Of a stretch of DNA of 19,466 nucleotides, positions 1-19,466 are shown piece after piece (within the stretch, counting starts at the first letter, position 1; each line of letters begins with the position of its first letter). Under the pieces are notes generated by a model. That model ran no database searches. It had not been told where the DNA came from and saw only the letters and a list, made by a program, of their open reading frames with translations. Source of the stretch: a virus. Taxonomy: Duplodnaviria > Heunggongvirae > Uroviricota > Caudoviricetes. The stretch is taken from IMG/VR virus record IMGVR_UViG_3300010430_000005, positions 1-19,466 of that record. One strand, written 5' to 3'. A program made the position numbers and the translations under genes.

Positions 1-2
1 TA

Positions 3-431
3 GAGAAAAGAATTTCGCCCAAAGGTCGACGTACAAAATACTACAACCATGCGAACGACGAAACATTATATCGAGCTGTACACCACAACCATCCTTCTAC
101 AGTATGGACAAGAGAATCGGTAGAAAACTATTCGTGGCATTATCAACATTTCCTAAGTCTATGTGAGGAGTATACCTATAGGTACGGTAAAGTTCATGCG
201 ACCTACACAAAACTACATGATGTTCTTGCCAAACCTCCAGAGAACATTCCTAATGTTCCCGAAACGCCATTTAAACTTGCTATGGGTAGCAATCCAGAAT
301 GTATGGATCATAAAGACCCTGTGAAGTCATATCGAAGTTTCTACAAAACCAAACAAGACAGATTCAAAATGGTGTGGTCAAAGCGAGAAGTTCCCGATTG
401 GTTCGACCAAAAAATTCTAGAATGTTGTTGA
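3..431 (+). CDS. Pyrimidine-dimer DNA glycosylase family protein (DenV/Pyr_excise-like), 5' partial
   Basis: Manual translation of frame 3 gives ...HHNHPSTVWTRESVENYSWHYQHFLSLCEEYTYRYGKVH...YRSFYKTKQDRFKMVWSKREVPDWF. This motif pattern is typical of the phage pyrimidine dimer glycosylase family. Stop TGA 429-431. Not in the ORF track because the start lies outside the window. Confidence 0.75.
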   Translation, partial: EKRISPKGRRTKYYNHANDETLYRAVHHNHPSTVWTRESVENYSWHYQHFLSLCEEYTYRYGKVHATYTKLHDVLAKPPENIPNVPETPFKLAMGSNPECMDHKDPVKSYRSFYKTKQDRFKMVWSKREVPDWFDQKILECC

Positions 432-456
432 CACATAGAGTTTAGTAAGTTAGTGT
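428..456 (+). promoter_or_regulatory. Sigma70-type early promoter
   Basis: TTGACA-N17-TAGTGT upstream of ORF 483, with the GTTGTTGACA context that recurs through the window. Confidence 0.6.
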
Positions 457-482
457 TAGACAACACTAAGGAGAATGTATAG

Positions 483-818
483 ATGCAACAAGCACTCGAA
501 ACACTTATTGAAGAAATCAAAGCAGACTACTATGCATACACCGTCCGCGATGGGGATTACGACAACATTAGCGAAACTTCGAAAGAAATGATTCGAAAGT
601 TTAACGACAGTATTTCCATTAAAGAAGGTCGCAATTACTTCAAAATTATCTCCAATAAAAGCGTTTGGGGTTTTGTTGTTAAAAAAGCAGACGACAAGAA
701 ATTCAAACAAGGCGATATTCTGAAAGCGGCGGGGTGGTCGGCGCCCGCACGTAACCATGCAAGGGGTAACGTTTTTGGAGTGTACGAAATCCAGTGGACC
801 GGCCCGAATTACATGTAA
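483..818 (+). CDS. Conserved hypothetical phage protein (111 aa)
   Basis: RBS AAGGAG. The motif KYxKI...VWGFV...GDILKAAGWxAPARNxARGN recurs in T4-like phages. Confidence 0.85.
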   Translation: MQQALETLIEEIKADYYAYTVRDGDYDNISETSKEMIRKFNDSISIKEGRNYFKIISNKSVWGFVVKKADDKKFKQGDILKAAGWSAPARNHARGNVFGVYEIQWTGPNYM

Positions 819-831
819 GGAGACGAAAATA

Positions 832-930
832 ATGATCGAGCAAGAATATGATGGTATGCTAGCAGTTTTTGGTTTTTCTGAACCGTTTGACTGTTGGGAC
901 TATTCTGACCTAGACCAACCTTACTATTAA
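832..930 (+). CDS. Small hypothetical protein (32 aa, MIEQEYDGMLAVFGFSEPFDCWDYSDLDQPYY)
   Basis: AAGGAG at 817-822, ATG 832, TAA 928-930. Confidence 0.5.
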   Translation: MIEQEYDGMLAVFGFSEPFDCWDYSDLDQPYY

Positions 931-946
931 GATGTGCTGCGCTCTT

Positions 947-954
947 TATAAATA
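947..954 (+). promoter_or_regulatory. T4-type late promoter
   Basis: TATAAATA directly upstream of dps. Confidence 0.75.
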
Positions 955-984
955 AAAAGAATACACATTTTAATGGAGAAAAGC

Positions 985-1413
985 ATGGAACAACTAATTG
1001 AGACAATGAAAGTGGTATTAGGCACCTCTACTGCATTGTATATAAAGGCCCAAAATTATCACTGGAATGTAACTGGTCCTAATTTTGCAGAATACCATAA
1101 TTTCTTTGGTTCATTCTACGAAGAAGTTTACTCTTCTGTAGACACAACTGCTGAAGAGATCAGAAAATTGGGAGCCTTTACTCCTGGATCTTTAGAACGT
1201 TTTCTAGAACTGTCTATTATAGAAGAAGAGAAGTCTATACCCACACCTGACGTTATGTTTGCTAGGTTGGCTAATAGCAACGACGCTATGCTACGAGTTC
1301 TTTACGAGGCTTGCGATAGTGCAGAAGAGATAGGTGCTAGAGGTACTGTGAATTATCTAGAAGAACGTATCGGAATACACGAAAAACATGCTTGGATGCT
1401 AAAAAGTTTCTAA
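985..1413 (+). CDS. dps: Dps/ferritin-like DNA-protection protein
   Basis: KAQNYHWNVTGPNFxEYHxFFxxFYEE...DxxAEEIRKLG and terminal HEKHAWML are Dps signatures. Start 985 is preceded by GGAG; alternative start 973. Confidence 0.92.
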   Translation: MEQLIETMKVVLGTSTALYIKAQNYHWNVTGPNFAEYHNFFGSFYEEVYSSVDTTAEEIRKLGAFTPGSLERFLELSIIEEEKSIPTPDVMFARLANSNDAMLRVLYEACDSAEEIGARGTVNYLEERIGIHEKHAWMLKSF

Positions 1414-1430
1414 AAAGACAAAAAAAGATG

Positions 1431-1460
1431 TTGACAACAGCAACAAACCTGTTATAAATA
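1431..1460 (+). promoter_or_regulatory. Composite early/late promoter for tRNA array 1 leader
   Basis: TTGACA 1431-1436 and TATAAATA 1453-1460. The same geometry occurs at 18391-18420. Confidence 0.75.
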
Positions 1461-1488
1461 AACAAGTATATTAACGAGGAATTTAAAA

Positions 1489-1554
1489 ATGACTATTTGC
1501 ATGTATGAAATCTGGGAACAGTATTTTATTAATCTTGAGGGGGCTCGAGACTAA
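1489..1554 (+). CDS. Putative attenuator leader peptide 1 (MTICMYEIWEQYFINLEGARD)
   Basis: RBS GAGGA 1476-1480, ATG 1489, TAA 1552-1554. Codons 3-14 all match tRNAs of the array immediately downstream. Confidence 0.8.
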   Translation: MTICMYEIWEQYFINLEGARD

Positions 1555-1588
1555 AGTCTATATGCAAATAGATTTTAATTTTTTAACA

Positions 1589-1617
1589 CCCTCTAAGGAA
1601 ACTTAGGGGGCTTTTTT
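1589..1617 (+). terminator. Intrinsic terminator (attenuator) directly before tRNA-Cys
   Basis: CCCTCTAAG-GAAA-CTTAGGGGG followed by CTTTTTT. Confidence 0.85.
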
Positions 1618-1690
1618 GTTGGCGGAGCAAGATTGGTAATGCGCGGGATTGCAAATCCTTGAGGTATCGGTTCGAGTCCGGTCGCCAACT
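1618..1690 (+). tRNA. tRNA-Cys(GCA)
   Basis: Acceptor GTTGGCG/CGCCAAC, loop TTGCAAA, T-loop TTCGAGT, U73. Confidence 0.88.
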
Positions 1691-1710
1691 CTAAAACATA
1701 AGGAGAGAAA

Positions 1711-1815
1711 ATGCAGTGCAATTGGCTAAAGTTAGGCGGTAAATGGTATTGTTCCCATTGCGGAAATCAAGTTAAGGGTAGCCATAAAAAGGTCTGCCTT
1801 TTAAAAAATATGTAA
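1711..1815 (+). CDS. Small Cys-rich protein (34 aa, CxxC)
   Basis: RBS AGGAG; MQCNWLKLGGKWYCSHCGNQVKGSHKKVCLLKNM. Confidence 0.55.
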   Translation: MQCNWLKLGGKWYCSHCGNQVKGSHKKVCLLKNM

Positions 1816-1821
1816 TATTTT

Positions 1822-1893
1822 GGTGTTGTAGCTCAGCGGTAGAGCAACAGACTCATATTCTGTCGGTCGTAGGTTCGAATCCTACTAACACCA
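1822..1893 (+). tRNA. tRNA-Met(CAT), probably elongator
   Basis: GGTGTTG/TAACACC acceptor, loop CTCATAT; lacks the initiator GGG/CCC anticodon stem. Confidence 0.85.
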
Positions 1894-1902
1894 CTAAAAC
1901 AT

Positions 1903-1974
1903 GGCCCCATAGATTATGGGTTAGATCACCTCCCTTTCAAGGAGGAGAATCGGGTTCGAGCCCCGGTGGGGCTA
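1903..1974 (+). tRNA. tRNA-Glu(TTC)
   Basis: CCTCC-CTTTCAA-GGAGG anticodon arm, full cloverleaf. Confidence 0.9.
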
Positions 1975-1980
1975 CTAATT

Positions 1981-2066
1981 GCGAGAGTGGCAGAGTGGTC
2001 GATTGCGGCGGACTGTAAATCCGTTTCTGAAAAGACGCGCTAGTTCGAATCTAGCCTCTCGCACCA
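1981..2066 (+). tRNA. tRNA-Tyr(GTA)
   Basis: GCGGA-CTGTAAA-TCCGT, long variable arm, CCA encoded. Confidence 0.92.
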
Positions 2067-2069
2067 TAT

Positions 2070-2143
2070 AGTGGATTAGCTCAGGTGGTTAGAGCGAAGA
2101 GCCGATAACTCTTAGGTCACTGGTTCGAGTCCAGTATCCACTA
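2070..2143 (+). tRNA. tRNA-Ile(GAT)
   Basis: AAGAG-CCGATAA-CTCTT; AGTGGAT/ATCCACT acceptor. Confidence 0.9.
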
Positions 2144-2156
2144 CTGAAAATATTTT

Positions 2157-2230
2157 GTGTTAGTAGCTCAGTCAGGTAGAGCACTCGGTTGAAGCCCGGG
2201 GTGTCGTTGGTTCGAATCCAACCTTTCACA
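2157..2230 (+). tRNA. tRNA-Phe(GAA)
   Basis: CTCGG-TTGAAGC-CCGGG; acceptor stem has two U.U mismatches. Confidence 0.78.
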
Positions 2231-2235
2231 CTTAT

Positions 2236-2309
2236 TGGTAGGTAAGGGAATTGGTATACCTGTCGGTTTTTGGTACCGAAGTTTGTGGGTTCGAGGCCCA
2301 CCCTACCAG
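2236..2309 (+). tRNA. tRNA-Gln(TTG)
   Basis: TCGGT-TTTTGGT-ACCGA; U1-A72 and G73 as in Gln. Confidence 0.82.
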
Positions 2310-2314
2310 CTTAC

Positions 2315-2388
2315 AGGGGCGTGGTGTAACGGTAGCACGACGGCTTCCAACTCCGTTAGTCCGGGTTCGAAACCTGGCGCCCCTGCCA
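2315..2388 (+). tRNA. tRNA-Trp(CCA)
   Basis: AGGGGCG/CGCCCCT acceptor, loop TTCCAAC, G73-CCA. Confidence 0.88.
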
Positions 2389-2423
2389 ATAAAAGAAATG
2401 TGCTTCGCACGTTCTTCGAACAC

Positions 2424-2451
2424 AAACCGATCATTCATTTGGTCGGTTTTT
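2424..2451 (+). terminator. Terminator closing tRNA array 1
   Basis: AAACCGATCA-TTCATT-TGGTCGGTTT followed by T-run. Confidence 0.65.
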
Positions 2452-2647
2452 CTATGACAACAAAGGTTCCTAAGACTGAAAATAAAACGAACAAAAATAA
2501 GGTACTATTACTTTCCGCCGTTGTATAAACGAGTTTAACATCATTCTCAAATCTGTCAAGCATAAAATAACCTTTTTTTCCGCTTGTGTTTTGGTATTTT
2601 TTATGTTAAGTTACGAAATAATGAAATACAAAGAAAGGTTATATATT

Positions 2648-3010
2648 ATGTGGGTTTTTATGAATGATGCTTTCTTCTCGATTGTAGAAGATTATCAAGT
2701 TCCCGAGCAGTTTGTTATCCGTGCTCGAATTAAAGGAGATCTCGAAAACGCGTTTGGGGTAGCGCCGAGTGAAGTTATCGTAGATGCAGGTACAGACTAT
2801 AAATTTCGAATTTATGCTGATCGAGAGTTTGTTGCTAAAACTATGCAAAATCATGTTATGGAGATCGACTACGATAATTTTAAAGATTCTATCTCCTTTA
2901 AGGATAAAGAGCGTAAGCTGTATTATTCTAAAGTCTGGGCTGTAATGAACACTTGGCAAGAAAAATTGTATGGTGTGCGAGATTGGTGGACTCAATACCG
3001 TCAGCGTTGA
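2648..3010 (+). CDS. Conserved hypothetical phage protein
   Basis: Start reassigned to ATG 2648 (GAAAGG RBS); MWVFxxxAFFSIV...VIRAR..DL...DYKFR...IDYDNFK pattern. Confidence 0.8.
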   Translation: MWVFMNDAFFSIVEDYQVPEQFVIRARIKGDLENAFGVAPSEVIVDAGTDYKFRIYADREFVAKTMQNHVMEIDYDNFKDSISFKDKERKLYYSKVWAVMNTWQEKLYGVRDWWTQYRQR

Positions 3011-3013
3011 TAT

Positions 3014-3021
3014 TATAAATA
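3014..3021 (+). promoter_or_regulatory. T4-type late promoter
   Basis: TATAAATA upstream of the 3056/3543 operon. Confidence 0.75.
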
Positions 3022-3055
3022 AGCGGAATACTCATTATATAGAGGAGCCGTTAAA

Positions 3056-3541
3056 GTGACGTACAAAGATTACATCAAAGAGCAGATGTCTTTAGTAGAA
3101 GCAGCCAAATTCGACAATTGGGTAAAGCCTTCTACTAAAGACATCGAATTAGAATACAAAATAGAATATCAAATGAAACCCCTGAAGCAATTGACCAACG
3201 ACGCTTTTCCTGAGTTGGAAGATTTCAAAAAGGCCGTTAAAGCTGCGCGTGTCGTTGAAGTGACGCCTTCTATGGATCGTAAAATCCAATATAGAAGCGG
3301 GACCAAGACTAAAGAGCAACTATTGGGTTTAATCCGAGGTTACGCGTCATATCCTGAATTCCGCAACGAAAAAACAATAGATGCCATTTACCAAGGATTT
3401 GCGTATAATAAGCCAATGAAGATGCCGTTTGTTGTTAAGTTTAAAAACGGCGACATGAGGATCATGGGCGGCAATACTAGAATGGATGTCGCTTTCCAGA
3501 TGGGTATTAACCCTAAAGTGCTTGTCATAGAGGTTAAGTAA
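3056..3541 (+). CDS. Hypothetical late protein, possible ParB/Srx-like fold, capsid-targeting-like N-terminus
   Basis: RBS GAGGAG, GTG start; IMGGNTR resembles the ParB/Srx motif; begins MTYKDYIKE. Confidence 0.75.
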   Translation: MTYKDYIKEQMSLVEAAKFDNWVKPSTKDIELEYKIEYQMKPLKQLTNDAFPELEDFKKAVKAARVVEVTPSMDRKIQYRSGTKTKEQLLGLIRGYASYPEFRNEKTIDAIYQGFAYNKPMKMPFVVKFKNGDMRIMGGNTRMDVAFQMGINPKVLVIEVK

Positions 3542-3542
3542 A

Positions 3543-5600
3543 ATGCAAAAGAATTTTAAAGAATATATAGAAGAGTCACTAAATAGCCCTTTAGAATTCT
3601 ACATGACTGATGATACAGACATGCCTAGAGAAATCTATGCCGCCTTAAATCTAGACGGCACCGATTATGGTTTTTCTCTTGTGTTGTCTAAAACGGAAAA
3701 GGTATATCTGTTACACACATATAGAATTCTGAACGGTAAGAAAAGATATTGGTCATTCAAGACTAAGGTCGATATTCGCCCAGTTTTGTCGACTTCGTTG
3801 AAGTTCGTAGAGGCGTGTATGCCGTTCATACAAAGCAAAATGGATGGTATAATAATAGGTATGCCTGGAGGTAAAGATGCCGCAAAATACCAACGATTAT
3901 TAACTCTCGCACTGAAGAAAACCTACATTAATAAGTTCAAGGTTGTTCCGGTTAAGAAGCTTTCTGATAAAGTGGTTCCTAAGCTATTCATCATAAAGAA
4001 GTCAGTCGATCCTGTTAAGTTGTTTAAGTCTCAAATAATGTCTAAGTATTTTGAGATTGTTCCGAATGCTTCTAATTTGGATGAAGTGTTGACTGACGAG
4101 GTTGTCGATGATATCGCCAAACCTAAAAAGAAAATGAAGCCAAATGCATCTACAACACCTTCGACAAAATATAGTTTCTATGGACTCGAAACAGACACGG
4201 ACCATTCAGATGAAAAAGTTCAAGCTGTGTTTGATATGCCATCATCTGCTGATTTTGTTGACCACACTAAAAACACAGATGAGAATCTAGATGTAGAGTT
4301 GCCTGTGTTTGATACATCGAATGTTGGTATGTTTGAAGCTATGGTTGCCCTTACTGTAAATATGCCTAGTATGTCAGCCAAGATTCGAGAAAAGGGGTTT
4401 GAAGAGTCGGAGTTTAATAAGGACAATTTCAAATGGGTTTTGGGGAAATTGGACAACCCTGCCATGAAAGATATTTTGTCGGTTGTAGGTCTTTTCGACA
4501 AAGTGTCCGGAAAATATGCAGAGCCTGAAAAGTTCATACCTTTGTTGAAGAAGTACGCTTCTGAATATAAGAAAACTATAGCAAGTAGCGGAGATTATGA
4601 CCCCGCATCTATTGATGTGTTGTATAAAATGGGGGAATACAATGAAAAGCTAAAGCAGAATTCAAACCCGAGTTTGAGTTCAAATATCCAAATAAAGAAA
4701 GAAGCTACCGCAGTTAAGATATCGGATCTTAAATCGGGCGTCCCGGGCAATTTAGCGCCCGAATTTGGCGACGATGGTGCATTTGATGTCAGCAGTCCGA
4801 TAAGTGAAATTAAAGAGTCTGTAACATGGTTAACTAAGACATACGAAAAAAGCCTAGACGAATTAGCTAACAACGACTATGGCACTTATTCTCATGTCTA
4901 TAAATATACTGGATCCAGCTACGATTATTATAATGATAGAATTAGGGAATCTGTCCAAGAACTAGCTACATCTTGGTCGGCTACAGGTGACGTCACGGAA
5001 AAAGTAATAGCTAACGCCGCAAAAAAGGTAATCGACGAAAGCCCTCATGTCGTTGATATGTATCGAGCATTTGAGAAAGTGATTCCTTCGCCCGAACCGC
5101 TATGGACGTATAGAGCAGGTACCATACCTGAAGAACTTGCAAATCTGATAGAGCCCGGATACGAGTACGTAGACCCTGCTTTCTTGTCTACTTCTTTGAG
5201 GCGCGACACTTCTTTCGGTAATAATTTGAGGTTAGCTATCTACAACCCTAAAGGAACAAAGATGTTGCCTATGTTAAATAGGTCTAAACACTCTATCGAG
5301 AAAGAAGTTATCCTACCTCCTATGTCTTTACTGAAAGTAATAAGGATTGACAAGGCAGAATATGGTCGTTATATACTTACTTGTGTTAATATGGGATCCC
5401 TAATGGACTCTTTCTTAAACAAAGCAGAATTAGCCGAACAAACACAGTTAAATATGATAGGAAGGTACGCAATGGCATTTAGCGAAGAAAAGAAAAAAGA
5501 AAAAGAATATGATCCTGACGGTAAGTACTCTTCAAATATTGACGATACTTTGAGTAAGGCTCTTATAGCTGCTTTGAAAAGAGCAAAGAAGCAGAAATAA
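3543..5600 (+). CDS. alt: Alt-like ADP-ribosyltransferase (C-terminal VIP2-type ART domain)
   Basis: R-S-E triad: LWTYRAG, FLSTSL, EKEVILP. Size 685 aa, late promoter, N-terminus MQKNFKEYIEE. Confidence 0.8.
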   Translation: MQKNFKEYIEESLNSPLEFYMTDDTDMPREIYAALNLDGTDYGFSLVLSKTEKVYLLHTYRILNGKKRYWSFKTKVDIRPVLSTSLKFVEACMPFIQSKMDGIIIGMPGGKDAAKYQRLLTLALKKTYINKFKVVPVKKLSDKVVPKLFIIKKSVDPVKLFKSQIMSKYFEIVPNASNLDEVLTDEVVDDIAKPKKKMKPNASTTPSTKYSFYGLETDTDHSDEKVQAVFDMPSSADFVDHTKNTDENLDVELPVFDTSNVGMFEAMVALTVNMPSMSAKIREKGFEESEFNKDNFKWVLGKLDNPAMKDILSVVGLFDKVSGKYAEPEKFIPLLKKYASEYKKTIASSGDYDPASIDVLYKMGEYNEKLKQNSNPSLSSNIQIKKEATAVKISDLKSGVPGNLAPEFGDDGAFDVSSPISEIKESVTWLTKTYEKSLDELANNDYGTYSHVYKYTGSSYDYYNDRIRESVQELATSWSATGDVTEKVIANAAKKVIDESPHVVDMYRAFEKVIPSPEPLWTYRAGTIPEELANLIEPGYEYVDPAFLSTSLRRDTSFGNNLRLAIYNPKGTKMLPMLNRSKHSIEKEVILPPMSLLKVIRIDKAEYGRYILTCVNMGSLMDSFLNKAELAEQTQLNMIGRYAMAFSEEKKKEKEYDPDGKYSSNIDDTLSKALIAALKRAKKQK

Positions 5601-5636
5601 CCAGAATCTAAGATTTTTGGTATTCTTTTAAAACCA

Positions 5637-5695
5637 ACACAACATATTGTGGTTTATTTGTAATATAGCACATGTAAAACCACAATATGTTGTGT
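5637..5695. repeat. 19-bp perfect inverted repeat with NrdR-box-like arms
   Basis: ACACAACATATTGTGGTTT (5637-5655) / AAACCACAATATGTTGTGT (5677-5695). Confidence 0.8.
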
Positions 5696-5722
5696 CTAAT
5701 TTTTGTCACGTATAAACTACAC

Positions 5723-5917
5723 ATGAATTTCCCTTCTATAGAAACAAAAGAAGATTATGACGAATTCAAACAGGCTTTTTGGTGTTGGTTTGATAGTCTT
5801 TCGATTGAAGAGAAGAAAAAGTTCTGGTATTACGGCGAAGATATAGCGGAAACCAACTTTTTCTTTAGATTTTTTTCAAAAAAGATAGAAGAAAACTGCT
5901 TCATCTGTTATAAATAA
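5723..5917 (+). CDS. Hypothetical protein (64 aa)
   Basis: MNFPSIETKEDYDEFKQAFWCWFDSL...; weak RBS. Confidence 0.55.
   Translation: MNFPSIETKEDYDEFKQAFWCWFDSLSIEEKKKFWYYGEDIAETNFFFRFFSKKIEENCFICYK
5909..5916 (+). promoter_or_regulatory. T4-type late promoter for array 2 leader
   Basis: TATAAATA. Confidence 0.75.
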
Positions 5918-5945
5918 AAACATATTTAGAAAGGATAAAAATTCG

Positions 5946-6035
5946 ATGTTTACGATAACAAGACTCCCTGTGCGCTCGAAAGGTGGATTATCAAATCCGT
6001 CTAACGATACGCTATTGCGAGGTTATCTTAAATAA
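5946..6035 (+). CDS. Putative attenuator leader peptide 2 (MFTITRLPVRSKGGLSNPSNDTLLRGYLK)
   Basis: RBS GAAAGGA ~5929-5935, ATG 5946, TAA 6033-6035; contains antiterminator TTGCGAGG 6015-6022. Confidence 0.78.
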   Translation: MFTITRLPVRSKGGLSNPSNDTLLRGYLK

Positions 6036-6061
6036 TCATATTTAGATTATGTATTTGGTAG

Positions 6062-6094
6062 GCCTCGCAAGTTTTTTAACTGCGAGGCTTTTTT
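6062..6094 (+). terminator. Intrinsic terminator (attenuator) before tRNA array 2
   Basis: GCCTCGCA-agttttttaac-TGCGAGGC then TTTTTT. Confidence 0.88.
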
Positions 6095-6207
6095 GTTGTT
6101 GACAAGGAACATTCGATAACGTAAAACACATTTGTTGACGAGACGAAAAGAATAAGACACGTGATAGTGTTTAATATTTAGATTCTCTAGTTAGCAAAAA
6201 AGTTGTT

Positions 6208-6236
6208 GACAAACTAAACAGACTTAGTTATGTTGA
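6208..6236 (+). promoter_or_regulatory. Sigma70-type early promoter (near-duplicate at ~6823-6851)
   Basis: AAAAAAGTTGTTGACAAACTAAA.AGACTTAGTTAT occurs twice; TTGACA-N17-TATGTT. Further TTGACA at 6099. Confidence 0.65.
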
Positions 6237-6289
6237 CGAAATAACGTAGACATAAGATGTTTACACGCTCTTTGAAAATTTGGTATTTG

Positions 6290-6510
6290 TCTTAGACTTA
6301 GGTCGATAATAGACTGAAAACAAAAACTACAAACCGATAACGTGTTCGGTAGTTTTGTTAGAGAGATCAAGTAAGGATATCCTGTAAATCTTGATTGAGA
6401 AACTCTGTTTTCATATGATCTTGGTATTTCGAGCGCATATGAAAATGGAGATTGGTACTGATCGGACGGCAAGGTCAGTTAAATAGCCCTAAAGATAAAG
6501 TCTGGGAATA
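6290..6510 (+). ncRNA. Candidate multibranched structured RNA
   Basis: Closing helix 6292-6299/6497-6504 with four internal hairpins; no convincing ORF. Confidence 0.45.
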
Positions 6511-6534
6511 GCCTAACACATAAGACTGTTTTGT

Positions 6535-6608
6535 GGGTCTATAGCATAATTGGTTAATGCAGTCCGCTCATAACGGAAAGATTCTTGGTTCAAGTCCAAG
6601 TGGACCTA
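6535..6608 (+). tRNA. tRNA-CAT, likely Ile2 (lysidine type), copy a
   Basis: GTCCG-CTCATAA-CGGAA; Ile2-like body; acceptor extended by a 13-bp flanking inverted repeat. Confidence 0.8.
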
Positions 6609-6626
6609 CAAAACAGTCTTAATTAT

Positions 6627-6705
6627 GGCCACGTGGTGAAATGGTAAACACAGCAGACTTAAAATCTGCCGCGCGAGCTTGCCGGTTCGAGTCCGGCCGT
6701 GGCTA
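6627..6705 (+). tRNA. tRNA-Leu(TAA)
   Basis: GCAGA-CTTAAAA-TCTGC, variable arm. Confidence 0.92.
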
Positions 6706-6712
6706 CTAAAAT

Positions 6713-6799
6713 GGAGAGGTGGTAGAGTCTGGTTTATTACAGCGGTCTTGAAAACCGCCGGACCGCAAGGTCCCCAGGGTTCGAATCCCTGTCTCTCCG
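6713..6799 (+). tRNA. tRNA-Ser(TGA)
   Basis: GCGGT-CTTGAAA-ACCGC, long variable arm, G73. Confidence 0.92.
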
Positions 6800-6980
6800 C
6801 TTACAAGTTAGGAAAAAAAGTTGTTGACAAACTAAAAAGACTTAGTTATTAATAACGAAACATAATAACTTGCTTTATAAGTAAAGGTGGTTAGGTGTAT
6901 AAACGTTGCTGTTAGCGCAACTACCTAATTTCCTTGAGGAGTAATAAAAGAGCGTCGTTTAGACGCTGCCTCAGAAACAT

Positions 6981-7056
6981 TCCCCGGTAGCTCAGTTGGT
7001 AGAGCAACTGACTGTTAATCAGTGGGTCGGCGGTTCGAGCCCGTCCCGGGGAGCCA
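6981..7056 (+). tRNA. tRNA-Asn(GTT)
   Basis: Canonical cloverleaf, GCCA end. Confidence 0.95.
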
Positions 7057-7095
7057 AAGTTTTAGTGCAGGTTGACGAAACCGTAAGACGCGAAT

Positions 7096-7172
7096 GGGCC
7101 TGTAGCATAATTGGTTAATGCAGTCCGCTCATAACGGAAAGATTCTTGGTTCAAGTCCAAGTGGGCCTACCA
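7096..7172 (+). tRNA. tRNA-CAT, likely Ile2, copy b
   Basis: Identical to the 6535 copy from D-arm to T-arm; ACCA end. Confidence 0.82.
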
Positions 7173-7257
7173 GTTACTTTAAAGATGGGAATAGCATTTA
7201 GCTCATCTTTAAAATCGTCCGATATATATATTTCGGACAAATTAAATGCAATTTTAT

Positions 7258-7330
7258 TGCGGAGTGGAGCAGTGGTCAGCTCGTCGGGCTCATAACTCGA
7301 AGGTCGGTGGTTCGAATCCACCCTCCGCAA
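7258..7330 (+). tRNA. Initiator-type tRNA-fMet(CAT)
   Basis: GCGGAGTGGAGCAG...CAGCTCGTCGGGCTCATAACTCGAAGG is an fMet-type body. Confidence 0.88.
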
Positions 7331-7338
7331 CTAAAGAC

Positions 7339-7416
7339 GCCCCCTTGGGCAAATTGGTAAAGTCGCTCGGTTTAGGTCCGAGAGTTGTCCCGGTTCGAGT
7401 CCGGGAGGGGGTACCA
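7339..7416 (+). tRNA. tRNA-Leu(TAG)
   Basis: CTCGG-TTTAGGT-CCGAG, ACCA end. Confidence 0.88.
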
Positions 7417-7479
7417 AAATTCAAGAAAGTTAACGTCTAGCTAATAGGCGTGACAGGCAGGGAGAGACCTGCAATTATT

Positions 7480-7554
7480 GGGAGTATAGCATAATTGGTT
7501 AATGCAGTCCGCTCATAACGGAAAGATTGACGAGTTCGAATCTCCCTTCTCCTA
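7480..7554 (+). tRNA. tRNA-CAT Ile2-like copy c, degenerate
   Basis: Same D and anticodon arms as copies a/b; T-stem only 3 bp. Confidence 0.55.
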
Positions 7555-7557
7555 CTA

Positions 7558-7620
7558 AAGGATCAGTTCCGCAAAAAGAAAAAACTTTTTATTTGGAAAA
7601 AAGCACAAAATGATCCTGTT
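7558..7620 (+). ncRNA. AGG..TTCMGCAA..CCTG element, copy A
   Basis: 7-bp stem AGGATCA/TGATCCT, conserved TTCCGCAA, internal hairpin with loop ATTTGGA. Confidence 0.7.
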
Positions 7621-7622
7621 TT

Positions 7623-7695
7623 GCCCCTATAGCTCAGCTGGTAGAGCAACTGATTTGTAATCAGTAGGTCCGCGGTTCAAGTCCGTGTGGGGGCA
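7623..7695 (+). tRNA. tRNA-Thr(TGT)
   Basis: CTGAT-TTGTAAT-CAG arm, canonical cloverleaf. Confidence 0.93.
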
Positions 7696-7712
7696 CTAAA
7701 TTGAATTAATTT

Positions 7713-7791
7713 GATCCCTTAGCTCAGCTGGTCATAGAGCGGCCGACTTTTAATCGGCAGGTCCTCGGTTCGAATCCGAGAGGGATCACCA
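7713..7791 (+). tRNA. tRNA-Lys(TTT)
   Basis: GCCGA-CTTTTAA-TCGGC, ACCA end. Confidence 0.92.
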
Positions 7792-7801
7792 TTATTCAAA
7801 T

Positions 7802-7875
7802 CTATCTGTAGCGCAGCCTGGTAGCGCATCTGTTTTGGGTACAGAAGGTCGTGGGTTCGAATCCCTCCAGATAGA
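7802..7875 (+). tRNA. tRNA-Pro(TGG)
   Basis: TCTGT-TTTGGGT-ACAGA. Confidence 0.88.
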
Positions 7876-7975
7876 CAAAAGGCAAGACCTTAGTTTCGTT
7901 AGTCAGTTATGCTTGACGGAAGGTTAGGGGACGACATGGACGCGAAAGGCGGGGGTTGCATGTTGATAAGGTTTT

Positions 7976-8040
7976 AAGGGTCAATTCCGCAAAAAAGAAA
8001 AAACTTTTTATTTGGAAAAAAGCACAAACTGACCCTGTTT
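7976..8040 (+). ncRNA. AGG..TTCMGCAA..CCTG element, copy B
   Basis: Stem AGGGTCA/TGACCCT (compensatory change relative to copy A); interior near-identical to A. Confidence 0.7.
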
Positions 8041-8135
8041 AATGATGGTAGAGATCTGTTTTTAGACTAGAAACTACTAGGGTAAAATGGCAGGTTTGGG
8101 ATAATTGCGAGATGGTGGGGCAAATTATTCGACAT

Positions 8136-8206
8136 GGTGCTATGGTATATGGGTATTATTCTTGTCTGTCTAACAAGAGAATCGGGTTCGAGTCCCGGTA
8201 GCACTG
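8136..8206 (+). tRNA. tRNA-Asp(GTC)
   Basis: CTTGT-CTGTCTA-ACAAG, G73. Confidence 0.85.
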
Positions 8207-8234
8207 CTAATGTTTATGTCTTATAGCATATTAT

Positions 8235-8261
8235 GGGGGATTAGTTCAGTTGGTAGAGCGC
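8235..8261 (+). pseudogene. 5' tRNA fragment (acceptor strand + D-arm)
   Basis: GGGGGATTAGTTCAGTTGGTAGAGCGC then abrupt loss of tRNA sequence. Confidence 0.65.
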
Positions 8262-8267
8262 AACAAT

Positions 8268-8343
8268 GGCCGAGTAGCTCAGTGGTAGAAGCGCTAGTTT
8301 TACACACTAGATGTCGTAGGTTCGATCCCTACCTCGGCTACCA
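8268..8343 (+). tRNA. tRNA-Val(TAC)
   Basis: CTAGT-TTTACAC-ACTAG, ACCA end. Confidence 0.9.
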
Positions 8344-8351
8344 TTTTTCTT

Positions 8352-8927
8352 TCAGCATGTTTTCTTTTGATAGATTCTGAAATTCTTTTTTTTGTGTTCC
8401 TCAGATTTAGCTTTACCCGTTAACGCTTTTCTGTTTTTCTCTCCTCTCGATTTATTTGTTTTCCTATTATTTTCCTTTATTTTTTCTATAGTTTCTTGTG
8501 TATGTTTTCTACCAGATGATTTTTCTCTCAGTATTTGTTTAGTTTTTTCTGAATGTTTATTTCCTAAATTGGGTTTATGATTTCTGGTGCTACTAGCTTT
8601 ACGGTTTGCTTCTAAACATATCATTCTTTGATGATGGGATAGCTCCCTAAACTGCCCATCAGAAGCTTTGTTTAAAATATAAAGAGCATAATTCATTTTA
8701 GTTACGTGTTCCTTTTCAGAAACCATTTTGGGTAATAATCTGTGACAAATATAATGCTCTTTAAATGTTAATAAAACCTTATTATCTTCACTATTATCAC
8801 CTCCAAGTGATTTAGGAATTATATGATGGGATTCAAAATAGATATCTTCTCCTTTGAATCTAGATTGTGATTTTGCTCTGTCTACTATCACATAATAAAT
8901 ATTGGTATATTTGTTGTTCAGAAACAT
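8352..8927 (-). mobile_element. HNH homing endonuclease with NUMOD3-like repeats
   Basis: ESHHIIPKSLGG...NKVLLTFKEHYICHRLL; NLGNKHSEKTK and GRKHTQETIEKI repeats; own late promoter (TATAAATA on minus strand, 8964-8971). Likely frameshift in a T-run near the 3' end. Confidence 0.9.
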
Positions 8928-8983
8928 TTATTATCCTTTACTTTAAAACAATTGCTCTACCAATATTTATAAAACAAAATTTT

Positions 8984-9016
8984 CAAGGTCGAAGGTTCGA
9001 GCCCGTCACCGACTAC
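8984..9016 (+). pseudogene. 3' tRNA fragment (T-arm + acceptor strand)
   Basis: AAGGTCGAAGGTTCGAGCCCGTCACCGACTA-CTA just beyond the HNH promoter. Confidence 0.65.
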
Positions 9017-9024
9017 TAAAATAC

Positions 9025-9053
9025 TTGACACGGCCTATGTATGTGTTATAAAT
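9025..9053 (+). promoter_or_regulatory. Sigma70-type promoter
   Basis: TTGACA-N16-TATAAT upstream of tRNA-Arg(TCT). Confidence 0.7.
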
Positions 9054-9058
9054 TTTAT

Positions 9059-9139
9059 GCCCCCTGTCCCCTCATCAGTCTTCTAAACTGATCCTTAAAG
9101 AGGGATGGAAGGTGCGGGGTTCGATTCCTCCAGGGGGCT
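9059..9139 (+). tRNA. Non-canonical D-arm-less tRNA-Arg(TCT)-like gene
   Basis: GCCCCCTG/CAGGGGGC acceptor, ATCAGT-CTTCTAA-ACTGAT anticodon arm, TTCGATT T-loop, no D-arm, enlarged variable region. Confidence 0.65.
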
Positions 9140-9189
9140 CTTAAAATCATATAAATACTTTTACTTTAAATGTTAGAAGTAGAAGTTAT

Positions 9190-9891
9190 ATGGATTGCCG
9201 ACGTATTTATGATTCTATCATAGAAAAACGAAAATTAGAAACACCAGAAGGGTATGTTGAGAAACATCATATTCTACCGAGAAGTTTGGGTGGAAACGAT
9301 GACGCGGAAAACATCGTATCTCTCACAGCCAGAGAACATTTTGTATGTCATTATCTATTGGCTAAAATGTACGAAAAAGAAACGTTTGAGTGGTATAAGA
9401 TGAATCATGCCTTTATCATTATGAAAGCATCTTCAGATAATCATAAAAGGTATTTCAACAGTAGGTTATACGAAAACTTGCGTAAAAATTTTTCATCTGT
9501 TATGTCAAAGTTGCAGACTGGCAGTGGCAACTCACAATATGGTACTAGATGGGTACATAACATATCTTTAAAGCAAAGTCGTAAGATCCCTAAAAACGAT
9601 CCTCTCCCTGATGGTTGGAGCGAGGGCAGGAAAATTAAATGGCATAATAAAATAGTATGCTGTGGACTGTGCAGTAAAGAATTCGAACAAAAGGCTACTG
9701 AGAGATTCTGCAGTGTTGAATGTAAAAAGAAACATCAACAACCAGATTTTATTTGTAGAGAAGAAGAATTCATTAATCTATACTGTGATTTAGGCTCAAT
9801 GAACAAATCGCTAAAGGCCATGGGTTATCCGGGAGCCATATCACATTATTATAGATGGGCGAAGAAGGTCATTGACTCAAACTCTTTATGA
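9190..9891 (+). mobile_element. HNH homing endonuclease
   Basis: EKHHILPRSLGG.DDAENIVSLTAREHFVCHYLL; late promoter TATAAATA 9150-9157. Confidence 0.9.
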
Positions 9892-9903
9892 AGTTACTTA
9901 TAT

Positions 9904-9923
9904 AAGTCCTCGCGGGATCGCCA
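9904..9923 (+). pseudogene. 3' tRNA fragment ending GCCA
   Basis: AAGT-CCTCG-CGGGATC-G-CCA = end of T-loop, T-stem, acceptor strand, CCA. Confidence 0.55.
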
Positions 9924-9987
9924 ATTTTATGTCGCGAAAGCATTTGGATGTTGATTTGTTTGGACAAATCTAGCGGCGCCAGAATTC

Positions 9988-10073
9988 AAGGAACATTTCC
10001 GCAAGCAACTTAGGATAAAAACAAACTTGAAATTTGTCTAAGTGGTTCGATTCCACAAATAAAGTGTTCCTGT
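9988..10073 (+). ncRNA. AGG..TTCMGCAA..CCTG element, copy C, with anticodon-like and T-like arms
   Basis: Stem AGGAACA/TGTTCCT; ACAAA-CTTGAAA-TTTGT; GTGG-TTCGATT-CCAC. Confidence 0.7.
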
Positions 10074-10081
10074 AGATTAAA

Positions 10082-10134
10082 AAGGATGAGTTCAGCAAAA
10101 TTTATGCATTTGAACAAGCACAGATCATCCTGTT
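10082..10134 (+). ncRNA. AGG..TTCMGCAA..CCTG element, copy D
   Basis: Stem AGGATGA/TCATCCT, TTCAGCAA, ATTTGAA..AAGCACA core shared with A/B. Confidence 0.65.
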
Positions 10135-10143
10135 TTATTTTGT

Positions 10144-10214
10144 GCGGGTATGGTGTAATGGTAACATGCGAGATTTCCAATCTCTTGTTGTCGGTTCGAG
10201 TCCGTCTACCCGCT
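10144..10214 (+). tRNA. tRNA-Gly(TCC)
   Basis: CGAGA-TTTCCAA-TCTCT, U73. Confidence 0.9.
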
Positions 10215-10222
10215 CTAAACTT

Positions 10223-10299
10223 CCCGATTTAGTGTTAGCGGTTAAGCACAGTAGATTGTGGATCTACTAGGTTTGGTTCGAATCCAAAGGTCGGGACCA
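10223..10299 (+). tRNA. tRNA-His(GTG), alphaproteobacterial type (no G-1, A73)
   Basis: GTAGA-TTGTGGA-TCTAC; ends GGTCGGG-A-CCA; base -1 is T. Confidence 0.88.
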
Positions 10300-10321
10300 A
10301 TTTTAACAGAAGGAGAAATGT

Positions 10322-10510
10322 ATGTACGGTATACGAGTTCCTCTTGCTGTGGACGATTATATTTGGGTAACTACTGACAGCCCGAATAACAGAATGTTTG
10401 AACATAAACCACTTCTGTTTTCCACAGAAGAAGAGGCTTACAAGGCGGCTAAAGTGTTTGGTCCTCTTGCGTCGGTAAAGAAATACGAAGAAACAGAAGC
10501 TTTTTGCTAA
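10322..10510 (+). CDS. Hypothetical protein (62 aa)
   Basis: AAGGAG RBS, compact ORF between tRNAs. Confidence 0.7.
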   Translation: MYGIRVPLAVDDYIWVTTDSPNNRMFEHKPLLFSTEEEAYKAAKVFGPLASVKKYEETEAFC

Positions 10511-10525
10511 TAAATCTTTGTATTT

Positions 10526-10598
10526 GGGGTGTTAGCTCAGTCGGGAGAGCAGTTGCTTTGCAAGCATCAGGTCATCGGTTCAAGTCCGATACACTCCA
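10526..10598 (+). tRNA. tRNA-Ala(TGC)
   Basis: GGGGTGT/ACACTCC with G3.U70, loop TTTGCAA. Confidence 0.93.
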
Positions 10599-10695
10599 CT
10601 AAAAGATTATCTTGCCAAGCAAGCAAGCGAAATGATGGTTGACATCATATAAAGAATAACATATAAATTATAATATGTAATCGAAGGAAAGTGAA

Positions 10696-10860
10696 ATGGA
10701 AGTAGTGTTTAAATTTCCGGTTGTGTTCGTTAAAACGAATGGAAAATACAATGTCTTGATTTCGCATGTGTTGTCGACTATCACGACTCTTGCTGCAATT
10801 ACTTTTATGCCTTGGGCAATGCCCGTTTGGATAGCACAAGCTCAACGTAGTTGCCTTTAA
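10696..10860 (+). CDS. Small predicted membrane protein (54 aa)
   Basis: AAGGAA RBS; MEVVFKFPVVFVKTNGKYNVLISHVLSTITTLAAITFMPWAMPVWIAQAQRSCL. Confidence 0.55.
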   Translation: MEVVFKFPVVFVKTNGKYNVLISHVLSTITTLAAITFMPWAMPVWIAQAQRSCL

Positions 10861-10867
10861 GAATATT

Positions 10868-10939
10868 GCGGGTATAGCTCAGGGGTAGAGCATTTCGTTG
10901 CCAACGAAAGTGTCGTGAGTTCGAATCTCATTACCCGCT
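10868..10939 (+). tRNA. tRNA-Gly(GCC)
   Basis: TTTCG-TTGCCAA-CGAAA, U73. Confidence 0.92.
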
Positions 10940-11024
10940 CAAAAAAATGTTCGACAAACAAAGAAAGTAGTTGACATACCTTATCAAATGTCTTATGTTG
11001 TTAATACAACAAAAGGAGACTACA

Positions 11025-11234
11025 ATGTTTACACTCGAACTTAGAAACGGTTTTGATAGCGAATTGGCCGAGGCACAAGGTCGAGTGTCTAAGACGGCTC
11101 CTGTTATGGCTGTTCTAATCGAAAAAAACGAAAACGGCATTCGGAGTGTAGTAGATGTCGTACAAGGTACGATGAAAGAAATTGAGAGCTACTTCAAAAA
11201 CAAAGACATTAAAGAAGTGCTTAACAAGATTTAA
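11025..11234 (+). CDS. Hypothetical protein (69 aa)
   Basis: AAGGAG RBS before ATG 11025; TTGACA promoter at ~10971. Confidence 0.75.
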   Translation: MFTLELRNGFDSELAEAQGRVSKTAPVMAVLIEKNENGIRSVVDVVQGTMKEIESYFKNKDIKEVLNKI

Positions 11235-11246
11235 AGTTGGTTATAT

Positions 11247-11319
11247 TGCGGGGTGGAGCAGCGGTCAGCTCGTCGGTTTCATATGCCGAAGGTCGTAGGT
11301 TCGAATCCTACCCCCGCAA
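11247..11319 (+). tRNA. Second initiator-like tRNA-Met(CAT) with altered anticodon arm
   Basis: fMet-type body; TCGGT-TTCATAT-GCCGA. Confidence 0.8.
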
Positions 11320-11430
11320 CAAAACTAGATTATTAGTGACGTGCCCTTACTATGTGTTTTGGGTTACATGACAATAAGGATCAATTTGCTAATGATTGCA
11401 TTGTCTTGACGATAATTTGGTGACGCTATT

Positions 11431-11553
11431 AAGGAACAGTTCAGCAAACAATGTTTACCAACCAGTGGGTCGTGGGTTCGAATCCCACCATCCGTCAAGT
11501 GGCGGATGTAGTTCAGAGGTAGAACAACCGGCAATACAAAAGATGTTCCTGTT
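11431..11553 (+). ncRNA. Element copy E enclosing a circularly permuted tRNA body
   Basis: AGGAACA/TGTTCCT stem and TTCAGCAA; inside, the tRNA 3' half (11462-11495) precedes the 5' half (11502-11531). Confidence 0.72.
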
Positions 11554-11555
11554 TT

Positions 11556-11632
11556 GGAAGCATAGCATAATTGGTTAATGCCCACGTCTCATAAACGTGT
11601 CGATCTTGGTTCAAGTCCAAGTGCTTCCACCA
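11556..11632 (+). tRNA. tRNA-CAT (Ile2-like family, copy d)
   Basis: Same D- and T-arms as 6535/7096; CACGT-CTCATAA-ACGTG; ACCA end. Confidence 0.8.
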
Positions 11633-11670
11633 TAAATACCTTTGTCGATGTTAAACACAAAGGAGATTTT

Positions 11671-11850
11671 ATGTCTAAATTCGCAATACTCAGAAACGAA
11701 AACATTGTTCAGCATATAATAATGGTCGGAGAACGTTTAAATTATAAAGATCCGAAAGCAGTCGACTTAGTATTCGACACTGAAAAGAATGCGGCAGAAG
11801 TTGCGAAAATATTGGGTGGCAAAGTTATCGAGTATGATGAAGCAGCTTGA
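11671..11850 (+). CDS. Hypothetical protein (59 aa)
   Basis: AAGGAG RBS before ATG 11671. Confidence 0.7.
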   Translation: MSKFAILRNENIVQHIIMVGERLNYKDPKAVDLVFDTEKNAAEVAKILGGKVIEYDEAA

Positions 11851-11852
11851 AT

Positions 11853-11935
11853 GCGGATGTGGTGGAACGGCAGACACGGGATGCTCAAAATATCCTGCCT
11901 CTAGTGGCGTGTGGGTTCGAATCCCACCATCCGCA
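11853..11935 (+). tRNA. tRNA-Leu(CAA)
   Basis: GGGAT...CTCAAAA...ATCC arm, variable arm, GCGGATG/CATCCGC acceptor. Confidence 0.88.
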
Positions 11936-12041
11936 CTAATATAGAATACCTTTGTAAGGAACTAGGCGCTATAATAATTGGGTTTGTTCGTAAATCCCGA
12001 CTATAACTAAGAAGAAAGGAAAATTTATGTCGTAGATTGAA

Positions 12042-12281
12042 ATGACTTGTAAAGAAGTGGTTTTCCACTTCAATAAGAAACATCTTGAAGATGACACAAT
12101 TCCTATGTGGGTTGTAAAAGCAAAGGGGCAGACACATTACGTCAAACATGTTGAATGTAATGTGGGATGGTCAACTAAAGAGACGCCAGATAATCCTTCA
12201 ACTAAAGGATCAATCAAGGTTAAGAATTGTCTCTTGACTATCAATGACCAAGAAGCGTTAATCGAAAAGGTGCCTCCCTAA
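12042..12281 (+). CDS. Conserved hypothetical T4-like phage protein
   Basis: VFHFNKKHLED.TIPMWV...YV.HV.C...WSTKETP...TKGSIK pattern. Confidence 0.8.
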   Translation: MTCKEVVFHFNKKHLEDDTIPMWVVKAKGQTHYVKHVECNVGWSTKETPDNPSTKGSIKVKNCLLTINDQEALIEKVPP

Positions 12282-12332
12282 CCAGAAAATGATTAATACC
12301 AAAAATCAGAAATCTAGTTAAGGAGAATTAAA

Positions 12333-12710
12333 ATGAGTATCGAACTAAAAATCAAATCCAAACATCTGGGCGAAGAAGCACGTATCATCCGTTTCGAAGA
12401 ACACAAAATCAAGAAACAAGCAAGGTGGTCTAGAGAACGACAAGGTTCTGCAACAGCAGATAGCATAATGCAAACTTGGCATTCGCTTAATCATCATAGA
12501 AGATACGATGTTCGAAATGAAAATCGAGCAACATTTCTAGCAAGAGCATATCTTGATAATAAACCTTATAGTTCTGTCGAACAAAAAAGGAATGAAGATC
12601 AAGAATACATATTCACTCAAAAAGTCTTGCCAAGAGTATTGACAATGGTGAATAAGTATGGTATCGATAAGATATCGATGCAAGGTATTGAAGATTGGTT
12701 AAAGACATAA
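12333..12710 (+). CDS. Conserved hypothetical phage protein
   Basis: AAGGAG RBS; LKIKSKHLGEEARIIRFEE motif. Confidence 0.85.
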   Translation: MSIELKIKSKHLGEEARIIRFEEHKIKKQARWSRERQGSATADSIMQTWHSLNHHRRYDVRNENRATFLARAYLDNKPYSSVEQKRNEDQEYIFTQKVLPRVLTMVNKYGIDKISMQGIEDWLKT

Positions 12711-12836
12711 CCTTTAATTCCTGGGCAAGAATTAAAACTGCCTAAATATTGATGTTGACTTGCAATGCTACGTGTGGTGTAAGCAACGCGGATGACCCGA
12801 ATACTGTAAAAAGTTGCAGGTTGCCAGTCCGCATTT

Positions 12837-12910
12837 GCCGTATTAGCTCAACTGGATAGAGCACTCCCCTCCTAAGGGAACGGTTGTAGGTTCGAATCCT
12901 ACATGCGGCA
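12837..12910 (+). tRNA. tRNA-Arg(CCT)
   Basis: CTCCC-CTCCTAA-GGGAA, canonical cloverleaf. Confidence 0.88.
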
Positions 12911-12915
12911 CATAT

Positions 12916-13044
12916 AAAAGCAGATACTTGACGTTTCGCCTTTCTGGAAGGAAGTAAGAGATAGAACAAGGGGTTAGGAGCGGTCCTAGTTCGCTATCAC
13001 CAGACACATAACGCTTCGTCAGCGTATAGTGGGTATCTGTTTTT
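12916..13044 (+). ncRNA. Candidate structured RNA (~130 nt)
   Basis: 12-bp closing stem AAAAGCAGATAC/GTATCTGTTTTT with three internal hairpins. Confidence 0.45.
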
Positions 13045-13064
13045 ACATGGCAGAAAGGGCAGAA

Positions 13065-13511
13065 ATGAAAAAATTTCAAGAATATATAAACGAATCTACA
13101 TCTTGGAAAGCAGGCGGTTTTCCTTATTTTAAAGATAATAATGGGCAGGTATATGTTTGCCTTTTCGTCTCTAATGATCCTTATTATGGTGGTGTGAGAC
13201 CGCAAATGCCTAAGGGGCATCCTGATCCGGGCGAAAAACCAGTAGATGCTGCTGCAAGAGAAGCAAGTGAAGAAACAGGAATTTCTTTTAAAGATTTGAG
13301 AAAGGGTGCAAAGCCCGTAACGGTCAAGAAATTTAAAGGCGAAACTTCTACTTACGATATGCATGTTTTTGGATTTGCGCTTGACAAAAAGGCAAGAGTA
13401 TATAAGAATGACGAAGGCGAAGGCATATGGCTAAAGATTGAGGATGCTTATAGAGATATGCGTCCTGATCAGAAACAATTCCTAACTATGCTTTACCAAA
13501 TAATAAATTAA
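13065..13511 (+). CDS. Nudix hydrolase with capsid-targeting-like N-terminus
   Basis: Nudix box GHPDPGEKPVDAAAREASEETGI; starts MKKFQEYINE. Confidence 0.9.
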   Translation: MKKFQEYINESTSWKAGGFPYFKDNNGQVYVCLFVSNDPYYGGVRPQMPKGHPDPGEKPVDAAAREASEETGISFKDLRKGAKPVTVKKFKGETSTYDMHVFGFALDKKARVYKNDEGEGIWLKIEDAYRDMRPDQKQFLTMLYQIIN

Positions 13512-13512
13512 T

Positions 13513-13567
13513 GCCCACGTATCCCCCTGCGCTACGAACGCAGATAAAGGTAACTGGAACGAAAATG
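13513..13567 (+). pseudogene. 5' part of split D-arm-less tRNA-Arg(ACG)
   Basis: GCCCACG acceptor strand, CTGCG-CTACGAA-CGCAG arm; the matching 3' strand is at 14332-14347. Confidence 0.75.
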
Positions 13568-13569
13568 TG

Positions 13570-13642
13570 GCTCCTGCCGGCGGATCTGGTGACGGGCCTA
13601 CGAAGCCTGTTTACGAAGGTTCAACTCCTTCCAGGAGCGCCA
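13570..13642 (+). tRNA. tRNA-Arg(ACG), replacement copy
   Basis: GCTCCTG/CAGGAGC-G-CCA; CGGGC-CTACGAA-GCCTG. Confidence 0.8.
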
Positions 13643-14270
13643 ATTCCGTCAAAAGACTTTTTTTCTGTGAATCTAATGAAAAGATCTTTTCATCTAGTTT
13701 CTCAATGTCTTTTTTAATTTTATTTTGTTTGGATAAAATTTTATCGGTCTGTTTCTTATCATAGGCATCCCATGATACTATTCGCTTTTTTATGTAACCT
13801 TTGTTGATATATTCTTTAACATCTGAAGAATCAACTTTTCTACAATCACGAAGTTCTACATTAGTGACCCACGTTGTTCCAAATTGACTATTCCCTTCGC
13901 CTGATTGCGATTCTGACATTATCGTGCCTATATCTTTTCGTGCTGCTTCATACAATCTAGAATTGAAGTATCTTTTATGGGCCCTACTTGATGCATACAT
14001 ATAAGTAAATGCCCTGACCATTTTGTGCCACTCATAACTTTCGCGCTCAAACATTTTGCATAGTAGATAGTGGCATATAAAGTGTTCTCTTGCAGATAAA
14101 AGAACTAGGTTAGAGCTATCATCTGAGCCTCCTATACTTCTAGGAATGATATGATGATTTTCATAATATACATAATTGCGATGGGTTGATCTTCGTTTGA
14201 TCCTAGATTGGCGTATGGCATTATCTATAATGTTATGATAAATTTTAGTATATTTGTTTTCGATAAACAC
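13611..14270 (-). mobile_element. HNH homing endonuclease
   Basis: YENHHIIPRSIGGSDDSSNLVLLSAREHFICHYLL; GTG start, AAGGAG RBS, late promoter at 14301-14308 (minus); paralogous to 9190. Confidence 0.9.
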
Positions 14271-14331
14271 TTACGAACTCCTTAAATAGTAATATGTGTT
14301 TATTTATAGTTCGTAAGTTTTCTATTATGGC

Positions 14332-14347
14332 CCTACCGTGGGCGCCA
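14332..14347 (+). pseudogene. 3' part of split tRNA-Arg(ACG)
   Basis: CCTAC-CGTGGGC-G-CCA pairs perfectly with GCCCACG 13513-13519. Confidence 0.78.
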
Positions 14348-14363
14348 AATCAAAAGGTTGACA

Positions 14364-14555
14364 ATGACTCTATTTCGATATAAAAAGAATGGAATGCTAT
14401 ACACTATCACTACCGCCAGAAGTGGTGGTTGCTATAAGGCGATACCTCACAAACACTCTGTTGAAATTGGTGTTATGTTTACTTCTCATTCTAGGTATCG
14501 AGACTTCAAACACGATATGTCAATGAGTGACTTTGAAGAGGTTGCTGTATGTTAA
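14364..14555 (+). CDS. Hypothetical protein
   Basis: ORF track; overlaps the next gene in operon fashion. Confidence 0.65.
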   Translation: MTLFRYKKNGMLYTITTARSGGCYKAIPHKHSVEIGVMFTSHSRYRDFKHDMSMSDFEEVAVC

Positions 14556-14770
14556 ACAATAAAAAAAGGTTACCGCATGCGTTGCGACCTTTAAGGAAAA
14601 AGTACCTAAGTGTCGCGAAGGTAATAGAAAATGACCGTTATTTAGATATGACGAAAAGCCAATTTATTGGTGAAGTTATGAGAGAGAGTGGAGGGTTGCT
14701 AGATCTTAAATCGATCGAAACAATCTACTATGATATTATGGAAGACGCAGGGTTGACGCCCTTAGAGTAA
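14549..14770 (+). CDS. Hypothetical protein (73 aa)
   Basis: GAGG RBS, coupled to upstream ORF. Confidence 0.7.
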   Translation: MLNNKKRLPHALRPLRKKYLSVAKVIENDRYLDMTKSQFIGEVMRESGGLLDLKSIETIYYDIMEDAGLTPLE

Positions 14771-14780
14771 AGGAAAAATT

Positions 14781-14999
14781 ATGGACGCGTTTATTGGACT
14801 ATTGGTACTGCTGGGAATTTTGTATGTTTTGATTTTCGGCGGAATACAAACATTTCAGAGAAACTGGATTCTAGCACTACTTATGTTACTATTCCTGACT
14901 CCTATCTGGGTTTGTTGGGCTTTTGTTGAAGTGTTTTTAGACAAGCCCACAAAAAAGCCTATGGAAGTTAACGTTAATGTAAACCAAAACGTGAACTAA
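14781..14999 (+). CDS. Small membrane protein (two TM segments)
   Basis: AAGGA RBS, two hydrophobic stretches. Confidence 0.75.
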   Translation: MDAFIGLLVLLGILYVLIFGGIQTFQRNWILALLMLLFLTPIWVCWAFVEVFLDKPTKKPMEVNVNVNQNVN

Positions 15000-15020
15000 G
15001 GATAGGAGAACAAAAATAAT

Positions 15021-15111
15021 GGATCGTGGGCAGGACGGTAATGCAGCGCACTGCTAATGCGTAGGACGCTTAATAGGCGTTCACAGGGTTCGACTCCCTG
15101 ACGATCCGCCA
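15021..15111 (+). tRNA. tRNA-Ser(GCT)
   Basis: GCGCA-CTGCTAA-TGCGT, long variable arm, GCCA end. Confidence 0.92.
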
Positions 15112-15138
15112 TTATTAAATAATAGAAAAGGGCAATTC

Positions 15139-15348
15139 ATGATCGAAGAAGACATTCAAGAATTAGACGCAGTTGTTGTAGAAAAACCCTCAAAAGCGAA
15201 ACGATATACTAAATCGTTATCTGCTAGACAAAAGAGAAAAGAAACAAAACACATTAAAGAAATTCACTCGTATAAAGAAGAAAAAGATGCGAGGGAAAGA
15301 CTTCGAGCGAAGCGCCTTCTGGAAAAGCAGAAAAAACTCAAAACTTAA
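15139..15348 (+). CDS. Basic hypothetical protein (69 aa)
   Basis: ORF track, K/R-rich, followed by a terminator. Confidence 0.65.
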   Translation: MIEEDIQELDAVVVEKPSKAKRYTKSLSARQKRKETKHIKEIHSYKEEKDARERLRAKRLLEKQKKLKT

Positions 15349-15352
15349 TATC

Positions 15353-15381
15353 AAAACCGCGGCTCATGTCGCGGTTTTTTT
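15353..15381 (+). terminator. Intrinsic terminator
   Basis: AAAACCGCGG-CTCATG-TCGCGGTTTTTTT. Confidence 0.8.
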
Positions 15382-15437
15382 ATTGACGTCTATTCAAAAC
15401 TAATGTAATGTTATATACACAGAAACAGGAAATTAGC

Positions 15438-15884
15438 ATGTACGAAACAACGGGCATCATTACATATAACCCGATACGCAACGTGAAGAACAAATGGTGG
15501 CTCACCGTCGAGTTGCCTTATTTTTCTGACACTGCAAAGATGTATCGCTGGTTTATGAACAAGCACTGGTACGAAGCAGACAGTCATTCTATGAGGCGAC
15601 CATTCAATAAGCCTCCACACAAATACCATGTTTCTATCATACGCGGCGAAACCCCAAGAAAGAATAGGCAAGATTGGGGTAAATATCTGGCAGGCAAAAA
15701 AATCAAGGTCGGGTATTCTAACTTGATTAGGCAGACAAGCATATCTAAAGACGGCGTGGATCATTTTTGGTTCGTCGACTCTAAGATAGACGTTTTCCAA
15801 GATATACGCAAGCACTTTGGTTTGCAGCACCAAAAAGACGGCGTCCCCTTTAAAGGGCACATTACTATAGCAAGAACACAATGA
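15438..15884 (+). CDS. Putative 2H phosphoesterase
   Basis: Two HxS/T motifs (YHVSII, GHITIA) about 75 aa apart. Confidence 0.6.
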   Translation: MYETTGIITYNPIRNVKNKWWLTVELPYFSDTAKMYRWFMNKHWYEADSHSMRRPFNKPPHKYHVSIIRGETPRKNRQDWGKYLAGKKIKVGYSNLIRQTSISKDGVDHFWFVDSKIDVFQDIRKHFGLQHQKDGVPFKGHITIARTQ

Positions 15885-15992
15885 ATAATAGGACATAGCA
15901 GCCTTGTTGAGATAACATAACAAAACACGCCTTTTCGAGTGTAAAATACCATAAATAATTTGTATGGTAACAACACATAGAGAGGTAATGTT

Positions 15993-16199
15993 ATGTCATC
16001 TATCATGTGCGTTTTCAAAGAAATCGGAAACATCATAGACAATGCGTATGAATCTTTTATAGAAAACAGACAGAGATATGCAGAAGCGGAAATAGCTAGG
16101 ATTTTACATAAGACAGAGTATCCCAGAGAATCTTACGAATCGGTATTGTATATGGTTCGCAAGGGTAAATTTGATGAAGTCAAAGGAGACCGAGCCTAA
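15993..16199 (+). CDS. Hypothetical protein (68 aa)
   Basis: GAGG RBS. Confidence 0.7.
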   Translation: MSSIMCVFKEIGNIIDNAYESFIENRQRYAEAEIARILHKTEYPRESYESVLYMVRKGKFDEVKGDRA

Positions 16200-16357
16200 T
16201 GTTTGAATTTATCAAGAGTCTATTCGCTTTTAAGAAAAGCATGTCCCAGGAAGAAATTTATTATGCTAACTCTACAGATCTTGTGGATCTAGAGAGAAGA
16301 ATGCGAAAAGTCCAAAACGGCAGTGCCCCGTTTCAGGAAAACACAATTTTGTGGTGA
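16199..16357 (+). CDS. Small hypothetical protein (52 aa)
   Basis: TAATG coupling with upstream stop; MFEFIKSLFAFKKSMSQEEIYYANSTDLVDLERRMRKVQNGSAPFQENTILW. Confidence 0.65.
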   Translation: MFEFIKSLFAFKKSMSQEEIYYANSTDLVDLERRMRKVQNGSAPFQENTILW

Positions 16358-16410
16358 GGTTATAAACATAATGTAACCTCACATAAATAAATTAAAATGA
16401 GGGTTACATT

Positions 16411-16896
16411 ATGTTCACACAATCTCAAATAGAAGAAATAGTCAACCTATTGATGGACTTGGATAGCAACACCAAAATCTACCTAGGTTGTGATTCTGTT
16501 AGGTATTTCAAAGACGGAAAAGCAGGTGCTAAATTCGCCACCGTATGCATCATCCACATGAACGGAAACAAGGGATGTCGCATATTCAAAAATATATCCA
16601 AAGAGTCTGACTACGATGTTAAGCAGAATAGGCCCAAAATGCGTATGCTCAACGAAGTTCGCAAGGTGTGTGAGTTATACAATCAACTCATACCATACCT
16701 AGACGAATATGATATAGAAATACATATGGACATTAATCTTGACCCTAAGCACGGATCTAGCTGTGCGGCTAAAGAAGCCGCAGGTTATGTTTTAGGTATG
16801 ACAGGCCTCCCAGAAGAAAAAGTCAAGTTCAAACCCGATTCTTTTGCTGCGTCATTCGGGGCAGATAGAGTTGTCCAAAAAAGTTTCGTAGCCTAA
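16411..16896 (+). CDS. RNase H-like YkuK-family protein
   Basis: IYLGCDS...ATVCIIH...RMLNEV...EIHMDIN..GS...EAAGYV.G...KPDSFAASFGAD. Confidence 0.82.
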   Translation: MFTQSQIEEIVNLLMDLDSNTKIYLGCDSVRYFKDGKAGAKFATVCIIHMNGNKGCRIFKNISKESDYDVKQNRPKMRMLNEVRKVCELYNQLIPYLDEYDIEIHMDINLDPKHGSSCAAKEAAGYVLGMTGLPEEKVKFKPDSFAASFGADRVVQKSFVA

Positions 16897-16961
16897 AAAA
16901 TGTGTTGACGTACTAAGACGTACCCGTTATAACTTTTATATAGCAACAAAGGAAAACGAAA

Positions 16962-17219
16962 ATGTTCGACAACGGCTTCACTTACAAAGAATCGGTTAAC
17001 ACTCGCGGAGAAACTATTTGGGTCGTATCTTCAGGTAAAGTAGTACACACTCGTTGTAAAAGCGAAGCACATGCCGAAGCCCTTGTAAACCTCCTCAACA
17101 AATTTCCCAATTATTTTGAGAAAAAAGATCGGGACGAGTTTACCGCTCGGAAAGGAGCTAAGCCCAAAGCAGAGACAGACTCTTGCCCCAGCCATGTAGA
17201 AGTGGTTCTTTGCTCGTGA
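16962..17219 (+). CDS. Hypothetical protein (85 aa)
   Basis: AAGGA RBS; TTGACG promoter at ~16904. Confidence 0.75.
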   Translation: MFDNGFTYKESVNTRGETIWVVSSGKVVHTRCKSEAHAEALVNLLNKFPNYFEKKDRDEFTARKGAKPKAETDSCPSHVEVVLCS

Positions 17220-17653
17220 TTCGCAACTTGTTTTTTGCGCTAGCAATGGTTATTCCGACTATTGCTAGCGCGGATTCTATTGTAGGAACTGTAATCAGTT
17301 CTGTTCCTATCACTCAGAAAGAATATGTTAACAAGCCAGTCCAATACTGCAAACAAGAAAGAGCACATCGATCTGGCGACATTATTGCAGGTATGGCTAT
17401 AGGTGGTCTGCTAGGTAAAGGCATTAGCGGTAAAGATAACGGAGCTATCGCAGGGGCGATCTTAGGCGGTGTTATTGCAGCAGATGGCCCTCAAAAATAC
17501 GTTACTAGATGCGACACTTATAGCAAACATGTCCTTCAAGAGACCGTTGTTGGTTATTCGACAATTGTAGATACAGGCATAGGTCAAGTAAATCTAGAAA
17601 CAGACCGTAAATACTTCAATGGCGAAAGGATAAATATATATCTAGGCCATTGA
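17216..17653 (+). CDS. Glycine-zipper 2TM protein with signal peptide
   Basis: GTG start overlapping the upstream stop; AIGGLLGKGISG...GAIAGAILGGVIA. Confidence 0.8.
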   Translation: MIRNLFFALAMVIPTIASADSIVGTVISSVPITQKEYVNKPVQYCKQERAHRSGDIIAGMAIGGLLGKGISGKDNGAIAGAILGGVIAADGPQKYVTRCDTYSKHVLQETVVGYSTIVDTGIGQVNLETDRKYFNGERINIYLGH

Positions 17654-17682
17654 ATTAGGTGAAGGTTTAACAGGGAGTTATT

Positions 17683-18363
17683 ATGACGGAGGAAAGATAT
17701 TATTGCTTTCCGGATATACATGGTGAATATGATCTAATGAAAAAAGCATTAGATTTTGTATACGACAAAAATCCGGAAGGTTGTAAGATAATCTTCATTG
17801 GGGACTATATAGATCGCGGACCCGAGAATTTGAAAGTCCTGCAAACCTTGATGAACCCGCCAGAAAATTATGAGTTTATCTGCCTTAAAGGCAACCACGA
17901 AGAAATGTTTGTTGGATCGTACTTTCACGGTACACAATTTTACCATGTGCCGACTGCGATGGATATTGCCGGGCTTCGAGATAAAAATGTACCTTATTAT
18001 GGGCAAGATCTACGTCACGATATACCAAAAGAAATCATTCAATGGATGGATAATCTAAAATTGTGCCACATTGAAGGCAACAATGTTTTTGCACATGCTT
18101 TCTATGATGATAGTGTGCCTCTAGAAGAACAACATCCAGGCACTGTTCTTTGGCAAAGAATGGATGATTGGCAGGCCTTTTTCAGTAAAGATAATAGACT
18201 GTACCTAACACATGGCCACACCCCTAGAAAAAACGGTCCAGTAAAATCGCCCAACCGTGTTAATCTCGACTGTGGTGCTGTTTTTTATGGTAGATATGTT
18301 ATTGGAGAATACCGTAAAGATATTAATGGTCCTGTTGATTTCCATGAATTCGCAAAACAGTAA
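17683..18363 (+). CDS. Calcineurin-like metallophosphoesterase (Ser/Thr phosphatase type)
   Basis: DIHG, GDYIDRG, GNHE, HGHT motifs. Confidence 0.92.
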   Translation: MTEERYYCFPDIHGEYDLMKKALDFVYDKNPEGCKIIFIGDYIDRGPENLKVLQTLMNPPENYEFICLKGNHEEMFVGSYFHGTQFYHVPTAMDIAGLRDKNVPYYGQDLRHDIPKEIIQWMDNLKLCHIEGNNVFAHAFYDDSVPLEEQHPGTVLWQRMDDWQAFFSKDNRLYLTHGHTPRKNGPVKSPNRVNLDCGAVFYGRYVIGEYRKDINGPVDFHEFAKQ

Positions 18364-18420
18364 ATGCGAACACTTATTGGTATAAAGTGCTTGACATATT
18401 AAAAATATGTATTATAAATA

Positions 18421-18478
18421 TCAATGTAATCGCTGAAGCAGACGATAAACATTCTGGACTGCGGGGCAGTGCCGCACA
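18421..18478 (+). pseudogene. Truncated former tmRNA acceptor piece
   Basis: CTGGACTGCGGGGCAGTGCCGCAC resembles the alphaproteobacterial tmRNA T-arm (GGGGCAGTACCC) but lacks the acceptor strand and CCA; it lies just downstream of the composite promoter 18391-18420. Confidence 0.5.
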
Positions 18479-18479
18479 A

Positions 18480-18997
18480 AAATATCTCTTTTATAAATAT
18501 AGAGGCAGCGGAACAAGATGGTTAAATCATCTCAAAAAACACGGAAACAATGTTTCAACTGAAATACTCATAGAGACTGATGATAAATCCGTAATCAAAG
18601 AAAAGGGAATAGAATACAGCAAACTTTATAATATTGTAGAATCGCAAGAATGGGCAAATCTTAAAATTGAAGAAGGCGACGGTGGGTGGCAAAAATCTAG
18701 TGGTATAAGGTCAACTTCTTTTAAAAAGGGAGAAGACAGGGTTAAAGAACTTAGTAAAGCAGGAAACGACGCCAAAAGAAAAAAAAGTTCTAAAAAATCC
18801 AGATGTATATAAAGAATCGTATAAAAAAAGTTTCTGAGTATCAAAAAGAAAATAATAGTATGAAGAATAAATGTTGGTGTGTTCCAAAAAATCTTACAGA
18901 CAAAACACAATTTAATGCTAACAAAAGAGTTTTTGATGTTAATAATATACCCGAAGGTTGGTATAAGGGAAGGAAAATGGAATACTATAAGAAGTGA
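18480..18997 (+). pseudogene. Degenerate GIY-YIG (Seg-like) homing endonuclease
   Basis: YKYRGSGTRWLNHLKKHG...EIL and terminal IPEGWYKGRK; N-terminal GIY part absent; removing one A from each of two A-runs (~18780, ~18825) restores one frame. Confidence 0.65.
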
Positions 18998-18999
18998 TA

Positions 19000-19262
19000 C
19001 TGTCTTATAGTCTAAGCACGAGTAAGAGATTGATGTGCGGACTCGGTTTCGATACCGACGCCTCCACCAGAAAACAATTGAGGGGGCGAAAGGGTTTCGA
19101 CGTAGATTGAAATCTTATTTCTAGGTATCCGTGGTGGCTTACGATATTCGGCCAAACTCTATAATTGCAAATGACAATTATGCGCCAGAAATGGCAATTG
19201 CTGCTTAATTAAGATTAAGCCCGCGGGGTTTTTCATTTTGTACCTAGCAACAGAAACAAAAT
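19000..19262 (+). ncRNA. ssrA: Two-piece (circularly permuted) tmRNA
   Basis: Acceptor piece ends CGCCTCC-A-CCA (19059-19069); coding piece starts GGGGGCG at 19082 (G3.U70 pair); tag frame 19167-19208 = ANDNYAPEMAIAA*. The 5' boundary is approximate. Confidence 0.92.
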
Positions 19263-19292
19263 GAATACAATCACATCACACAAGGAATATTT

Positions 19293-19466
19293 ATGTTTAT
19301 TAATATCAACAACCCAATTATGTCTCAACCATCTTTGACTGTAGGAAATAATACTTCTATCGGAGCATCTTTCGAACCAGTAAAGGCAGGTAAAAAGGCA
19401 TCGCATGTAGTTTTCGTGTTGGACGAGTCTTCTTCTATGGGCATGTGTCGAGACACAACAATTTCT
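19293..19466 (+). CDS. vWA-domain protein, 3' partial
   Basis: AAGGA RBS; HVVFVLDESSSM MIDAS (DxSxS) motif. Confidence 0.75.
   Translation, partial: MFININNPIMSQPSLTVGNNTSIGASFEPVKAGKKASHVVFVLDESSSMGMCRDTTIS

Follow-up and report, generated by a model that had tools for sequence, protein, structure and literature searches.

A putative leader-peptide attenuator in front of a tRNA operon of a marine T4-like phage

Here, we report that a tRNA operon in the 150-kb genome of a marine T4-like phage is headed by a short translated leader and an intrinsic terminator, which together probably constitute a ribosome-dependent (leader-peptide) transcription attenuator that senses the supply of the operon's own tRNAs. 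The leader codons coincide with those read by the eight tRNAs downstream, the leader RNA contains a strand that can pair with the 5' arm of the terminator, and the same layout recurs in related phages and at a second tRNA array of the same genome. The window, i.e., the whole stretch of 19,466 nucleotides that was analysed, provides the positions used throughout, and all features of array 1 lie on its plus strand.

The leader promoter, read directly from the sequence, consists of a -35 hexamer TTGACA (1431..1436) and, after a 16-nt spacer, an extended -10 of the form TG n TATAAA (1450..1458, with TG at 1450-1451 and TATAAA at 1453-1458). This -10 is absent from the consensus promoter scan, which demands a T at the last -10 position where an A is found here; a TTGACA / TATAAATA pair precedes every related leader. 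The Shine-Dalgarno (SD) sequence GAGGA (1476..1480) lies 8 nt 5' of the ATG of a leader ORF of 21 codons plus TAA (1489..1554), which starts about 24 nt past the inferred transcription start, i.e., a short ORF with a ribosome-binding site close to its promoter. It is followed by an intrinsic terminator (1589..1617) with a 9-bp stem (1589-1610, GAAA loop, -13.5 kcal/mol) and a T tract (1612-1617), and the gene for tRNA-Cys (GCA; 1618..1691) begins directly 3' of this tract. All of these elements had been placed at the same positions in the preliminary description of this DNA. The terminator sits between the leader ORF and tRNA-Cys without an intervening promoter in the window and in 14 relatives; unlike in the window, a promoter is present 3' of the terminator in the related leader family L083 and at the second leader of this genome. 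Further downstream, a 34-codon Cys-rich ORF with a strong SD (1711..1815), for which only faint zinc-ribbon matches were obtained, lies inside the operon, and no terminator was found in the gap that holds it. Seven more tRNA genes, namely CAT (Met or Ile2), Glu, Tyr, Ile-GAT, Phe, Gln, and Trp, occupy 1822..2388 with a spacing of 3-12 nt, and a hairpin with a T run (2424..2453; 10-bp stem, z = -4.4) marks the probable end of the operon. Rfam covariance models applied to 1400-1640 and to one relative gave no hit reaching threshold (best 23.6 bits versus a cut-off of 54), and a T-box riboswitch or another catalogued cis-regulatory RNA was rejected on this ground.

Codons 3-14 (1495..1530), i.e., 12 consecutive codons, belong exclusively to the 14-codon set read by the eight anticodons of array 1, and all eight species are sampled, as the preliminary description had noticed; codons 1 and 17 also match, bringing the total to 14/21. 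Under phage codon usage, where the array-1 set makes up 29% of the codons in long ORFs, the probability of a run of at least 12 in a 21-codon ORF is about 3e-6, replacing the naive figure of about 2e-8 given earlier, and that of at least 14 matches together with all eight amino acids is about 8e-5; please note that this null overstates the significance because part of the composition of the leader (C, E, I, M, N) recurs in the 3' half of the relatives' leaders, which is conserved, and that with a 55% background the chance of a 12-codon run is still about 0.5%. No other run in the six frames of the 150-kb genome reaches this length; elsewhere, stretches of 10-11 array-1 codons are found four times. 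The match of the leader to array 1 is far beyond chance. Each tRNA is sampled by 1-3 scattered codons, never in tandem, i.e., clustered regulatory codons are not seen. The CAT-anticodon tRNA at 1822-1894 is either a tRNA-Met or a lysidine-type tRNA-Ile2; its BLAST matches are tRNA bodies of other isotypes, and a comparison with the CAT and TAT tRNAs of relatives favours neither isotype decisively. An Ile2 identity would remove codon 5 from the set and break the run into 2 + 9.

The leader also holds a candidate antiterminator. No other part of the leader complements the terminator 5' arm as well as the strand CTTGAGGGGG (1534..1543, codons 16-19), whose segment CTTGAGGGG (1534-1542), recognized earlier as a near-copy of the terminator 3' arm, can pair with CCCTCTAAG (1589-1597) over 8 bp with one bulge (duplex -9.7 to -12.8 kcal/mol). 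In 5/5 leader families, the best complement of the terminator 5' arm is found at -18 to -10 relative to the stop codon (shuffle P 0.045, 0.0025, 0.058, 0.028, and 0.015) and co-varies with the arm (CUUGAGGG / CCCUCUAAG, UUGCGAGG / CCUCGCAA, GAGGGG / CCCCUC, GGAGGCUU / AAGCCCUCC), with a gap of 25-34 nt between stop codon and stem in all five. Assuming a ribosome footprint of about -15 to +12, this upstream strand (-18 to -10) is within masking range of a ribosome at the leader stop in all families. In the homologous terminators the inner stem covaries, and the helices of the leader RNA are conserved in relatives.

In the minimum-energy fold (z = -5.1), a 13-bp long-range helix between 1493..1505 and 1559..1571, whose 5' strand would be covered by a ribosome on the first codons, holds in a junction a local hairpin (1533..1551; 7 bp, GGGG loop, -8.4 kcal/mol) that competes for the antiterminator strand. 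The cost of adopting the antiterminator fold is +6.4 kcal/mol for the ribosome-free RNA and drops to +1.2 to +2.3 kcal/mol when a ribosome is stalled at codons 4-11; in these models the antiterminator becomes cheaper, but it is still not the favoured fold, and its strand stays locked in the local hairpin, which a stalled ribosome does not open. The earlier idea that stalling simply "frees" the antiterminator finds no support in this form. A ribosome at the Phe codon (13) would be too close, covering part of the antiterminator. Equilibrium folding with ribosome masks gave a terminator probability of about 0.996 at any ribosome placement, and the antiterminator was never the minimum-energy fold; we consider this weak counter-evidence because classical attenuators behave likewise, i.e., equilibrium folding of trp would also let the terminator win. 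Of the trp/his-type geometry that had been regarded as established, the layout stands and is conserved in relatives, but the tandem codons are missing and the antiterminator does not win at equilibrium.

Taken as an attenuator, the leader would work as follows. Host RNA polymerase would initiate at about 1465 and a ribosome would translate the 21-codon leader. If the ribosome arrives quickly at the stop codon, the G-rich strand 1534-1543 would be covered, the terminator 1589-1617 would form, and transcription would stop just 5' of tRNA-Cys. If it is delayed anywhere from codon 3 to about codon 12, the helix 1493-1505 / 1559-1571 would be opened and 1534-1543 exposed, which may then capture the terminator 5' arm and allow read-through into tRNA-Cys, the small ORF, and the seven tRNAs. 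Because the delaying codons are exactly those of the eight tRNAs, the arrangement would form a feedback loop on their supply, in which slow decoding of array-1 codons yields more phage tRNA. Termination, read-through, coupling between ribosome and polymerase, co-transcription of the eight tRNAs, and a natural cause of their depletion are steps that we infer, and the idea that anticodon nucleases are the trigger is speculation.

A second leader (5946-6035) precedes tRNA array 2 in the same genome. An unbiased scan that covered both strands (80 terminator-like sites) returned two modules of SD, short ORF, and terminator with such a complement of the terminator arm, and no others; both precede tRNA arrays. 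Each leader uses the codons of its own array: the counts of leader codons (1/2) against arrays (1/2) are [[12,2],[2,16]], with a Fisher P of 3.7e-5. One could go further and read the two paralogous leaders (1489-1554 and 5946-6035) as multi-input sensors of tRNA supply, derived from one all-amino-acid ancestor of a type still seen in relatives, that have divided the amino acids between them to match their arrays, such that any depleted tRNA, for example one cleaved by host anticodon nucleases, would switch the array on. We hold this extended version only tentatively and find it rather doubtful as a whole; if true, it would represent a self-regulating counter-defence.

Related leaders were found in uncultured phages, i.e., 14 distinct leaders of 36-38 codons plus the families L005 and L083, all located between a Dps-like gene and tRNA genes and each with promoter, SD, ORF, and terminator. 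The distance from the T tract to the start of tRNA-Cys is 3-8 nt in these relatives (0-8 nt if the window is counted as well). The related ORFs contain no stops, their indels are in-frame with one exception, and their variable sites are spread over the codon positions as 16/16/18, i.e., without a third-position excess. Their pN/pS is 0.67 (pS 0.18), compared with 0.17 (pS 0.61; variable sites 56/29/130) for the adjacent Dps gene at the same loci. The leader frame is kept open by selection, with the peptide sequence barely constrained. A variant of about 97% identity from a public run has no substitution in the leader ORF, and the 34-nt spacer after the ORF carries six substitutions and one indel; in this variant AAGGA, still an SD, replaces GAGGA, and the 3' strand of the long-range helix, changed A>G at two sites, still pairs there as G-U. 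Within array 1's surroundings, near and distant BLAST searches of 1380-2420 against phages returned tRNA-sized matches only and no leader relative, two exact patterns (leader and terminator) had no match in viral contigs, and relatives of the protein at 2591-3010 had no tRNAs nearby.

It had been proposed to ask of homologous leaders whether their codon content tracks tRNA content as the peptide varies. Such leaders exist and their peptides do vary, but they hold 18-19 amino-acid types, and codon tracking in the window's own lineage is for this reason neither supported nor refuted by them. Their terminator is followed by tRNA-Cys alone, and at some loci a minus-strand gene then comes before a large array. 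Exactly one Cys codon is present in every leader, and in the 14-member family it is found in one or the other of two columns; sensing of tRNA-Cys may be the reason, with a chance probability of about 2% and RNA pairing as an alternative. An unusual amino-acid diversity of the leaders was also considered and dropped as weak (P = 0.10, 0.83, 0.025, and 0.044).

An independent lineage provides a comparable arrangement. The Caulobacter phage phiCbK has terminators directly 5' of its tRNA blocks (modules at 49540-49769 and 51341-51502 of JX100813), and 2/3 of the short ORFs before these terminators are enriched in the codons of their own block, one with 23/44 block codons (P = 3e-5) and the other with 9/12 consecutive codons. 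In the related case of CcrRogue, the leader retains Ser codons, its tRNA block is without a tRNA-Ser, and the seven dominant residues of the leader equal those of the phiCbK and Rogue blocks combined, which suggests an ancestral codon match with a lag rather than strict tracking. The tRNA region of phage T5 may contain small ORFs with matching codons as well, a point on which our argument does not draw. On the extended reading given above, the similar modules of phiCbK-like phages suggest that such sensors could be widespread among tRNA-rich phages; since phiCbK is cultured, experiments on its modules are feasible now.

We weighed several other explanations. The leader could be a generic translation-coupled attenuator that senses whether ribosomes translate at all (early versus late infection, or global capacity), with codon identity having no function and the match arising from ancestry plus chance. 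The 18-19 of 20 amino acids in the relatives' leaders, which precede tRNA-Cys only, would agree with this, as would the C/E/I/M/N-rich part of the window leader, which recurs in their conserved 3' half, and the low synonymous divergence is explicable by RNA structure alone; however, it leaves unaccounted for the longest run in the genome with all eight species sampled, the complementary codon set of the second leader matching its own array, and the block-matched leaders of phiCbK, and we regard it as unlikely. An equally improbable possibility in our judgement is a stand-alone early unit, i.e., a promoter with a small ORF or structured RNA and its own terminator, the tRNAs being made from constitutive leakage or from other promoters. 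Stand-alone small units are common in T4-like early regions, and the promoters 3' of the terminator in L083 and after leader 2, together with the strong structure of the leader RNA (z = -5.1) and its conserved helices, fit such a unit. Attenuator RNAs, once liberated, act in trans elsewhere (PMC6614838). Against it, a promoter would not fit between the T tract and tRNA-Cys, which are 0-8 nt apart in the window and 14 relatives. The peptide also lacks conservation, and such a unit would give no role to the arm complement, whose distance from the stop codon is fixed.

Less probable again is that the hairpin and U tract form a processing or stability element of the tRNA precursor (in an RNase P or RNase E context) with the ORF being incidental. 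The last U of the tract directly adjoins the tRNA 5' end, and bacterial RNase P prefers U at -1; yet a GC-rich stem of 9-13 bp with 5-6 U is a canonical intrinsic terminator, the ORF stays open across relatives with in-frame indels, and the element is carried by the first tRNA of the unit only. Chance alone, i.e., an accidental small ORF flanked by a promoter-like sequence and the upstream gene's terminator, is very unlikely: the pattern was spotted post hoc and runs of 10-11 array-1 codons do occur four times elsewhere, but chance would hardly produce the conservation, the preservation of frame, the position-specific complementarity, and the reciprocal codon split.

The tRNA-sensing attenuator that we favour resembles ilvGMEDA (Leu/Val/Ile) and thr (Thr/Ile) in its promoter-proximal short ORF, its intrinsic terminator, a putative alternative pairing that would use the terminator 5' arm and whose upstream strand would fall under a ribosome at the stop codon, and in the use of one leader for several amino acids. 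Unlike these, with which it shares no sequence or Rfam relationship, the phage leader would regulate tRNAs instead of biosynthetic enzymes, samples eight species by 1-3 scattered codons each instead of clustered repeats, and plausibly senses tRNA supply rather than amino-acid supply. With trpL, hisL, leuL, and pheL it has in common a logic of the 1:2 / 2:3 / 3:4 type, in that the long-range helix and the local hairpin hold the antiterminator strand when no ribosome is stalled and the energy gap narrows with a ribosome on early codons; it differs in being phage-encoded, in having no tandem regulatory codons, and in the competitor of the antiterminator, which in the window lies downstream of the strand and is not covered by the stalled ribosome. 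The pheST (pheM leader) system and T-box riboswitches act on components of the decoding machinery in response to usable tRNA, as the phage leader would, although pheM responds to a single amino acid and has a synthetase as its target, and T-boxes bind uncharged tRNA directly, without translation. To our knowledge, earlier descriptions of control by slow decoding are limited to amino-acid and synthetase genes.

The reason for the presence of tRNA genes in large phages has been under debate for about fifty years (PMC10264068). In the portions considered, published work treats phage tRNA genes as a counter-defence against host systems that cleave tRNAs and concerns the tRNAs themselves, not their regulation (PMC10264068, PMC11464382, PMC11555353); it supplies a biological motive for a phage to replace depleted tRNAs. 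In our literature search, neither a regulation of phage tRNA genes nor a leader module of this kind was found described. With the leader reported here, the eight tRNAs of array 1 are probably made only during slow decoding of their codons. If true, leader-peptide attenuation would no longer be confined to amino-acid metabolism but would reach the decoding machinery, and the leader would be a natural multi-input sensor of tRNA availability; the counter-defence hypothesis would become directly testable, and the phage would gauge decoding speed for each codon set and replenish only those tRNAs that are scarce.

The phage genome is 150,280 bp long with 40% G+C, and its first 19.5 kb, i.e., the window, contain all of its 30 tRNA genes and a permuted two-piece tmRNA. 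No close relative was found in the phage collection; the best protein matches, to Vibrio phage proteins, are ~33% identical, and the public runs containing the stretch come from one marine sediment metagenome and one other study. All of the elements named in the preliminary description were found present upstream of the first tRNA array. Directly downstream of a Dps-like gene (973-1413, Pfam Ferritin), the plus strand carries a promoter with a TTGACA -35 box (1431-1436), a 16 nt spacer and an extended -10 TG-n-TATAAA (1450-1458), followed by an SD (GAGGA, 1476-1480), a 21-codon ORF (1489-1554, leader 1) and a terminator with a 9 bp stem (1589-1610), a GAAA loop and six T. The tRNA-Cys gene starts at 1618, the base directly after the T tract. 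Seven further tRNAs follow, 3-12 nt apart, up to 2388; no terminator was seen between tRNA-Cys and these seven, and a plus-strand hairpin with a T run (2424-2453) probably ends the tRNA unit. Between tRNA-Cys and the next tRNA, inside the operon, lies a 34-codon plus-strand ORF with a strong SD (1711-1815); it has four Cys and only faint zinc-ribbon Pfam matches, and is unchanged in a ~97% identical variant apart from codon 2.

Codons 3-14 of leader 1 had been described as all being read by the tRNAs of array 1, with all eight species sampled, and this holds when chance is recomputed from the codon usage of the phage, in whose long ORFs the 14 codons of array 1 make up 29%. On this background, a run of at least 12 in a 21-codon ORF has P ~3e-6, and 14 matches plus all eight amino acids P ~8e-5. 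A model-free count over all six genome frames gives no other run as long; four others reach 10-11. Each species is sampled by single, not tandem, codons.

Both genome strands were then scanned, blind to tRNAs, for terminator-like hairpins with an SD and an ATG ORF of 12-60 codons whose end lies 12-50 nt upstream. Only three of 80 such hairpins have an ORF of this kind, and just two of the three carry an in-ORF complement: leader 1 and a 29-codon ORF at 5946-6035 (leader 2). Within the tRNA region, leader 1 precedes array 1 and leader 2 precedes array 2. The leader 2 module (5946-6094) ends in a strong terminator (6062-6094), and a perfect 8 nt complement to the terminator 5' arm sits at 6015-6022, within codons 24-26. 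Each of the ten amino-acid types of array 2 occurs in leader 2, which is enriched in array-2 codons (16/28) and depleted in array-1 codons (2/28); array-specific codons number 12 (array 1) and 2 (array 2) in leader 1, with the reverse split of 2 and 16 in leader 2 (Fisher 3.7e-5). From its C-terminal end, R-G-Y-x-x-stop, common to the leaders of related phages, leader 2 looks like a paralogue, and a single ancestral all-purpose leader that was duplicated and then specialised would fit. A conserved noncoding element without an Rfam match (window 6264-6417; loci of related uncultured phages L083 3376-3493, L005 4818-4874 and L008 about 4815-4905) separates the leader/terminator, or tRNA-Cys, from the next tRNA array; it starts with CACGCTCWTTGAAAATTT and has the long-range pairing CTGAAAACAG/CTGTTTTCA.

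With the Dps-like gene as anchor, homologous leaders, proposed earlier as a check, were indeed found in related phages, i.e., a family of 14 distinct sequences and two further families (L005, L083). The 14 share one layout: Dps, a promoter (TTGACA/TATAAATA), SD, a 36-38-codon ORF, two small hairpins, a 12-13 bp terminator stem and tRNA-Cys starting 3-8 nt past the T tract. The L005 leader has 29 codons and precedes a degenerate tRNA; the L083 leader has 41 and precedes a promoter. Leader 1 is a shortened homologue whose 3' end aligns with its relatives (ATTAAT..GAGGGGG..about 10 nt..TAA). The single leader of the relatives has 18-19 amino-acid types, and the arrays behind it, on contigs that are fragments, decode at most 13, all present in the leader; the relatives thus neither help nor hurt the codon tracking reading. 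A single Cys codon is present in each leader (codon 4 in leader 1, codon 5 in L005, codon 19 in L083); in the 14-leader alignment it occupies one of two columns (TGC...GGT or GGC/AGC...TGT), loss at one going with gain at the other, and the gene immediately past the terminator is tRNA-Cys. Its place in L005 is occupied by the degenerate tRNA-like sequence (4674-4741, 23.7 bits, CAT in the anticodon loop), directly after the leader terminator. Other features of these loci include two T-arm-like GGTTCGAATCC motifs just before a CAT tRNA, in a stretch not called tRNA (L083 3500-3600), which may represent fragments of tRNAs or pieces of permuted ones, and a conserved, very basic ORF of ~48 codons directly before tRNA-Lys, its end overlapping the tRNA 5' end (L008 5543-5692, L010 4564-4710), with no homologue in the window phage's genome by tblastn.

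Across the 14 related leaders, the three codon positions have 16/16/18 variable sites, no substitution creates a stop, indels come in multiples of three with one exception, and pN/pS is 0.67 (pS only 0.18), whereas the adjoining Dps gene at the same loci has pN/pS 0.17, pS 0.61 and variable sites 56/29/130. The frame is therefore preserved while the amino-acid sequence is barely constrained. Synonymous sites are unusually conserved, as would be expected of a regulatory leader that acts through its RNA and perhaps also through codon identity. RNAalifold on the related leaders gave a conserved structured interior, and the inner stem of the terminator shows compensatory changes. The ~97% identical variant, from a public run, keeps the 66-nt ORF unchanged and has another SD in place of the first; its 34-nt spacer carries six substitutions and one indel, including two A>G changes opposite U of a long-range helix and one change that adds a terminator pair.

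The best complement to the terminator 5' arm was sought in each leader, and in five of five families it sits in the last ORF codons, 18 to 10 nt before the stop codon: CUUGAGGG with CCCUCUAAG in leader 1, UUGCGAGG with CCUCGCAA in leader 2, and GAGGGG with CCCCUC or GGAGGCUU with AAGCCCUCC in others. The complement varies along with the arm between families, and when each ORF is dinucleotide-shuffled, only 0.25-5.8% of trials yield an equally strong match within the final 30 nt. From stop codon to terminator stem the distance is 25-34 nt in all families. The complement falls within the footprint of a ribosome whose A site holds the stop codon, an arrangement that defines trp/his-type attenuators.

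The proposal that stalling frees the antiterminator fared less evenly in folding. The antiterminator strand of leader 1 folds as a competing local 7-bp hairpin (1533-1551), kept in a junction by a long-range helix of 13 bp that joins codons 2-6 to 1559-1571 (z = -5.1), and at equilibrium the terminator always wins, as it would in the trp attenuator. Forcing the antiterminator before the terminator 3' arm is made costs +6.4 kcal/mol on naked RNA; a ribosome placed on codons 4-11 disrupts the long-range helix and thereby lowers the cost to +1.2 to +2.3 kcal/mol. This is the predicted direction; it does not prove a switch.

An independent lineage has similar modules. In the cultured Caulobacter phage phiCbK (JX100813), depositor-annotated rho-independent terminators lie directly before three tRNA blocks, and short ORF and terminator modules with block-matching composition are found at 49540-49769 and 51341-51502, and in a second cultured Caulobacter phage, CcrRogue (JX100814), at 49745-49977 and 51649-51803. 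The phiCbK gp083 (45 codons), before the Pro/Lys/Leu/Ala/Ser block, has block codons at 23/44 (P = 3e-5); 41 of its 45 residues come from seven amino-acid types, the union of the phiCbK and CcrRogue blocks, and the CcrRogue homologue retains Ser codons with a block lacking tRNA-Ser. A 32-codon ORF (51341-51439), which appears leaderless, precedes the Phe/Val/Ile/Gln block and draws nine of codons 7-18 from the block set; the third ORF (Glu/Asp block) has no codon enrichment. The phiCbK genome paper mentions neither leaders nor attenuation.

Several points weigh on the attenuator reading: the competing hairpin, the single codons, promoters after some homologous terminators (promoter-like TTGACA boxes also lie between the leader 2 terminator and the array 2 start at 6535), and the isotype of the CAT tRNA at 1822. 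The latter is unique among seven CAT-anticodon tRNAs, the others being four closely similar copies of one type (6535-6609, 7096-7172, 7480-7555, 11556-11632) and two with initiator-like bodies (7258-7331, 11247-11320); the phage has no TAT tRNA, therefore at least one of the seven is probably a lysidine Ile2. Full-text literature searches turned up no account of tRNA genes, phage or other, being controlled by leader-peptide attenuation, and Rfam has no family matching leader 1. That leader 1 is an attenuator as such we consider likely. Our most likely reading, held with moderate confidence, is a ribosome-dependent attenuator that gates the phage tRNA operon with a leader spelled in that operon's own codons, so that it would sense by codon match; more speculatively, anticodon nucleases might be its trigger.

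Follow-up and report, generated by a model that had tools for sequence, protein, structure and literature searches.

Multivalent leader-peptide attenuators are found in enterobacterial amino-acid operons such as ilvGMEDA and thr, and trpL, hisL, leuL and pheL are further leader peptides through which attenuation is exerted. tRNA charging also controls genes for aminoacyl-tRNA synthetases, both through the attenuator of pheST, which has pheM as its leader, and through T-box riboswitches. tRNA genes themselves are usually seen as being controlled at the promoter, by growth rate and the stringent response, and by processing; our literature searches found no description of their attenuation. In the leader-peptide attenuators of amino-acid operons (PMC1183508, PMC3082878), a promoter-proximal short ORF is followed by an intrinsic terminator. 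The unit described here has the same arrangement, but it precedes tRNA genes rather than genes for biosynthetic enzymes.

The unit lies in the genome of an uncultured T4-like phage, represented in IMG/VR by a 150-kb contig (40% G+C) whose first 19.5 kb (19,466 nucleotides) are designated as the window; the parts of both leader units and array 2 described below are on its + strand. Judging from the major capsid protein, the nearest cultured relatives of this phage are the Sinorhizobium phages phiM12 and phiN3 (67% identity). Two short ORFs, designated as leader 1 (1489-1554) and leader 2 (5946-6035), precede the two tRNA arrays of the phage, array 1 and array 2, respectively. We consider it likely that the leader-2 unit, located between late genes and array 2, is a ribosome-mediated leader-peptide transcription attenuator. 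An earlier note on this DNA had already read the unit as an attenuator with a leader peptide complementary in composition to that of leader 1 and matched to array 2, and this reading is supported by the geometry of a family of related units, by covariation and by the statistics of leader and array composition.

Results

tRNA arrays of the phage

ARAGORN and Rfam identified 30 canonical tRNA genes and a two-piece tmRNA in the contig, all of which are inside the window. Array 1 (1618-2388) consists of Cys, Met, Glu, Tyr, Ile-GAT, Phe, Gln and Trp tRNAs, while array 2 (6535-15111) covers the remaining amino acids and includes six further CAT tRNAs. The first block of array 2 (6535-8343) contains 13 tRNAs, namely four with the CAT anticodon, Leu-TAA, Ser-TGA, Asn, Leu-TAG, Thr, Lys, Pro, Asp and Val. 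The later blocks (10144-15111), which are preceded by homing-endonuclease genes and more promoter-like sites, contain Gly-TCC, His, Ala, Gly-GCC, two CAT tRNAs, Leu-CAA, Arg-CCT and Ser-GCT. For four CAT tRNAs, the nearest phage homologues carry mixed Ile and Met annotations, and an Ile2 identity is plausible.

The earlier note had also assigned Arg-TCT and Arg-ACG tRNAs to array 2. According to ARAGORN and Rfam, both are absent from the contig, and Arg-CCT (12837) is the only Arg tRNA. Two tRNA-like sequences that lack a D arm, one with a TCT anticodon arm at 9059-9139 and the other with an ACG arm from 13513, are called by neither program and are probably what had been taken for these Arg tRNAs.

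Leader 2 and its late promoter

Leader 2 has 29 codons and encodes the peptide MFTITRLPVRSKGGLSNPSNDTLLRGYLK. The Shine-Dalgarno (SD) sequence AAAGGA (5930-5935) is located 10 nt before the ATG, which is a long spacing. Both the ribosome-binding site and the ORF are found where the earlier note had placed them, and its description of the codons proved accurate: the codons that it listed for leader 2 are correct, C, E, W, Q and internal M are absent, Ile is encoded by ATA in leader 2 as opposed to ATT/ATC in leader 1, and Ala, His, AGY and AGG are not sampled. F and Y, which are array-1 amino acids, occur once each. Every amino acid of the first array-2 block is sampled, and the tRNAs that are not (His, Ala, Arg-CCT and Ser-GCT) all belong to the later blocks. 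The AGA, CGC and CGA codons of leader 2 cannot be read by the sole canonical phage Arg tRNA (CCT); given that there is no canonical Arg-TCT or Arg-ACG, these codons are either unmatched or matched by the non-canonical look-alikes only. Leader 2 contains no runs of a single codon, and about 25 different codons are used once each.

The sequence TATAAATA, which had been noticed ahead of leader 2, is present at 5909-5916, 29 nt 5' of the leader-2 ATG, and overlaps the stop codon of a 76-aa ORF (5687-5917). It also occurs 24-41 nt 5' of the major capsid gene and of three adjacent structural genes, and a 746-codon Alt-like gene is likewise preceded by it. Judging from this placement upstream of capsid and structural genes, TATAAATA is the T4-type late promoter of the phage. 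At leader 2, it lies within the 14-mer CTGTTATAAATAAA (5905-5918), whose exact matches in the contig are confined to leader 1 and leader 2, while a TTGACA -35 element is present at leader 1 and absent at leader 2. The region upstream of leader 2 (3543-5600) encodes an Alt-type ADP-ribosyltransferase (PF03496) of 685 aa behind another copy of TATAAATA (3014), and late transcripts would therefore reach leader 2 from two starts.

The immediate surroundings of leader 2 have few counterparts. The 685-aa ADP-ribosyltransferase has no relative among viral contigs and distant homologues only, and the 76-aa ORF has no homologue but itself, the copy in the sole other contig (L087) being identical. No match was obtained with exact terminator and tRNA patterns of the leader-2 flank. 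In a blastn search against cultured phages, 5600-6540 was unmatched, and the matches elsewhere were to tRNAs only.

Terminator and putative antiterminator strands

An intrinsic terminator (6061-6094) lies downstream of leader 2 and is composed of the 5' arm GGCCTCGCA (region 3), the 3' arm TGCGAGGCT (region 4) and T6. The hairpin extends from G6061/G6062 to C6088/U6089, with a bulged A6070 and an inner GUU/AAC pairing, and has a predicted stability of -15.8 to -18.1 kcal/mol. This hairpin and T6 represent the strong terminator that the earlier note had placed at 6062-6094, whereas a simple terminator scanner with a loop limit of 8 overlooked the hairpin at 6061-6089.

As had also been pointed out, TTGCGAGG (6015-6022) within leader 2 is the exact complement of CCTCGCAA (6063-6070). 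This pairing grows to 10 pairs, including two G-U pairs, between 6015-6024 and 6061-6070, so that the putative antiterminator strand (region 2) is TTGCGAGGTT (6015-6024), which ends about 7-8 nt before the leader-2 stop codon. The duplex of regions 2 and 3 (-16.3 kcal/mol; z = -4.6, p = 0.003) surpasses those obtained with 299 of 300 shuffles of the 3' part of the ORF.

For the nascent transcript truncated at 6072, at which point the 3' arm has yet to be transcribed, the 2:3 antiterminator fold (-19.9 kcal/mol) was predicted, both without a ribosome and with one stalled near codon 9. When the two structures are considered separately, predicted stability slightly favors the antiterminator (-19.9 kcal/mol) over the terminator (-18.1 kcal/mol). 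When 6015-6045, the segment that a ribosome at the stop codon would cover, was masked, only the terminator was predicted. Region 2 pairs with 5962-5976 in the full-length minimum-free-energy fold, while the nascent fold favors 2:3. A conserved 1:2 anti-antiterminator was not found; an untranslated leader would therefore read through by default.

Promoters and a boxA-like element downstream of the terminator

Tandem sigma-70-type promoters (6095-6262), with TTGACA or TTGACG at 6100, 6136, 6206 and 6233, follow the terminator and are conserved in relatives. Behind them, at the head of array 2, is the 18-mer CACGCTCTTTGAAAATTT (6264-6281), which resembles a boxA element. The boxA of rrnB contains GCTCTTTAACAA (PMC2176067), which the phage CGCTCTTTGAAAA resembles in sequence. 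In 27 distinct phage contigs, the element CACGCTCTTTGAAAATTT is located between strong promoters and a tRNA array. Many other metagenome matches to the boxA pattern were discarded as chance occurrences in coding sequence. A leader/terminator unit is present within 650 nt upstream of the boxA head in eight of the 24 contigs with enough upstream sequence, and in these eight a late-type promoter, an SD sequence, a short ORF and a CCCTCC...GGAGGG terminator precede the promoter block.

The earlier note had cautioned that sigma70 promoters lie past the terminator, and the tandem promoters and the boxA-like element bear this out. Because of this position, the unit would gate only late transcripts that start upstream, and most of the array-2 transcription may be independent of the attenuator. 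The tandem sigma-70 promoters presumably drive array 2 early in infection. Since array 2 has these early promoters of its own, what the unit would add is a demand-dependent late input.

A family of leader/terminator units

Comparative genomics had been suggested as a check on the attenuator reading, and homologous or analogous units of equal geometry are indeed present in other uncultured large phages. The anchors for the family were independent of the leader: a Dps gene on the leader 1 side and the boxA-like motif on the leader 2 side. A mechanical unit finder yielded 19 leader/terminator units, representing 16 lineages, ahead of tRNA arrays. Contigs L092-L096 were found by way of the Dps-like gene that lies upstream of leader 1; in these contigs, the order is Dps, a TTGACA/TATAAATA promoter, an SD sequence, an ORF of 29-38 codons, a terminator and tRNA-Cys. 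Members of the family were defined by a (G/T)ATAAATA promoter, an ORF of 21-39 codons, a copy of a terminator arm within the ORF, and a hairpin with a T-run, followed by tRNAs either directly or after a promoter/boxA block. The SD sequence is AAGGA or GAGGA, 8-12 nt upstream of the start codon, and the start context TTCRATG is conserved. In 17 of the 19 units, the leader segment with the best pairing reaches to within 3-10 nt of the stop codon; in the other two (L092 and L198), this distance is 25-28 nt. A spacer of 25-34 nt between the stop codon and the hairpin and a T-run are found in all 19.

The leader-2 unit shows the same features. It is equal in length (29 codons) to the leaders of L171, L310 and L185 and colinear with them codon for codon, with MFT... 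at the start, GGA at codon 14, AAT CCG at codons 17-18, GAT at codon 21 and GGT TAY at codons 26-27 in common, and its terminator is a homologue of the family's CCCTCC...GGAGGG terminators. The whole 150-kb contig contains two family units only, those of leader 1 and leader 2, each before a tRNA array. The paralogous leader 1 unit (1429-1617) has a TTGACA/TATAAATA promoter, the ORF and a terminator (1589-1610) that adjoins tRNA-Cys. The view that the two leaders share their architecture was thus correct; the accompanying statement that they share no sequence was not, since the 14-mer CTGTTATAAATAAA is common to both and they belong to one family. By these features, leader 2 is a member of a conserved family and not a chance ORF.

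The sole difference between the leader-2 unit and the rest of the family is a concerted change. The family consensus for the leader segment, the 5' arm and the 3' arm, seen in nearly all units, is GGAGGG/CCCTCC/GGAGGG, and the leader-2 unit has GCGAGG/CCTCGC/GCGAGG; all three segments changed in concert, with both pairings preserved. Smaller concerted changes were found in L299, whose three segments all show an additional G-C pair, in the L094 group and in leader 1, whose three segments are CTTGAGGGG, CCCTCTAAG and CTTAGGGGG. As the MAFFT alignment shifted the terminator of the window by one column, the pairings were tabulated unit by unit instead. This three-segment covariation is the strongest structural evidence that the copy within the ORF is an antiterminator and not a coincidence.

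The hairpin could alternatively be an ordinary terminator at the end of an operon, or an insulator that shields the early tRNA promoters, with the small ORF as a passenger. It does follow a late operon, and array 2 has its own promoters and boxA-like site. Furthermore, tRNA arrays exist without such units: G003 and G004, two relatives identified by their capsid proteins, have no family unit at the array heads inspected, G003 having an ordinary 87-aa gene and a terminator directly before tRNA-Cys, and the cultured, capsid-related Stenotrophomonas phage DLP_6 has 37 tRNAs in its arrays and no unit by the definition used here. However, this explanation leaves unaccounted for the conservation of ORF length and start context, the constant spacings, the arm copy in the ORF that has changed in step with both arms, and the match between leader and array composition described below, and we regard it as unlikely. 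One point against the attenuator reading is that the late ADP-ribosyltransferase operon likewise ends at this terminator, which would in itself justify a terminator at this site.

Leader composition and tRNA content of the arrays

In the window, array-1 residues account for 13 of the 20 residues in leader 1 versus 3 of the 28 in leader 2 (Fisher p = 1.3e-4). When ATA is counted with array 2, on account of its CAT Ile-like tRNAs, leader 2 has 2 array-1 residues among 28 (Fisher p = 2.8e-5). Leaders 1 and 2 together sample 19 of the 20 amino acids, His being in neither. Taken alone, leader 2 is a modest sampler of the array amino acids: 25 of its 28 residues (26 by an alternative count) fall within the array-2 set (p = 0.026 versus the proteome composition), and it covers 11 of the 13 array amino acids, with His and Ala missing (p = 0.48).

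For the 16 lineages, an array was taken to end at a gap over 3 kb or at the next unit, and arrays are incomplete at many loci. The mean fraction of leader residues in the array set is 0.73 versus 0.59 for permuted pairings, and the mean coverage of array amino acids is 0.98 versus 0.84 (p<5e-5 for each, although such permutation p-values overstate independence because the family units are mutually related). Across the family, 4 of the 177 array amino acids are unsampled. The association holds within type A leaders (p = 0.01 and 0.0005) and within type B leaders (p = 0.03).

Individual amino acids follow the same trend. Trp is present in the leader if and only if tRNA-Trp is present in the array (both in nine cases, neither in three), and the same is true of Gln and tRNA-Gln (both in 11, neither in two). 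Leader 2 alone among the type-B homologues lacks W, and array 2 lacks tRNA-Trp, which is in array 1; like L171, leader 2 also lacks Q, and tRNA-Gln is likewise absent from array 2 and present in array 1. Leader 2 contains I (ATA), K and R, which are mostly absent in the homologues (K and R are also found in L310 and L185), and array 2 carries CAT Ile-like, Lys and Arg tRNAs in parallel. At the synonymous level, the array anticodons can read 292 of 354 leader codons under strict wobble rules, compared with 266 ± 6 in codon-usage-weighted shuffles. In addition, the in-set match is 78% upstream of the antiterminator versus 58% in the last eight codons (p = 1.5e-5), and this high-match segment is where a stalled ribosome would leave the antiterminator free.

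The 2:3 pairing and the predicted folds would be equally compatible with a translation-coupled attenuator that reads general translation capacity, such as ribosome availability or the coupling between RNA polymerase and the ribosome, and serves as a late-infection timer; the codon match would then be a by-product of shared codon usage. The lack of codon runs in leader 2 fits this explanation, since sampling about 25 codons once each means that a single scarce tRNA would add just one slow step. Nevertheless, the match survives permutation among real leaders as well as synonymous shuffling according to codon usage, and the two leaders of one genome have complementary amino-acid sets, which makes a sensor of general capacity quite unlikely.

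Conserved elements within the leader

Leader 2 contains an internal hairpin (5981-6002) with the core GGAU-N6-AUCC, spanning codons 14-18, in its minimum-free-energy fold. The hairpin is found in six type-B leaders, with an invariant core and variable outer pairs, and the conservation of residues G14, N17 and P18 is attributable to it. It may act as a pause or synchronising element.

The type-B peptides have G14, N17-P18, D21 and a G-rich C-terminal end in common, as a functional micro-protein might; in a related explanation, the terminated leader transcript of about 170 nt would be a small RNA, and in either case the terminator would merely end the gene. Against this, the conserved residues fall on RNA elements, namely the GGAU/AUCC hairpin and the GGAGGG copy, and type A and type B peptides are otherwise unalignable. 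Moreover, L274 retains the nucleotides with a shifted C-terminal frame, and non-synonymous changes predominate between homologues. A gene product as the purpose of the ORF is therefore very doubtful. A riboswitch-type attenuator that binds a protein or tRNA (T-box-like or PyrR-like) and for which the ORF is irrelevant is extremely improbable, because the leader-2 unit matches no Rfam family at the gathering threshold, T-box (RF00230) included, for which there was no match at E<=5 either, because no specifier or other T-box feature is seen at leader 2 and an SD sequence and ORF are conserved, and because the sub-threshold matches to a PyrR site and the L10 leader (E = 0.4-1.5) reflect the terminator/antiterminator shape only.

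Discussion

The anatomy of the leader-2 unit, its conservation in a family, the covariation of three strands, the match between leader and array and the alternative folds are the observations on which we base the attenuator mechanism. From them we infer that leader 2 would be translated, that termination would depend on the speed of this translation and that tRNA supply would be the signal. Late transcripts from TATAAATA at 5909, and probably also those of the upstream late operon (3014-5917), would carry the 29-codon ORF and, in its last third, the copy (6015-6024) of the terminator 3' arm. When translation is fast, a ribosome at the stop codon would mask this copy, the terminator (6061-6094) would fold and transcription of the late operon would end. 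When the ribosome lags in the first 20 or so codons, the copy would capture the 5' arm of the terminator immediately upon its transcription, resulting in read-through, and the polymerase would then cross the early promoters and the boxA-like site into the array-2 tRNA genes. Nearly all of these first 20 or so codons specify amino acids with a tRNA in array 2, and leader 1 is composed likewise for array 1.

More tentatively, the phage may possess two barely overlapping tRNA regulons, each gated by its own sensor of decoding speed that is written in the codons of that regulon, which would amount to homeostatic, demand-driven control; we see this as possible without favoring it. Any sampled codon that is decoded slowly, be it at a late stage of infection or after host tRNAs have been depleted or cleaved by defence nucleases, would open the matching array. 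The second sensor would act on late transcripts only and would hand the polymerase over to an rrn-like boxA antitermination site.

If many codons are indeed sensed at once and the cognate tRNA genes are gated in response, this would be a new use of the classic attenuation mechanism, by which tRNA supply would feed back directly on itself. It would shed light on the deployment of tRNA arrays by large phages and on the division of these arrays into blocks, and it would suggest how phages might respond to a mismatch in codon usage or to host defences that act by depleting or cleaving tRNAs. The units are both short and modular, and the tRNAs that a block should supply could be predicted from its leader.

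The proposed mechanism has much in common with that of amino-acid operon attenuators. In both, an alternative pairing would compete for the 5' arm of the terminator and would be blocked by a ribosome that has reached the end of the ORF, and the regulatory codons match what the genes downstream provide. Unlike those attenuators, however, leader 2 has no codon runs and samples about 11 amino acids with 25 codons, once or a few times each. The leader-2 unit also differs in that no conserved 1:2 anti-antiterminator was found, and in having a phage late promoter upstream and independent promoters downstream.

As in the pheST attenuator and the T-box riboswitches, the decoding or charging state is proposed to feed back on genes of the translation apparatus through the control of termination. 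pheM senses one amino acid, unlike leader 2, and T-boxes bind uncharged tRNA directly and without an ORF, while the targets of the leader-2 unit would be the tRNA genes themselves. The head of array 2 further resembles rrn operons in having tandem TTGACA promoters followed by the boxA-like CGCTCTTTGAAAA, which differs from its rrn counterpart in preceding phage tRNA arrays instead of rRNA genes; binding of NusB/NusE to it is putative. The leader-2 unit appears to be a known attenuator logic newly applied to tRNA genes, with one-of-each codons and a late promoter.

Promoter and boxA-like block heading tRNA array 2

The head of array 2 (6095–6330) consists of tandem TTGACA promoters (6100, 6136, 6206, and 6233), followed by a boxA-like CACGCTCTTTGAAAATTT and then a conserved hairpin region. 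In layout, this head resembles an rRNA operon. In 27 distinct phage contigs, some of them very large (up to 381 kb), tRNA arrays are headed by the same block. At the sequence level, the conservation of the tandem promoters and the boxA-like CACGCTCTTTGAAAATTT ahead of the arrays suggests that phage tRNA arrays may be under Nus-type processive antitermination.

RNA features within the leader ORFs

Type-B leaders, the subgroup that includes the leader of array 2, carry a small conserved hairpin, GGAU-N6-AUCC, inside the leader ORF (5981–6002 in the window), and it occurs at the same codons in five homologous leaders (L171, L173, L215, L310, and L185). Residues G14, N17, and P18 are conserved in type-B leaders because this hairpin, a candidate RNA polymerase pause site, is encoded there. 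The leader of another related locus, L274, is a variant of the L185 type, in which the nucleotides of the antiterminator region are kept while the reading frame is shifted (…DLRTWGLRI), suggesting from sequence that the conserved entity in this region would be the RNA rather than the C-terminal peptide.

tRNAs, tRNA-like sequences, and another ORF/terminator unit

Four near-identical CAT-anticodon tRNAs are present in the window (6535, 7096, 7480, and 11556), and the T4-like phage tRNAs nearest to them are partly annotated as tRNA-Ile; two more CAT tRNAs (7258 and 11247) are initiator-tRNA-like in appearance. Two tRNA-like sequences have good acceptor, anticodon, and T arms without a D arm, and neither was called by ARAGORN or Rfam. 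One has a TCT anticodon arm (9059–9139) and lies immediately 3′ of a TTGACA...TGTTATAAATT promoter; the other has an ACG anticodon arm (13513–13560/about 14332) and is apparently split by about 800 nt bearing a minus-strand ORF. In the relative L092, the stretch directly 3′ of the leader terminator (10672–10745) is tRNA-like, having a CAT anticodon loop and ending in CCA; it received no ARAGORN call.

In relatives L092–L097, the Dps-like gene is closely preceded by a retained mini-array of Arg-TCT, Leu-TAA, (Ile-TAT), and Met. Since the window's contig begins only 970 nt upstream of its Dps-like gene, an equivalent mini-array may have been cut off. L093 (2118–2256), L094 (7016–7154), and L095 (2109–2247) also share a conserved small ORF (METRSEDILLSTLIKSCSATCKRHHELPSV) with a terminator (GGGCAGGA...TCCTGCCC), located upstream of the Arg-TCT mini-array at a distance of about 2.5 kb; this unit falls outside the CCCTCC family of leader/terminator units.

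Metagenome occurrence, tmRNA, and related phages

The window's DNA is contained in a marine-sediment metagenome run. It encodes a two-piece (permuted) tmRNA of the alphaproteobacterial type (18954–19299; tag ANDNYAPEMAIAA). The cultured phages nearest by capsid protein have Sinorhizobium as their host.

What the first reader, a model, noticed from the sequence alone, without database searches (positions are those of the whole stretch)
7558..11553. Five-copy covarying RNA element AGG-N4-N-TTCMGCAA...CCTG interspersed among tRNAs
Seen: copies at 7558, 7976, 9988, 10082 and 11431. Their 7-bp closing stems are AGGATCA/TGATCCT, AGGGTCA/TGACCCT, AGGAACA/TGTTCCT, AGGATGA/TCATCCT and AGGAACA/TGTTCCT, so the changes are compensatory. 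Each has an invariant TTC(C/A)GCAA after the 5' strand and a G after the 3' strand, like a 7-bp acceptor stem plus discriminator. Interiors vary from about 25 to about 100 nt. Inference: a structured RNA family such as tRNA mimics, processing signals, or substrates of a phage nuclease/ligase.
Basis: partly seen in the sequence, partly recalled or inferred. Interest (0 to 1): 0.78.

Follow-up and report, generated by a model that had tools for sequence, protein, structure and literature searches.

The report
Partner RNAs of phage Ro60-like protein
The five repeats are real small structured RNAs that share one "handle", a closing stem plus a UUC(C/A)GCAA motif; in hundreds of phages this handle sits beside a ring-shaped Ro60-like protein gene, so they are most likely that protein's Y-RNA-like partners, here scattered through the phage's tRNA genes.

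Summary
There are five exact copies of AGGNNNA-N-TTCMGCAA, each closed by a perfectly complementary 7-nt strand followed by G, all on the tRNA strand, where chance predicts 0.01 copies. It is not an acceptor-stem mimic. It is the docking "handle" of an RNA family absent from Rfam that travels with a ~475-aa phage protein (Pfam DUF2828 + DUF7788, with a MIDAS motif). The predicted fold of this protein matches only Ro60/Rsr structures over its full length. This phage carries the gene 47 kb away, at 58.7 kb, next to an RNA ligase and an RNA-repair HAD phosphatase. Two more handle RNAs lie there; in one the handle is capped by a loop inside a tRNA-Pro-like body. In 80 loci fetched by protein alone, 73 carry handles on the gene strand (168, against 3 on the opposite strand). 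A covariance model built without this genome finds copies 1, 2 and 4 at E 5e-10 to 8e-8. Copy 5 has YrlA architecture (Rfam YrlA 39.5 bits, below threshold). Copy 3 carries an anticodon-arm mimic and a T arm. Protein binding is inferred, not shown. The Dictyostelium Class I RNA model picks out these handle RNAs in other phages, but not these five copies. This scan has reported the same RNA class many times on other DNA; in print I found only a speculation for one Listeria phage.

The parts
7559..7618 (+). Copy 1, 60 nt. Handle: 5' strand 7559-7565, motif GTTCCGCAA 7566-7574, 3' strand 7611-7617, G at 7618. Cargo: a 6-bp hairpin with a 7-nt loop AUUUGGA at about 7585-7603. It lies 3 nt after tRNA-Met (ends 7555), and G-UUUU separates it from tRNA-Thr (starts 7623).
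   Evidence: Model R1, built without this genome, scores it 48.1 bits, E 5e-10. Constrained fold.
7977..8037 (+). Copy 2, 61 nt. It is a paralogue of copy 1 with the same cargo. Its stem is AGGGTCA/TGACCCT, one compensatory pair exchange relative to copy 1.
   Evidence: R1 scores it 41.8 bits, E 2e-8.
9989..10072 (+). Copy 3, 84 nt. The handle carries a cargo made of an anticodon-stem-loop mimic (10021-10037, 5-bp stem, loop CUUGAAA) inside an outer stem, followed by a T-arm-like hairpin (10042-10056, loop UUCGAUU).
   Evidence: The loop is identical to the anticodon loop of this phage's tRNA-Ser(UGA) at 6713-6800. R1 scores it 16.3 bits, E 0.055.
10083..10132 (+). Copy 4, 50 nt, the shortest. 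It consists of the handle plus a small cargo. It lies 10 nt after copy 3 and 11 nt before tRNA-Gly (starts 10144).
   Evidence: R1 scores it 39.5 bits, E 8e-8.
11432..11551 (+). Copy 5, 120 nt, a YrlA-type permuted tRNA mimic. Handle: 5' strand 11432-11438, motif 11439-11447, 3' strand 11544-11550, G at 11551. It encloses a T arm (11472-11488), an 8-bp acceptor-like hairpin closed by a 4-nt loop (11489-11508) and a D arm (about 11509-11526). G-UUUU separates it from tRNA-Met (starts 11556).
   Evidence: Rfam YrlA RF02553 scores it 39.5 bits, E 2e-6, over the full model 1-114, below the gathering score of 69. Folds. R1 does not report it, because of the long insert.

Best explanation
The five elements are trans-acting small RNAs of a Y-RNA-like class. 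Each consists of a conserved handle and a variable cargo. The handle is a terminal 7-bp helix that starts A-G-G and ends C-C-U. It is flanked by a conserved A and G, carries an unpaired U-N-C-M-G-C-A-A on the 5' side and an A-rich strand on the 3' side. I infer that the handle is the docking site for the phage's Ro60-like ring protein (DUF2828 + DUF7788/vWA, encoded at 58,728-60,149 of the same record). The cargo would display tRNA parts: a whole tRNA body without its anticodon loop in copy 5, an anticodon arm plus T arm in copy 3, and small hairpins in copies 1, 2 and 4. The elements lie in the tRNA operons on the tRNA strand, only 3-11 nt from neighbouring tRNAs. They are therefore probably co-transcribed and cut out by the tRNA-end processing enzymes, RNase P at the 5' end of the downstream tRNA and a 3'-end enzyme at the upstream tRNA (inferred). 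By analogy with Rsr-YrlA and Rsr-Y RNA-PNPase, the particle would bring tRNA-binding enzymes or damaged tRNAs to the ring protein. This fits a phage that also encodes 30 tRNAs, a tmRNA and an RNA ligase/phosphatase repair set beside the Ro60-like gene. Shown here: the family, its covariation, its linkage to the gene, and the Ro60 fold of the protein model. Inferred: binding, processing and biological role.
For: 1. The five copies are exact where chance predicts 0.01.
2. A DNA-pattern scan of IMG/VR that used no protein information returned 17 loci. Twelve had perfect stems at positions the pattern left free, and 11 of these lie directly beside a homologue of one G000 protein.
3. That protein matches Pfam DUF2828 + DUF7788 and PHROG 850 'RNA-binding protein', and has a DxSxS MIDAS motif. 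Its AlphaFold model (pLDDT 76) has as its top 12 PDB matches only Ro60/Rsr/TROVE structures over the full length, at E 9e-9 to 4e-5 and TM about 0.5. These include Thermus phage phiLo Ro60.
4. The converse also holds. Of 80 loci fetched by protein alone, 73 carry at least one handle within 2 kb on the gene strand: 168 elements, against 3 on the other strand and 2.4 in shuffles.
5. Pairing was tested without selecting for it: 157 of 314 motif sites have the complement, against 3 to 6 in controls, with 43 different stems. Six of seven pairs show double changes.
6. Model R1, built only from other phages, ranks window copies 1, 2 and 4 first, at 48.1, 41.8 and 39.5 bits.
7. In G000 the gene is preceded by a promoter-like site, then a tRNA-Pro-like RNA with the handle inserted as a capped arm, then a short handle RNA just before the ribosome-binding site.
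8. Copy 5 has the YrlA order T arm, closed acceptor, D arm.
9. The same handles lie beside the gene in Mycobacterium phage MAckerman (gene annotated 'Ro-like RNA binding protein'), E. coli phage Alf5 and Listeria phage WIL-2.
10. For a P100-like Listeria phage, three very abundant transcripts less than 2 kb upstream of the Rsr-like gene have been published (PMC12282133).
11. An RNA ligase and HAD_SAK_2 lie just upstream of the gene.
12. Handle RNAs lying tens of kilobases from the gene also occur in complete related genomes.
Against: Binding has not been shown; it rests on gene-RNA linkage. The five window copies lie 47-51 kb from the gene, beyond the 4 kb used to call Y RNAs. The protein does not match Pfam TROVE and has no sequence-level PDB hit, so its kinship to Ro60 rests on one predicted fold with TM about 0.5. 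The motif differs from the published Ro60-binding motifs GGUCCGA and GNCGAAN0-1G. Copy 5 scores below the YrlA threshold, and R1 does not report it. Copy 3 is only marginal with R1 (E 0.055). No expression data exist for this uncultured phage. A proposed 3-bp extension of the stem is paired in only 60% of cells.
Confidence: 0.75

Rival explanations
1. The elements are processing punctuation of the tRNA operons. In this reading they are acceptor-stem-like minihelices that RNase P, RNase Z or RNase E recognises in order to cut the polycistronic precursor, with no role for the Ro60-like protein.
For: The stem is 7 bp, followed by a conserved G and U-rich spacers. The elements lie 3-11 nt from tRNAs on the same strand. 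In another phage they also alternate with tRNAs.
Against: Most family members lie next to the Ro60-like gene, often without any tRNA nearby. The stem also works capped by a loop inside tRNA bodies. The conserved unpaired CAGCAA motif and A-rich strand have no counterpart in RNase P or Z substrates. Most tRNA-tRNA junctions in this window lack the element.
Confidence: 0.08
2. The elements are decoy or sponge RNAs that act alone. Their tRNA-like heads would soak up host anticodon nucleases or other tRNA-targeting defence enzymes. The handle would serve only for stability, and the linkage to the gene would reflect co-regulation.
For: Cargos mimic anticodon arms with 7-nt loops of the form C/A-U-NNN-R-A. 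Copy 3 repeats the loop of the phage tRNA-Ser(UGA). The phage invests heavily in tRNAs and RNA repair.
Against: This does not explain why an invariant handle with a specific unpaired motif is kept across phages of several phyla, always beside the same protein gene. Copies 1, 2 and 4 have only weak or no anticodon-arm likeness. This rival overlaps the main reading, since a decoy could act while bound to the protein.
Confidence: 0.08
3. The elements are cis-regulatory or autoregulatory protein-binding sites. In this reading they are operators on mRNA or leader RNA for the Ro60-like gene rather than stand-alone RNAs.
For: Many handles sit in the 5' leader directly before the ribosome-binding site of the gene. 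G000 58,671-58,712 and L011 are examples.
Against: The five window copies are 47 kb from the gene, between tRNAs, with no downstream ORF to regulate. Several loci place the handles downstream of the gene.
Confidence: 0.04
4. The elements are small mobile or selfish DNA (MITE-like, with terminal inverted repeats, or cargo of the neighbouring HNH homing endonucleases), or else a self-cleaving ribozyme.
For: The elements have 7-nt inverted termini and several copies per genome. Three HNH endonuclease genes lie in the same region.
Against: The termini differ between copies by compensatory changes, which points to selection on RNA pairing rather than a transposase site. The elements show strict strand bias, 168 against 3. 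No target-site duplications were seen. No ribozyme family of Rfam matches, even at E up to 10.
Confidence: 0.03

Closest known systems
Ro60 (Rsr) with Y RNAs, especially bacterial and mycobacteriophage YrlA/YrlB (Chen et al. 2014, PMC4201824; Rfam RF02553)
   Same: A ring protein with the Ro60 fold plus a vWA/MIDAS domain. Several small RNAs per genome share a terminal stem with an adjacent conserved 5'-side motif and carry different heads. One head per genome is a tRNA body with a closed acceptor stem and the order T arm, acceptor, D arm. The RNAs are usually encoded next to the gene on the same strand. There is an association with RNA ligase and repair genes.
   Different: The protein matches DUF2828/DUF7788, not Pfam TROVE. 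The motif is U-N-C-M-G-C-A-A rather than GNCGAAN0-1G or GGUCCGA. Copy 5 and the mycobacteriophage example reach only about 40 of the 69 bits required. The other members are invisible to RF02553. The cargos are far more varied, from 26 to about 240 nt and including anticodon-arm mimics. Here the RNAs are dispersed in tRNA arrays 47 kb from the gene. A capped form is inserted into whole tRNAs.
Class I RNAs of dictyostelid social amoebae (Kjellin et al. 2021, PMC7919456; Rfam RF01414)
   Same: They are about 60 nt long, with ends joined by a short covarying stem that begins with G. A conserved motif lies directly after the 5' strand; the RF01414 consensus is CUUACAGCAA. The interior is variable and the 3' part A-rich. 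The RNA starts AAG and ends CUGU. There are many copies per genome. In four of five phage genomes tested, the best RF01414 hits were full-length and coincided with handle RNAs found by R1 (32.5 bits and E 2e-5 at best).
   Different: All phage hits fall below the RF01414 gathering score of 41.5. The five window copies give no hit at all. The phage motif is one base shorter between stem and CAGCAA. Class I RNAs are reported as unique to Dictyostelia, have a DUSE promoter, and their only named direct binder is an RRM protein. I could not test whether dictyostelids have a DUF2828 protein that binds them.
Abundant unassigned transcripts upstream of the Rsr-like gene of Listeria phage CKA15 (mSystems 2025, PMC12282133)
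   Same: Three highly expressed regions lie less than 2 kb upstream of, and co-directional with, a protein that HHpred assigns to Rsr. The authors suggest they may be Y RNAs. A P100-like Listeria phage in the collection (WIL-2) has three handle RNAs 110-385 nt upstream of its homologue.
   Different: The paper defines no motif, structure or family and leaves siRNA or coding alternatives open. I did not check that the CKA15 regions are the same elements as those in WIL-2.

Membership tests
Y RNA (Ro60-bound ncRNA) | Bound by a Ro60 protein | not testable with these tools
   Only gene-RNA linkage is available.
Y RNA (Ro60-bound ncRNA) | 5' and 3' ends form a stem that carries the protein-binding site, with a conserved motif on the 5' strand side | tested here: met
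   The terminal stem is 7 bp, with 6 of 7 pairs covarying, and an invariant C-x-G-C-A follows directly after it.
Y RNA (Ro60-bound ncRNA) | Published Ro60-binding sequence (GGUCCGA in animals and Deinococcus; GNCGAAN0-1G in YrlA/YrlB) | tested here: not met
   The motif here is UUC(C/A)GCAA, and U-W-C-A-G-C-A-A across the family.
Y RNA (Ro60-bound ncRNA) | A Ro60 orthologue (TROVE + vWA) in the genome, with the RNA within about 4 kb on the same strand | tested here: inconclusive
   Pfam TROVE is absent from G000 and from 5 related records. A Ro60-fold DUF2828+vWA protein is present. The family lies within 2 kb in 73 of 80 loci, but the five window copies are 47-51 kb away.
YrlA (Rfam RF02553) | Score at or above the gathering threshold of 69 bits | tested here: not met
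   Copy 5 scores 39.5 bits. Copies 1-4 give no hit at E up to 10.
YrlA (Rfam RF02553) | tRNA-like module in the order T arm, closed acceptor-like stem, D arm, held between the strands of the terminal stem | tested here: met
   Met for copy 5 only.
Dictyostelium Class I RNA (Rfam RF01414) | Score at or above the gathering threshold of 41.5 bits | tested here: not met
   No hit on the five copies. Family members in other phages reach 17-32.5 bits.
Dictyostelium Class I RNA (Rfam RF01414) | Short covarying terminal stem, conserved motif after the 5' strand, start AAG, end CUGU, about 60 nt | tested here: met
   The copies read (A)AGG...CCUGUU with UUCMGCAA after the stem. Copies 1, 2 and 4 are 50-61 nt.
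tRNA | Cloverleaf with anticodon arm and an open 7-bp acceptor stem recognised by tRNA callers | tested here: not met
   ARAGORN and Rfam tRNA call none of the five. In copy 5 the acceptor stem is closed by a loop.

The most novel reading that the evidence does not exclude
The phage handle RNAs and the Class I RNAs of social amoebae may be the same kind of molecule. Both would be the RNA partners of DUF2828-type Ro60 paralogues, a second Ro/Y-type ribonucleoprotein lineage shared by phages, bacteria and eukaryotes. In phages its interchangeable tRNA-shaped heads would serve tRNA surveillance, repair or decoy functions against host tRNA-cutting defences.
Probability: 0.25. Interest if true: 0.85.

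Novelty: new variant of a known kind. Interest (0 to 1): 0.66.

Why it matters
Ro60 and Y RNAs are an old puzzle. The protein is a human autoantigen, and its bacterial and phage versions are tied to RNA decay and repair, but few partner RNAs are known. Those that are known were found only next to TROVE-annotated genes. Here a different and much larger protein lineage is involved. This lineage gains a recognisable partner-RNA class with a simple sequence signature, so the particle can be tested directly in culturable phages. The window adds three points. The RNAs need not sit by the gene and can be embedded in tRNA operons. One phage can carry at least seven of them with different heads. The handle can be open-ended or capped inside a tRNA. 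Many intergenic "spacers" in phage tRNA arrays may therefore be genes. The likeness to Dictyostelium Class I RNAs, whose function and origin are unknown, offers a concrete protein candidate to test there.

Tried and rejected
- Pfam TROVE was searched in G000 and in five related viral records, one of them complete. There were no matches. This first argued against a Ro60 link, until the DUF2828 protein was found.
- A sequence search of the protein against PDB chains found nothing at E up to 10.
- Rfam at gathering thresholds reported only tRNAs and the tmRNA. At E up to 10 it reported no ribozyme, riboswitch or other family on copies 1-4.
- RF01414 was run on G000 and on copy 4 alone. It gave no hit on the five copies. 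An attempt to print the RF01414 consensus from a weak G000 hit failed and succeeded later on L030.
- I tested extending the stem by three pairs (position 8 and the UU). Only 60% of cells pair, so I do not claim it.
- The promoter and terminator scan gave counts no higher than in shuffles, and no promoter placed to start any copy. A TTGACG/TATTAA pair before copy 5 would start transcription inside the stem, so I rejected it.
- Motif-plus-stem sites at about 34.7 kb (minus strand), 61.2 kb and 83.7 kb of G000 lie inside ORFs and lack AGG/CCU. I treat them as chance.
I could not verify this. T5 Rad, the candidate I checked, is an unrelated 189-aa protein, and a literature search gave nothing.
- A literature search for DUF2828 returned only plant and tardigrade gene lists.
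- Model R1 does not report copy 5, because the 96-nt insert is penalised. Its membership rests on the exact handle and on the YrlA-like cargo.

Full report
**What is in the window**

The window is the first 19.5 kb of a 150,280-bp uncultured virus record with 40% G+C and a CheckV completeness estimate of 75%. It holds 30 tRNA genes and a permuted alpha-type tmRNA, all on the + strand.

The pattern AGGNNNANTTCMGCAA occurs five times exactly, at 7559, 7977, 9989, 10083 and 11432, all on the + strand. Shuffles give a mean of 0.01 matches. Each heptamer has its exact reverse complement followed by G, 42-112 nt downstream.

Copies 1 and 2 share almost the same interior but differ in the stem by one A-U to G-C exchange. 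The elements sit 3-11 nt from neighbouring tRNAs. For copies 1 and 5 the spacer to the next tRNA is exactly G-UUUU.

**First lead**

Rfam at gathering thresholds sees only tRNAs and the tmRNA. At relaxed thresholds, copy 5 (11441-11555) aligns to the whole YrlA model RF02553 at 39.5 bits and E 2e-6, below the threshold of 69. Its interior is a T arm, an 8-bp acceptor-like hairpin closed by a tetraloop, and a D arm. This is the permuted tRNA module that defines YrlA, the Y RNA of bacterial Ro60 (PMC4201824). Pfam TROVE is nevertheless absent from this record and from five related ones.

**Finding the partner protein**

I scanned IMG/VR with a pure DNA pattern that fixed only AAGG, A, TTCCGCAA and CCTGTT. 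It returned 17 loci, and in 12 the four unconstrained stem positions were perfectly complementary.

A tblastn of all G000 ORFs against these loci showed one protein, G000 58,728-60,149, with a homologue directly beside the element in 11 of the 12. The protein matches Pfam DUF2828 + DUF7788 and PHROG 850 'RNA-binding protein'. It has a DVSGSM MIDAS motif.

Its AlphaFold model has a mean pLDDT of 76. The top 12 PDB matches are exclusively Ro60/Rsr/TROVE structures aligned over the full length, at E 9e-9 to 4e-5 and TM about 0.5. They include Xenopus and human Ro60, Deinococcus Rsr and Thermus phage phiLo Ro60. The next matches are isolated vWA domains. The protein is therefore a Ro60-fold protein that Pfam TROVE does not recognise.

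**The converse test**

I fetched 80 viral loci by protein similarity alone, with 2 kb of flank. Seventy-three carry at least one handle on the gene strand. That is 168 elements, against 3 on the opposite strand and 2.4 in shuffled sequence.

I then tested pairing without selecting for it. Of 314 occurrences of TNCNGCAA on the gene strand, 157 have the exact complement of the preceding heptamer 30-300 nt downstream. Reversed or shuffled heptamers give 3-6 hits, and the opposite strand gives 6 of 222. There are 43 different stems.

On a 47-sequence alignment, six of the seven stem pairs show changes on both sides. A possible 3-bp extension is paired in only 60% of cells and is not claimed.

The family consensus is U-[A-G-G-W-U-N-N]-N-U-W-C-A-G-C-A-A, then an A-rich stretch, then [N-N-A-W-C-C-U]-G-U-U.

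**Independent membership test for the window copies**

I built covariance model R1 from 44 elements of other phages, with none from G000. It ranks window copies 1, 2 and 4 first, at 48.1, 41.8 and 39.5 bits (E 5e-10 to 8e-8). It finds a short element beside the G000 gene at 19.7 bits and copy 3 at 16.3 bits (E 0.055). Copy 5, with its 96-nt insert, is not reported.

**The rest of the system in this phage**

Upstream of the Ro60-like gene lies a promoter-like TTGACA/TATAGT. It is followed by a tRNA-Pro(UGG)-like RNA in which a 48-nt arm is inserted into the anticodon stem. That arm is the handle with its stem capped by GCAA (CAATCCT-GCAA-AGGATTG-T-TACAGCAA). A 42-nt handle RNA follows, just before the ribosome-binding site. 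Rfam tRNA scores the tRNA-like body at 39.6 bits.

Capped handles with loops GUAA, GACA and GUAC occur in three other loci, again inside tRNA bodies. The 7-bp stem therefore does not need free ends. The conserved G and the conserved A before AGG become the first and last loop bases.

Just upstream of the gene lie an HNH-RNA ligase (PF09414) and a HAD phosphatase of the 'Swiss Army Knife RNA repair' type (PF18143).

**Cargos**

Many short family members carry a 5-6-bp hairpin with a 7-nt loop of the form C-U-NNN-A-A, which mimics an anticodon arm. Copy 3 carries such a hairpin, and its loop CUUGAAA equals the anticodon loop of the phage's own tRNA-Ser(UGA). It also carries a T-arm-like hairpin. 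With the motif held unpaired, copies 1 and 2 fold into a 6-bp hairpin with loop AUUUGGA. Other phages carry cargos of up to about 240 nt that match no Rfam family.

**Breadth**

The protein also matches 711 named phage records. These include FelixO1-like coliphages and Salmonella phages, mycobacteriophages (annotated 'Ro-like RNA binding protein'), and Listeria, Staphylococcus, Campylobacter, Vibrio, Bacillus and Enterococcus phages.

I verified handles in three named phages:
- Mycobacterium phage MAckerman has three RNAs after the gene, the middle one scoring 39.8 bits against YrlA.
- E. coli phage Alf5 has four RNAs in the tRNA array after the gene, one of them YrlA-like.
- Listeria phage WIL-2 has three RNAs before the gene.

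Chen et al. searched only TROVE-annotated genomes, so this lineage was outside their survey.

In complete related genomes, R1 also finds handle RNAs tens of kilobases from the gene. The dispersed arrangement seen in the window is therefore not unique.

**What is in print**

I found no description of the handle or of the family. A 2025 multi-omics paper on a P100-like Listeria phage reports three very abundant transcripts less than 2 kb upstream of an Rsr-like gene. It suggests, among other options, that they may be Y RNAs (PMC12282133). This fits the three handles seen in WIL-2.

**Likeness to Dictyostelium Class I RNAs**

Class I RNAs are about 60 nt long. They start AAG and end CUGU, have a short covarying terminal stem, and carry an 11-nt motif after the 5' strand (PMC7919456). 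The RF01414 consensus reads stem-CUUACAGCAA, then an A-rich stretch, then stem-UG.

I ran RF01414 over five phage genomes. In four of them its best hits were full-length and coincided to within 3 nt with R1-defined handle RNAs. The best scores were 32.5 and 25.5 bits in one phage, and 20.1, 19.7 and 17.5 in others. All are below the 41.5-bit threshold. The five window copies, which have UUCC or UUCA instead of UACA, are not hit. The resemblance is real at the family level, but common descent is unproven.

**Earlier notes of this scan**

The scan has reported the same RNA class and protein many times on other DNA, and the tRNA-Pro-like RNA at 58.5 kb of this same genome. I reached the protein link independently, before opening those notes. 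I then used them for three things: the exact parse of the 48-nt arm, the repair cluster (checked) and the Class I lead (checked). A claim there that a family member is a known anti-defence protein could not be verified.

**Verdict**

The best reading, at about 0.75, is that the five elements are Y-RNA-like partner RNAs of the phage's Ro60-like protein. They would be embedded in and processed from tRNA operons, with tRNA-derived heads. Binding, processing and role are inferences.

Noticed in passing
window 9058-9139 (+): An odd tRNA-like gene that ARAGORN does not call. It has an 8-bp acceptor-like stem, a 6-bp anticodon arm with loop CUUCUAA (anticodon UCU, Arg) and a T-arm-like UUCGAUU, but no normal D arm. 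Rfam tRNA-Sec scores it only 29.1 bits. A TTGACA-18-TAAATT promoter-like site lies at 9025-9054, directly upstream.
   Followed up: partly
window 8236-8267 and 8352-8927 (-): A 5' tRNA half (acceptor strand, D arm, start of the anticodon stem) abuts tRNA-Val at 8268. An HNH/NUMOD3 homing-endonuclease gene follows on the opposite strand. A T-arm-like fragment lies at about 8985-9012. This looks like debris of endonuclease-driven rearrangement of the tRNA array. Two more HNH genes lie at 9190-9891 and 13611-14270.
   Followed up: partly
window 7877-7976 and 8038-8135 (+): About 100 nt on each side of copy 2, between tRNA-Pro and tRNA-Asp, contain no tRNA, ORF or Rfam match. Both fold somewhat better than shuffles (z -1.9 and -2.4). 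They may be further structured RNAs.
   Followed up: partly
window 16411-16896 (+): A 161-aa RNase H-like protein (Pfam PF04308). Its homologues lie within 2 kb of the Ro60-like gene, on the same strand, in 17 of 80 protein-anchored loci. It is a possible enzymatic partner of the particle, encoded here in the window rather than beside the gene.
   Followed up: partly
window 18954-19299 (+): A permuted (two-piece, alpha-type) tmRNA gene with tag peptide ANDNYAPEMAIAA lies at the end of the tRNA region. Rfam tmRNA_permuted scores it 105 bits.
   Followed up: no
L004 6859-7094 (also L002, L071, L074): A handle RNA with a 236-nt G+C-rich structured cargo and no Rfam match lies directly upstream of the Ro60-like gene in a tRNA-rich phage contig. 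Cargos of 200-280 nt recur in many loci.
   Followed up: no
L106 4214-6094 (G000 56,213-58,093): An HNH-RNA ligase fusion (PF01844 + PF09414) and a HAD_SAK_2 phosphatase (PF18143) lie immediately upstream of the Ro60-like locus. Together with the 30 tRNAs this looks like a tRNA replace-and-repair island.
   Followed up: partly
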